Part shown: in pieces, positions 1-64,000 of the stretch | Numbering within the stretch: position 1 is the first letter of the stretch | Layout: each line of letters starts with the position of its first letter | Assembly: GCA_943704425.1 (NCBI GenBank) | Contig: CALSCP010002159.1 | Location: 62,001 to 126,000, forward strand | Direction of reading: 5' to 3' | From: Ministeria vibrans ATCC 50519 | Lineage: Eukaryota > Protista > Filasterea | DNA: 64,000 nucleotides | Position numbers and translations under genes: made by a program | The notes under the pieces: generated by a model | What the model was told of the DNA's origin: nothing | Databases searched by the model: none | The model's input: only the letters and a program-made list of their open reading frames with translations

Positions 1-17
1 TGACTACTCTATTAACT

Positions 18-813
18 ATGTCTGACTATACTACTCTTCGCGCCGAGTTGTTGACGGCCGAGCGCGCTCACTTGCAGGAGAGCGAGCGACTTGCCGCTCT
101 GCGTCGGAAGCTTCCTTTGCAGAAAACCAAACGCGAATACACGGTACCATGTGTGTATGTGTGCGTGCGGGCATGTGCCTATCACTCCCATGGTCTCTGA
201 TTCACCCTTTCAATGGTTGAGAGGTGCGCAATCGGTCGATTGCCGCAATTGTGAAATGGTGTTTGCTTTGCTTGTTTTGTTTTTGTTTTTGTTGTCTCCA
301 CATTCACATCATTCACGGTGCTGTTTGTCTGTACGCACGGAATCACACGTGGAAAATCAACCCCCATTACTCATTAGTTCAAGAACGAGGCGGGGGAATC
401 GGTGGAGTTGGCCGGACTGTTTCTGGACACAACGAAACCACTGATCGTCATCCACAACATGGGCAAATGCCCCCTGTGTGCGATGTGGGCGGACACGTAC
501 GCCAACGACGGTCGAAAGAGCCCGCTTATCCACTTCTTATCCACGCAGGTACAACGCTGCGGTTGCCCACCTGCTTCCGTCGGCGAATGTCGCTCTGACA
601 AGTGAGACGGAGATGGCGTCGCTGCAAGAGCTCAAGCGCACGCGCGGCTGGACCAATCTGCGCCTGCACGAGTGTGTTGGCAAGGACTTTAACTCGGATA
701 TGGGTATACAGTTTCCGTCTAACGAGCAGGGACCAGGCATTAGTGTGTTTGTCCTGGTCAACGGCAAAGGTGAGAACACCCTCCCACACACACACACACA
801 CACATACACACAT

Positions 814-850
<37 letters not shown>

Positions 851-854
851 GACA

Positions 855-890
<36 letters not shown>

Positions 891-1164
891 CCTCACTTTC
901 GTTTTTCTTCTTCCTCCGTCAGTGCATCACCACTACTCAACCGTGCTGTTTGGTCAGTGTCAGCCCGTCGACGAGAATCCCGTCGGTCCTGGTCGGGGTA
1001 TTGACCCTTATTCGCCAGGTCAGCACTCCCGCCTCCCTTCTTTTTATTCTGTTCGGCTCATACTTGCCTCCTTTCTCTTTCTCTGCGTTGTAGTGTGGCA
1101 ACTGTTGGACCTTCTTCCAAAGGGACGTGGGGAGTTTGATCCGAAATTTTCCTATGACGCATAA
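18..1164 (+). CDS. DUF899-family thioredoxin-like protein (5 exons)
   Basis: Spliced product: [36 protein letters not shown]|[34 protein letters not shown]|[40 protein letters not shown]|[12 protein letters not shown]. This matches DUF899 motifs (RRxLP, CxxCxxWAD, GW, DFN, G.SVF, W..LDL.P.GR). Four GT-AG introns at ~144-377, 497-549, 770-922 and 1019-1093. Confidence 0.85.
786..887. repeat. (CA)n microsatellite in a DUF899 intron
   Basis: Direct inspection. Other intronic microsatellites: ~6255-6310 (TTG), 13951-14008 (GA), 31220-31310 (AAT/ATT), 35269-35385 (AAC/AAT). Confidence 0.95.
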
Positions 1165-1196
1165 ACAATTAATACACATAACGTTTTTATTTTCAA

Positions 1197-3296
1197 TCAT
1201 TTGTTTTGCTCCTCCTGCTGCTGCTGGGGCTGTTGACGTCGCTGAGCTCGAGTGAGTGGTACAGTGGAAGAGGGAGGAGAGTCGGCGAGAAGAGCAATGA
1301 CAGCAGAGCGGAGGAGAGGCGGGGTAAAGAGGGAGGAGGGGAGGGCGAAGGAGTGGGAGGGAGGAAGGACAGGCAGGGAGGGGTGGAAGGGGCGGTGGAG
1401 GCAGAGCAGGCGGGCAAAAAGGGCACGGCACGACGGGAGGATGCGACCGGGAGACTGCGGGTAGTTAAGCAGAGCAGAGGGCATGGGGGGCGGTGGAGGG
1501 GCGTCCACCATGAGCTGCCGTAGACATGCTGTAGCGCATGCGGCCACCACAGGGGCGTTGTAGCCGCCCTCAAGCGCAAGCACAACGCGTGAGTGCACGT
1601 GCGTCACCAGCGCATGCGTTAGGTGTGCATATCCCTCGGGCGTCACTCGGTACCCGCCCAGCTGGTCCCCGTGCGCCGCATCATACCCCGCACTCACAAA
1701 CACCATGTCTGGCCCAAATCCCCGTGCAATAGGCACAACCACATGGGCCATGCAACTCGCATACTCTGCATCGCTCATCCCCTTGCTTCCGTAAAACGGC
1801 ACATTCACAATGTTCCCCCAAGCGCCCGTCTCCTCCGCAAATCCCGTAAACGGATAAAACTTCCCTTTGTCTCCTCGGTGCAACGACACAAATAAAATCC
1901 GCTTGTCGCTCTCGACCAGTTCCTGCGTTCCATTTCCATGGTGTACATCCTGCCAAAAAAAAANNNNNNNNNNAAAAAAAAAAAGAGCGCAATAATTGTT
2001 ATTATTATTATTGTTGTTGTTATATAATTAATTAGTTTTCTCTGAAACGTGTACCCAATCAAGAACGAGCACACGCTGAATGTGCGGCAGAGTAAGCGCG
2101 TGTCGTGCAGCTACCACAACATTGTTCGCGTAACAGAACCCCTATGATACAATCACATTAAAATATTTTGACGCAAAGTGAAATTGGCGTACCTGAGAGC
2201 GATTACTGATAGCATGGTGGCCGGGAGGACGAACAAAAGCCATACCGTTGCGGAGTACGCCACGCGCGACTGCGTCGGTGAGGGCGAGGAGAGAGCCGGC
2301 AGCGCGCACGGTGCTCTGCTGAGTGGCGCCAAAGGTAAAAGGCGCATCTTCAATGGTGTTGTCAATGTGGCCGCGGCAGCCGCAGCGAAAGGTACGCAGG
2401 TGTGTGCTTGCACTGGGTGCGGTTGCGGCTGTGCATAGAAGATATTGGTCGACATAGTCTTCGGTGTGGGCCGCGCACAGTTCGGCACGAGTGGCGTCGC
2501 GGGGGAGACATATTTCGCAGCGGTCAAGGAGCCCTTGTGTGTCCACAAGGGAAACAGTTTCGCGTACGCGCTGTGGCAGCTCGGGGTGCAATCCTAGGTT
2601 GGTACACTCGCGAGAAGGGCCGTGAAGCAGCGTGACTGGGTCGAAGATGACGCCTGTGCGCTCGTGACGGGGAAGCTTGAGGTGGAGTTCACACGCAAAG
2701 GGACACACTGCCGTGTCCGAGTGGGCAGTCAGTGCCGAGGCACTAAAGAATTCGTCGAGGCGCGACACATCCGCGTCGAAATGCACCAGATAGCGGATGT
2801 CCTTTGGCGTCGTGCGGACATGTCGACGCACAAAGCCACGGTGTGTGTTTGACACGAGCACCCGCTGACCCACCTGGAACAGCGGCGGGCATTCGTCCAG
2901 ATGCGCCTCTTCTAGACAGCTTGTCAGATCGGCAATGGAGGACTTCTCGTCGAGCGCAGCAGCTTCAAAACGACTCGTCAGCGCATCGACAAGATTTGAA
3001 TTTGTGGTCTTGTCAGACAGTGGCATAGTCATGCGGGCAGTGTGCCACACTTCAGTGGCCGGTGGCATTGGTGATGTGGGTGCCGTGACGGCCGTGCCTT
3101 GCTCGTCGTCGTCGTCGTCGTCGTCGCTTTCCGACAAGACGTGATCGTGATCGTGTCTGTATTTCAAATTCGCAATGGGCGCCTGTGTGTTTCGCCAGGT
3201 GCCATTCTCATCACGCTTCAGTGTAAGCATGAGGGAGGCAACATCGTGCGTGTTGTGGACAGTGTCAGCGTCCGTTAAGGAGTCGGGCAGAGACAT
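1197..3296 (-). CDS. Class II histone deacetylase (HDAC6/10-like catalytic domain) with N-terminal Tudor-knot/chromo-barrel-like domain
   Basis: Catalytic motifs HPELPQRV, RPPGHHA, GFCYANN, LDW|DVHHGNGTQ, SAGYDAAHGDQLG and LEGGYN are all intact. Two introns (~2143-2192 and ~1950-2054). Confidence 0.92.
1964..1973. other. Assembly gap (10 N) in a poly-A tract inside an HDAC intron
   Basis: Run of N flanked by A runs. Confidence 0.99.
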
Positions 3297-3428
3297 GCGC
3301 GTAAATAAAAAGAAAGTTTGAATATTGTATATTTATTTGTATTTGAACTTGAGTCAAGCGAGCAAGATCACTCAACTGCTCACATTTTTTTATCCAGTCT
3401 TGCAGCCTCTTTTGTCTTGTCCACTACC

Positions 3429-4522
3429 ATGGCCAACTTTGCATGTGCCATCATCACCTTCCAGGTGATGGTCTTCGCCCTCATTTACTCCTACTCTGTT
3501 CTTGAACACGATCAGTTCCCCACCGTCTCAACGGCTCTCCGCTCCGTTGGCATTTCGTGTGACTCAGAGCCTCTTTATGACGATGTTAGTGCAGGTAGGC
3601 AGGTGTCTCTCGTTCTGTTGATAGATGTCTGTGAGGAGGACATTCTCTTTGACATCTCTCTCTGTTTCACACACACACACACTCTCTCTCTCTCTCGCTG
3701 TCTCTCTCTCCCCTTCTTCTCCTTTGCTTCATTAAGGTGTTGTTCTGCGCTACTTTGACGCTCGTGGTCGCGCTGAAGTGATCCGTCTTGCGCTGGAGCA
3801 CACTGAGGTACGGAGGAGGAATCATAACCACTCAGTCCCACTCAATGTGTTCACAGGTGCCGTACAGCGAGGAGAAGTACACCAAGGCGACGTGGCCGGC
3901 CAACAAGAAGGCGGGCATGGAGAAGGGTTGGTTCACGTTTGGCCAGGTGCCGAATTTGCAGACGTCGTCGGGCCGTCAGTTGGTGCAGAGCGTGGCCATT
4001 CTCAAGCACATTGCGGCGCGCAAAGGTCTCCGCTGTACGGCTGAGCAGGAAACACAGTGTGACATTGTGTCCATGGGAGCTGGTAAGCGACCGCTGACTC
4101 TAGTTGCCATTCTTCTCACACTCTGAATGCATCGGGTTGCAGAGGACATCCGCACCAAACTGTCCAAGGAAGTGTACACGTCGACCTTCTCGGCGGCCTC
4201 GCGTGCCGCTTTTTACAACGACATTGCGCCCGTCTGGTTGCAGCACCTGGAGAAGCTTCTGCCCGCCGCCAGCAGCAGCACGCCCGTCTTCATTTCCTCC
4301 CACTCTCTTACGTGGGTCGACCTGCTCGTCTTCGACACGCTCGACTACCTTCGTGCGGTTGCTGCCGTGCCACTCCCTTCGCTCGTCGCCGACCCCCTTG
4401 CGCCCTTTCCCCGGCTCACTGCCTTTGCTGCGCATGTTTCGTCGCAGCCCCGCATTGCCGCATACCTTGCCAGCGACCGCCGTCGCCCGTACAACCTCCC
4501 GTACCCGCCCAAGGAAAATTAA
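3429..4522 (+). CDS. Glutathione S-transferase (sigma/pi-like) with hydrophobic N-terminal extension
   Basis: Spliced: VVLRYFDARGRAEVIRLALEHTE|VPYSEE..FGQVPNL..LVQSVAILKHIA..EDIRTK..LTWVDLLVFDTLD..FPRLTAF..PRIAAYLASDRR. Exon 1 encodes a hydrophobic segment (FACAIITFQVMVFALIYSY). Confidence 0.9.
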
Positions 4523-4604
4523 AGCCAGCTATTGAACGTTTTATACAAGAAATACATACAATACATACAGTACACATCATGGATAGACCATAGAATCCGT
4601 TTGG

Positions 4605-5228
4605 TCAGACGCTCTGCTTCTCGGGACGTTGATAGCCCGGCAGGGTGGGATCAAGAGGCGCCTGAGAGAGCACAATGCGGATCGACGGCACTTTGCGCAC
4701 TGCTTCGAGTGTATCAAGACCCGTCGCCGCCGGGGTGTCGTCGCGGGGCTTCCACGTGTCGGTGGTAGTCTCAAAGCCAACGGTGTTTCGCTGGTGAAGG
4801 CCACCAATGCGCCGTTTGACAATCTACAGAGGCGTTGTGTTCAGCGTCGCCCCAACTGGACACCACACGGCCTTACCTCCGCTACCGTCACTGCCATTGT
4901 CACCGCACGGCCCGTGCCCACAATGAAAACCTCGCCGCTCTTCTGAAGAGCGCAAGAGAGACAGACAGACAGAGAGAGAGACGGAAAGTGTCAATGTTGT
5001 GCAATCAATCCAACAACACAAGTCTGCCGCCTACCTGCACTTGCGTCATTCCATAGCCAACGTAGTGTTTTACTTTCCCATGGGTCTTGATCACGAGCTG
5101 GGTGGGCCGTAAGAATGATTGAGAGACGGAAAGCAGGAAATGAAACATACCTCTCTTGGATCGGACGGTACTGTCGCTGCCTGCATCGCTGTGTCTGTAG
5201 TGGACTTTTCTAAGACGTAATGATCCAT
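4605..5228 (-). CDS. RPP25L: Alba-domain protein, RNase P/MRP subunit p25-like (4 exons; absent from the ORF track)
   Basis: Spliced minus-strand product: MDHYVLEKS..PRE|LVIKTHGKVKHYVGYGMTQVQ|KSGEVFIVGTGRAVTMAVTVAE|IVKRRIGGLHQRNTVGFETTTDTWKP..GLDTLEAVRKVPSIRIVLSQAPLDPTLPGYQRP. These are typical Rpp25/Alba motifs. Confidence 0.88.
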
Positions 5229-5498
5229 GTGGAGAGCAGTATTATATAATGATTGAACTAAATTGAATGATTGATTTCACAATTGAATTCTTGATGGGTG
5301 ATTGATTTTGTTCCCATGTCTGACTGATTGCTGCCCTCCCTGCTCCTTTTTGTAGGAAGCTTAATAAGTCCTTTAAGACTTCTCTTAATACTGAGGCGAA
5401 AAGCATTGTTGACGAATGCCTCACTCTCAGATCGAAACACGATCGAAAACGTGTCGAAAACATCGAATCAAATAATATTCATTAATTTATATTTTTGA

Positions 5499-6252
5499 AT
5501 GTCTGCTCTTGTGGCGTACGGTAGTAGCGACGAGCACGATAGCGAGGCAGAAGGATCTGGAGCCGGGGGTGTTGTGGACGTGACGCATGCTGCGCAGCTT
5601 GCGGGCATCGTGGTGAACACAGCGCCGTCCGTTGCGCCGACGTTGTCCGTCGACGCTGCCATCTCCTCCGACACGAAAATGCTCCTGTACAACGTGCCGG
5701 CGGCGATCCTCGATGCGCCGACGCAGGGCCCGTCCGATCCCCGCAGCCTCACCGCCGGGCGTGCAGTCCGCAGGAACATGCATTCGGGGTTTGTCGAGGC
5801 AGCCGCACTGGAAGATTTCCATTTTGAAAACCAACGGTAGGCCCAGCGTGCCCGCATCCGCGCCTGCATGTGCTTTGGGGCGTCTTGGGCGGCCTGTCGC
5901 TTGGTGGATTCTCTTGCGTTTATCCTTCATTTTTTGTCACAGTCTCATTTTGCGTTTTCTCTCTCTCTCTCTTCTTTTCTTGCAGCAAAACGTTTGACAC
6001 TTTGGGCTATGCGATGGACCCGGCGAGCCAGACGCTGGTGGGCAACATGGACAAGGCAGCGGCGACCAATGGTGCGACAGTGGCCGAGCTGACTGCCAGT
6101 GGTCTGGCGAAGGGGAAGGGGCCCGCGAGGAAACGCAAGCGAGAGGCGTTTGGCGATGCTCAAGGTCCGACTGACTGTCTCGTCTGGCTGTGTCTCGCGT
6201 GTGCTCATTGAATTTGCTCTTGTGTTTTTTGTTTTGTTGTTATTATCATTAT

Positions 6253-6299
<47 letters not shown>

Positions 6300-8094
6300 C
6301 TGTTGTTGTTCTGGGTCGCCGTCATTGTGTTTAGACGTGGAGGGGTTCCGAGGACCGTGGCGCGACTTTGCAGCGGATGAACAGTTTACCATGACGGAGG
6401 AGGAGAAGGCCGAGTTGGAGCGACAACGCGAAGAGTACCGCGAGCGCAAGGCCAAGATGAAGGGCGTCGAGCTGGAGGCGGCGGTGGCAGCAGTGCAGGA
6501 GAAATCTATTTTGCACATCAAGGACGCGCTGGATTACCAGGGACGGTCGTTCATGCACGCACCGACGGACACAGGGACAGTGCTGGAGACGGACGAGGCG
6601 CCTGACCGCTGTTTCTTGCCCAAGGCATGTGTGCACACGTGGGCCGCTGCGCACACCAAGGGTGTCACCATGATGCAGTTCTTTCCCCGCACCGCCCATT
6701 TGCTGCTTACCTGTGGCATGGATGGCAAAGCAAAGGTCAGTGCAAGAAGCATCAGGGAAACGTTGGTTGATTATACGATTTTTTTTTGGTAATATTTGTG
6801 GTGGTTATAGTTGTTTGAGGTGTATGGGAAGCGACGGCTGATTCGAACATACATTGGGCACGACAAAGCGGTGCGTGCGATCGACTTCAACCATGACGGG
6901 ACGCGTTTCCTGACGTGCAGCTACGACAAGCAGGTCAAGCTGTGGGACACCGAGACGGGCGAGTGCATCCGCAAGTTTGGCACGCGCGCCATGCCCTTTT
7001 GCGTGCGCTTCAACCCTCACCCTCACAAGTCTCACCAGTTCCTTGTGGGTCTCCAGAGCAAGAAGGTCATTCAGTAAGTACTCTGTGAGTCAGGGAGAGT
7101 CTCTCCCCATTACTTGTTCTCTACTATCACAATGTTTTTCTCTGTCAATTTGTTTCTTTCTTCCTCCTCTCTCCTTCCTTTGTTTGTCTTACCGGCTTTT
7201 ATTCGATAGATTTGACATCAACTCGGGTGCGGTTGTGCAAGAGTACGATCGTCACCAATCGTCTATCAACTCCATTACGTGGGTCGACCGCAACCGACGG
7301 TTCATCACCACTTCGGACGATAAGGTACACATTTTTTTCTTTCAATCACTCACGGTCTCTAACCCTTTTGTCGACAGAGCATTCGCGCCTGGGAATGGGA
7401 CACGCCTGTTGAAGTGAAGTTTATTGCGGAGCCCACCATGCACTCCATGCCCGCAGTGGCAGTGCACCCCTCTGGCAAGTGGATGGCTCTGCAGTCCATG
7501 GACAACCAAGTACCGCGTTCGCACCCACCTCTATCACTGTTTCTTTCTCATCACTTTGTTTCTTTCTCTCTATCTTTGTCTCATTCTCTCTCTTTGGTCT
7601 TGTCATTACATATGTTGTCTCTTACTCACTTCCTCCTTCGCTCTCTTTTTCAGATTTACGTCTTCAGTGCGATGGATCGGTTCCGCCAGAACGGTAAGAA
7701 GCAGTTTGGTGGACATCTGGTCGCAGGCTATGCGTGTCAGCCCGACTTCTCGCCCGACGGACGTTACCTCATCTCTGGCGACTCGGAAGGCAAGCTTGTC
7801 ATTTGGGACTGGAAGGTAGGGAGTAACACATTCATGTCACACTTATCACTTTCCATACACACACACATACTCTCCCTTTCTCGTACTATGTATGGCTTTG
7901 TTTTTTTTTCACTCACCCTCTCTCTCTCGCTCTCCTCTTGCCATTCTCCCTTACCCTTTCTCCTGCAGTCGACAAAGCGCCTGTCCAAGATGCGTGCCCA
8001 CGACGCCGTCACCATTTCGTCGCTGTGGCACCCGCACGAGAAGAGTCTCGTCGTCACGGCCAGCTGGGATGGCTCCATCAAAATCTGGCAATGA
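5499..8094 (+). CDS. CDC40: Pre-mRNA-processing factor 17 (WD40)
   Basis: N-terminus MSALVAYGSSDE; FENQR.TFDTLGYAMDP; GFRGPW; DYQGRSFMHAP; CFLPKACVHTW; RTYIGHDKAVR; QEYDRH; IAEPTMHSMPAV; GHLVAGYACQPDFSPDG; WHPHEKSLVVTASWDG. Confidence 0.95.
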
Positions 8095-8246
8095 GCCTTC
8101 CTTCGTAAAATGCAAGTTTTTTTTTTCCCGTTTCCTCTTCTCTCTCTCCCTCTCTTGTTCTTTATGTCATGCTGTCCCTTTTTCGCAGGACAAGATGAGT
8201 ACAATTTTACATTTGACACTTATACAATGCACACTACACTTTGAAT

Positions 8247-8899
8247 TCACTTGTCCTTGACGGCCTCGTCGCGACGACGCTGTCGCTGTTTGAGAAGAAA
8301 GGCACGGCGCATCAGCCGCATCACCATGCGAAACTGAATGAACTACAAAGCAATGAATATTGAATGGCAAGACTTGGCTGTGTGTGTGTTTGTGTGTGTA
8401 CGAGAAGGAGACACCAGTTGATGATGATGGGAATGGCAACAAAGATGGCGGCAAAGAAGCCGCGCTCGTCAAAGTACTGCTCGGGTGCAATCAGTTCCCA
8501 GTTGTCCGCTGCAAGCGTATTCAGATGTTCCAAAAAGTACAACAGAGTGACTGTGAAACGAGAATGGTTGTGAGGCAATGGCACTATGTCATGCGACATA
8601 CCAAAGACCAGAGTGACGGGCACAATGAGGGCTGGGCGCGACCGTGAGGCCACGACAGCCAGGGCGGAGAGCAGATGGAAGGCACTAAGGGCAACCATGA
8701 CGGGCGAGAGGTAGTCCACCTCGCGCACCATCGCCCACACGGCCGCCGTCAGTTGACCGCCCACTACGGCGCCACTGTCGCCCCCAGCGCCCGCCGCATC
8801 CGCCTCGCTGGGTCCCAAACCAAGCTGCACAGATATGCTTTCGAGCACGTCAAGGGCATTCGACACGGCGTCGCTGACACTGGCGTGGAGGATGTCCAT
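8247..8899 (-). CDS. TMEM18: Transmembrane protein 18-like
   Basis: LLYFLEHLNTLAADNWELIAPEQYFDERGFFAAIFVAIP matches the TMEM18 signature (E.IN..AA.NW......YFD..G.F). The last exon is basic: FIQFRMVMRLMRRAFLLKQRQRRRDEAVKDK*. Confidence 0.85.
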
Positions 8900-9077
8900 G
8901 ATACAAAACGTCTGATGACCAGATGATGATGATCATGATCAATTAATCCGAATAATTCTCACTCACACAGTGAACCACCAGTGAACACAACCTCACACTT
9001 TTGAAAATTGATCTTTGTTTGTAACTGGCAGCTCATTTGGTGCATTGAGGCAGTTGTGATTTGGCTGTGGGACGCGA

Positions 9078-9824
9078 ATGAAGGTGACGCTTGTTGTCGA
9101 ACCGTGCGGGCACGATTTGGCAATTGCCGTTGCAGGCGAACGCGAACGCGACACGGTCACGATCCTGGCTGGTGGGGATGAGCATGCACTGTATTTGCTT
9201 CACGGGCGATTGCTTGAAGCGACGGGTCTTCAGTCCGTTGGTATGCGAATGTGTGAAGGTTCAAGTTCACCTGATTATATTATTATGTATTCTGTCCTCT
9301 TAGTGCGTCTTGTCGACGTGTATTCGGACGAGAGTGTCCGTGAGCTTGTGCAGAGGATAGTAAATGAGTTTGGGAGACTCGACTGTGCGCTGAATTGCGT
9401 TTGCACCGCCAAACTGTTGGACGCGGACGACTGGGAGGAGGCACTCATTTCGCTTGTGAGGGTGTATCGATTCGAGGCGGAGGCCATGAGTGAGCTTGTC
9501 GCGGGCAAGATAATGTCTGGTGCTTCTATTGTGGTGGACGCCTCGTTTGCTCGGGACGAGCAGTCCCTTTGTGACGGAGTCAATGACTTGTTGCAGTCGC
9601 AGATTGCCGCGCTCGCGACGAAAAGGGGAATTCGTCTCAACGCCGTCATGTGCTGCTCGCCAGAGACTGAGCCGTTGGTGGTTGCCAGCGAGGGTGACGC
9701 AGCGCTGTTGCGCGTGTCGCCGTTGGTGACGCTTGCTGCGCAGTCTGTCGTTGCTCTCTTTGACCAGACCAGCGACTGTTCTACGGGACGCTTGCTTGAT
9801 ATGCAGGTGGGTGGGCAAAAATGA
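9078..9824 (+). CDS. Degenerate short-chain dehydrogenase/reductase-fold protein (probable pseudoenzyme)
   Basis: SDR scaffold motifs: KVTLVV, DVYSDESVRELVQRIVNEFGRLDCALN, GASIVVDAS, KRGIRLNAV, STGRLLDMQVGG. No TGxxxGxG or YxxxK. Probable in-frame 63-nt intron at 9241-9303. Confidence 0.7.
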   Translation: MKVTLVVEPCGHDLAIAVAGERERDTVTILAGGDEHALYLLHGRLLEATGLQSVGMRMCEGSSSPDYIIMYSVLLVRLVDVYSDESVRELVQRIVNEFGRLDCALNCVCTAKLLDADDWEEALISLVRVYRFEAEAMSELVAGKIMSGASIVVDASFARDEQSLCDGVNDLLQSQIAALATKRGIRLNAVMCCSPETEPLVVASEGDAALLRVSPLVTLAAQSVVALFDQTSDCSTGRLLDMQVGGQK

Positions 9825-10113
9825 GAGGAGGGACAACATTGCGGCGCGTCTGTTTACAATATCAATGCACTCTGTAGAATGAAGTTGGAGGGGACGGGCC
9901 GCGAGGGAAAACAATCAAGCGACGGCAAGCGAACCGACAGGCGTCGCAACTGTCGTCGACTGGATCGGACTGGGTGGACGCAGTAGCGCACTGCGTTCCC
10001 TGACTACAACACCTGTACTTCAAAAAAAAAAAAAATCTACCTGTTATACTGTATCTGTTAGTGGATGTCGTGTGCTCGAGAGCATCAGCTAGCGAGGTGT
10101 GTATTTATGTTGA

Positions 10114-11352
10114 TTATTGGAGTGTGCCGTAGTCCTGGGAGCGCTGACGGCCCGAGTACCATCTGAAGCCGAAGAAGCCGACAAGGGCAAGACCGACGGC
10201 AAGGGCAATGCCACCGAAGAAGGAGCCAGCATCGAACTCGTGGGGGCACGTGGTGTGCGGCGGTGAGGGCGGCGTAGGCGACGACGGACACACCAGCACG
10301 CGCGAGCATTTCTCCAGGTCCTCTGGCTCCACACACGAATCGGTGGCGTCACACCAGCCACAGCCGTAGTTACCCATTGACTGGCACGACGTACAGTTGG
10401 ACGCGTAGTGACAGTACAGTTGGCACGAGTCGCTGGCAGCGCCACCAGTGGCGGGACACGTCGAGGCGGTCGACAGGCATGTGCCGTTGCTGCTAAACGT
10501 CGAGTAGGTGGCACCAGGGCACCATTGGCAGGTACGGTCGCGCACGCACAGGTCACATGCAAAGTACTGAGAGCAGTCGCTGCAGAGAGAAAGAGGCATT
10601 GCTGCGTCAGAAAGGGTACAACAAAACACTGGCAGGCGTACCAAGTGTGCGAGGCAGGGCAGGCCGCCCAGACAGGGTCGGTTTTCAAGACACAGCGGTG
10701 CTGGCGCTGCACAGAGACGGACGCGACGGAAGTGGATGAGCAACGCACTTGTTTCCCTCTCCCTTCATCTTACCAGAGCGCCGGCCGGAGCAGGGTGCAC
10801 ACAATCGGCCACCCAGTTGCACTGAGTGCCGTTTCCAACCTTGAGGCAGTCGTTGCAGTTCCCTGCGTTGCGACGAGAGGGGAAAAAGAGTTTTGAGGAG
10901 AGTCACTCCTTAACGCGTAAAAAAAAATACACAAAAACAGCCCAATTCAAGCTGGTTGGGCACGCCGGTGATCACACAGTACACGACTCGCGCCATAGAC
11001 CGCGAACAGCCGCAAAAGAGACGACAAAACGAAAGGATGACAAACAAAAAAAAAGAAAGAAAAAAAAAAACATCCCATCAAATAAAAGAGAGACACGAGA
11101 ACAGACGAAGACGACGGGGGGGAGGACAGGATATGGCACGGGCAAGCGGGGAGGGTGGAGGCGGAGGCAGAGAATCCCCCACACACAAACACTCATTCGT
11201 CACTCACTCACTCACTCACTCACTCACTCACTCACTCACTCACTCACTCACTCACTCACTCACTCACCTGTGATCGTGCAAATGTCGGCGTTGGCGCCGC
11301 CCAGCATGGCGAGCAGCACAATGACGGAGATGGTTACGGCGACGTACTTCAT
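10114..11352 (-). CDS. CD164/endolyn (MGC-24/porimin family)-like type I membrane protein with PSI-like Cys modules
   Basis: Signal peptide MKYVAVTISVIVLLAMLGGANA and three CxxC..CxWC-type modules. C-terminus FDAGSFFGGIALAVGLALVGFFGFRWYSGRQRSQDYGTLQ* resembles CD164 FDAASFIGGIVL..NYHTL. Confidence 0.8.
11199..11266. repeat. (TCAC)n tetranucleotide microsatellite in the first intron of the CD164-like gene
   Basis: Perfect tcac run next to the donor site. Confidence 0.95.
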
Positions 11353-11527
11353 GATAAAATAACTGAGCAGTCAGAAGTGAGACTGAGAAGTGAGAAGCTT
11401 TGAGAACTGAGAAGTTTAATCAGAAGTGAACGACTTTATTTATTCAAAAGTCAAAACTCAAATACTTTCTTTGCCGCTCTTTCTACCTGTCGCACTTTGG
11501 AAGCCCTAGGAATACGGACGATCGGCC

Positions 11528-12455
11528 ATGTTGTTCTACAGGTACGTTGCACGCCAGTGACGCAGTTGGGTCTCTCACTCTTTCTCCTCTCTCACTCCAA
11601 CGCAACAGCTTCTTCAAGTCCCTTGTTGGTACGTGCTGCCTTAAGAGGACCCTTGTAGTGCCCCTCCTCCGTCTCACTGTCGCTGTTTCGCTCTCTGAAA
11701 CATCAACGCGACGTTTTTCTTTTTTTTTTTTGTTACTTTTGTCTCTTGTCCTTTCTCTGTTCGTGTGTTTGACCCGCTGTGCACAATCACAACTAACGAG
11801 TTTATGTGCATTGTTCTTGGGTTTGTGCAGGCAAGGAGGTCACAGTCGAGTTGAAAAACGGTTCGTTCTATGTGTTGTTCTTCTCACTGTGTATCACTTC
11901 TCTCTCTCACTGTGTTTCGATCACTTGTCTTCTCTCTCTCACTGTGTTTCGATCACTTGTCTTCTCTCTCTCATTGTGTTTCGATCACTTGTCTTCTCTC
12001 TCTCACTGTGTTTCGATCACTTGTCTTCTCTCTCTCATTGTGTTTCGATCACTTGTCTTCTCTCTCTCATTGTGTTTCGATCACTTGTCTCGTTCTCTCT
12101 TTCTCTCTTCTCTTCATTCGCTCTCTCTCTCTCTTCTGAAGTATTTGTTTTTGTCGTTTAGGGCTCGCCGTCACCGGCACGCTTCACTCTGTGGATCAGT
12201 TTCTCAACATCAAGTTGCATGACATCTCTGTGAATGACCCCGACAAGTTTCCTCACATGGTACAACTGACATATATACCAACGACAAGATGTAATAATGT
12301 TTTTGCTGCACCTCAAGGCGGCCGTGAAGAACTGTTTTGTGCGCGGTTCGGTTGTGCGATATGTACACATTCCACGCGATGACGTCGACGTGGAGCTGCT
12401 GCAGGATGCCTCACGCCGTGGACTCTCTGCGTCGCAGTCAGCGGTCAAGGCATGA
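11528..12455 (+). CDS. LSM2: U6 snRNA-associated Sm-like protein LSm2 (5 exons, three very short)
   Basis: Spliced: MLFYS|FFKSLVG|KEVTVELKNG|LAVTGTLHSVDQFLNIKLHDISVNDPDKFPHM|AAVKNCFVRGSVVRYVHIPRDDVDVELLQDASRR. Confidence 0.96.
11906..12090. repeat. 32-bp minisatellite, ~6 tandem copies, in an LSm2 intron
   Basis: Unit ctca(c/t)tgtgtttcgatcacttgtcttctctct with exact 32-nt period (tgtg at 11911, 11943, 11975, 12007, 12039, 12071). Confidence 0.95.
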
Positions 12456-12587
12456 CGCGACACGAACCACAGATGTATAGTATGAAAAACAATGTTGGGA
12501 CAAACCGAAATGTGTCAGAGGGAAAGAGAAGTTGAAATGACTGTTCTCAAGTCGTGTAATTGGTAAAAAAAGAGTGACAAAAGGCTA

Positions 12588-13951
12588 CTACTGGTCGACT
12601 TCGTCGCTGGCCATTTTGTCCTTGATGCACAGAAGGAGCCCCTTGAAGCCACGGTACGCGGCCGACGACTTTTTCTACGCAGAAACGCATATGAGGAGAC
12701 GTATAAGGAGGCGAATGAGGAGGGAGAGAGAAAGTGAGAGAGCGCGAGGGCTTACGTCGTCTTGTCCTCGCTGTGCGCGCTTCTTCATGATGTCAATAAA
12801 CTCGCGATGCGACAGCTCACCGTCCGCTACAATAGAGAGGAGAAGATAAGACACGAGACATACTAAGGATGAAGCACACACATATACGTACAGTCCTTGT
12901 CGAAGAGGTTGAAGATAATGTCGACGAGGTTGTCAGTCAGCTGCACATTGGCAACGGCCACTGCCGAGCGCTTGAAGTCATCTGATGTGACAAAAAGTAG
13001 AAAGAAAGTAACACAAAAACGCGGTGTAAGAGAAAGAGAGAGATGAGTGGCAGAGCGAGAAGGAGAGGGGAGAGACCTTTGGAGACGGAGGCACCAGCAG
13101 CAGAGTAGAGGCGCAGGGCAGCATCCACATCGTCAATGGCCTTGAGGAAGGCCCCCATCGACACCCACTCGGCCTTGGTCACTCCCTGTAGTGCATAGAC
13201 CCAGTCAGTCATACATACATGCAGTCACATGCACACACACCCCTATGGGCGTCCCTCTTCAAGAGCCTCTCAATATCTCAGCTTAATGTGTACCTCTTGA
13301 CCTTTGCGCTTCTTTGCTCGCTTAATGTAGTCTTTATTGTCGCTCAGGTTTGAGTACGACAGCAAAAGCGACGCAAATTTGGCTTCCTACTCCAAAAAAA
13401 TTACATTATTCAAACGCATCTAACTTTTGTGTTTTACCTTCATCTTTCCATTTGTCTGATTCCGCTCAAACTCAATTTCCATCAACTCATTCTGCAAATC
13501 AGCCACAAACCTGAATCAAAGTGCGAGAGAGGAAAGGAAGCAAAGTGAGAAGGAATACACAGAAACAAAGTAAGAGAAGACAAAGAAACAAAGAGAGAGA
13601 GAGAGAGAGATACAAAGTGATTGGGATAATAATGTAGAAAGAGAGAACAAACAAGGGAGACAGCGATTTTCTTTAGTGGGTTTGTCCGTGTGTGGGTTTC
13701 AACCGTACTTGCCAAATGTCTTAAAGTCAAGATGGGCCTTCCCCTCTGCACCAAAGAAGAAGTTAAGAAGGGGCGAGCGGGCAAGACGCTTGCGGACGTC
13801 ACGCACTAAAGAGCGAGCGAGAGAGAAAGAATACAAACACACACACACAGATAGTGAGTGATTGATTGAGTGAGTGAGTAGCAGTACCGCGTTCGCCCTT
13901 GGTCGCGGCACTTGTCACCACCTGCTGCACCCGCCCAAACTACACACACAC

Positions 13952-14010
<59 letters not shown>

Positions 14011-15400
14011 CGCTTAAGCACGGACATACATTCTGTTTCCTCTTGTGCTCACTTCCTTGATGTCGACTGTTCCGTTTCCGTCCAAATCGAACATCTTAAA
14101 GGCAATCTCGTACTGTCGCACGGGCGCTACTCACAACACAGCGCGTCAGAGTCACGGACGTGCACACACACACACTCTCTCTCTATCACTTTGGTTCTTT
14201 CTTTTTCTCTTTCTCTCTCAAAATATAATTACTTGAGATCAGGGAGAGCACAAAAAGATACTCTGAAAAGTCAAACAAGCCGTTTTTCGAGTTGGCCAGA
14301 AACTCGGTCGACGACGAGCGGGTCTTGAGCTTGATTGTTCGATCGTAAGCCTATATACACACGAAGCCACCTTTAGACATGGAAATACACAAATTCACAA
14401 TCATGTGATTGACACACACTGAGTCTCACTCTCTCACTCTCTCACACGCACTCTCCATCGCCATCTCTTACGTCTCCGTCAATTTTCTCAAACTGATCCA
14501 TTTGCAGGCCTTGAAGGAAGGAAGAAAGGAAGAAGAAAAGAGAACACGGGAGAGTCAGAAACACACACACACACAAAACACACTCTTGGCGCGCCCTCGC
14601 GTCACCTTGCGGCTGCGTCTCGCCAGGGATGATGGCCCGGATCAGGTCAGCGGACGTCATGTACTGTTGGCCATCAATCTCCTTGGTCGCAAAGTAGCGG
14701 AATACTCGAGCAGGCGGGCTGTGCATTCGAATACGATGTTCGTACGCGAGAATCTGCCCAGTGCATACACACAAGAGAGAGAGACAGAAGAGAGAAAAAA
14801 AAACCAAAAACACTGAGCTGTCAGTCTACTCTCCACAGCACACAGCCCCCGGAGGCAACCCTTGGCCGCACCATCGCACTGTGCACACGGCCCGCTGCGT
14901 CGATGCGGCGTATTTGCCCCCACAACAGCCCAAAAATCGAAAAAAAATATAAAAATCACCTTTCGCTCTTTGAATTTCTTCTGCTTTGGTGAGTCGTCTG
15001 GTTCGTCAGCCGCATCGTCAGACTCGCCATCGCCGCAACTGACGCTGCCCAGCGAGCTCCCTAATGCAAGGACCGTCACGGCGGTCGCTGCCGTCGCCCA
15101 GCGCATCTGCAAACGCAGAGACAGCGAACGAAGCGTAAAAAAAAACACAGAACAACTTTCTCTCTCTCTCTCTCTCTTTCTCTGCGTTGGCCACGGGAGC
15201 GGCGGACACCACGAGCGCACAGCATCGTCGCCAACGCAGCGGATGGGGGAGGGGGCGTGTGCAAGGCGTACGTTTGACGAGGAGGAGTGCGCAATCTGAG
15301 AAACCGCTCGAGAACTTGACAGCCTCAGGCAGGGACGGGACGCACTGCGCGCCGACGCGAGGGCCAGACGGTAGGGCAGTCGTGTGCTGGCTCTCAACAT
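12588..15400 (-). CDS. MICU1: Mitochondrial calcium uptake protein 1 (EF-hand regulator of MCU)
   Basis: Arg/Ser-rich mitochondrial-type presequence MLRASTRLPYRLALASARS. Motif FKERK|ILAYEHRIRMHSPPARVFRYFAT..YMTSADLIRAIIPGETQP. EF hands (FDLDGNGTVDIKE; DGELSHREFIDIMKKR). Confidence 0.92.
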
Positions 15401-15733
15401 GGAGTGATCAATAATAATAATAATATAATACAATAATTAGTATAATTTTTAGTTTTACTTATGTGAATTTAGAACACGATGAACTTATTTGACGAAAGTT
15501 AGTACGTGTGTGACACTCATGTGAGTTGAGAATTCAAGAAGCGACACTTAGAGATGTAGATTTTCGTCACACTGCTCGTTTAAAGGCATCTGAGATACTC
15601 AAAAGAAGTTCGACAACTGAAAACTACCCAACACTCACTCGCCTGTGAAATGAGTGAGTGCACTCTTCCATAAGATTGCCATCTGCGCAAATCAAGCTAT
15701 CCCTCCGTCACAAACAAAAAACCTTCTTTTTTT

Positions 15734-16686
15734 TTACACATGTCGCATTAAGAGATAGAGACGAGAATCAAGTGGCATCTGTCTCAGATGCGTTTCGCCT
15801 CCATGCAATCTCATCAGAAGTCCCCCAAAGCTCACAAATACAGAGCTACACAGACAATACGCTCAGTCCCACAGTACATGTACTGCGCACGTATCTTACA
15901 TCTTCTTATGGCCTTCCTCCTCAACCTTATACACCTTTCCACCCATGACGTACTCTGTGGCGCACACAAGTAGAAAGACAAGTCTTAGCAACAAACACAA
16001 AAGCATCTCTAGCACTCACAACCACACTCATGCATGGTTGTTTCGCCGTGCATCTCACCAAATTGGTCCGCTCTCGACGGTCTGTCGCTCTGGACGTACT
16101 CGTCTCCGTCGGGCGTGCCATCCCTGCGCAGTAGAGAGACGCAATAACACAACAGTCAGTCTCCAATTTGGCGTCGTCTCAAGCCCCTTTCCCTTCGTAC
16201 TCGTTGAGCGTGTTCGCCAGCACAATCGTGAACTTCTCGTTGACCTTGACCGGGTAGATTTGCGTGTTGACGTCGACAATCATCTCTAGCGTGTCCGACA
16301 AAACCCGAAAAAGCACAATCCATTTCAGTACGCTGTGCCTCTTTCATGCCACCACACTCCTCCATAGAGTCATACCAATCTCATAGTTCTCGCTGAAGCA
16401 TTTTAATCGCGACACTAAAGGCAATCCGGAAAGTGAGCGTTTTTTTTTATGCGTTTTTAACGTGCGACTCTGAATGGAGCAGAAACCAAGCACATTCAAC
16501 AGCTTGCGGTAGTCACGCAGACACAGAACGACCCTCAGGCACACCGGCAGGCGCAGCAGCAGCCTCCCAGGGTCGCTCCCGAGAGACACTCTCTTTCTCT
16601 CTTTCTCTCTCTCTCTTCGCTTTACCCCGATCAAACTTGGTGTTGTCCGCGTCTTTCACTGTGAATTGGTCCTCGAGAAAGTCCAT
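15734..16686 (-). CDS. POLR2H: DNA-directed RNA polymerases I/II/III subunit RPB8 (RPABC3)
   Basis: Spliced: MDFLEDQFTVKDADNTKFDR|VSRLKCFSENYEI|EMIVDVNTQIYPVKVNEKFTIVLANTL..SRADQF|EYVMGGKVYKVEEE..|SVFVSFGGLLMRLHG..SRLYLLMRHV*. Confidence 0.93.
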
Positions 16687-17174
16687 ACTACGACGCGCAA
16701 AACGAACTGCAAAATGAGAAGAGTCGACTGATTTTAAGTTTTAAATAATGATAATAATTATTATTATAATAATTCGTTGTTTTACAAAATTTGAGTGTGA
16801 AAAAGTTTACTCAACAAGAAGAAATAATAATACACCGCTTACACCATTGACTATTCACCAATCACCATTGAGTATTGACTGACAGGCCGCACATGCCACA
16901 GATTACAGCACTTCGGCCTAAACTCCCCGAAGTGGAGCGCTTTAGTTCATTTATTTGATGATCATCTGTGTCTAAAATTTATTTTCAAGTTTGTTTCATT
17001 GATCAGCTCGAAATTCGAAACGATCTTCTTCCTCTTCATCAACACCATAATATAACAATATAATTGTAATAATAGTAATAACAATAATAATAATGAATAA
17101 AATATAAATATTTTATTATTTTAATCTCTCCAACTCGCTCGATGTCTCTCTCTCTCTCTTTCTCTCTACATCTC

Positions 17175-20100
17175 TCACACAGTATCTTCTACAACCCCCT
17201 CAGACTCCGCTACAAAGGAGAGCGGCCTGGCGGAGCGGACGGGCGCATTCCGCGTCGCCGCCATGTAGCTGGTGTTGCGCATTGCGTTGTTCTGCATCCC
17301 CCCATCCAGTTCGTACTCCTCAACGACCGACTCACGCGACACACGACGTGAGTCTAGCATCGCCACCTCCGACTGGCTCACATCCGAATGACGCTGCACA
17401 AATTTGCGCTCTGAGTACGAGCGACGACGGTGCCGCACAAGCAACACCGTACCAATCAGCAGCATCAAGAGCACAAGGGGAATCACAACAAACACTGCGA
17501 CAGGCACACTCGATCCCGAACCCTGTCCGCTGCCGACCGTCGTCCCATTCGTCTGGCACTGCGCACCCGTGAACGAGCCCACACACACACACGTGTACGT
17601 GTTGACGCCGTCCGTGCACGCCCCGCTGTTCTGGCAGGGGTTGGGTGCACAGTCGTCAATGTTGACCGCACACTCACTGCCGGTGTACCCACTCACACAT
17701 GTGCATGTATACGCCGATGCGCCGCCAGCACACGTGCCCCCATTCTGACAGGGCGAGCTGGCACACTCATCCGGATTGCCCGCAAACGCGTAGCCACTGC
17801 CCGACACCCCTCCACACGACTGTGACGATGCACAGGTAAGCGCGCGACGACGTGAGGTGCTCTCGGCGCCCGCCAGTACAAACGACCCAGACGAATCCGA
17901 CTTGAAGTACAAGAAGACGCCCGAGGACGAGCCAAGACCGTTGGGCGCACCCACATTAAACGCCTTGTTCGCGGTCGCCGACGCGGGACTCAGACTAATG
18001 CGAATCATCGCGTTGCTTCCGTGCAACACTCCCGAGGGATACGCCGGTGCACCGCCCGAGCCCGGCGTCACCTGCTCAACCGTAATGGTTACGTCCGTAC
18101 TAAACGTCCCCGGATACACCTGCACGCTCACAGTACCACCCAGCAGGGTCACCGACTGCTCGCCACTGGCCGCTGTAACCAAAAGTCCCTCCTGAGCACA
18201 CTCGTCTCCGACAAAGCCCGACGCACACGCACACGTGAAACTGGTCACACCGTCCGTACACACTCCACCGTTCTGGCACGGATTGGGCACACAATCGTTC
18301 ACGTTCACCTCGCACCGTGTACCCGTGTAGCCACTTTTGCACGCGCATGTGTACAACGCTGCGCCATTGCTGCACGTCCCGTCGTTCTGGCACGGCATTG
18401 ATGCACACTCGTCCACGTCCTGGTCACACTCGCTGCCAGTCCACCCTTGCGCACACGTACATGTGTGCCCGGTACTTACCGACCCACATGTACCGCCATT
18501 TTGACACGGCATCGACACACAGTTGTCCGTCGTCGCGTCGCAAACGGCACCCGAAAAGCCGGTGCCGGTGCAGTCACATGAAAACACATTTGGCGAGGGA
18601 GTGCTACACACGCCGCCGTTGACGCACGGCGACGACGCACACTCGTCAATATCCACCTCGCACAACGCGCCCGTGTAGCCAGAGTTGCAGGTACACGTGA
18701 ATCCATTCGCATTGTTGTTGCACACTGCACTATTCTGACACGGACTGGACGCGCACTCGTCAACGTCCGACGAGCACACAGTGCCACTGAAGCCTGTGTT
18801 CGCACAGTCACACAAAAAGCTGTTCACACCGTCGCTGCATGCGCCTCCATTGCGACACGGCGACGATGCACACTCATCCGCGTTCACGGCACACCCAATG
18901 CCGGTGTAGCCCATGACACACGAACACGAGTATTGGTCCACACCATCCACACATGTCCCTCCGTTCTCGCACGGATTCGACGCACACTCATCAATGTCCA
19001 CCGCACAGTCGCTGCCGGTGTAACCGGCCATGCACGCGCATGCGTGCCCATTCACACCATCAGTGCAGGTGCCGTCGTTTTCACACGGCGACGACGCACA
19101 CTCATCCACGTTCACGGCACACCCAATGCCGGTGTAGCCCATGACACACGAACACGAGTATTGGTCCACACCATCCACACATGTCCCTCCGTTCTCGCAC
19201 GGATTCGACGCACACTCATCAATGTCCACCGCACAGTCGCTGCCGGTGTAACCGGCCCTGCACGCGCATGCGTGCCCATTCACACCATCGGTGCAGGTGC
19301 CGTCGTTTTCACACGGCGACGACGCACACTCGTCAATGTCCACAGAGCACTGCACGCCAGTGTAGCCAGCAGCACACACACACGCGAATCCGTCGACATT
19401 GTCGGTACATGTCGCACCGCTTGCGCACGGGCTCGACGCACACTCGTCAATGTCCACAGAGCACTGCACGCCAGTGTAGCCAGCAGCGCACACACACGCA
19501 AATCCGTTGACATTGTCGGTGCATGTCGCACCGCTTGCGCACGGGTTCGACGCACACTCGTCAATGTCCAAAGAGCACTGCACGCCAGTGTAGCCAGCAG
19601 CACACACACACGCGAATCCGTCGACATTGTCGGTACATGTCGCACCGCTTGCGCACGGGCTCGACGCACACTCGTCAATGTCCACAGAGCACTGCACGCC
19701 AGTGTAGCCAGCAGCACACACACACGCGAATCCGTCGACATTGTCGGTACATGTCGCACCGCTTGCGCACGGGCTCGACGCACACTCGTCAATGTCCACA
19801 GAGCACTGCACGCCAGTGTAGCCAGCAGCACACACACACGCAAATCCGTTGACATTGTCGGTACATGTCGCACCGCTTGCGCACGGGTTCGACGCACACT
19901 CGTCAATGTCCACAGAGCACTGCACGCCAGTGTAGCCAGCAGCACACACACACGCGAATCCGTTGACATTGTCGGTACATGTCGCACCACTCGCACACGG
20001 GCTCGATGCACACTCGTCCACATCGTCGTCGCACGTCACACCCGTGTAGCCTGCTTGACATGTACACGTGTGTCCGTTGACAACGTCCACACACGAAAGC

Positions 20101-23100
20101 GTATTCGCCGCATGGCATGGCGACGACGCACATTCGTCGGTGTCCGCTTCACAACGCACACCATAGTACCCGCCGACGCAATCGCAGTCGAAACCACCCG
20201 CCAAATTGGCACAGGTTGCACCGTTCTCGCACGGCGACGACTCACACTCGTCCAAGTCGACCGTGCACAGCTCACCAGTGAATCCTTGTGCACACACACA
20301 CGAGAAGACATTTGGGACGGGCGTCGTGCACGATGCACCATTGCTGCAGGGAGACGACGCACACTCGTCAATGTCCACATCACATGTTGTATCGGTGAAT
20401 CCCGTCACGCACGTGCACACAAAGTCCACGCCCACATCCGTGCATGTCGCCCCATTGCGACAGGGCGACGACAAACACGCACTCAGCGACGTCTCACATT
20501 GCTGACCGGTAAACGCAAGAGCGCAAGAGCACGCATACTCACCGAGGGCAGGTGTCGTGCATGTCGCACCATTGCTGCATGGTGACGACGCACACTCGTC
20601 AATGTCCGCCGCACACGTTGAACCCGTGTAGCCTGTGACACACATGCACGCAAAGCCGTTTACGTTGTCAATGCACGTGGCAGCGTTCATGCAGGGGGTC
20701 GGCGCGCACTCGTCAATATCCGTCTCGCATGCCAGTCCGGTGTAGCCAGCAACGCAGGTGCACACAAAGCCATCAACGTTATCAACGCATTCCGCTCCGT
20801 TGCGACACGGACTCGACGCACACTCGTCGACAGGAGCGTCGCAAAGAGAGCCGGAGAACCCTGAAGGGCACACGCAAGTAAACTTGTTCACGCCATCGAT
20901 GCAAGTTCCGCCGTTGGCACACGTCGCCGCAGCGCACTCGTCCACGTTGCTCTCACACACGATGCCGGCCCAACCAGGATCGCAGGCACACGTGTATCCC
21001 TCCACAGGCGACTCGCTACACACACCGCCATTCATGCAGGGCGAGGACTCACATTCGAGAATGACTACGTCGCACAACGTGCCCGTCTTCCCCGCGACAC
21101 ATGTGCACATGAACATTCCAGCACCGTCGACGCACGTCGACATGTCTCGGCAAGGCTGCGACGCACACTCGTCCAAGTCCACGTCGCAACTGTCGCCCTC
21201 AAAGCCAAGAGCACATGCACACGTGCGACCCAGATGTAAATCGGTACATGTGGCGCCGTTCAGGCAGGGACTCAGCGCGCAGTCGTCGATAGACTCGGCG
21301 CATGACGCGCCCGTGTACCCGGCGCTACACACACACGAGTACTCGGCTACACCGTCAACACAGGTGCCGTTGTTTACGCACGGCGCCGACACGCACTCGT
21401 CAATGTCCGTCTCGCACGTCTCACCTGCGTAGCCATTGACACACGCACACGTAAAGTTCTTTCCAGAGGAGTCGTCGCAAACGCCGCCATTCAGGCAAGG
21501 ATTCGACAGGCAAATCGGTACCCACACAATGATAATTTCGTACGTTTCGGTGCGATTGCTCTCAAGGTAGTCCACAAAGTGCAGCAAATCGTACACGTCG
21601 TCGGGGGTGTTCTCATTGTGCGAAATACGGAAGTCAGCCCAACTGTTGGCCGCAAGCAACGTAGCGCCGTCGCTCTGGCGCGTCACCGACAAAATTCCGG
21701 GCGCCTCGTGCGTTGTGGGGTTGTCAAGACGCACATAGATAAAACCAAGGGCATCGACACTCGTCGTCACCGAGATGGTACTGCGTCCCACCAGCTGGTC
21801 GTCATTGATGACCGTGGCCGACACCTGATCGCTGCCCATACTTGTGCAAGGGTACACGTCCACGCCATTGCTGCTGTACACAGTGTCCGGCATGCTCTCA
21901 GTATCCACAGCGCCGTCCGCCAGGAAATCGAGCAGCCCATCATCGGGCGACTCAACCGACGCAGGAATTTGCATCGTGTGCGTAAGCGACAGTAGCACCA
22001 CATTGTCAATGAGCGACAGTTCGGGGTCGCCCAAAGGATTGATGTTCTCAAAGGTCGCCTTGTACGAAATGAACTCGCCTTGCAATGAGCACGTCAGCTG
22101 CCAATAGACGACAACCGATGAGTGTGCGACCACGTCGCCCAAACTCGCCGTGAGTGACGGACTCACCACACCCGTATTCACCTGTGTCGATTCAATCAAA
22201 AAGTCAATCAGGAGACCCTTGTCGTTCTCGACAATCTCCGGCTGCGACGACGTAAGCGACATGTCCTTTGCTGTTCCATAGCCATTGTTGCGCAGCAACA
22301 GCGCAAGCGTAAAGGGCACGCGTGGTTCCTTCTCTGGCGTAAACGGATCGTCGCTGAACACTTGACGTTGCAAAAAGTACGTCAAGTTCATGCGCGGATC
22401 GGGCGACACGGTAATCTGGTCGGGGTAAAGAGTGTTGGTGAAGTGTGCGCCGCCATTGGTGTACTCGAAGGTGCCGCCCACGGTGTAAATGGTGTCTTGA
22501 GTTGGAGCTGCACTCTGACGCGGAATAATAAGCCAGCTGGCCTCGCCCGACGTCTTCGACGACAGCGTTCCATTGCCGTCCACCGACGTCACGCCGACGA
22601 GAACGGCGTCGCCCATGGCAAAGTGCAGGTTGGCCACGTTGCCTTCCGAGTCCTTCACCTCGAGCACCACTCGCATGTTGGTGAGCGGCGAGTCGGCGCC
22701 ATTCGATACTTCCAGGCGAGCCGTAAAGGCGCTGCGCGTCAGTACGAGCTCTTGCGAAATCTGAATCTTCACCGTGGCGCACACGCCTGCCTTGCCGGTC
22801 GTTGCGTCCTGCTGGAAAACAGCCGTGTCCGCATCGAATGCCGTGAAAAATCCAGCAGGTTGCGCCGCCCGATCTCCACGGTATTTCTCAACCTGGATCG
22901 CCAGCAGCTTGCCGTCAATGAAATAGGTGGATTCGCCGGGCGCCGCATCATCTGGTGACTGCACGCCCGCATCCCAGTTGTTCATGGTGCGGTTCCAGCG
23001 ATCCAGGAAGAGCGTCGTGTCGTTCAACTCGAGCCCGTCCGGCACGGGCTGCACCAGCGTCTCATACTCGACATCGCTCAGCGCAAGACCATAGGCGCTG

Positions 23101-26100
23101 TCCTGTGCGACCGCCGTCTTGAACCTGTTAGACCAGTCGGTGTCGTTGACCTGCAGCCAGAGCGAGTCGCCAAATACATTTTCCATCATGTCCGCAAAAT
23201 TGCTTGACATGGCTCCGTTGTCGACAACAGTCTCGCCGAGCTCCGTGGCGCCACGACGACGCCCGCCACTGCCGCACTTGACCAACTTCGACACGCACTT
23301 CCACACATCCATCATTTTCGTCACCTTCTTCTTCACCTCCTTCAGCACCTTGATCACCTTTTTGATGGGGTTCTTGGGCGTCTTCATGTTGCCAGCGACA
23401 AGACCGACGGCTGCCCCGGCATTGCTGGGCGGATCGTTCCAGATCTCAATCACAACCGAAATGGTCTCGAGAACCGTGATGATTTTGGAGACGGGCGAGA
23501 ACGAGATGACACAGTCCAAAATGCTCTGCACGCATTCGTTGCAAATCAAAGACTGCGAAAACTCAACGGGGGTAGAATAGTCACTCTGAGGGGTCGAGCC
23601 ACAGCCGCTACAGCCACTACCATAAAAGGTGGTGCTTCCACCGCCACATCCACCGCTCCCACACCCACCACCAGAAGGGCTTCCACACGGACTGCCGCCA
23701 TTAGTTACAATCGGAATTTTGATGCCTCGGTCCTTGTCGCCACATCGGTACACTGTGGTCGCCCCCAGTCCAAAGCAGGACGAGCCGGCGCGTCGCTGCA
23801 GGTGATGTTGCACGTAGTGATTTGCCTCAAGCGACGATTCGATTGTCGACGCACGGCGACGACCAGCCAGCGTGCGTGTGTCCGTGATCTTTACCGTGAG
23901 CGACACACTTGCGTTCGCCGCAATGCTAATGTTGTTCATGGACTGGAAACCGTCCGAAATAAGCGTGAAGTCCAGGAATGGATGGTTCGACGGCAACGAC
24001 ATGCTCAACTTGTCGGTGCGAATCAGACCGTGATTCGTGTAGACAAACACCAGCTCGTCTACGTCGCCCGTCTCCAATAGATCAAAATCGACCGTATTGG
24101 GCGTGACGGTCACAACGGGCTGAGGCACATTCACTTCAAAGACTGCCTCCAGCACGATTTTGTACACGTCCTTGACAGGCGTTGGCGTGACGGTGAACAC
24201 ATACGTAATGGCGTTGCGATGCAAAAAGGCGTAGAGGGGATCCGTGTTGGGCGTGACATGCTGGACGCTGCGGAAACCCTCGTGTCCGAGTGCTTGCGCC
24301 GTGATGGTGTAAAAATCTTCCTTGATGTTATAAAAGGTCACGTTTCCGCCCGCATCCGTGCGCAAGCTGTAGCGTGCGCCGCTCGTCCGGCCGACAATCG
24401 TGACAGTGGCGTCGCTCACATATGGCTTCAATGCCGTAAAGTAAGTCGCCTCGTCCTCGACAAACACGGTAAAATTGACGCTCACCAGCGACACAACCGT
24501 GTACGAAAAGTGCACGGTGAGCGCCGTGATGTTGCTGCGCACCAGGAAGGTTCCCGAGCCGTCGCCGAGAGGAAAGTTGGCGGGCGGGTTAAACAGCAGG
24601 TCGAGTGTCGAAGAGTTGCCGGAAAGCAACTGTGGCAGGAGGGTGGGTGTTGACAGCGAGAGCACCGGCTCGTTTGCCGGCATCACCACCTCAAGCGGGT
24701 AGGTGGTTGCCTCGCCGACGTTTGCCACCTCAATCGACCGAATGGTCTGTTTTCCCCGTGCAATAGTCGCACGAACACTCGATGGGGCCGCTGCAAGTTT
24801 AGGCACTCGGTTGCGCACATCAAGTCCAATTCTCGCCGAGCCCGTCGGACCTTCACTCGTTGCAAAGAACACATCGACATCCTTGGCAAACTGCGATGCC
24901 TGCGTGTCCACCGTCACGTTCACTGTGACAGAGCCAAGCGCTGCAAGAGACGTGCCACTGAGCGCAACGGTGAAGGCGCTCAAGGGGCTCAGCGAAGAAA
25001 GGACTGTCGCGCTCAAGTTGGTCAGCGGCACATCGCCCATGTTCGTAACGCGAAGCACAGCAGCAAGTGTGGTCGCGCCCGGATGGATAATTTGGCGCGT
25101 GTACGACGGTGACACGCCAATGCGGAGAATCTGAAAGGTCAATTGAGTCGGCGCGTAGGCGGAGACAACTGGATGGCGCGCACCCACCAAGAAGAGTCCG
25201 GCGTCGTTACTGACCGGATGAAAAAACTTGCGGTAGTTGCCCTCCGACGAAGTTGTGGTCGTGAGCACACGCTTGTATCCGCGCACATTGACCCACACTT
25301 CGACTGGAACACCTCCGGCAATTGCTCCGGTGCTAACATAGCGCGCAACACCCTCAAACAGCACGGGTTCGGTCGTGAGCATGGACGTTACCGTCGTCGT
25401 GATCGACACGTTGTAACTTGGTGGCACTGACAATGTCCACAAACGCTCATTTTCTCCGGCAGAATTCGACACGCGAGCGCGCACGGTGTACGGTGCCTCG
25501 CGTGCCACCGTCGAGGGCCACTCGACAACGCCCGTCAGAGAATCGATAGTCATGCCAGCGGGACCTTCCTGAAGTGACCACGACTGCGGTGTCGATCCCA
25601 CCGACGCCGTCAGACCAACCGTGTACAAGGTTGCTTCCGTTGCGATCACAGTTGCGTCCTCCGCAATGGGCGTAACGTCGACCACGGGTGGTATGACGGG
25701 AATGTCACAATTAGTGCCTTGCCACTGTGAGAAGCAAGAACATTCACCGATGACGCAGGTGCCGTGAGTGGCGCCACCACAGTCGGTCGAACACGAACCG
25801 TAGTAGTTGAAGGAGACGGCAAAGAAGCTGTACCAGCTGCCGTTGTCTTCGGAGAGCTCCACGAGTCGCGCGCCCGCCGCAAACGGTGGCGTGACACACT
25901 CAATTTTGCTGGGGCTAGACAGGAGCGCGACCCCCGCGACAATTTGTGACGAGCCAAAGCGGCAACGGTACGTGTGCTCGGTGGTGTTACAGTTGTCACA
26001 GTCGACGATCACTCGTGTGCCGCCCAGGTCAATTCCAATGCTAGGTGTGACGGAGAGCACGGCAGGCAGTGGCAAACACGAACTGCCATAGTTGTGAAGC

Positions 26101-29100
26101 GTACACAGATTGCACAGACTTCCCGTCCAATTGGGGCCGGAGCAGTCGCAACCGCCAACCGAGTTGCACGTGCCATGGACACACGAGGGACACAACCGAC
26201 AGTCAAGTGGAGCAGCCTTCCAGTAGTTTGAGCGACAATCGCTGCAATCGGCGCCCGCATAGCCACTGGCGCATGAGCATGTGTCGGGCGCCGTGCAGGA
26301 ACCTTTGCCGTTGCAATTGGACACGCCGCTGCACGACGGATACCGGCAGTCGGGTGCGATCCAGCCGGCGGTACAGTTGCACGTGTTGGGCCCGACACAC
26401 TCACCATGACTGTAGCAGTTGAAGATGCCGTTGCACGAAAATTGGCTGCAGTCAGAGCCGGTCCAACCGCTGTCGCACACGCACGAACCGTCGCTCAGAC
26501 AGAAACCATGGCGGCTGCAGTCGTTGCACACACACTCGCGATCTTTGGTCTGGTTCTTCGCGCCACAAACTGTCTTCTCGTATTGTGTCGAATCGCAAGC
26601 GGGAGAACAGTCGACGCAGACCGAATCAAGGATGTACTGTTCGCTTGGACAGGCGTTGGCACACGCAGTGCCCGACAACACTTGGCCAAGTCGTTCGCAG
26701 ATGAAGCCCTCCGTGACGTCGGTGCACGACGAACCGGCGTAGCCCAAACGGCACGTGCACTGTTGCGGCTGATTGCAGAAACCGTTGCCGCTGCAGTCGT
26801 TCAGTGCCGAGCAATTTGCTGACTGGCAGAATGGCGGGTTCCAGTCCGCCTCGCATGCGCACACATCAAACCCAATGCAGGCGCCGTGATCGTTGCAACT
26901 GTTGACTCCCGCGCACGTTGGCTCGGAGCAATTTGCACCGCCCCAGCCGGTGAAACAGTCGCAACTGTCCGGCCTGAAGCACAGGCCGTTGTCCGAGCAG
27001 TTGTTACGCGAAGTGCAGTCAAACGAGAAGCTCTCGAGGAAGGGAGTATACACCACGTCGGTGAGCGATGCCACGTCCTGTTGGTCACGCACTCGCAGCG
27101 AAACGCCCACTGCAGTTGCCACGGACCACCAGTTTTGCTCGGCAAAGAGCGTCGCACCGTACGTTGCCGACGCTGAGTTGGCATTGAGCTCGTACGCATA
27201 AAGGGGATTCTTGAACAGATTGAAGTGCACATGCGGCAAGTACGACGCGTCAACAAGCAGCGTTGACTCGAGACCCGTCGAGGTTGAAGTACCCGTGACC
27301 GGTGAATTGGAGCGGAACACATTGCTTGTAATGTTGTGGTAGCCCGCTCGTGAGACGGACCAGCGCACAAGGGAGGCGCCTTGACACGAGTCAAACTCGT
27401 TCTGGGCAAACGAGAGTCCCCGCTTGTCAAAGTATGTGTACCCCGAGTAGTGCCGGAGATAGATGTAGACGCAGGCAATCGCGTCGCGACAGACAAAGTT
27501 GACGGCGGTGTTCTTTTCGATCTCATAGATGCGGACGGTGGGTTCGCTGTAGGTGGCCACTTGAAAGGTCATGATGCGCTGAGCGGACGGTGTGTCTCGG
27601 AACGTGTTGCTGACTACCGATACACGTTTGGCGTAGTATGATGTACTTGTGTAGGCAATGTGCAGCGCGGTGTTCCCAATAGCCTGGAAGACATTGTCGT
27701 GCACGTTGGAGATGAGATTGTACGCGGAAAGGGAATGGACTACGCCGTGCGAGGCACAATTCTGAAAGGTTGAGTTTGCGACCTCGAGGTGATTACTCGC
27801 CGACGAGAGACAGTAACCGGACGAGTATTGTACGAGCGAATCGCGAATTGTAGCAGAAATAGTGGCAAACTCAACCGTGTGGGTGCTGGTCGACGCTCCA
27901 TTGCCGCTGAAAGTCGATCGCTCCACCAGTGTTGAGCCACCCGACGTCGTGGTGGCGTACAAGCCGCCGCCGCGGTTGAACTCAAAGACACAGTCGCTCA
28001 CTCGGAAGGCGGTCGAGGCCGTGGTGCGCAAGTAGACGCCCCGCAACGAAGTGCTGAGCGAGCGAGAGACGGTCACGTTGATCATCCAGGCGTATGTGCC
28101 CTTGGTGTCGTCAAAGACGACACCACCGCCCGCCGAGTATCGAATCAACAGGTGTTGAAGGTGCGCCGTGGACTGAACACCTTGAATGACGCCGACCTTG
28201 GTACCGTCAAACAAACCCCCACCATACTCGAAGAGAACATTCTCCACGATGGAGCCGTCCACAAGCTCGGGCACGGCACCCGTCGTGTCGTAGCGTGCGC
28301 TCGTGCTCTTCTCGCTAAAGTACACCTGACCCCAGTCGCCCTCGAGGGGATTCGCGTTCGCCGACGTGAACACAATCGGCAGATCGCGCGTCCCTTGTGC
28401 GAAAAGTTTGCCATTGACAAGCCACACCACGCCCGTCTCCATGGCAAGTTGCACGCCAGGCTCGATCACAAGTGTCACACCCGCTTGAACGGTAATCGAG
28501 CCGCTCACAATGTACGGCTCGGCGCGATAGGGAATCACCGAATCCTTGCCCACCGAACCCTTGAGCGTCCCATCAGCTCGCAAAAATGAGACGCGTTCCG
28601 CATCGGGGTGCAGCGTGTCAGTTAGGTTCTATAAAAGTATAATAATATTATTAATATTATTATCATTTTATATTTTATTAGTATTATTGTTTTATTATTG
28701 TGTTTTTATGATGTTTTCTTTTTACCGCAGATAACAGATACGGGAAATACTCGACAAGGGCCGTGGTTGGGTTCTCAAAGTAGTCTTCAATGACTGACTC
28801 GATGGTCAACTCACTGATGGTGCCCCACCAACAATTGGTTGCGACAATTGGACCGCGAGTGACAGGCAGAGCCGCATTGACGACTGTCGTGGCATTGTTG
28901 TTGTCGTAGAAGTTATTGGGCATCGTGACGGCATAGCTTGTGTCGGCAATATTGAAAATGGCAATAGAAGCCGTGTTGTTACGCAAGTCATTGTGCTCAA
29001 AGTCCGACGATCCGGTGGCAGTAAAGAAATTCCAAGAGATCATATTGGCTGCTGTGTTACTCTCAATCACGTTTGATTGCATGATCAGACGCTCCGAGTA

Positions 29101-32100
29101 GGGTGTACCAAAACTCAACTCAATCAGTGAGCCGCCACTAAAATGCCACCATTACAAGTGAGTCCCAAAACACATCATAAAATTAATTAATTTAACAACA
29201 AATTACCTGTACGAGCAGTCGCGAAATGTGTTGCCTGAAATCACAAAGAGTTCGCCGATAGCGCCCGAGCGACGGTACATGTACGAACCGCCGCGCAAAG
29301 CCCGATTGTTCTCAATACGCTCAAAGATATTGTCTTGGACAGTGAATCGGTACATGCTCTAGATTGAGAAAAGAAGAAGAAAAACATAATATTTAAGTTA
29401 GTGCTCCACTTGAAAAAACTATTAATAAATCAATTCTAGTACGTAAGTGGCATATCGAATGGCTTGGAAGTAACCGCCGCCGCGACAATCGTGCAAATGA
29501 GAGTTCTTCAACGTCACTTCATGGGATGAAGTGTGTATGTGCTGGTAAATCCCTACACAACCAAAGTATCAAAAAATAAGGATTAGTCACAACGAACCAA
29601 AACCACAAGGAATCGCTCAGAGCGTACCAAACCCAGCGCAATCAGAGACTGTAATGTTGTCGGCAACAAAGTAGTAGACGTAGTTGAGCAAGTAGAGACA
29701 GTGCGAACCGCTACCGCGCACGGTGGTGTCACTACAGAAGACATAAAATTAGCGTTGTCAAAGACATGAATACATTATGAAAATGCACTATTTCAACTTT
29801 TCAAACTTACCGCATGTACAAATAGCCTCGATTCATATACAGGGTGTAGACTGAAGAAGGAGCGTTGACATTCATGTTGGTGAAGGAGGAGCCATCGAGA
29901 AAAAGGCGCGCGTTGTTGTTGACCGAGTAGAAGTAGAGGTTGGGGCCGTTGTAGCCCTGGTCCACGACACAATCGCGCAGGATCAAGGTGCGCCCGCTCT
30001 GAGGATCCGACCAAAAAGCATAGCGCGTCGACGCCGACGTAGCCAGCCCCGACGAGTTGGTCAGGCGCACATCGTCAAACACAGTGGTGTACTTGAGACT
30101 GTTTAGACGCACCGCGCCTACAAGAGAGCCGACAAACTCAACGTGCAGCAGGTATGGAGCAGTTTCGGTGCACGTGATCGCATAGCTGCTAGTGGTTGAG
30201 CCAGCATTGACAATGCGAACGTGCTCGAGAATGGAGCCAATCGTGAGAATCTGAGCATCATAATTGGTCGAGGAAAAGGTGCAGGGAGGCGCAGAATTGG
30301 AGAAGGCGAGGCCGTCCCACGTTGCCGACGCGTCTGGGCCAGTGGCTGTGAAGACAATAGGCGCAACGTCAGTGCCTTGCGCAATCAAGCGACCCTGCAC
30401 AGCAAATCCAACACCGGGAGCAAAGACAAGCACACAGCCAGGCTCGATAATGAAAGTGACGCCCTCCGAGACGGACAGGGTCGCGGTGACATTGTAGGGC
30501 GAGTTGATCGCCGGCAGAGTGTAGTTGGAGCCAACAACACCTCGCAGTTCACCATTTCCACGAAGAAACGTCAGACGAGGTGAGTCGGGATCAATGAGCG
30601 ACGACTGATTTGCCGCAAGCAGGAACGGGAAGGTGTTCACAAGAGCCTGTTGTGTATATGAAAAAAAGAAGAAAAAAAAGGTCAGAGACAAAACCGCACA
30701 CCATTGCACACTCATACGTAGGCGTTGTTATCGGTGAAATCATAGATGCGTGACTGCATCACCTCCTCGTCCGTGGTGCCCCAGAAACACTCAGTGGCAT
30801 CCATCTAGAAAGAGATAAACAAATTAATGAAAATATATTTCTATCTTATATCCATGGGAGACATTAATTGATATTTTTCTTACGGGACCACGCACGAGAG
30901 GAAACGCCACAAACAGCTCCTGGTCAAACGTGGGATTGACAAAGTAGTTTCGCTTGAGATCAAGTGGATACGAGGTCGTGTCAAAGGTGACGGTGGAGCG
31001 CGCAGAAACCGACACGGCGGTGGTCGGCGAACCGACGTAACTGTTGTTGCGAAAGTCGTTGAAAGAAAACGAGATGGGCGGTTTGGGTTGCAGACGGTTC
31101 CCCCGAACCACGACACCAGTCGCCGTGTTGTTCGTAATAGTGTTGTTCTCGAAGAAGAGGCGGTCTGTGTAAAGGCAACCGCATTAAAAGCATAATACAA
31201 TCATAATAATGAAGAAAATAATGACAATAATAATAATAATAATTATTATTATTATTATTATTATTATTATAATTATTATTATTATTATCATTATTATTGC
31301 TGTTGTTGTTGTTGTCATATTGATAAAGAAATGTAAGACGAAAGCACTTACTATTAGAGTAGCCCGACACTGTAAAGTAGATGCACTGTGCCGTACAGAG
31401 GTTGTTGACAATGAGATTGTCGGTGAAAAGGAACAGCCGCTCGGCGTTGGTCGACGCATAGAACGACAGGTAGAGCGCAGTGCCCACATTATTCTCAATG
31501 AGCTACACATAAATTGTTAGACACAGAGCTGTATTTCATTCTGTTTTGCACCGTACGTTCCCTTGGATAAGTCCACCATGTTTGTAGTAGGAGTTGTAAC
31601 GCGAGTCAGCAATCAACCCGCTCCCGCATCCAGTGATGACGTTGTCGATATATTTGAAGTAATACGTCGAACTTATCAAGCAAGGGGAAAGAGAAGAGAC
31701 GAGATAAGGATAAAAAGAAGAAAACAAATCTGGTTCTACCTCGTTCGGGAATACTGACGGACGCCCCAAGATCCAACGTTTCGAATGGTGCAGCCGGTCA
31801 CATAAAGACGATAGCAATAGTTGTATGCGTATATGCCATACCCTAAAAAAAATGTGCAATACAATCATTTTAATAACAATAATAATAATACAAAAAATAA
31901 AAAATACAATTTAAATCTATTATTATTAACAATTTACCTCGGAAGTCGGAGATGTTCGAGTTCTGGACCTCAATAACATAGGCACTCGCCGAGTAGACAC
32001 CATGATGATTGGTTGAAGGAGACGCAGATTCGTAGGAGAGCTCCGAGTCGGACAGATAGACACCGCCGTAGTTGTTAGAAGACGTATACTGAATGGCAGT

Positions 32101-35100
32101 TGCGTGAGACTTGACAATACGCATTCGTCGGATAGTAATCCACGGCCTTTGTGACGAAGTGGCCGTCAGAGACACTTGAATCTGAGATCCCGTCTGGTTG
32201 AACAAGTACACGTCATCGAGTGCCATGTAGCTCGCCATGAGCGACGAGTACTGGATTCCGTTAGTACAGTGGCGGATTTCCACATTGCGCAAGTACGGAG
32301 CATACTACAAAAATATGAAAGAGGGGAAGGAGGGTGAGGGAGAAAATGAGAAAGTACGACGTGAGAGAGGGAAAAGGCGATAGAACAAGGAAAAGAATAA
32401 AGTGAGAGAAATAAAAATAAAAACACTTTGATGAGTGCGTACCGACTGTGCCGTCAGAACATACGAGCTGCTGTCACCGCCGCCAAACTCGAGAATGACA
32501 TGCTCGAGAACACTGCCACCCGAGATGTACTGCAGCTCAAAACGAGTGTGATTGTACAGACCCTGCGACAATGATGAGAAGGACAGACTGCCCCAGCTGC
32601 CGGGGACACGTGTGGCACTGGTGAAAACAATCGGCAACAGAGATTGGCCTTGCGCAATGAGAGAGCCCGAGACGGTGAACGACACGCCGTCGTTCATCAA
32701 GAACGTTGTTCCCGGCTCCAGTGTGAGAATGACATCCTTGGCAACATTGAGCGAACCCGTCACGTTGTAAGTTCCCGCCGGCAGAGTATAGTTGCTGCCA
32801 ACAGTTCCTACAAAACAGAGAAAAAAAATGACAATGAGTCTCGAAAAGATTTAGGGTAGCACTTATTGTTAGTCTACCTTGCATCCGGTTGCCACCACGC
32901 AAGAAGCTCAGACGCGGCGCGTTGGGATCCACTCCGTCCGAGAAATTGGCTGAAACAAGGTAAGGGAAAAAGTCAACTTGGGCGAGGTCGGGATTCTCTT
33001 GGAAGTCATAGATGGACTCTTCAATGCCGATTTCGTTGGAGGTGCCCCAGTAGTTGTAGAGAGCCAGGAGAGGCCCTTGCACAAACACGGGTGCTTCTAC
33101 TCTGACCAAAAACGGGAAGTTTCCGTCCAAGAAGTTCCACTGGAAGGAATCCACGGGGTACGTGTTGGCGAGGTAGAGCAGGGCAGAGGAGGACGAGGTG
33201 GGGTCGAGCGCGATGTTGCCACGAAGGTCGTTTCCGTCAATGTACGTGGGGGAGGTGGCGCTTTGCACAAACGTGTAGATGAGCTTGAGACACGTGTTGT
33301 TCGTGAGAGTGTTGTTGTGCACGTAAAAACGGTAGCTGTCGGAGTAACCACCGACGGTGAGAGCCATCACATAGTCTGAGACAGTGCAGTTGCGAATGGA
33401 GTTTCGTTCGATGCGAAAGACGTCCGCCGAGTTCTGAATGTAACCCGCATAATTGATAGCGTAGCCCGTCAGCTCTTCAAAGAGGTTGTCTTGCACAACA
33501 AATGTGGACGAGTAGTAGCTATTGTAGCGATGCTACAAGAAAATATATGAATAAATTAATAACACTTAAACTAAACATCACACAGTGTGTGTGCATAATC
33601 CTTTTCGTACCCAATTGTGAATGCCGGATCCGCATCGCCGAATGGTGTTTCCCGTACAGGTGAGCTGATCGTTCTGGCTGCGATAGTAGAGGGCAATGGC
33701 GGTGCCGCGCACATCCTCAAAGGTTGTGTTGGTGACCGAGACCAGACGTGTGTAATAGTATGCGTAAAAACCTAACAAAGCGAAGAGACGACAAGTGCGT
33801 TTAGAGAACTGTTTACTTAATATTATATTTTCTTCTATTTCTTTTCTTATAGTTTTTTTGTGTGTAGTACCTTCGCCAGTGTAACCAGAAATTTCAGCCT
33901 CGTTGATGTTGACACGAAGAAAGTTGTACACGTAAATGCCACGCTTGGCGGTGGGATCAACGACAGAGTTGTTGAACGAGTACGAGCCCTAATAAAACAA
34001 AGAGAGTGAAAACAAAATGTGAATGTACGTGTGTGTGTGTGTGTGTGACTGAGTATGTGTACCTTGGTGACATACAAGTAGCCATACCCACTGCTTGTCG
34101 AGTAGGCGTACACAGCGGGTGCACGCGATTGGACCGTTTCACAATCGTCCATGTACACGTGGGTGTGGGCGGCGGAGATGGAGAGGAACTGAAAGTCGTA
34201 GACAGTGGAGCGAGCGGAGGCAATGGCGCGCACGCGCGTGAGCACCACACGCGAGTCGTGGGGAAGGGAACCAAACGAGACGGCGCCATACGAGTTCTCG
34301 ACAGTAACGTCAGACAGGTACGGGGGATACTTGGTGGCGACAATAGCCTGCGTCGAAGTGCCCGAGAGCGTTTTTCCGGCGAAGCGAATGATGCAGTTCT
34401 TGAGAAGCGAGCCACTGACAAAAACGGGCGGGGTTGTTGATGTGTTGTACACAACCGGCGTGTCCGGCTGGCGAAATTCAATGCCGTGCCAATCTCCCGC
34501 AGCGCCGACGGCGGCAGTCGAGGTGAACACAATGGGCAGTGAGACAGAGCCCTCGGCTAATAGGATGCCGTCAACTTGAATAGTGGCGCCGGGAGATGCA
34601 CGGATCTCGGTGCCGGGTGCAATTGCAAGCTTGGCACCAGCACCCACGAGTAGTGTGCCGGTCAGGAAGTACGGCGAGAGGCTGGCCGACAAGAGAAAGT
34701 CCGAGTGGATCGTTCCAGAGAGAGAAAGCCCGCCAGATGTGGGGGTACCCGTCAGGAACGTCTCGTTACCGGGCACAGCGGAGCTCACGTCGTTGGGGTT
34801 TGTCGAAAGCAAGTATGGCACAAAGTTGACAAGCATGAGATCGATGTTGTCAAAGAAGTCATACTGCACAAAGACGATGTCATGTTTAAGTCGAGCATGA
34901 CAACAATAATATTATTTTGGCTTACGATGCGATAGGCAATGTCGCGAGGTTGGACGGCGGAGAAGAAGTTGCGGGGCGCCAAAATGGTTCCGTAGTTCTC
35001 AGTATATTGCGAAGAGATCTCGTAGAGAGCGGCGGGGTTCATAAAGAGATTGTCCTCGATGATGATGGGGTAGTAGTTGCCTGAGGGGAGCAGCAGTGCG

Positions 35101-35294
35101 GCCTGGTTGGCCGCCGTCGTGTGTGTCACGTGGTTGTCGCGCAGTGTGTTGGACGAGAAGTAGATGAGGCCGTTGGTGTAGGGTTTAATGATGCCCACAA
35201 TGTACCCGAATGTGTTCTCCGTTATCTGGTTGTTCTTGATCGCAAGCTGAACAAAAAATCAATAATTGTTAACAACAACAACAACAACAACAGC

Positions 35295-35347
<53 letters not shown>

Positions 35348-37153
35348 CAACAACAACAACAATATAATAATAATATAATAATAATACATCTTCTATTTTC
35401 GTACGGGAACATTGGTTGTGTCGCTGGCACCCGTGTTGATGTAGATCATGTAGCCAGTGGTCGAGAGCCCCGTGTTGTTGTGGAATGTGTTGTCGCTCAC
35501 CAAGAACTGCAGAACAAAGTGAGAAACATGGGCGTTGAGCGGGAAGTGAAATGAAGTGAAGAAAACATACGCTGTCGATGGTCGCAACGTTTGCCATTAG
35601 CATTGCAATGTTGAGCGCATAGTTGAATTGATTGTTGATCTAAGAAAAAGAAGAAAAAAAGAAAAGAAAAAACTTAGGCGAGTCTTTGACGGTTGTATCG
35701 CGAGTAACTTACAAACGTGTTTCCTCGCACAATGTAGCCACCATTGCGGTACGACGTGTACCTTGTGCGTATATACAATCCACTGTGCAAAGTGTGAGCC
35801 AAAAACGAATGAATCTTGGAATTATTTGAAAATGAACGTACTAATTGGTGACACCACGAAAGGTTGAGTCGGTGACTGAAACTTTGCGAGCGGCGCCATT
35901 CTCAAAGTTGTAATAGTAGAAGGCAGAGTGGGTGTCGATAAAGGAACAGTTGTGGATGGATGCACTCCCGTAGTAATAGGAGTAGATGGCGTGGTTATTC
36001 AAGTGAGAGAAGGTGGAGTCGGTGACGGTGAGAGTGTTCAACCGATAGGCGTAGACGCCGTAGTGCGATGTGCTCGTCGTGATGGGATCGCGAACGGTTG
36101 TTCCCGTCACAATGCCGTATCCGTACCCATTTGAGCCGGCAAAGTAGATGGCGATCTTTGCGATGATGGTGCTGCGGATGTAACTGTTTGCCACGGCCAC
36201 GGTTGCATGTGTGCTGGTGCGATACGCAAAGTACATGGGGTAGTTGCCCGCACAGTCGTTGATGGTAACGCCCTGGAAGAGCGCATAGTCCACCGTCATA
36301 TCACTGCCGTACAAGCCTGAAAAGGGGGAAAAGAGACGGAGAAGAAAGAAACAAAAAGAAAAAGAAAAAAAAAAACAAGAGATGTTGTGTGAAGAAAGCG
36401 GTGAGTCAGTGCTTATCATTTCAGTGTGCATATTAATATGAACCTCCAAAAAGCGGAGCGTCGATGTGAACATTGTCGAGATAGGGTGCTTCGCCGCCCG
36501 AGAAGGTGATGGCAGCTGTTGAGCTGTAACACAGACGTAGATGGGACCACGACGAGAGAGGAGTGAGTGAGTGAGTGCCACAAAATGAAAAAAGCTCCCA
36601 CAAAAAAAGAAAGATTTTTAAAAAGGTGGAAACAGAGCAAAGAAAAGTGTACCTTTCGCCAGCCCATTCGATGACGGCGTGCTGGATCATGGAGCCACGG
36701 ACAAACTCTTGGCCGCTGCCGAGGGTGCCTTCGCGGTAGCGAGCGCCGGTGGCGGTGCTGGCAAAGAGGATGCCGCGCCAGCGAGTGGGCGGTTGCGTTG
36801 CCGATGTGAAATTCACGGGGAGGAGCGCCGTGCCGAGAACCTGTAGGTCGCCGTTGACGACCAGGCGAGCGCTGGCTTGAAGAGCGCGCACGACGACGCC
36901 TTTGTAGATATGGTGTGTGAGTGAGAAGTGCGAATCTGTCATTTTACGGATATCACGCTGCGGGTGTACCTGCTTCGATGGTGAGAACGACGCCAGCATT
37001 GACCGACACAGAGTCGGCGAGGTCAACAGGGCTGTCGGCGAGCGTCCACGTCGTGGTTGAAGCGACTTCCGTCGAGACTGTGACCGCATCAACTGAGATG
37101 CACAGCGTGGTGAGCGCGACCAGCAGCAGAGAGAGCAGGCTCGCTACCGACAT
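17175..37153 (-). CDS. Giant (~5,900 aa, estimate) type I membrane protein: signal peptide, 5 right-handed beta-helix modules, tenascin-type EGFs, IPT/TIG, Ig-like domains, unnamed conserved domain, 29 cbEGF, ZU5-like domain, 2 EGF, TM, short tail
   Basis: ATG at 37153 gives MSVASLLSLLLVALTTLCISVDA. A chain of minus-strand ORF fragments with GT-AG junctions repeats one module type and runs into the 3802-aa ORF. The last exon is 17175-28628. The TM segment VPVAVFVVIPLVLLMLLIGTVLLV is followed by RHRRR. Not every 5' junction was checked for phase. Confidence 0.85.
18868..19323. repeat. Two near-identical 228-bp coding tandem repeats (two EGF domains each)
   Basis: gcacactcatcc(g/a)cgttcacggcacacccaatgccggtgtagcccatgac... 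occurs at ~18868 and ~19096. Confidence 0.9.
19327..20010. repeat. Six near-identical 114-bp coding tandem repeats (one EGF domain each)
   Basis: Unit cactcgtcaatgtccacagagcactgcacgccagtgtagccagcagc... starts at 19327, 19441, 19555, 19669, 19783 and 19897. Confidence 0.95.
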
Positions 37154-38076
37154 GGCACGCAGAATCAGACAGTCGACAAAGGGGAAGTGTAATCGCCGGA
37201 AATAAATGATTGGAGACAGACTGGGGTCTGGGCGACGAGCTTGTACAATGACGGTCTTTTGTGCGTACGCATTTGGACATTCACATATGGCGCGAGCCCC
37301 TTTGGGTCCTGGGAGGGCACAGCGGCGCCCAGGGTATCTAGGGGGTGCGTGGCTGATAGGTGTACTGCTCCATTTGCTCATTGGTGGGGTAGAGGCGATA
37401 GCGACTCGCTTATCACACAAAGTCAGTCGACTTTGGTTGAAGGTTAAAAAAAGACGACGTTTGTGCGTTTGTCCGTGCCCTTCACGGCACACACACACAC
37501 ACGCGCGCCCATACACGACTTTAAAACTGATCGGCAGCGTGTACTACCCACTAATGAGACGATCATTCGAGACATCAGACAAGTGCGATACATTTCGATT
37601 TTTGAGCTAAGGAGTCGTATTTCTTATTCAATCAGTTCCTCCACTTTTACATTGTAATCTTCCTTCTCGGAGCAAATGCACCAAAAAGAAAGCGAACTTG
37701 TTTTAAACCATAAAGTACATGACCCATGACTGAGTGCAGAGTGATGACTCCATGACTCATGAGTCACTGCTATGGACGGTTGATAACGTCTGCTGTGAAG
37801 AGAGAGGAATCAATGTGGGACGCGCTGGGTGAAGTATGAGAAATCGGCAAAGACCAAGCAAGAGCAATCTCACACAGGGACGTAATGTCGTAAATCCTAA
37901 TTGTCATGAAGCACAATGGTAATTGGTAAGAACAAAAAAAATCGAATTATGGTTGTGTACTAAAATGTTAATCTGTGTGCGTGTGACTCACTCACTCTCT
38001 CACTCTCACTCCATCTTTCCCACGCTCGCTCTCGCACTCACTCTCGCTCTCTCACTCACCCACTCTATCAATCTAT

Positions 38077-38756
38077 CTACTCGTCATCGTCGTCCTCGTC
38101 GTCGTCACTCTCATCGGCACCGGCAAACTTCGAATAGTCGACTTTGTTGCGCGAGCGGCGAGATCGACTGCAGACGTATGAAAAGAAAGAAGAATAATTA
38201 CTATCATGTCCACACGATGAATGACGGCACATCATACCTGGGCAGAATGTTACTGGTATCAATGGCTTCGTCGCCAGACTCCATTTCACCCTCAAAGTCC
38301 TCGTCGTCCTCGTCGACTTCGTCTGCCTTCTTCGCCTTCTTCTTCGGTGGCTTCTACACTCAAAAAGTTCAAAAAGTGTCACGTCGCGACAGTCAAACAC
38401 AATCATAATCTTTACCTTGGTCTTGGCCTCCTCCTCCTCACCCTCCGATCCCGATTCCGATCCCGATCCTGATCCTGATCCTGACTCATCCTCATTGTCC
38501 TCAGGAGTCTCGTCCTCCTGTATTGTGAGAAACAGACAACGTCATGATCAATATATAAATATACATATATCCCGCGCGTGTGTGTACACCACATGCCAGT
38601 AATGACGTCCGCATTCACCATATCAATCACGCAAAAGTAGACGCATATAATATTATATCAATTTCATCACAAGAAGGAAAATGAATATCATAAGAAGGAA
38701 AATGAATAGTGTACCTCCAGCTCTCGCTTCTTTGACTCCTTAGAGACCTCCGCGCT
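38077..38756 (-). CDS. Small acidic histone chaperone with CHZ motif (Chz1/HIRIP3-like); 5' end unresolved
   Basis: Spliced: AEVSKESKKRELE|EDETPEDNEDESGSGS..EEEEAKTK|KPPKKKAKKADEVDEDDEDFEGEMESGDEAIDTSNILP|SRSRRSRNKVDYSKFAGADESDDDEDDDDE*. IDTSNI..RR.R.KVDY is the CHZ motif. Confidence 0.75.
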
Positions 38757-39256
38757 ACATCAGAAACCCAAACACAGTGTTATAATCTTAATCACCATTA
38801 CAATCCCGAGCGCAATCAAAAATTCTATCATTCTGGTGAATGTCACAACTCAACAGAACGAAAAAAAAAAATCGCAAAAGTGACGAAAAAAAAAAAGGTT
38901 GAATGGTGAAGACGCGGAAACACTTGCATCACACTAGAGTAGTGCTGGTGGGCACAACCTGCGGGGTAATCGGCGCGGCGTTGGCCAGCGCTTGTCAATA
39001 ACACACGAGGTTGACAGCAGCCAAGGCTGGACGAGCCACGCCGGCGCACGTGCCGGCGTCACACCCACCCGTCGACTGGGCAATCGCCACACGTGCACGC
39101 ACACAATCAAAGTCGCCTTGTCGCGCAAAGGAACGAAGCGCGTTCAAAAATGCACAACGCCCTCTGCTGCCCCCTCCATCTGCACCGCCACGGCCCACCC
39201 AGCCCTTCCACCACATGCACCATGCTTCAAACTCTCTCTATCTATTTCTCTATCTA

Positions 39257-39295
<39 letters not shown>

Positions 39296-39629
39296 GCGAC
39301 TGGGCCGAGCGCTTGCAATGAGAAACAAGTAAAACAAGAGAAGAGACACAAGACCGCACACAAACTGCCTCTTACGCGCTCTTATCCGACATGGTGTTCT
39401 GAGAAGGGTATGTGTTGCAGTAAAAGAGTGTCGCTGGGAGATTCAAGATTGTCAGATTGACTGAGGGGTCGAGTCGCAACTCTTCCATCATTGTCATTGT
39501 TCTACTCTGATCTTTCATTCACATTTGCCATTTATCAATCTTTTTGATTTGTTCGCTTGTAGTCTGCTGACCCTGCGACGATTCGCGAGCCCTCGGTATC
39601 CCATACTCATCACGCAGCGATTGTAAACA

Positions 39630-41713
39630 ATGGCGCGCCCGTCGGAAAAGGATAAGCTCAACAAGAAGCATCAGGTACACTCAAGGTGTCAACCGCTGCT
39701 TGGCCAGCTCTATCTGTGTGCCTCCGCTGCAGCCCCTCTGGCTGTTCGATTCGTTCCATCGAGAGAGGGTTTTTTTTCGATGTGTTTCTTTTTTGCCTTA
39801 ACAAGACGTTTCATCGAAATCCATTGCTTCATAAGGAGCCTAGCATGCGTATAGACCGATGTGGACCCATCCTTGCCGCCTGGGAATGATGCACAATCGA
39901 CTCTTTTTTGGAGGAGTGACGTTGCGAACTCTTTCCCTCCCGAAACTCTGCCACGCACCCTCTCGCCTCCCCTCTCCTTTACTCTCCGACCGCACACCAC
40001 CATGCGAGTCGTCATTGTCCAAAACTGCTCTGATCCATTGTGCGTTGTCTGCTTTTTTCCAACGATAGCAAATTCTGGTCTCAATGTTGGCCGACTCGGC
40101 CAACAAGGTCTGTGCAGACTGTTGCGAACGAGGTATGCTGTCGACAAACACCATGCCACCGAGCCCCATGCAGGATCTCTTTCCTTGTCTTCTCTCTCTC
40201 CCTTTTTTTTTCCTTCTTTTTTCGTTCATAATAATAATAATGCTTATGGCGTCGACTCTTTCCGCTCAGGTCCTCGCTGGGCCAGCTGGAATCTCGGTGT
40301 TTTCATCTGCATCAAATGTGCGGGCCATCATCGCAACTTGGGGACGCACATTAGCAAAGTGAAGAGCGTCACTCTGGATAGCTGGACACCACAACAGATT
40401 GAGGTAAGGTGTCTATATTTTTATCGTTTGTCAAGCATCATCACAATTGAATCGATGGCTCGCAAGTACTTCTCAATTTCACGTGTAGTTGCTGTTATTG
40501 TTGTTATATTATATTGTTGTTGTTGTTGCTGCTGCTTCTGTTGTTAACGAGGCACACTGAATTATGTACTTTTTGAGAGACACCTGTTGTTTTACAATCG
40601 AAGACGTAGTAATAATAGTAATAGTAATAATAATAATAATAATAATAATTTTCCTTCTCTTCGTTGTGTAGAATATTCAACAGTGGGGAAACGAACGGGG
40701 CAATCTATATTGGGAGGCAAATCTGCCACGCGACTTCCGCAAACCCGACTCGAACGCGCCCAATCTGGAGCAATGGATTCGCGCCAAGTATGAGCGCGCT
40801 CTCTACAAGGGCAGCATGCCACCCGCCGCGAATGGCGCCGGAAGTACCGCCGACCGTGAACAGGCCGAGCTTCAGGCACGCCGGGAGCGCAGAGAGCGCA
40901 AGGAACAGGAACAGCAGAAGAAGGAACAGGCGCGATCTCTCGCTGCTCCCCAGTCCGCCCCCGTCGCCACCTCTCCATTGCGCGCTCGTCGCACTGCCGC
41001 TCCCGCCGCTGCCCCCGCTCCCGTCACTGCCCCTGCTTCTGCTCCTGTTGCCACCAAGCCCGCCGCGCCTCAGTTCGACTTACTTGGCGACCTGGACGCG
41101 CCGACTACCACATCTGCCGCCGCCACTGACGACTTCTTCTCGTCCGCTCCCACCTCCAACTCGGCGCCGTCCTCGGCAGCGCCCGCCGCTCAAGGCGCAG
41201 TCTCTACAGACGCCTCAATGATGTCGTTTGCATCGACTCCCGCCTCGGCACCTCCCACCACTTCCAAGGACTCCATCATGAGTCTGTTTGCGGCACAGCC
41301 CCAAGCACAGCAAGTGCAGCAGCAGCCTGGCATGGGTATGGGCATGGGTGGCGGCATGCAGCCCCACATGATGATGGGCACTCCTCAGGCACAGGTCATG
41401 ATGCTCCAACAGCAACAACAAATGGTACGAACTCATTCTTATTCTCGTCGTTTCAACTCTTATGCTTTCTTTTGGGCTCTCTTTTTTTTTTTTGTCTCAG
41501 ATGATGCAACAGCGAATGATGATGGGAGGCGGCGGAATGCGGCCGCAGGGCCAGCAGATGATGATGGGCGGGGGAGCGTATGGAGGTGCGGGTATGGGGA
41601 ACATGGGCATGCAGCAGCAACCGCAGATGGCGTACATGCAGCAGCAGCAGCAGAGACCCCCGCAGCAGCAACAACAGCAGGGACACACCATGAACAGCTC
41701 ACTTTGGCAGTAG
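39630..41713 (+). CDS. SMAP: Stromal membrane-associated ArfGAP (SMAP1/2-like)
   Basis: ArfGAP zinc finger [44 protein letters not shown]; EQWIRAKYE; clathrin-box-like DLLGDLD; SKDSIMSLF; Met/Gly/Gln-rich tail. Confidence 0.92.
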
Positions 41714-41775
41714 TAAGGCCACGCAATACACCTATCTTCCTTGTGGAACATAGAACGACAACAACAGTGGAAGCT

Positions 41776-44700
41776 TTACTTGAGAATGGTTGGCAAGTAG
41801 CCAGTGTAGTAGTCAGCAATGGCCTGACCCCCCAGATCGGACGGATGGGTACCGCCGACAGTCGGGTTGATGCCGTCGACGCTCATGAGGGTACCCCACA
41901 GCTGGTCGCCCGTCACGTAGTACAGGTTCTTGTCCGTCTTGCTCAAGGCGTCAAAATCCGCGCGAAGTGCACTGCGTTTCGCCTCCTGTCCCTTGCGCTG
42001 ATCGTCAGAGCACCAGTCGTCGCCATAGGTTGTGCCCTCGACCATAAATATCGGTGCCGTCGCAAAGTTCTGGCGCAGGTAGTGCACAAGCGGCGTAGCA
42101 TTGTTGCCGATCGAATCCCCATTCATGTTGCTAAACGAAACCAAACTTGCTCTTTCACCAATCCTGTCGTTATCGTTGTGGTTCCATTTTCGTTACGGAT
42201 TGCAGTCGATGACAAATGAGCCTGCGTTGGGGATCTGGCGCAGAAATCGCGCCACTGATAGCTCCATTTTACCATTGCCAGGAAACCTAAGTGGCCGAAA
42301 AGCCAATCGGCATAAAATTAAAATAAAAATAATTAATAGTTGAAAATAGGAAAAACACATTCAACTAACCCAAAGTTATAGACTTCCCTTCCAATCTGAC
42401 GCAAAAAAAATCATGATTGTCAATAATAATGAATTATCTATCATTAGTTTCATACCTGACGCTGCGTGATTGTGGGATGATTCATTCCTAGCAAGAGTGA
42501 AAAAAAGTGTGAGAGAGTGTTCGAGAGAAAAATAAAATGATAGAATGCAGTGATTTAGAGAGAGATCAAGAGAGAGAATACAAAGTAAATCGCAAAGCTT
42601 GATTGAGGAGAGAATGCAAAAGTAATCAAGAGAGCAACAGGCCAGGTGGAAAACACACACAAGAAATCGACGGGTGCATAGTCGCTCCATTAATCTTGTC
42701 TTACCGCTTCGACCGGCAGCAGCAGATAAAATAGACGTGCCATACCACACAATGGGCAGTTTTCCAGGGCTGAAGGGTCCATCTGCCGCAATCGACGCAC
42801 CCGAAGGAACACCCACATGGAAATCAACCACTTGCGAGCGAAGAGGCAGATAGATGATGAAGCGTCTACATGAAACACGCGACAGATAAGCCACACATAC
42901 ATGCACACACGCGCGTGCTTACCGCTTCTTCTGGGGCATCCCCGAGATCATGGTCGCCGTGAGCGTTGATCCTTCAAAACCCGTGTAGACACAACCGGCA
43001 AAGCGCCAGACGTCGGTCTCTTCGTCAAAGGCGTACATATTGGCGCCCGCCGTCGCACTCAACGGCATGTGCCACAGCGACCTACATACAGACACAGTCA
43101 AAAGAAGACCATACTTTTGAGGAATTTCCAGGGTTGTACGTTGGCTTGCCCACAATAGTGTAGTTCACAGCAATGGATTCGGCGTCCGTCGTGAACGGTC
43201 CCACAAATATGCCCATCGCCAGTCTACAAAGAGTGTTCAATCCTCGACCTCTCCACCTCAAACCAGGTAATGTTGTTACCGCGAAAGGTTCCACACTGCG
43301 TCGCGTACAACCCCATCTGCTGCCTTAGGCAGTCGGTCATAGTACATCTCGCGCTGTGAATCCTCCGTGAAGTTGGCCCGTCCACCAATGCTGCACGCAC
43401 AAACAAACGTTAACCTTTGCCTCGCTCTACCTCCACCCGCAGTTACCCGAGAGTACGCGCATCCACATAGACAACGTCGTTGCGCGGAGGCACATGCGTT
43501 GTTTCCACGACAGTGGCTGCGTGCACTGTTGGCGCTGCCTCCCGCACTGTCTCCACACCAACAAGGCGTAGAGCACGCGCATGCGACATGGCTGGCGCCG
43601 TTGCAGCATTCGTCTCGGCAAGCAGTGGGGGGAGCACCTTTGCGTACACTTGTGCAATGGCACGCATACCCAAGTCGGTGGGGTGAGTTCCGGCGACAGT
43701 CGGTGAACGCAGCGTAGTGCCGTCCACAGTAAATAGCTGGTCGCCCGTCACATACGTCAGCTTGTCGACTCCCGCCGCCACCAAACGGTCGTAAGCAGCG
43801 CGCAACGCCTTACGCTTGGCCGCCTGATTCGACGCAACCGACGGCACAATCCACGACGTCCCGTACGTTGTGCCTTCCGCAAGCACAATAGGAACACCTG
43901 AAGACCATCAATGAGTAAGTAAGTGTCTAACATTATTAATTAAAATACAAAAAAAAATTATAATAATTATAACAACAAAAAAAGAGGGCGCGCAAAGAGG
44001 CAAGCCTTACCGGGACGACGTGCACGAATGTAGTTCACGAGTGGCTCAGTGTTGTTCGTGATCAGATCCGCTTGCATGTTGGGCAAGCAGTCAATGAGGT
44101 ACACGCTTGCCGGAATCTCCACAAGGTATTTCGCGACGTTCAGAGACATGAGTCCATCTTGAAAACAACCATCAGTGAGTCGATCGTCTATCCCCTTAAA
44201 AAAATTGTCTTACGTCCGGAAAATCCAAAGTTGTACACATCCGATCCAAGGCTGCGAGCAACCATGTTGGTCCATGCTTGGCCCGGTCGGGAGGCCACTG
44301 AACATGAAAGTAGGGCGAGAGTCAATGTGTGACAAGTTACATTTCGTATCCTGTTGTGCTACTCCTTCCGCCTTACCGCCCCCTTGCAGAATCGAGGTGC
44401 CATACGCCACGACTGGTAGGTGCTTGTACTCGGCAGTATCAGCGACAATCGTGTGCCCCCCAAGAATGCCAACATGCAGAGACACAGGCGCATTGTAGAG
44501 CGGCAGGTGCAGGCGAAAGCGTCGCATCGTTCCGTTCGTCGGAGCACTTGCCAAATTGCTGGCCAGGACATTGCTGGCAGATGGATAGTGGATCGTTTTT
44601 GTTGTGCCGACCCATCGCCAGGTCGCGTTGGTGGTCCACTGGTACAGATCGAGCCCAGAGACGCCTGAAAGACAACGCAAAAACGTAAACAATGACACAA

Positions 44701-45115
44701 AATAATGACACAAACTCAATGCCACTGCACACCTGTGCTCGGAAAATGGCCCATCTCCATGCCGCTCGACATCCATGTTGTGTTCAGACTAATCGACGTC
44801 GAATCCGTAAAGAATTGAACGTACCTACACCGCAAACGCAAAAGACGACAAAAGTCAGCAAACCCCCCAAAAAATACCAAAACTAACGACGATACAGACA
44901 ACCGCGTACATGCCAGCCGAGTCACGGCTCAGCGACCACACGGCACTCGTGACGTCATGCTGTGCAGCGGCGGGAAACCGATCGTAAGGAGAGTTTTTGG
45001 ACTCGACCGGAAAACCAGTCCCACGAATGCCCAGCGAGCGCGCGTCGGTCCACAGCGTGGTCGCACTCGAATACGCCACCGCCGCTGCCAACAGAGACAG
45101 TACAACAGCAAACAT
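41776..45115 (-). CDS. Secreted tandem-duplicated SGNH/GDSL hydrolase (GxDLY N-terminal domain + Lipase_GDSL_3-type domain, twice)
   Basis: Signal peptide MFAVVLSLLAAAVAYSSA. Module 1: SPYDRFPA..VWSLSRDSAG, GVSGLDLY, LHLPLYN, YGTSILQG, IDCLPN, GTHPTDLG. Module 2: GANMY, IYLPLR, YGTSIL, NFGFPGNGKME, IDCNPN, GTHPSDLG. Confidence 0.88.
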
Positions 45116-45210
45116 TTGAGGCTTTTATAATTTATTGTTGATTGATCAGTGAAAAGGGAAAGTCAAAAACTGAAGTCTCAAACTTATTTCAATTTTCACA
45201 ATTGAATTGA

Positions 45211-48200
45211 ATGGGAGCTGTCGGTGGCAAGGCTTTACGTGCCGCCGCCACTGCTGGTGACCTTCAACAGCTCCAGCGTGTCCTTGTTCGTTGCGCGGTT
45301 GACCAAGACAAAAGTAAGCAAAAGTCTCTCTTTCTCTCTCAAACTCTCTCTCTCAAACTCTCTCTCAAACTCTCTCTCTCTCTCCGCCCAACTCCCATTC
45401 TCCCGACCTGTAGATGTACAAAGTGCCCTTGACGACGCCGACGAACGCAGCGGAGTCACCGCACTGCACGCAGCCGGTAAAAGAGGCACACCACTCCACA
45501 CCATTATTATTAATATTATTATTATTATTATTATAATAATATTTTTTTTCTAACTCCGTTTCGTCTCTTTTCTTCTCTCTTCTGCGTCGCTTGTGCAGCC
45601 GCCGAAGGACATATAAAATGTGTGGATGCCTTAATAAAAGCCGGGGCCGATGTGCAGGCTCGCGACAAGCGGGGAGAAACGGCTCTCATGACAGCGGTAG
45701 GTTTATGCGGACCCTCTCGAAACGCCCCCTCTTGACTTTTTTTCTCGCTTTCTCCTTCCTCTTGCTCAGTCGCTTGCCAACCGCTCGTTGGCGCTGCGGT
45801 CGCTTGTCAACGCCGGCTCTGTCGTCGACGCCATAGGGGGTCGTGACGAAACGGCTCTGATGCTGGCGGCGCGCAAGGGCAACGCTGACGCCGTCGAGTA
45901 CCTGCTCAGCGTCGGTGCGAGTGTTGACCTTATCAATAGCTATGGTCGCACGGCGCTGTGGCTTGCCGCGCAGACAGGCCAGACGGTCGTTGTTGGAATG
46001 CTTGCGGGTAGTGGAGCCGACGTGAACCGTGCCGACTCGGATGGCGCAAGCCCACTCATTGCCTCGGCCAAGGCAGGCTCCGACCTTGTCGTGCCCATTC
46101 TCTTGCGTTTTGGTGCCTCGCCACATCTCAAAGATGACGCGCAGCTGACTGCTCGCGAGTATGCCCTTGCCCTCAAACACGCCTCGTGGGTAACCGTGCT
46201 CGACGACTGCACCCTGCCCGTCAGCAGACACAGTCGAAACAACTCCGGTGTCGGCACTCCACAACATCATCATGTCTCTTCGGCTACAGCCGCCCTCTCC
46301 TCATCAACACACACCGCTGCGACAGCCGCGACCACATTGTTGTCACAGTCGGGCGACGTCACGCCGGCAGGCATGGCCACGCCCGTCGACGACTCGTCCT
46401 CAGTCATTTCCAGCGGGGAGGTGCGCCGTGCCCTGGCCGCCGTGCCCTCCACTGCAGACACCATGGCCGTGCTGCAGGAACAGGTGCTTGATAAACATCG
46501 TAAACTGCGCGAACTCGAACGTGAAAATGCCCGTCTTGCACACGACATGCGTGGCGCGACGACGGTCAAGATGCGCTCGGTGCTCGAGCGCCTACGCGCA
46601 GTTCGCGCCGAACGCACCATTGCGACGGGTCCCGAGTCACTCTTGTCACCGATGATCGCGACCTTTCTTGCTCAGGTCAGCTCCTTTTGTACAATGGATC
46701 GCAGCATGGCGGATCCGGGCGAGTGGAAGAGCATGCAGGCATACGTCGCAAGTGAGTCGACGCTTGCAGTGCTCCTTGCCGAAATCCGCGCCTACCACGG
46801 CACAACCAACTGCTCGGCGTTCCAGGCGCTTGTCGAGAGCAAGGAGCTTGCGCGTCGCCAATACGCCGAGGCCATGAAGTTCTTCTTGGACGATCTGCAT
46901 GCGGCGCGTCTTGATGAGCGGCGCAAGACGGTCGAGTCGGCACTCAGTGAACTCGCGGCGTGTCTCGCGGTGCTTGACCAACAGGGCCGTGTGAGTGAAC
47001 AGCAGGCGGAGCTGCATCGAAGCGTCATGGCCGAAGACATGGCAGTTGCCAAGGCTAAGGCAGCCGCCGAAGCTGCTGGCGAGTACGGCTCGGCCCTTGC
47101 CGACGTCGACCAGCTGCAGTCGTCTCTCATGGACTGCGTAACGCCCGCCGAGCGATCTACTTCGCCCAAGGCAACTTTTTCTGACATTGTCGAGGATCAC
47201 TTTCTCGAGGACCCCTCCAACTCCGGGGCCGTTGCTTCTCAACATCATCAGCAGCAGAGTGGCGTACCCGTCTCTCCGTCGCGCGTCTCCATTACTTCGT
47301 CGTCATGGGCTCACGTCGTCGCGTCGCCTCCAAAGCCCTCCCTGCGCCAACAGTCCTTTTCGGCTGCCACTCACCGGCGTCCCAATTCCCACTCGACACC
47401 CTCGTCGCGTCGCTCGTCGTCTCCTCTTACGCGACCCGGCTCGTTGCCGACCCTCTCTGCGGCAACGACGGTCGCTAGCGCAGGTGGGAGTGCCGGGGAG
47501 CGCGAACGCGAGCACAACATTGCACATAACCGTATGAGTTTGTTCGACCGACGTGTGCCCACCAAGGTCCTCGACGAGTGTTTCCACTGGGTGCTCCAGC
47601 GCGAAAAGCAACTGTGGCTGCTTCGCGAGAGCACCACGCGCGCTTCGGTGCAGCTCGAAAAGGCTCTTACGCAATTGGCGGCGTTGTTTTCAGCGTCACC
47701 TGCGGAGGGCGAAGCGGTCGACCTGGACGCGCTTGTGGAGGATCTGCACAACTGCCTCGACGCCGAGACACTCTTCTCCTTCAGCGAAGACCTCCAGTTC
47801 ACGTTCCCGCGCGATCCCCTTGTGAGCGTGGCGCGTGCTCTCGTGGACACCATTGGACGACGCGAACTCATTGAGATTGACCGGCTCATTCATCATCGAG
47901 TTTTCATTGAGGGCCGTCTCGCGGCCATGCGACGCTCCTCAAAGATCCCCTCGGACTTCAAGTCGGCCCAAAAGTGGCTTGGCGACACCAAAACACTCAT
48001 GGAGAAGATGGCGGAGCGTCACGGCGATCTCGACCAGTTGCTGCAGATGCATCAGGTGTCGCGCAGAGGCACAAGTGGTGGTGGTGATGGTGATGGTGAT
48101 GGTGGTGGTGGACTGGTGGACTTTGAGGAGTCAGTGCCGTCGCATGCGGGCGAAGCTCTCTTCAACGAGGACCTCAACGGCGATAATGTGCACGCGGCGC

Positions 48201-50766
48201 GGGCCGCCATGTGGGCATGCGAGGCGGTGTTTGTCGAGCGCCTCAACGTGCTCTGTCAGCTTGCAGGCGAGCATTTTCCCGAGCTCGTTCTAATGTGTGC
48301 AGACGCCAAAGATCTGCGTGACGTGCTGCAGTCGGCACTGCGTCGCAACGGCGTCAGCATTGTGTACCCGTGGCGCTCGCGCAAACACTTCGCGCTGCTC
48401 GAAGATGGTGCGGACGATTGGGCCGACTCGTCGCTGTCAGTGCTCACGAGCATGCAGCGACCCACCACATACACGGCACGCCACGGCAATAGCACCTGCC
48501 TGCTCAAGGAGTACACGCTGGTCGACGGCAATGTGGACGAGCTAGAGTCGCGCGCGTCACTTTGGTACCAGCTGAGTCGCCAGGCAACGAGTGCTCTCGT
48601 CTGTCCCATCTCGCTCTTCCACGACAGTGGTACTGCCAAGTTCTTTGTACAGCTACCGGCGTCGGAATTTTGCGGTCATTTGCGACATTGGTGCGCGCAA
48701 TTCCCGCACGCGACCATCGAGGAGGTGCGCCTCGTTGTGTACGATGTGCTGCGTGGCCTGGCGGCACTCCATGTACATGGCGTCGCCTACGGCGAAATGC
48801 GCGCCGAACAGGTGCTCGTCACCGAGCAAGGGCGTGCCAAGCTTGCCGACATTGATTTGCGCACTTGGTCGGCCGAGTGCAGCACGGACGCACTTGCCAA
48901 CGACATGTTTGCTTGTGGTCGTATGCTTCAAGAGCTCTTTTTGCCGCCTGAGCTATACAGCGCGTCGAAAATTCTCTTGTCGCGTCGCGAGTCGGCCACC
49001 AGTGCCCTCTCGAGTACCGTCGCGAGTAGTGTGGAGACGTCGCCTCGTAAGGCGAAGCGTCACAGTGACGTGCGCTCGGGGGCGATCACGTCAAGCGCTC
49101 CCTCGACCGACATCCTCCTGAGCACGTCGCCGTCGTCGTCGGCGGTCACCACGTCGAGTGCCACGGCCGCTACGACGTCGGCCACGTCGTCGTCTCTCAA
49201 CAGCAACAGTACTGTGACGACGAGTGTGGCGCAGGGCAACAGCGTTAATGCGAATAGCAATAGTACGGCGGCCGGTTCGCTTGCCTCTGTATTGCAGTCG
49301 CATCCGGGCAGCGGCACGTCGACCCCCCGCACTCGCAATGCCACGTCCACGACGTACACCGACGAGGCTGCAGAGGAGTTTAGATTGGGCGAACGAGCAG
49401 CGCTGGCGGCGGCCGCACGACTGCAGGCGCTTGTGCATCGCAGCAACAGTGACAGTCTGTCGCTGTTAGCACGCGACGCTGGCTTTGTCGACCTACTCAC
49501 GTGTCTGACAGTGTCGGACCATTCGCGACGCTTGACAGCGCGCGAGGCACTTGTGCATCCATTCTGCATGCAGTCGGTGGCGATGGCAATGCAGCGAGGC
49601 ATTGAGGAGCAACTTGCTTTTTGGTTGGGGCGCGAGCGCGAGCTGGTGGCGGCGCTGGCGACATGTGAGACGGACACGGAGCAGATGCTGTCGTGCATGA
49701 GCAGCACGCGTGCGCAGGAGCGTGTGCTCAAAGAGCAACGTCGCCACGCGGTGGGCCGACACCGCGTCTTTGAGTTGGAGCTACTGCTACGGGGCAATGC
49801 TCGTGAGCGACGGCGACTCGAGACGCAATCGGACGAGTTGCGCGCACGCGGACGCGAACTGGTTGGTGACATGACCGAGTGCCAGCGCAAACTGGTGGAG
49901 ACGCGTCAGGCACTGAGCGAGGAGCGCATTCGCGTGCAAGGGGGCGGCCTCTACCCAATCTATTGGACATCGCGCGACATGAGCGTGTTTCCGCCGCCGA
50001 AGGAGCTTACTGTGAGCGACCACCTTGTCCCGCTCGTGTCCGAGCTGGTTTCGTCCACCTTTGTGGGGCGCTATGCGACACGCACGTCGGGTCTCGCCGT
50101 CGACTGGGTGGTTCGTGTCGAGAACTCGTGGTTATACGCACGCTATGTGCAACGAGCGATAGCGTTGCGCGCGCAGGAGATGGCGTCGGCGCGAGTGCGG
50201 GTGGAGTCACACCGCTCGTGGATGGACACAGAGCTGTGTGTGGATCGATCCATCAACGAGACGTACCTGTTGCTGCCGTGTGCCAATGTGAAGCGAGCGA
50301 CGGCAATCAAGAGTCTGGGGGTGGGGCGGGCAGTGGGTGCTCTGGGCGCCACGTGGCTTGTCGAGAACAGCTCGTGCGCCGACGAGCATACTATGCCCGC
50401 CGACCAGTCTGTCTGCTACATGTTCCTTGCACGCGTTGCCCTTGGCCATGCCGCTGCGTTTACTGCTCAACCCCGTGCCGATGAAGTCCATGCCCATGAT
50501 GACCACTCGTGGAGTGTCAACGGAACGCTCGTAAGTCCGACAAAGAGTGATCGAGCACTTTCCCATTAATAATAATAATAATAATAATGGCTGACGAGGA
50601 AATTTTATTTATCATCTTTTTGTGTGTGTGTTAGATGAACACAATGATTGTGGAGAAGAAGGCGAATGATTCGCGAGCGAGCGGGCGCTATCGACACTAC
50701 GGTGTGTTCTCGCCGGCTCAGGTGTATCCTGAGTTTCTCATCAAATGTCGTCGGACTCTGGTGTAA
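45211..50766 (+). CDS. Ankyrin repeat / coiled-coil / pseudokinase / degenerate PARP-like (ART) domain protein
   Basis: Ankyrin repeats (GVTALHAA, GETALMTA, ETALMLAARKG, GRTALWLAA, GASPLIASA). Kinase-like fold (CLLKEY..DVLRGLAALHVHGVAYGEMRAEQVLV..KLADID..LTAREALVHPF). ART-like C-terminus (YPIYWT, VVRVENSWLYARY, INETYLL, MFLARVALG) completed by last exon 50636-50766 (YRHYGVFSPAQVYPEFLIKC). Confidence 0.82.
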
Positions 50767-50867
50767 AACATTATTATTATTATTATTCAATAGAATGAAA
50801 GTAATGGATGAAGAACGGGTTCCCTGTATAAATAAAACAAACACATGCTTATGAGTGGTAATGTGGG

Positions 50868-51473
50868 TCATTCAAGAGCCTCTATTCTGAAATCGCGCAG
50901 AGCCGACACACACTCGTCCATTGTTTCGGCATAGTCACACTTGAGCTGGTCCAGTTGCGACGCGAGAGCCGCATTCTCGCAACGCTGGTCGGGCGTCGCC
51001 GTCTCTGAGTCGGCAGCGGCATCGTTGGCATCTTCTTCTTCTCCGGCGTGATCACACTTGTGGTGGGAGTTGGGCTGAGTGAAACGGGCCAAGACTTGTT
51101 TTTGCTCGGTGATTTGGATTTGAGCGCAGAGGTTCAGCTTGGTCTTTTCCGCCTGCTGCACATCCTCAAGGACATCCACAAGATCCTGTCGGTGGTGGAC
51201 GTCGCGCAGCTCGTCCATGATCGCCTTCATTTCGTCGCTGATGTCCTTGAAGGTTCGCGTCACTTCGCGCACGAGCAACGTGAAGATCTCCCCGTTGAGG
51301 CGGGGCGCTGCTGCGAGGTACGCCTGGAAGCCTCTGTGGTGGGGCGACAGGCAACGGAATGAGTTCATGTGTGTGTGGGGGGGGGGGGGGGGGTGTCGTA
51401 CTCGCTGTAGAGGCGATAGGTTTCTTCGCGTTCCGCTTGCAATGTTTCGACCCGATTGACAATGTCGTCAATC
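50868..51473 (-). CDS. REX1-B domain protein (REX1BD/C19orf60-like); 5' end unresolved
   Basis: IDDIVNRVETLQAEREETYRLYS.|GFQAYL..LVREVTRTFKDISDEMKAI..DLVDVLEDVQQAEKTKLNLCAQIQ fits the recalled REX1-B helical pattern. Confidence 0.7.
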
Positions 51474-52135
51474 TTACATGCAAAAGGGTGCATGTTGAAG
51501 TGTGAGTGCCAACGCGAGTGTGCAAGGATGCTTATATTGTATGTGTACCGAGCGGGGGCAGTCAGATGACATGGGAAAAAGGTGAAAAAAAAAGTAAATC
51601 AAATCAATCAATTAATCAAAGCAGGACAGGAGACACAAAGGAGACGAATGTAACAATCATGAATAATTACAACGAGACATCAGACAAGCGCCCTTGAGAA
51701 ATACGCTAAGAGACGGTAGAGAGATGCAGGTAACATGAATCACTGATACTCACCCGCACTGGTGGGAATTTCTTTCAGCTCGATAAATAACTCAGTGTGA
51801 ACATATTTTTTTTTTTTTTTTTTTTTGGCTTTCTAACGCACGGAAGCGTCGAGAGAAGGTGAAGATAAACTGGTTGGCCGACGATTGGCTTTCTTTGTGC
51901 CTGCGCGATCTCGACATATAGATTGACTTGCAAGTGACTGCTCTCCTTTTATTCAACGACACCCTTTTTGACAACGATTGACTGGCCTGCCCATCGTTTT
52001 TTTATTCCGACTTCTTTTTGGTTGCCACGGAGACGGCGGTTTCATTTTAGCATTCGAGGTACAGCGCAAGCGCATTAAGCCTTCCGTTCAATACTCACAC
52101 GCTCACTGTCGTCTTTTATATATGTTGATGTAAGA

Positions 52136-54018
52136 ATGACGTCGGTATCATCTGAGAAGGCACAAGACTATCAGACGGGTCGCAAAGGCAGTTTTCGCGG
52201 AGTCTTCAGAAGCAGTTCACGAGGTGCAGCCGGTATGGTCTGTACAGTTCAAAGCACTACTCAAACGCGTGCATGCACTGTCCCTTGCATGGCTGTTTTG
52301 CTTTAATTTCAGCAAGACTGACAAAGCTTTTTCTTTCTTACCCCGTTTTAGATGAACAAGAACCGCATACGAAATTGGTGAAGCGCGCGTCGACCATTCA
52401 ACCGCGGCAGTCAAGCATCATCCAACTGGACTCGGTACCGGCCGATCCCAGCGTGTTGCCACCGTCGGTACCGCTCACACGGTGTGCAAGTGCCGACTTT
52501 TACGGGACAACAGACTCTCTTGCCCTCCCTGAGCTGCCACTCAATGTCGGTCGTGCAAGTCCCATTTCAAGGGGTGGCTCTGTCTCGCCGAGCTACGCCA
52601 ACAAGGCACTGAGTCGTCGCTCGAGTCTCATTACACTCAGTGCAACCGCCGGCTTGGACGGCACCGAAGCTCAGGTGCCGTACGTCGAGTTGCCTGACCG
52701 CACCCATGATCCCATCATTCCCGCTCTGGCAGAAGTAAGATCGTCAACTTAAACAAGAAGGAAAAAATGATTGTAATTATTATTATTAAATTGTAGCCTG
52801 GCCCGGCGGGATACAGAACGGAACAGCGGCGAGCGTCGGTGGAGCGTCGCACGTCGGCCGAGAATTCGAACGGCAGCACAGCCTCAGATTGGGCAAAGAA
52901 ACGACGAAGTTCCATCAACACTGCGATCAAGTGTACGAAATATTGAGTTTATGGTCGCCTTTGATCATGATAATTATATATGATGAGCTTTTAGTCGCCA
53001 CCAATATAATTATTATCAATATTAATGTTAATAATTAATAATGATAATAATATTATTATTATATTTTTATGTAGATACTGGCGTGTCCTATACGAGCGAA
53101 TCACCAGCGGTAGTGAGCCTGCCGCCATTGGGGGGCTCTCAAGCACAACAAGGCGCAACCACTGCACGCACTTCGGTGTCGTCGACGACAAAGCGAGGCT
53201 CGATCGAGGCGGATACGATGTTTGACGGCCATGGCAGCGATGGAGTGGCGTGGGAGCGGCCACGCGCCAACTCGATTCATCGGGCGTCAACAACACAGGC
53301 CCGCGAGGAGGAGCGAGCACGGGAGCAGCGACAGCGCACGAAGATTGGCAACACGCCGCACATGGTGACGACACGGGTGCAGACAGACGAGTGGACAGAC
53401 CCGGCCGAGGTGCACCCGGTGCTCATGGCCGCTGGCGAGATGTACGACGCAAGCGAAGTGCACCCATCGCTGGCACTGTACGCGAGCAAGTGGACACAGA
53501 CGATTGACGTGCGCACCACCAACCCGACCGACGTCGACCCGATGATTCAGTGGCCGCCAGAGAGAGCAGGGGCAGGAGCACCCATGGTGATGATGGCGCC
53601 GTATGGGCTGGTACAGCAGTCAGACGGATCTATGCAGGTGGTCATGCTGGGTGGTCATGGTGGAGGAGGAGGAGTCGACGACGTCGATGGGGGGTATGTG
53701 GATGTGGACTCGGACTCGGACGCGCGAGGACACATTGCAAATGCTCTGACAGTGCCGCAGCCCATTGAGAAGTTGAAACGACGTAAGACGTGGCAGGAGA
53801 AGGACAATCAAAAGCGGCACAAATCGCTTAAGAAGAAGAAGTCCAAGAAGAAGAGCGATAAGACGAAGAAAAAGGGGACGAAGACTAAGAAGGTCAAGGG
53901 GAAGCCACGCTATATGGACTTTCGCAAGAAGGAGAGCGCGGAGCGCAGTGAGAAGAAGGAGTATGAGAAGGTGAAGAAGGCAACTGACGCTCGCATCAAA
54001 AAGGCTTTGGGCAAGTAA
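52136..54018 (+). CDS. Hypothetical intrinsically disordered protein with Lys-rich C-terminus
   Basis: GC-rich exon-like blocks (52136-52233, ~52351-52734, ~52797-52931, ~53075-54018) are separated by AT-rich GT-AG introns. Many RRxS/RRSS sites and a KKKKSKKK tail; no recognised domain. Confidence 0.55.
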
Positions 54019-54096
54019 ACCTGATGATTTGTTCATCTCAATTCTTATTATGAGTTTAAGGGTTGAGTGTATGGATTGTAGAATTGTATTCTTCTG

Positions 54097-59678
<5,582 letters not shown>

Positions 59679-60974
59679 ATCGGCATCAATCGATTAAAAT
59701 GAAATTGAGTAGTGATAAATGATAATCTTTTGTGTGATTTTTGTGGTGGTACGTCCATCTCAATTTATTGGAGTCAGTCAGGTACACAAGGTTGCCCGAT
59801 GACCGGTTGCCCGCGGTGTGACTGGTGTCGGCGCTCAGTCACTCAGACACTCACTTGGCAGAGTGGTAGACATTTAACAGAAATCGGATCAATTTGAATG
59901 ACAATAAACTTTCATCATAAATATGTCGACACAGCACTATGACCTGCCACTGTTCTCCCATGTTACCTCTAGAGTTTCGGTTGAGTTTGCAAGGCGGTCT
60001 GGCTGTGTCTTCGCGTGGTGACTGTATCATTAATAAATGGGATGTATTCTTCTTCTTCTTCTAATTTATTATGTGTATGTTTAGTGAAGGGGTTCTGTTA
60101 ACTCTTTCCACTCGGAAACGGAACGGCGACGGAATGTGACGCAGAATCGTCCGTCGACATTGCAGGCCTGTGTACATCAGAGCGATCGCGGCGACTCCGC
60201 GTCTGAAACAAACAGACATGACAGCCATGGGGGATCGAACACTTCTGACCATTCGGGGTTGACGGAGGGTTGACGGGCGACGGCGTATTCAGGGAAAATG
60301 TCTTGAGGGTGATGGAAGATTTTCGGAGACGGAAGATCAAAAGATAGACGATCTCCTGGGGAGGACTTCGATGCGAAGAAAGTTCAGCTGGCACAGAGAC
60401 AAAGATGACACGGCGTGTGGGAGAAATCGGCAATCGCAAGAGACATGGCAAGCACCAAACCTGATGGCGAGGCGGATGTCGACCTTCGGCAAATTGCATC
60501 AGATAGACCGACAGGTGACGAGGAAGTTGGTCGCCTCGACGCAATACAGTTGGCCTGACATCAAACGGTCTGAAACTGATCAGAGGAATCAGGAGTAAAC
60601 ACAAAGAAAGAGAACATGACCCTCTCTGCGGAATTTCTTCGAGCCGCTGCGAGTAGCGGATTTTCAGGAACTATAATAGTTATCGGCCATTTGACATTGA
60701 TTGACGTTGAAAAAGCTATCAACATTTTCGTTGCTTGCTTCTCTAATGACTGCCAAGGCTAGCTCCTCGGTCATTCCCAAATTCCAAGTGCAACAAACGA
60801 AAATAAAATTTATAAAAGTAAATAATGTTGTCTTCTTATTCGAAAGCAGTGATGATAAAACTTACAATAGTAAAGTAATTAATATCATTCTTATAATATT
60901 ATAATTAACACGACTAACAGCTAATTAAAAAAATATATATATAAAAATGATTATTGATTATAATTATACCTCCG

Positions 60975-63900
60975 TCACAAAAATGACGAAGAGAGATCCT
61001 CTAACTCTGCGCCAAGCGATCGCACAAGTGAGCCCTTGTCAATCTCCGCCCTCATATACTGCACCAGACGGCAATGCAGCTCGGTGAAAGTGGGCCTCTG
61101 GCTTGCATCCTTGTGCCAGCAACTCAGCATCAGCTGATGGCAGGCGTCAGGACATTCCCGTGGTCGATCCAGTCGCTTCCCTTCACGTAGGGTTTGCGCC
61201 AAACTCTGAATCTCTAGAGACTTGTATGGGCGCACGGTGCCAAAGGTCATCACCTCCCACGCAACCACTCCAAAAGACCACACGTCCGTCTTGATCGAGA
61301 ACTTGCGGAACTCCAACGACTCAAGAGCCATCCAACGTACAGGGAGTCTGCTTCGCGTCTTGACGCGGTAGTAGTCATCGTCATCCATCCGGCGTGACAG
61401 TCCAAAGTCAGCCACCTTGATCACTGAGCCATGGCCAACGAGGCAATTACGAGCAGCCAACTGGCGAAGGAAAGGAAGAAAAAAGAGAGGGGCGAACTAA
61501 ACTTAGAAAACAAACATCATCACCATCACAAGGCTTCTTACATCGCGATGAACGAAAGAGAGAGACGAGATATACTCCATGCCTGAACTGATTTGCATCA
61601 ACATATTCAACTGCTCAGCATAGCTCACGTTCAGAGCCGCGCAGGTGACACACAGGCGCAAAAAGTTGCGCAAATCACCGTGAGGACAATGCTATACGCA
61701 AATAAGAGGAATAAGAATAATAATAATAATAATAATTATAACAAAAGTCTTTTCTCATGGGGCTTGGTTTGGTGTGTACCTCAATAATGATGAGATAGGG
61801 ATCATTGACAACGCACACACCCACTAGTCCGAGAATGTTCTCATGATGAAAGGTAGCGAGAAGATGGGCTTCCGACAGGTAGTCTTCGCGCTCCCTTGCC
61901 TTCGCCCCATCTTTCAGCGTCTTCACAGCCACATACTTGGGATTCTTCCCATTCACATCAGTTGCACTTGCCTTGAGCACAACTCCAAATTCTCCTTTGC
62001 CGATTTCTTCGATAAAGGATAGTCGCGTGCGGTCAAAATGAAACGCGTCCACCTTGCTGGGGTCAAGTGGGAAGTTGTAAATGTTGCTTGAAACTGAGTC
62101 GGCGTTGTATATCGCGACCTCAGGAGGTAAGTCAACCCTCACGGTTTTGCGACTGGCTGTACCATACTTGGCAAACTCATCTTCATCCTCGAGAGCACCG
62201 TTGCTCTGTCTGAAAGGATTCATGGCGCGAGAATTCGGGCGCTGACCCCGCGCCGATATTTTGATTGTCTGGTAGATGTTCTCCAAGTCACCGGTGCGTA
62301 CCTGTCTCTCGTACAAGTCATAGTCGTCATAAGCTTCCCCAACGGTCTCATGGCAAACCTGTGGCGCCCGCAACGCGCCATACTCGGCACTAATTGGTCG
62401 ACGATATTCCTCGAGATTCACATAGGCTGATTGCGACATGCTGTCAGAGAGAGGAACGTGATTAACATTCTCGTACTGCACAGAGGCTGTCGCGGTGGAC
62501 GCTGCGACAGATTGATAGATATCATCAAGCGCTGGTATGCTATCAGTCGCGTCGTACACGTGAGACCCGCTTGCCGAACCGCCAGGCTGGGACACCAACT
62601 CGTCCAATGATGGAGGCGCCGTACCAAGGGTACCATAAGCTGACGTCTCTTGTGGCCGAGAAACGTTTTTTGCGCTGAGTAGATTGTTGATGTCGTCACT
62701 TGAGATACCATACAAACGGCGAAGATCTTCAATATGCGCCTGCTGCTCTGGGATTTCGGTGAGTACTTCCGCAGAGTAAAAAAATGGCATGGCCTTCTGA
62801 GAGAGAGAGCCTTTCTGGGCCTCTCGCGACTTGTGAGACAGATTCCTTTCGTGAAATGTCACTTTATCTTGCGCGCTGTGTAAAAATGAGAGAACCGAAA
62901 CTGGTCGTATTGGATTAATATCGGCAGTGCGATTCATATCGGCAGTGCTAATCAGTTCGCTCTTGTGCGATTCGATCATCGGTATAGAGATTTGTGATAT
63001 CGAAACTAAATCGTGACGAGTCCGCCCGAAACGCTTGCCACGACCACGACGTCGCCACAACACCACAATCACAATCATCAGGAGAATGCCCACGGCAACG
63101 GCAACAATTGCTCCAATGATGGGCAAGCTCGACGACGAGCCCGACGACTGACCACCCGTCCCACCACCTCCGCCGGGCTGATCCGGATCCAACGCTTCGC
63201 TGTCCGCCATCACCGCAAGCGCATAGGTACCCGTCTGTCGTGTCAGGCACGTTACACTCTCGCTGCTGCCAGCAAGGCGCTTCGAGCCTGTCGGTGTCCA
63301 TGAACCACTCGTCGCACTCCAGCGCACACAACTGATTGTTTGGCCCCCGGACACACTGCTGACCGTCGTGTTGCTCGTGATGGGCAGTGTCAATTGAATG
63401 CCGTACTCATCCATGTCGACAGGCACGCCCACTTGTGGGCTAGCAGTGGCACGCAGCGACACATCGTAGTAGTTGGACATAATGGTGCGTGTCGACGCGA
63501 CCGCCTTGGGATTGCTCGTGAACACAAGCCAAATGGCGGTCAGGTCACAGCTCGAAGTGGTCGAGCAGCTCGTCACCGACGACACCGTCTCAATGAGTTC
63601 ATCCGCGTCAAAGAGAGCACGCGTATTGCACGTGCCCGAGTGCGACAGGGCACACAAACCCGCATAGTCAACAACATTGTTAAAGGGCGACGTTGCATAC
63701 GCAATGGCGCGTCGTCGGCCGGTCGCTGAGATCGCAGCAGGTGTCACCGTGCGCACACCCACAAGCAGTTGTGTCATGCCCGCATCCACTACCAGAGACT
63801 TCACGCCCGGTGAGAGAGTAGCGCCCACGCTGGCGCCCACATCAAGCATGCTCGCAATCACGGCACGTGAGGTCGTTGTCATTGTTTTCGACGATGACGA

Positions 63901-64000
63901 CGAAGCACGCGCCAACTGAAGACTCAGTGGTCGCATCAGTTGACCGGCCATGTCCGTGTCAAATGGCGACGCACCGCTCACCTGCCATGTGTCCGCATCC
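60975..64000 (-). CDS. Receptor tyrosine kinase with polycystin/REJ-type GAIN-GPS-like ectodomain (5' part beyond the window)
   Basis: The reading frame is open to the window edge. GPS-like CVRWSATSGSWTPTGS..VTCLTRQTGTYALAV; TM LPIIGAIVAVAVGILLMIVIVVLW-RRR; kinase IGKGEFGVV, VAVKTLK, HENILGLVGVC, HRD|LAARNCLV, KVADFGLSR, DYYR, LPVRWMALESL. Confidence 0.93.

What the first reader, a model, noticed from the sequence alone, without database searches (positions are those of the whole stretch)
17175..37153. ~20-kb gene for a giant mosaic surface receptor/adhesin with a domain order I do not recognise
Seen, in order: signal peptide; five ~500-aa beta-helix-type modules; tenascin-like EGFs (~27020-26070); IPT/TIG (~26065-25800); a He_PIG/dystroglycan-like Ig (WSLQEGPAGMTIDSLTGVVEWP); further Ig/CARDB-like and carboxypeptidase-regulatory-like sandwiches; a ~900-aa unnamed region; 29 Notch-type EGFs; a ZU5-like insert; 2 EGFs; TM; and an ~85-aa tail with tyrosines (EEYEL, TSYMA). 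It combines prokaryote-style surface modules with metazoan-style EGF stalks. Inference: a very long surface rod presenting glycan-binding heads, for prey capture, adhesion or colony formation, with several built-in processing sites. This is my best candidate for an undescribed system in the window.
Basis: partly seen in the sequence, partly recalled or inferred. Interest (0 to 1): 0.85.

Follow-up and report, generated by a model that had tools for sequence, protein, structure and literature searches.

The report
Giant Anakonda-like receptor with bacterial cassette
This is one real, expressed 25-exon gene for a 5,939-residue cell-surface protein of a single-celled relative of animals; it belongs to an unnamed family, shared with choanoflagellates and some animals, that joins Anakonda-type beta-helix heads to a ~1,300-residue block otherwise typical of giant bacterial proteins, and it carries three conserved cutting sites that suggest a receptor made in pieces.

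Summary
RNA contigs join the beta-helix exons to the 11,454-nt last exon as one transcript. The model has 25 exons and 5,939 aa; 16 of 24 introns have RNA support.

The domain order is as described: signal peptide, five ~527-aa beta-helix modules, teneurin-type EGFs, TIG, He_PIG, Ig-like and CarboxypepD_reg-like sandwiches, an unnamed region, 29 EGFs, a ZU5-like domain, 2 EGFs, a TM helix, and a tail ending in -DTV.

Findings added here:
- The "unnamed" region is part of a ~1,300-aa cassette found in more than 2,000 protein clusters, mostly giant bacterial proteins.
- The layout from beta-helix to cassette is colinear with uncharacterised proteins of Monosiga brevicollis and Saccoglossus, so it predates animals and is not unique to this organism.
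- The beta-helix modules are homologous to the repeats of Drosophila Anakonda/Bark beetle.
- The insert has a ZU5 fold (Z 10.6). It lacks the HFS self-cleavage motif and has instead an RRR loop conserved in all 10 copies in this genome.
- RRR occurs only three times in the ectodomain, each time at a conserved loop.

Ligand, cleavage and function are inferred, not shown. The scan noted a similar giant receptor on another contig (s1-763932). I rate this a new variant of a known kind, of moderate interest.

The parts
17175..37153 (-). Whole gene: 25 exons, CDS 17,820 nt, 5,939 aa, type I membrane protein
   Evidence: Spliced RNA contigs; model assembled and translated with one terminal stop
37085..37153 (-). 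Signal peptide (aa 1-23)
   Evidence: Read from the sequence: hydrophobic core followed by VDA. No predictor was run.
27030..37081 (-). Five right-handed beta-helix modules of ~527 aa (aa 25-2655), split by 24 introns. Module bounds: 34807-37081, 32975-34806, 30629-32974, 28741-30628, 27030-28740.
   Evidence: tblastn of module 5 on the upstream exons. Anchor periodicity and 25-32% identity. Pfam Beta_helix/NosD weak. Bark beetle repeats hit the N-cap of modules 2-5, E down to 1.6e-9.
26067..27023 (-). Teneurin-type EGF block (aa 2658-2976)
   Evidence: Pfam EGF_TEN 96.7 bits, EGF_Teneurin 86 bits
25431..26066 (-). IPT/TIG (25800-26066), DUF7949-type EGF (25698-25799), He_PIG (25431-25697)
   Evidence: Pfam TIG 23.5 bits (over cut-off), DUF7949 17 bits, He_PIG 20.4 bits. 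Same order in the Saccoglossus protein.
21525..25430 (-). ~1,300-aa bacterial-type cassette. Order: Ig/CARDB-like sandwiches, CarboxypepD_reg-like, Ig, Cys-rich segment, helical bundle, four beta-sandwiches.
   Evidence: phmmer: 3,648 hits, 2,010 at E<1e-30, many in one stretch over the 1,200-aa query. Alignment A1. AF2 model of the last 556 aa, pLDDT 87.7. No Pfam, NCBIfam or PDB sequence match for that core.
23253..23861 (-). Cys-rich segment (12 Cys, aa 3715-3911) bounded by RRR at 23853-23861 and 23253-23261
   Evidence: Sequence. Basic sites at the same two places in Saccoglossus, Haliotis, Halocaridina and Macrobrachium, and one in Monosiga.
18192..21515 (-). 29 EGF repeats, mostly calcium-binding type; six units at 19320-20018 are near-identical
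   Evidence: Pfam EGF 585 bits in 28 stretches, EGF_CA in 12 stretches. Regex count. TRF period 114, 96% matches.
17772..18191 (-). Extracellular ZU5-fold domain (aa 5602-5741) with RRR at 17844-17852 in the loop before the last beta-hairpin
   Evidence: AF2 pLDDT 81.9, pTM 0.80. Ankyrin ZU5 Z 10.6, then GAIN and FIIND. Foldseek TMq 0.60-0.66. Paralogue passes the Pfam ZU5 cut-off. RRR conserved in 10 of 10 genomic copies.
17178..17771 (-). EGF 30-31 (17553-17771), TM helix (17436-17507), 86-aa tail (17178-17435) ending in -EDTV
   Evidence: Pfam EGF; sequence

Best explanation
SHOWN. One gene encodes a 5,939-aa type I membrane protein. Earlier notes of this scan name the organism as the filasterean Ministeria vibrans; I did not verify that.

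The protein is the filasterean member of an unnamed, pre-animal family with this layout:
- Repeated Anakonda/Bark-beetle-type beta-helix modules.
- Teneurin-type EGFs.
- TIG.
- He_PIG.
- A ~1,300-aa cassette of Ig-like sandwiches, a Cys-rich segment and a helical bundle, whose nearest relatives outside eukaryotes are giant bacterial surface proteins.

This gene adds its own stalk: 29 mostly calcium-binding EGFs, a ZU5-fold domain, 2 EGFs, a TM helix, and an 86-aa tail ending in a class I PDZ-type -DTV.

INFERRED. It works as a very long adhesion receptor.
- The five beta-helix heads bind carbohydrate-type ligands on prey, substrate or other cells.
- The sandwiches and calcium-stiffened EGFs hold the heads far from the membrane.
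- During secretion a kexin/furin-type convertase cuts at the three RRR loops: two flanking the Cys-rich segment and one in the ZU5 domain.
- No cysteine bridges the ZU5 cut, so the huge outer part would be held only by the terminal beta-hairpin. That is the arrangement in Notch S1, GAIN and SEA modules.
- Load on the heads could then release the ectodomain.
- The stub and tail would link to PDZ scaffolds.
For: Single transcript and splice joints. Model.

Domain calls.

Cassette:
- Over 2,000 clusters at E<1e-30.
- Named bacterial members include Planctomycetes, Verrucomicrobiales, an Anabaenopsis S8 peptidase and IMG 'subtilase' entries.

Eukaryotic relatives:
- Members named; P0002 lies on an intron-bearing animal-type contig.
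- Colinearity with Saccoglossus: 34% identity over 1,711 aa. Colinearity with Monosiga.
- Eukaryotic rows form one side of a single branch, SH-aLRT 87.
- GC3 is uniform at 0.63-0.72 along the CDS, so the acquisition is old.

Bark beetle homology. [quoted passage not shown]

ZU5 domain:
- Fold.
- A paralogue passes the Pfam ZU5 cut-off.
- The HFS motif is absent, whereas canonical HFS/SFS ZU5 domains of the same genome align over the first two thirds.
- R115 is invariant and R116 nearly so across 10 copies that are 22-37% identical.
- 7 of 9 paralogous copies sit 0-3 EGFs from a TM helix.

RRR sites and supporting machinery:
- RRR occurs 3 times in 5,806 ectodomain residues, all at these loops. 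Shuffle mean is 0.23; 0.3% of 2,000 shuffles reach 3.
- Two proprotein-convertase P-domain genes are in the genome.
- Relatives carry lectin-type inserts in their beta-helix modules: WSC in Monosiga, SRCR in bark beetle and in amphioxus and Oscarella. CUB in Saccoglossus is read from the P0032 sequence; no Pfam scan was run on that protein.
Against: - No experiment or read data shows cleavage, a ligand or the protein's location.
- GRRR/SRRR lacks the P4 arginine of the classical furin motif, so only a dibasic (kexin-type) cut is predicted.
- Beta-helix Pfam hits are below the gathering scores, and no module was folded.
- The cassette core gives only generic Ig/MG-like fold matches, so it says nothing specific about function.
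- Eight 5' introns, one with a GTT donor, rest on inference.
- The tree is unrooted and most 'bacterial' rows are unnamed, so the direction of transfer is not shown.
- Orthologues in Monosiga, Saccoglossus, Haliotis and Adineta lack the RRR-ZU5 domain, so the shedding device is lineage-specific.
- The in-silico test of fragment association was not run.
Confidence: 0.55

Rival explanations
1. It works like Anakonda. The repeated beta-helix ectodomain self-organises between cell surfaces of the same species, for aggregates or contacts between cells or between filopodia and stalk. It would not bind prey or substrate glycans.
For: Module homology to the three Bark beetle repeats. Single TM helix and a C-terminal PDZ-type motif, as reported for Anakonda. 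The family is kept in animals.
Against: There are five repeats, not three. No SRCR, CUB or C-type lectin domains are present. Similarity is limited to about 65-75 aa per module. Nothing is known about cell contacts in this organism from the data used here.
Confidence: 0.2
2. The RRR sites are not cleavage sites. The protein stays as one chain, and the conserved basic loops serve another role, such as binding sulfated or acidic glycans, or a structural one.
For: P4 is Gly or Ser, which is not the classical furin pattern. Cleavage was not tested. Some relatives (Adineta, Fragilaria) lack the site before the core.
Against: The arginines are invariant or nearly so in 10 divergent ZU5 copies. In the model the motif lies in a low-confidence loop, as cleavage loops often do. 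RRKR, RVKR, RAKR and RLRR occur at the equivalent cassette positions in animals. Convertase genes are present.
Confidence: 0.25
3. The main product is a shed extracellular coat or matrix protein. The membrane anchor only serves for delivery, and no signal passes through the stub.
For: There are three candidate cuts and no cysteine tether across the ZU5 cut. The tail is short and has no enzymatic domain.
Against: The tail keeps a conserved acidic (Y/F)EL motif shared with paralogues and a PDZ-type end, which argues for intracellular partners.
Confidence: 0.15
4. Artefact: two adjacent genes, or an assembly chimera with bacterial DNA.
For: The intron-rich 5' part and the intron-free 11.4-kb 3' exon look different.
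Against: One RNA contig crosses the junction, in four studies. The cassette lies inside the same open exon as the EGFs. GC3 is uniform. The order is colinear in Monosiga and Saccoglossus.
Confidence: 0.02

Closest known systems
Anakonda / Bark beetle (Drosophila tricellular junction protein)
   Same: Repeated ~500-aa right-handed beta-helix modules, with sequence similarity at the N-cap of each module (E down to 1.6e-9). Type I membrane protein with a short tail ending in a PDZ-type motif.
   Different: Five modules, not three. No SRCR, CUB or C-type lectin domains. Bark beetle has no teneurin EGF/TIG/He_PIG/cassette part and no EGF-ZU5 stalk.
Uncharacterised holozoan proteins: Monosiga brevicollis XP_001745227.1 (4,479 aa) and Saccoglossus kowalevskii XP_006822956.1 (7,485 aa)
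   Same: Colinear order: beta-helix modules, teneurin-type EGFs, TIG, He_PIG, Ig sandwiches, CarboxypepD_reg, Cys-rich segment, core. Identity is 31-36% over about 1,500-1,700 aa. Basic sites occur at the same loops. TM helix and short tail.
   Different: Their beta-helix modules carry WSC (Monosiga) or CUB (Saccoglossus, read from the sequence). After the core, Monosiga has fn3, while Saccoglossus has cadherin-like repeats, mucin stretches and two more cassettes. Neither has the 29-EGF stalk or the RRR-ZU5 domain.
Giant bacterial surface proteins with the same cassette (e.g. Planctomycetes NQT18153.1, Anabaenopsis 'S8 family serine peptidase')
   Same: About 1,150-1,300 aa align in one stretch at 33-38% identity, including the Cys pattern and the helical-bundle-plus-sandwich core.
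   Different: No EGFs, beta-helix super-repeat, TM helix or tail of the eukaryotic kind. They are combined instead with CARDB arrays, dockerin, Big and RibLong domains, or S8 peptidase.
Teneurins
   Same: Teneurin-type EGFs (Pfam EGF_TEN) next to a CarboxypepD_reg/TTR-like sandwich and a large module of bacterial type, in a holozoan surface protein. The analogy is from general knowledge of teneurin structure.
   Different: Type I orientation, not type II. No NHL, YD-shell or Tox-GHH hit. The bacterial-type module is a different one.
Juxtamembrane cleavage modules: ZU5 with HFS (UNC5, PIDD, FIIND), GAIN/GPS of adhesion GPCRs, Notch S1/HD
   Same: ZU5 fold, with GAIN and FIIND as the next best matches. 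The domain sits just outside the membrane in most copies. The candidate cut lies before terminal strands that complete the sandwich.
   Different: No HFS/SFS or HL|T self-cleavage motif. It has a conserved RRR loop and a small Cys-x5-Cys loop instead, so the cut would need a convertase, as at Notch S1. No LNR, NOD or ankyrin domains.

Membership tests
Anakonda/Bark beetle family | Beta-helix repeat modules homologous to the Aka repeats | tested here: met
   phmmer E 4.4e-11 to Rhagoletis bark beetle. tblastn hits from its three repeats to modules 2-5.
Anakonda/Bark beetle family | Tripartite ectodomain with SRCR, CUB and C-type lectin domains | tested here: not met
   Five modules. No SRCR, CUB or lectin Pfam hit in any exon. 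Bark beetle itself shows SRCR.
Anakonda/Bark beetle family | Single TM helix, short tail, C-terminal PDZ-binding motif | tested here: met
   TM helix at aa 5830-5853; the tail ends in -EDTV. The feature is reported for Anakonda in PMC5509417.
Anakonda/Bark beetle family | Localisation and function at tricellular junctions | not testable with these tools
   Needs imaging and genetics.
Unnamed holozoan beta-helix/teneurin-EGF/TIG/He_PIG/cassette family | Colinear domain order from the last beta-helix module to the end of the cassette core | tested here: met
   Single 1,711-aa HSP with Saccoglossus. Ordered HSPs with Monosiga. The core groups with the eukaryotic rows.
Bacterial-type cassette | Full-length alignment to the ~1,200-aa cassette, including conserved core motifs | tested here: met
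   One-stretch matches over query 4-1198. 25 invariant columns in A1.
ZU5 domain | ZU5 beta-sandwich fold | tested here: met
   3f59_A Z 10.6, 126 of 140 residues aligned, rmsd 3.1. Foldseek probability 1.0, TMq 0.60-0.66.
ZU5 domain | Match to Pfam PF00791 | tested here: inconclusive
   No hit for this copy at E<=10. The paralogue on G000:C1157, 41% identical to this copy, scores 28 bits, over the cut-off.
Self-cleaving ZU5 (UNC5/PIDD/FIIND type) | HFS/SFS autoproteolysis motif | tested here: not met
   Absent in all 10 RRR-type copies. Present in canonical ZU5 domains of the same genome.
Notch | LNR/NRR module and intracellular RAM/ankyrin repeats | tested here: not met
   Pfam gives only EGF-type hits in the C-terminal 1,402 aa. 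The tail is 86 aa with no domain.
Teneurin | Type II orientation with NHL, YD-shell and Tox-GHH | tested here: not met
   N-terminal signal peptide and C-terminal TM helix. No such Pfam hits.

The most novel reading that the evidence does not exclude
A bacterial ~1,300-aa surface cassette was captured once, before filastereans, choanoflagellates and animals diverged. It was fused to Anakonda-type beta-helix heads, making this family a second teneurin-like case of a bacterial module built into the pre-animal adhesion toolkit and a possible ancestor-grade form of the tricellular-junction protein Anakonda. In this lineage it was further equipped with a convertase-dependent ZU5 'break point', a non-self-cleaving counterpart of GAIN/HFS modules, giving a force-releasable receptor in a unicellular organism.
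Probability: 0.3. Interest if true: 0.75.

Novelty: new variant of a known kind. Interest (0 to 1): 0.55.

Why it matters
Giant mosaic adhesion receptors are already known from unicellular relatives of animals. This family, however, is unnamed and unstudied, even though it is conserved from a filasterean and a choanoflagellate to hemichordates, molluscs, crustaceans and rotifers.

It matters in three ways:
- It ties the Drosophila junction protein Anakonda to a much older, larger protein type.
- It adds a second example, alongside teneurins, of a large bacterial-type module embedded in a pre-animal surface protein.
- It shows a ZU5 domain that has exchanged its self-cleavage motif for a conserved convertase-type site, next to HFS-type ZU5 receptors in the same genome. 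That gives a natural pair for asking how cleaved, force-sensitive receptors of the Notch and adhesion-GPCR kind arose.

All functional statements still need experiments.

Tried and rejected
- The first two automatic gene models mis-set the first three introns. I corrected them by reading the sequence.
- The cassette core and the insert gave no sequence match. Pfam found nothing convincing at E<=10 for either, NCBIfam found no convincing family for either, and PDB sequences gave nothing for the cassette. The insert was not searched against PDB sequences.
- Foldseek and VIA searches with the 556-aa core model gave only generic Ig/MG-like sandwiches: integrin alpha legs, pilins, TRAP-beta at Z 10.2. 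I reject an enzyme or toxin fold for the modelled part. The Cys-rich segment was not folded.
- The ESM Atlas gave unnamed clusters for the core. For the insert it gave only a sub-threshold ZU5 lead.
- The search for homologous proteins on the ZU5 region found nothing among proteins of 715-2,275 aa. This says little, because the search is limited by shared words and by length.
- Complex prediction on the two halves of the cut ZU5 domain came back 'not folded' because of a likeness filter on the EGF-bearing chain.
- The look-up of encoding contigs failed for P0032 (too long) and P0013 (not on record). The Planctomycetes neighbourhood was uninformative.
- Paper searches for the accessions found only an eggNOG label in a mussel transcriptome paper. 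No paper linked Anakonda to choanoflagellates.
- I considered thioester or isopeptide chemistry for the conserved Cys/Gln/Asn of the first core sandwich. I dropped it because the Lys is not conserved and no TED-like fold appeared.
- I rejected recent gene transfer because GC3 is uniform.
- The joined (spliced) protein was never sent to a search tool. Searches went exon by exon by reference. The joined model was used only in local scripts, for coordinates, repeat spacing, motif counts and composition.


Full report
GENE AND TRANSCRIPT.

The minus strand carries an open frame of 3,802 aa from 28583 to 17175. Upstream lie many short frames that resemble its first 530 aa five times over.

Public runs hold the stretch 28000-34000. 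I laid four of them, from four studies, on 28250-34249.
- An 11,827-nt contig of run X1 crosses 15 joints, all GT..AG on the minus strand. It then continues about 5 kb into the giant exon.
- Runs X5, X7 (polyA RNA-Seq) and X8 show the same joints.
- A 16th intron (33989-34062) fits the depth bins of that table.
- The first joint is 28629-28725, so the last exon is 17175-28628 (11,454 nt).

With these joints, one frame stays open for 5,116 codons down to the stop. For 33,871-37,153 I inferred eight more introns. I used a codon- and splice-scored search and then read the sequence by eye. One of these introns has a GTT donor.

The resulting model has 25 exons, a 17,820-nt CDS and 5,939 aa. The X1 contig holds 2,622 nt upstream of 33532, against 2,628 nt in the model. 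The model therefore fits if the contig starts at about CDS nucleotide 7; otherwise it is a few bases too long.

All 24 introns lie in the first 6.4 kb of the CDS and none in the last 11.45 kb. GC3 is even along the gene, at 0.63-0.72.

The joined protein was used only in local scripts. Every search tool received single exons by reference.

DOMAINS.

From the N-terminus:
- A signal peptide, aa 1-23.
- Five modules of 511-538 aa. An anchor motif falls at aa 89, 626, 1153, 1680 and 2206, and pairwise identity is 25-32%.
  - Pfam gives weak Beta_helix and NosD hits on several exons.
  - The N-cap of modules 2-5 matches each of the three repeats of 'protein bark beetle'.
- Teneurin-type EGFs, at 96.7 bits.
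- TIG, a DUF7949-type EGF, and He_PIG.
- Ig-like and CarboxypepD_reg-like sandwiches.
- 29 EGFs, many of the calcium-binding type, a 140-aa insert, and 2 more EGFs.
- A TM helix and an 86-aa tail that ends in -EDTV.

Six EGF units at 19320-20018 are 96% alike at the DNA level.

THE CASSETTE.

A 1,200-aa query (21525-25124) found 3,648 proteins among 1.84 billion representatives. Of these, 2,010 scored E<1e-30. Many aligned in one stretch across the whole query at 33-38% identity.

The alignment shows that the conserved block begins directly after He_PIG. It is therefore about 1,300 aa long.

Named bacterial members are a Planctomycetes MAG protein, a Verrucomicrobiales 'putative Ig domain-containing protein', an Anabaenopsis 'S8 family serine peptidase' and IMG 'subtilase family' proteins.

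Pfam, NCBIfam and PDB sequences do not recognise the last 556 aa.

An AlphaFold model of that part, built with 45 homologues, has pLDDT 87.7. It shows a 130-aa helical bundle followed by four beta-sandwiches. Fold searches return only generic Ig/MG-like matches. I therefore read the modelled part as a structural or binding platform, not an enzyme.

RELATIVES IN EUKARYOTES.

The best hit is Saccoglossus kowalevskii XP_006822956.1 (7,485 aa, uncharacterised). Other cassette-bearing proteins come from:
- Halocaridina
- Macrobrachium
- two Haliotis species
- Adineta vaga
- Monosiga brevicollis (XP_001745227.1)
- the diatom Fragilaria crotonensis

One further row lies on an animal-type contig with Ig and fn3 exons.

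The Saccoglossus protein aligns with window 27437 to 21567 in order, at 34% identity over 1,711 aa. It also has beta-helix modules upstream. The Monosiga protein is colinear too, from its beta-helix modules to the core. It carries WSC domains in those modules and an fn3 domain after the core.

Proteins of amphioxus, Oscarella and Tubulanus share only the beta-helix and teneurin-EGF part and lack the core.

In a 58-row maximum-likelihood tree of the core, the 23 eukaryotic or eukaryote-associated rows form one side of a single branch, with SH-aLRT 87. An earlier FastTree run had placed them together in a 25-row subtree.

The tree is unrooted and most other rows are unnamed. One ancient bacterium-to-eukaryote capture is therefore the simplest reading, given the very broad bacterial spread and the narrow eukaryotic one, but it is not proven.

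This genome has two more cassette genes, on contigs C1933 and C774.

CANDIDATE CUTTING SITES.

RRR occurs three times in the 5,806-aa ectodomain. The mean over shuffled sequences is 0.23, and 0.3% of 2,000 shuffles reach three.

Two of the sites flank a 197-aa segment with 12 cysteines, just before the helical bundle.
- The downstream site has RRKR, RAKR, RHKR, RLRR or RRRR at the same place in Saccoglossus, Halocaridina and Haliotis. Monosiga has RRRR slightly further upstream.
- The upstream site recurs in Saccoglossus, Haliotis and Macrobrachium.

The third site lies in the insert.

The genome encodes two proteins with a proprotein-convertase P domain.

The motif lacks an arginine at P4. 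I therefore predict a dibasic, kexin-type cut rather than a classical furin site.

THE INSERT IS A ZU5 DOMAIN WITHOUT THE SELF-CLEAVAGE MOTIF.

The genome holds at least nine more copies of the insert, at 22-88% identity. All of them keep the pattern R-R-(R)-x-x-(x)-C-x5-C-G.

A model built with these copies has pLDDT 81.9 and pTM 0.80. The RRR sits in a low-confidence loop before the last beta-hairpin.

The best structural matches are:
- ankyrin ZU5 (Z 10.6, 126 of 140 residues aligned, rmsd 3.1)
- GAIN domains (CD97, BAI3)
- the FIIND of CARD8/NLRP1
- UNC5b

Foldseek agrees.

One paralogue passes the Pfam ZU5 cut-off. Canonical ZU5 domains of this genome carry HHFS or SFS and align with the first two thirds of the insert. 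The RRR-type copies have no such motif.

The only cysteines of the domain lie after the RRR. A cut would therefore leave the two parts joined only by the hairpin's place in the sandwich.

In seven of nine paralogous copies the domain is followed by 0-3 EGFs, a TM helix and a tail. The orthologues in Monosiga, Saccoglossus, Haliotis and Adineta have no such domain.

Earlier notes of this scan report HFS-type juxtamembrane ZU5 domains in dozens of receptors of this genome. The RRR type is a second, distinct kind.

HOW IT PROBABLY WORKS.

Shown:
- one expressed gene
- the domain order
- the family relations
- the ZU5 fold
- the conservation of the basic loops

Inferred:
- The distal beta-helix modules bind carbohydrate-type ligands. 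This rests on the fold class and on the lectin-type inserts of relatives (WSC, SRCR, CUB).
- The sandwiches and calcium-binding EGFs form a long stalk.
- A convertase cuts at the three loops.
- The ZU5 cut produces a two-piece receptor that can lose its outer part under load, as at Notch S1 or in GAIN and SEA modules.
- The -DTV end binds a PDZ scaffold, as reported for Anakonda.

VERDICT.

The gene is a real mosaic of bacterial-type and animal-type modules with conserved candidate processing sites. It is not a unique architecture, however: it is the filasterean member of an unnamed pre-animal family, with Anakonda-type heads.

What is new here is the definition of that family, the bacterial-type cassette, and the RRR-type ZU5 module. 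I rate it a new variant of a known kind, with interest 0.55.

The organism name, Ministeria vibrans, comes from earlier notes; I did not check it. A similar giant receptor on another contig was reported before by this scan (s1-763932).

Noticed in passing
window 31242-31298 and 35295-35386: Long (ATT)n/(AAT)n microsatellites (19 and 31 units) lie inside two introns of the gene.
   Followed up: no
window 19320-20018: Six 114-bp EGF-coding units are 96% identical. A wider 228-bp periodicity spans 18850-20018. This points to recent tandem duplication or gene conversion inside the EGF stalk.
   Followed up: no
window 17175-37153: Intron placement is extremely skewed: 24 introns in the first 6.4 kb of the CDS and none in the last 11.45 kb. 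This is the pattern expected from 3'-biased intron loss.
   Followed up: no
window 36442-36443: The inferred donor of intron 36317-36443 is GTT rather than the usual GTA. This joint has no RNA support.
   Followed up: partly
G000:C1933:14189-20489 (L002, L004-L006, L014): A paralogous gene on the same strand carries a cassette core (61-67% identical, split by introns). About 4 kb downstream it has an RRR-type ZU5 domain, one EGF, a TM helix and a tail.
   Followed up: partly
G000:C1809:4003-4419 (L008): A second gene ends in a C-terminal part with a ZU5 domain 88% identical to this one, followed by 2 EGFs, a TM helix and a tail with the related motif EEFELD. It looks like a recent duplicate of the stalk end.
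   Followed up: partly
window 17178-17435; L008, L013: The tails of this protein and of paralogues share an acidic (E/D)(E/D)(Y/F)EL motif (EEYEL, EEFEL, DDFEL).
   Followed up: no
runs X5, X6, X9 (seawater) and X7 (marine, polyA): Environmental metatranscriptome assemblies hold the spliced form of this gene with only a few base differences. The organism or a very close strain therefore occurs and expresses the gene in sea water.
   Followed up: no
P0159 (Fragilaria crotonensis KAI2492738.1): A diatom protein carries the cassette core and groups with the holozoan rows near Monosiga. This does not fit a purely holozoan history.
   Followed up: no
G000:C2228 and C2085: GT90 (POGLUT/CAP10-like) genes are present in the genome. 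This is relevant to the C-x-S-x-P-C sequons seen in most EGFs.
   Followed up: no

Follow-up and report, generated by a model that had tools for sequence, protein, structure and literature searches.

A probable receptor tyrosine kinase with a polycystin-1-type REJ-GAIN ectodomain in Ministeria vibrans

The window (the 64,000 nucleotides of contig CALSCP010002159.1 from Ministeria vibrans ATCC 50519 analysed here) can with good confidence be read as holding, at its end, the 3′ third of a gene that is intact and transcribed and that codes for a single-pass receptor tyrosine kinase (RTK). The ectodomain and the transmembrane (TM) helix of this receptor probably come from a REJ-GAIN receptor and the cytoplasmic half from an RTK. 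The gene lies on the minus strand, as do all its features given below. A single open exon of 4,131 codons encodes Sushi and EGF modules, the REJ domain, the GAIN domain, the TM helix, the juxtamembrane region and the kinase N-lobe. The ectodomain comprises more than 4,000 residues, passing through a long Sushi array, EGF modules, REJ and finally GAIN. A preliminary description, made from the letters of the window, had proposed an RTK with a polycystin-1-type GAIN/GPS ectodomain, and this proposal is borne out by the REJ neighbor, by paralogs with a recognizable GPS motif, by the fold of the beta half and by the reading frame shared with the kinase.

The REJ domain is located wholly outside the window (window-equivalent positions 64288–65547, G000:C2159:126288-127547), in the upstream sequence where the preliminary description had advised looking for it. 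It matches PF02010 with E = 2.9e-32 and 112 bits over profile positions 10–448 of 452, in agreement with a genome-wide scan, and it is directly N-terminal to GAIN in the same exon. The GAIN domain has 363 residues. Its helical subdomain A, as delimited on the structural model, begins at window-equivalent 64287 and lies within the window only with its C-terminal part (63856–64000); subdomain B, a beta-sandwich corresponding to model residues 154–372, was placed at 63199–63855 by VIA-align and Foldseek. The region 63210–64000, whose translation had been suggested for structure prediction, covers the domain only in part, because the domain reaches past the window end to about 64287. The final strands of GAIN-B are formed by a GPS-like motif at 63199–63330 (assigned by paralog alignment, matches to PDB profiles and hhalign), and 24 residues separate the end of the last strand from the TM helix; this linker (63127–63198 in the translation) has a pLDDT of about 30 in the model. 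All amino acid strings that had been quoted for this region were found on the minus strand where they had been placed: the block C-V-R-W ... T-C-L-T-R-Q-T-G-T-Y-A-L at 63199–63330, F-T-S-N-P from about 63522, L-S-P-G-V-K-S-L-V-V from about 63813 and R-R-R at 63709–63717.

The GPS-like motif retains the first Cys, both Trp and the third Cys, while Cys2 is replaced by Ser and Cys4 by Thr. That these two had been lost together was confirmed by the alignment, in which several paralogs likewise lack both; in latrophilin-1, Cys2 and Cys4 form one disulphide (PMC3321182). The Pfam GPS profile (PF01825) does not match the gene's own copy up to E = 1, and a search of PDB sequences with the GAIN region as single sequence gave only a Gly-rich chance match. 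The homology of this copy is instead based on paralogs and profiles that bridge it to canonical GPS motifs. Thus, ten REJ-to-TM segments of the genome align in register with the first Cys, the second Trp and the third Cys invariant. Two of the paralogs, on contigs C2773 and C1778, pass the Pfam GPS threshold (33 and 29 bits) and have REJ at an equal distance upstream; the paralog on C2773, a canonical member of the polycystin-1/REJ type, combines REJ and GPS with a PLAT match that is weak and stays below the threshold (19.7 bits, cut-off 23). A profile built from the family matches in the PDB the GPS of ADGRE5, ADGRF1, ADGRG3, ADGRG1, ADGRL3 and BAI3 (best E = 3.8e-7), and hhalign aligns the degenerate trio, to which this gene belongs, with the His-bearing subgroup with 95% probability and E = 3.6e-8. 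Judged from the ten-segment alignment and from hhalign, the GPS-like pattern is more than chance.

In this copy the autoproteolysis triad H-L|T is replaced by Q-T-G (63229–63237), which in a column-for-column alignment stands under the H-L-T of the C2773 and C1778 paralogs and, across the paralogs, exactly under H-L-T, H-L-S or H-T-T. The triad had thus been read correctly in the preliminary description: both the general base (His to Gln) and the nucleophile (to Gly) are lost. With Gly at the position of the nucleophile and Gln at that of the His no self-cleavage is expected, and on this reading of the residues it is most likely absent. The final strand, T-Y-A-L-A-V-M, resembles the tethered-agonist strand, for which the consensus T-x-F-A-V-L-M has been given (PMC12716839). 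In comparison with a close paralog on contig C313 (the C313 twin), dN/dS amounts to 0.19 in GAIN-A and 0.17 in GAIN-B (about 0.18 overall), which indicates purifying selection. That a cleavage-dead GAIN is under purifying selection speaks for a structural function that does not depend on self-cleavage, and the domain is probably a rigid, selectively maintained membrane-proximal stalk.

The two chains of a GPS-cleaved receptor could be mimicked if, along the lines of the convertase cleavage suggested in the preliminary description, a proprotein convertase or Kex2-like protease cut within G-R-R-R, the R-R-R of which (63709–63717) is a possible basic processing site near the start of GAIN-B, and if the products were then held together by the beta-sandwich. 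The motif is invariant in the three members without H-L-T, namely this gene, the C313 twin and a 29%-identical paralog on C1992, is absent from the paralogs that keep the His and sits in the model at the start of a strand after a predicted 8-residue loop. The minimal furin motif, however, is R-x-x-R, which is not present here since P4 is Gly; the pLDDT at the motif is below 50, so that its exposure cannot be read from the model; and with only three sequences constraint cannot be told apart from common descent. Such processing is thus considered unlikely, and the uncleaved stalk is preferred.

As to the fold, the preliminary description had recommended structure prediction followed by Foldseek, and the result was that the beta half resembles solved GAIN domains best. 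The AlphaFold model of the GAIN region is poor overall (mean pLDDT 48.7), but subdomain B is modeled with about 15 strands over residues 174–370 and with pLDDT values of 60–84 over residues 230–375. It shows the twisted beta-sandwich typical of GAIN-B, for which around 13 strands are the rule, the last five forming the GPS motif. The top eight Foldseek matches are all GAIN domains (best E = 7.7e-9). In a search of 48,161 chains that is independent of Foldseek, GAIN domains were also ranked first, with Z scores from 12.1 to 8.7; VIA-align gave a Z of 12.1 for CD97 (3.3 Å over 160 residues), 11.4 for Gpr126, 11.4 for BAI3 and 11.0 for CELSR1. Subdomain A is predicted to have six helices (from H2-29 to H147-162), which all have a pLDDT below 50 and find no specific structural match, and structural support is therefore confined to subdomain B. 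It should be noted that ZU5 domains score against the model with Z values of 8–9, so that the fold alone cannot tell GAIN-B from ZU5; the case for GAIN is made by the fold, the GPS motif homology and the REJ neighbor taken together.

One could still argue that a generic ZU5-like or other beta-sandwich follows REJ and that its GPS-like letters are coincidental, since Pfam GPS is silent on this copy, model confidence is low, ZU5 domains reach the Z scores just mentioned and modules with a ZU5-like H-F-S motif are common beside the membrane in receptors of the same genome. Against this stand the in-register alignment with paralogs that pass the GPS threshold and have REJ equally far upstream, the hhalign result, the lead of about 3 Z units that GAIN domains have over ZU5 in both structural searches, and the roughly 150 helical residues before the sandwich, which are like GAIN subdomain A and unlike ZU5. 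A coincidental sandwich is in consequence very improbable, and the domain is taken here as GAIN.

The chain crosses the membrane once. The TM helix (63055–63126) is the sole 19-residue hydropathy peak above 2.4 in a scanned stretch of 2,774 amino acids. It is followed by a cytoplasmic juxtamembrane region of about 345 amino acids (62020–63054, from the translation) with at least 14 tyrosines, including those in Y-E-N-V and Y-V-N-L. The kinase N-lobe (61780–62019; PF07714, E = 1.6e-16, profile positions 2–83) forms the 3′ end of the giant exon, lies in the open frame of the ectodomain and contains a G-K-G-E-F-G loop, V-A-V-K with the beta-3 Lys and the alpha-C Glu. After intron 1 (61692–61779, 88 nt, GT..AG) a 150-nt exon (61542–61691; E = 1.1e-8, positions 83–127) extends from the hinge to the H-R-D of the catalytic loop, where intron 2 (61461–61541, 81 nt, GT..AG) separates H-R-D from L-A-A-R-N. 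The last exon (60975–61460; E = 1.1e-49, positions 128–258) encodes the C-lobe and the tail, with L-A-A-R-N, D-F-G, a Y-Y activation loop and P-V-R-W-M-A in its translation, and ends with a stop codon at 60975–60977. Searched separately, the three exons tile PF07714 from position 2 to 258. To judge from these motifs (H-R-D-L-A-A-R-N across intron 2, D-F-G, V-A-V-K and P-V-R-W-M-A), the enzyme is a group-A, metazoan-type tyrosine kinase in which every catalytic motif is kept; in the P-x-x-W-x-A-x-E motif A-L-E takes the place of A-P-E.

Both introns are supported by transcripts. Spliced RNA contigs, assembled from runs of two studies, join 60922–61460, 61542–61691 and 61780–63151, the 150-nt exon appearing in them as a piece of its own and adjoining 61780–63151 directly. 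Intron 2, which was also predicted independently, is absent from contigs of runs X1, X4 and X5 and retained in DNA run X6; in the DNA run both introns are retained, and splicing is as predicted from the sequence. From the 3′ end the RNA contigs reach 63151, i.e., above the TM helix. They break at 63122–63165, and no single contig runs from GAIN into the kinase; continuity between the two is deduced from the uninterrupted genomic frame, which runs from GAIN to the kinase N-lobe without a stop codon or a shift of frame, and from 30-nt overlaps of contigs. The preliminary description would have been contradicted by transcripts that separate ectodomain and kinase. The transcripts agree with the two being joined in one mRNA, the contigs being spliced as predicted and crossing the TM helix.

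The origin of the gene can be traced by comparison with its relatives in the same genome. Up to the stop-transfer sequence W-R-R-R, the C313 twin matches the gene with 91% identity over 1,079 amino acids, and beyond it the two are unrelated, protein identity falling from 76% to background after W-R-R-R; with blastn the identity is 85% over window 63047–63999 and there is none below. Position 63047, the lower limit of this similarity just past W-R-R-R, is the presumed fusion point, and it is bridged by contigs, of RNA as well as of DNA, that do not differ from this copy. No kinase is found within 5 kb downstream of the C313 twin, nor did tblastn find one downstream of 11 other REJ-family loci, that on C425 being followed up to the contig edge. 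The juxtamembrane region is unrelated to the tail of the C313 twin and 38–51% related to that of kinase sisters on C1708, C1664 and C313:85-86k. The closest kinases are 71–76% identical and are parts of EGF-rich RTKs with a ZU5-like H-F-S juxtamembrane module. Because the twin shares ectodomain and TM helix and has no kinase, and because the closest kinases are found on EGF-rich receptors, the gene appears to be a chimera in which a kinase-less REJ-GAIN receptor supplied everything up to and including the TM helix and an EGF-rich RTK the cytoplasmic half, with the joint immediately behind the helix. That the kinase was gained here rather than lost in the twin is inferred by parsimony only. An artefact of assembly or gene model that joins two neighboring or paralogous genes, for which one could cite the existence of a paralog 85% identical in nucleotides, the breaking of the contigs near 63122–63165, where both copies resemble each other, and an N run further upstream within the Sushi array, is hardly conceivable, since contigs of three studies (RNA in two, DNA in the third) cover 61780 (or 61749) to 63151 and match this copy at every position, crossing the 63047 boundary and the TM helix where the paralog differs at several codons, and since the frame is open without a stop codon from GAIN through the kinase N-lobe.

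Database searches revealed no ortholog. Phmmer with the GAIN region gave no match among 1.84 billion representative proteins; the in-genome twin was missed as well, and the proteins of this genome are therefore apparently not in that library. A word-indexed homolog search with REJ plus GAIN gave no match, and with the juxtamembrane region plus kinase N-lobe it gave only two tyrosine kinases of a generic kind, of which one resembles ROS and the other carries an ANF-receptor domain, and no ortholog. A look-up in the ESM Atlas yielded no usable match. REJ, GPS or GAIN on an RTK was found nowhere in the literature and databases searched; earlier figures in kinase surveys may show one.

With polycystin-1/REJ proteins (PKD1; few-TM sea urchin SpREJ, PMC1934368) the gene has in common a large modular ectodomain ending in REJ and a GAIN/GPS at the usual distance after REJ and directly before the first TM helix. 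It differs from them in that its GPS has neither Cys2, Cys4 nor the H-L-T triad, and in that a tyrosine kinase takes the place of PLAT and of the 11-TM or channel-like body: after the TM helix no PLAT match was found, and instead of a multi-TM body (up to 11 helices) there is only one hydrophobic segment. For this reason the gene is not filed under the PKD1 family despite the shared REJ-GAIN module.

The best structural matches come from the GAIN of adhesion GPCRs (latrophilin-1, 4DLQ; BAI3, 4DLO; CD97; Gpr126; Z 12.1–8.7), GAIN being treated as a hallmark of adhesion GPCRs and polycystin-1 proteins (PMC3321182). Common to both are a beta-sandwich, Cys1, both Trp and Cys3, and a hydrophobic last strand; the six helices of the adhesion GPCR layout are in this gene predicted with pLDDT below 50. 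Uncleaved cases exist there too, e.g., BAI3 in heterologous cells. In adhesion GPCRs, however, GAIN is followed by a 7TM bundle, whereas here a single TM helix and a kinase come next, without a match to 7tm_2 (PF00002). The activation mechanism of adhesion GPCRs is not applicable as such, because a 7TM core that could receive a tethered agonist is absent, as is a cleavage site.

The ectodomains of unicellular holozoan RTKs are known for frequent turnover by duplication and domain shuffling (PMC4342544; PMC3753549). Shared with these receptors are the group-A kinase with H-R-D-L-A-A-R-N, the single TM helix and an ectodomain of shuffled modules of animal type (Sushi, EGF). An RTK bearing GPS, REJ or polycystin is mentioned in neither PMC4342544 nor PMC3753549. 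Here, unlike there, both parental families of the shuffle can be recognized in the same genome. The RTKs with the ZU5-like H-F-S module resemble the gene in apparently having an autoproteolysis-type beta-sandwich just outside the membrane and coupled to a kinase. They keep H-F-S invariant, whereas this gene has a REJ-linked GAIN, one TM helix and a dead cleavage motif. The likeness of the sisters' module to ZU5 is a lead only: ZU5 matches are weak (E at least 0.014), the model has a pLDDT of 50 and a profile search of the PDB found nothing significant. A further gene of the genome, on C155, combines GPS, 7tm_2 and a complete kinase within a single frame; adhesion GPCR-tyrosine kinase fusions (GPCR-TKs) are known (PMC12716839).

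The receptor probably operates in the ordinary RTK mode, in which a ligand or contact would cluster the ectodomains. Once clustered, the kinases would phosphorylate each other in trans, both on the Y-Y activation loop and in the tyrosine-rich juxtamembrane region; the latter may then dock SH2 or PTB proteins. A mechanosensory or adhesive role, as put forward in the preliminary description, is conjectural. Force sensing has been proposed for polycystin-1 and for adhesion GPCRs. If the REJ-GAIN base were a working force sensor coupled directly to the tyrosine kinase, which we regard as a rather remote prospect, a pull on the Sushi rod of about 4,000 residues would distort the uncleaved GAIN/REJ stalk or unfold part of it, and this would shift the spacing or orientation of the receptors and thereby switch on phosphotyrosine signaling. 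A force sensor of this kind, if true, would be a type of mechanoreceptor without an animal counterpart that arose from a traceable gene fusion.

With both parental families surviving in the same genome and with a junction that can be located to a few codons downstream of the TM helix, the gene would be a clean natural example of the formation of a new RTK. It would mean that REJ and GAIN, together with the TM helix, can be transferred as one block to a tyrosine kinase. Since the same genome holds this gene, the RTKs with the ZU5-like H-F-S module and an adhesion GPCR-kinase fusion, the pattern suggests that, in this lineage, receptors of different classes may exchange membrane-proximal sandwiches of the autoproteolysis type as building blocks.

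On the minus strand of a eukaryotic genome assembly of 29.7 Mb, a giant open frame of 4,131 codons runs from position 136070 to 123780 of contig C2159, starting well past the end of the window, which covers C2159:62001-126000, and ending at window position 61780. It encodes, in this order, an N-terminal array of Sushi repeats (PF00084 in three pieces, E = 2.7e-54, 1.2e-24, and 2e-27), calcium-binding EGF modules, a Pro/Ser linker followed by some 360 residues that match no Pfam model, a REJ domain (112 bits and E = 2.9e-32 to PF02010, covering profile positions 10-448 of 452; 64288-65547 in window numbering extended past 64000), a GAIN stretch of 363 residues, a Gly/Ser linker, a single transmembrane (TM) helix (63055-63126), a juxtamembrane region rich in tyrosine and about 345 residues long (62020-63054) and, at its end, a tyrosine kinase N-lobe (positions 2-83 of the PF07714 profile). 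Because a run of 526 N, a gap in the assembly or else withheld sequence, lies within the Sushi array of this giant exon (C2159:130450-130975; L003:8450-8975 in the numbering of the excised locus), the repeat count and the exact length of the protein are uncertain. Of the tyrosines in the juxtamembrane region, which number at least 14, two stand in Y-x-N contexts (Y-E-N-V and Y-V-N-L) of the kind recognized by Grb2-type SH2 domains. About 9.5 kb beyond the open frame, on the same strand, there is a strong GPS match (61 bits, C2159:145552-145671), which probably belongs to a separate GAIN-bearing receptor gene.

The kinase domain is completed by two more minus-strand exons, delimited by two sequence-predicted GT..AG introns, of 88 nt (61692-61779) and 81 nt (61461-61541). 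The middle exon (61542-61691, 150 nt) ends in H-R-D and the last one (60975-61460) begins with L-A-A-R-N; searched singly, the three exons match consecutive stretches of PF07714 (2-83, 83-127, and 128-258). Contigs from sequencing runs of two studies (X1 and X4 in the first, X5 in the second) cover the pieces 60922-61460, 61542-61691, and 61780-63151, which are adjacent in record coordinates with zero differing letters, exactly as the predicted splicing demands. A further run, X6, is a DNA run, since its contigs retain the introns. The spliced contig extends beyond the TM helix, to 63151. Similarity to a paralog on contig C313 coincides with a break in the contigs at 63122-63165, from which they restart with 30-nt overlaps to and past 64000; none of the contigs of X1, X4, X5, and X6 spans GAIN and kinase by itself. 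In the genome there is neither a stop codon nor a frame change between the two, and both RNA and DNA contigs are identical to the gene across the point where the similarity to the paralog ends. The open genomic frame, the spliced contigs and this copy-identical bridging speak against separate mRNAs for ectodomain and kinase. The kinase translation shows the G-K-G-E-F-G loop, V-A-V-K, the alpha-C Glu, H-R-D-L-A-A-R-N, and D-F-G, followed by a Y-Y activation loop, P-V-R-W-M-A-L-E, D-V-W-S-F-G, and C-W ... R-P-T-F. No catalytic residue is missing, A-L-E stands in place of A-P-E, and from these motifs the kinase would be expected to be active.

The GAIN stretch is not recognizable on its own: the Pfam GPS model is silent for this copy at E up to 1, a single-sequence search found no relevant PDB sequence, and phmmer against 1.84 billion representative proteins gave zero matches. 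Its relatives are found in the same genome, in which a profile scan detected 13 REJ loci and at least 58 loci above the GPS threshold. At 11 of the REJ loci one TM helix follows 330-480 residues after the REJ domain. The loci on C2773 and C1778 combine REJ with a GPS (33 and 29 bits, respectively) having the full motif C-x-[YF]-W ... W ... G-C ... C-x-C-x-H-L-T; the former (13446-17267, minus strand; L011:4946-8767) is a polycystin-1-like candidate with REJ (E = 3e-56), GPS with H-L-T and then a TM helix, its PLAT match being weak and sub-threshold (E = 0.0015, 19.7 bits versus a cut-off of 23). On C642 and C141 the second and fourth cysteines (Cys2, Cys4) are both gone and H-L-T or H-L-S is retained; C2369 and C569 have H-T-T, C1992 has S-T-G, and the gene under study and its C313 twin have Q-T-G. 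The REJ-linked GAIN paralogs form a graded series in the motif before the TM helix. The stepwise order of decay (L007:1656-2915, L010:2182-3441, L014:6651-7910, L015:6919-8178, L013:1968-3227) is joint loss of Cys2 and Cys4, then H-T-T, then S-T-G or Q-T-G, and the series could serve as a natural set for asking which residues the fold requires.

Ten aligned sequences agree without exception at Cys1, the second Trp, and Cys3, and their triads fall into one column. The preliminary description had read a paired loss of Cys2 and Cys4 and a Q-T-G in place of H-L|T from this one copy, and the paralog alignment bears out both. In latrophilin-1, Cys2 and Cys4 pair with each other (C834-C820) in one of two conserved disulfides of the GAIN domain (PMC3321182), and their joint loss is one that a preserved fold would allow. 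With a family profile that includes the canonical GPS members, the top PDB matches were all GPS of adhesion GPCRs (ADGRE5, E = 3.8e-7; ADGRF1, 5.6e-7; ADGRG3, 1e-4), with ADGRG1, ADGRL3, and BAI3 next. Because of these canonical members, the degenerate trio (the gene, its C313 twin, and C1992) was compared separately with the other six by hhalign, in which the 86 columns up to the GPS aligned at 95% probability (E = 3.6e-8). A likeness to the tethered-agonist strand, whose consensus is T-x-F-A-V-L-M (PMC12716839), is seen in the last strand, T-Y-A-L-A-V-M.

AlphaFold2 run on the ten-sequence alignment yielded a model that is weak overall (mean pLDDT 48.7), with residues 230-375 at pLDDT 60-84. 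Its layout of six helices followed by about 15 strands would match the six helices and 13-strand sandwich of GAIN domains (PMC3321182). The best eight Foldseek matches are GAIN domains, among them BAI3 (E = 7.7e-9), BAI2, CELSR1, GPR110, latrophilin-3, latrophilin-1, and CD97. VIA-align gave Z scores of 12.1 for CD97 (3.3 Å over 160 residues), 11.4 for Gpr126 and BAI3, 11.3 for BAI2, and 11.0 for CELSR1, and the ranking was the same when 48,161 representative chains were searched independently of Foldseek. Lower down follow ZU5 domains (Z 8-9) and FIIND (about 6). The modeled fold alone would thus indicate only the GAIN-B/ZU5 class, and GAIN is preferred to ZU5 on four grounds: its higher Z, the homology to GPS, the helical part in front and the REJ neighbor. 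A GAIN sandwich is therefore predicted, as all three comparisons rank GAIN first, with subdomain A modeled at pLDDT below 50.

In Q-T-G the general base His is replaced by Gln, the P1 Leu by Thr, and the nucleophile Thr/Ser/Cys by Gly; since all three are replaced, the established GAIN autoproteolysis should not be able to run at this site (PMC3321182). The domain is not decaying, dN/dS against the C313 twin being 0.19 for GAIN-A, 0.17 for GAIN-B, and 0.11 for REJ. Processing could instead occur at R-R-R within G-R-R-R, which is suggestively invariant in the three members lacking the His, one of them only 29% identical, and missing from the other members; however, P4 of this site is Gly and the structure model is unreliable around it, and such processing, proposed in the preliminary description, is kept as an unlikely rival. 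The findings support a genuine, transcribed receptor tyrosine kinase (RTK) of REJ-GAIN architecture, whose GAIN stalk is predicted to be cleavage-dead yet is maintained by selection.

The C313 twin (C313:113276 to about 125500, L005:5277-9998, minus strand, open frame of 4,062 codons) shows 91% identity to the RTK across the compared 1,079 residues, through REJ, GAIN and TM helix. The value is 93-97% up to and including REJ, 81-83% for GAIN, and 76% around the TM helix, falling to background directly past the stop-transfer W-R-R-R. The 400 residues of its tail match no Pfam domain, bear no likeness to the cytoplasmic part of the RTK, and have no relative found elsewhere in the genome, and there is no kinase within 5 kb downstream. 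Synonymous divergence is lowest before REJ (0.05), higher in REJ (0.29), and highest in GAIN (0.45-0.56), a gradient that points to an older duplication in which gene conversion may have homogenized the distal part. The nearest kinase exons, on C1708 (76% identity), C1664 (75%), and C313 near 84.5k (71%), belong to genes that also have the juxtamembrane region in common (38-51%) and in which, as in the RTK, the frame leaves the kinase domain at the same position. The ectodomains of these sisters are EGF-rich (27 EGF stretches in C1708) and end, before the TM helix, in a conserved all-beta module of about 150 residues with an invariant H-F-S (L017:2348-2857, L018:2387-2896, L019:2374-2883, L020:2706-3215, L021:4745-5254). 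The model of this module is of low confidence, its best matches being weak ones to ankyrin ZU5 domains (E at least 0.014). The examination of 11 other loci of the REJ family found no kinase at any of them. By parsimony, the gene is most likely a derived chimera of two receptor families of the same genome: ectodomain and TM helix would come from the REJ-GAIN family and everything past the helix from the EGF/H-F-S RTK family. As Q-T-G is common to the gene and its twin, this state would be older than the fusion. An element of about 100 nt is 85% identical between window 59968-60067 and L012:5771-5882 (C1778); in both places the stop codon of a gene of the REJ-GAIN family lies upstream of it, at a distance of a few hundred to 900 nt.

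The claim of the preliminary description, an RTK with a polycystin-1-type GAIN/GPS ectodomain, is upheld by the REJ neighbor, the paralog alignment, hhalign, the structural matches, and the single frame. The PKD1/REJ family is defined by REJ, GPS, PLAT, and 1-11 TM segments (PMC1934368); the gene has the REJ-GAIN-TM base in common with it but is not filed there, because PLAT and the multi-TM body are absent. Nor is it an adhesion GPCR, because it is without the 7TM domain. Adhesion GPCR-tyrosine kinase fusions, which are 7TM receptors whereas the present protein has one TM helix, are reported in PMC12716839 from choanoflagellates and sponges only. A gene on C155 (C155:3-7730, L022, minus strand, one open frame of 2,576 codons) encodes such a fusion, with EGF repeats, Laminin_G_3, a receptor L domain, GPS (27 bits), a secretin-type 7tm_2 (E = 7e-29), and the whole of PF07714 (E = 5e-73). 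GAIN is thus tied to a tyrosine kinase in two ways in this genome, via 7TM and via one TM helix. In the literature searched no mention of REJ, GPS or GAIN on an RTK was found, an earlier depiction in kinase surveys being possible, and external protein searches with the regions of the gene were blank. Lineage-specific RTKs with shuffled domains have been described for unicellular holozoans (PMC4342544, PMC3753549), and the gene is an RTK of this kind. The REJ-GAIN RTK may serve Ministeria vibrans in adhesion or clustering, or in force sensing.
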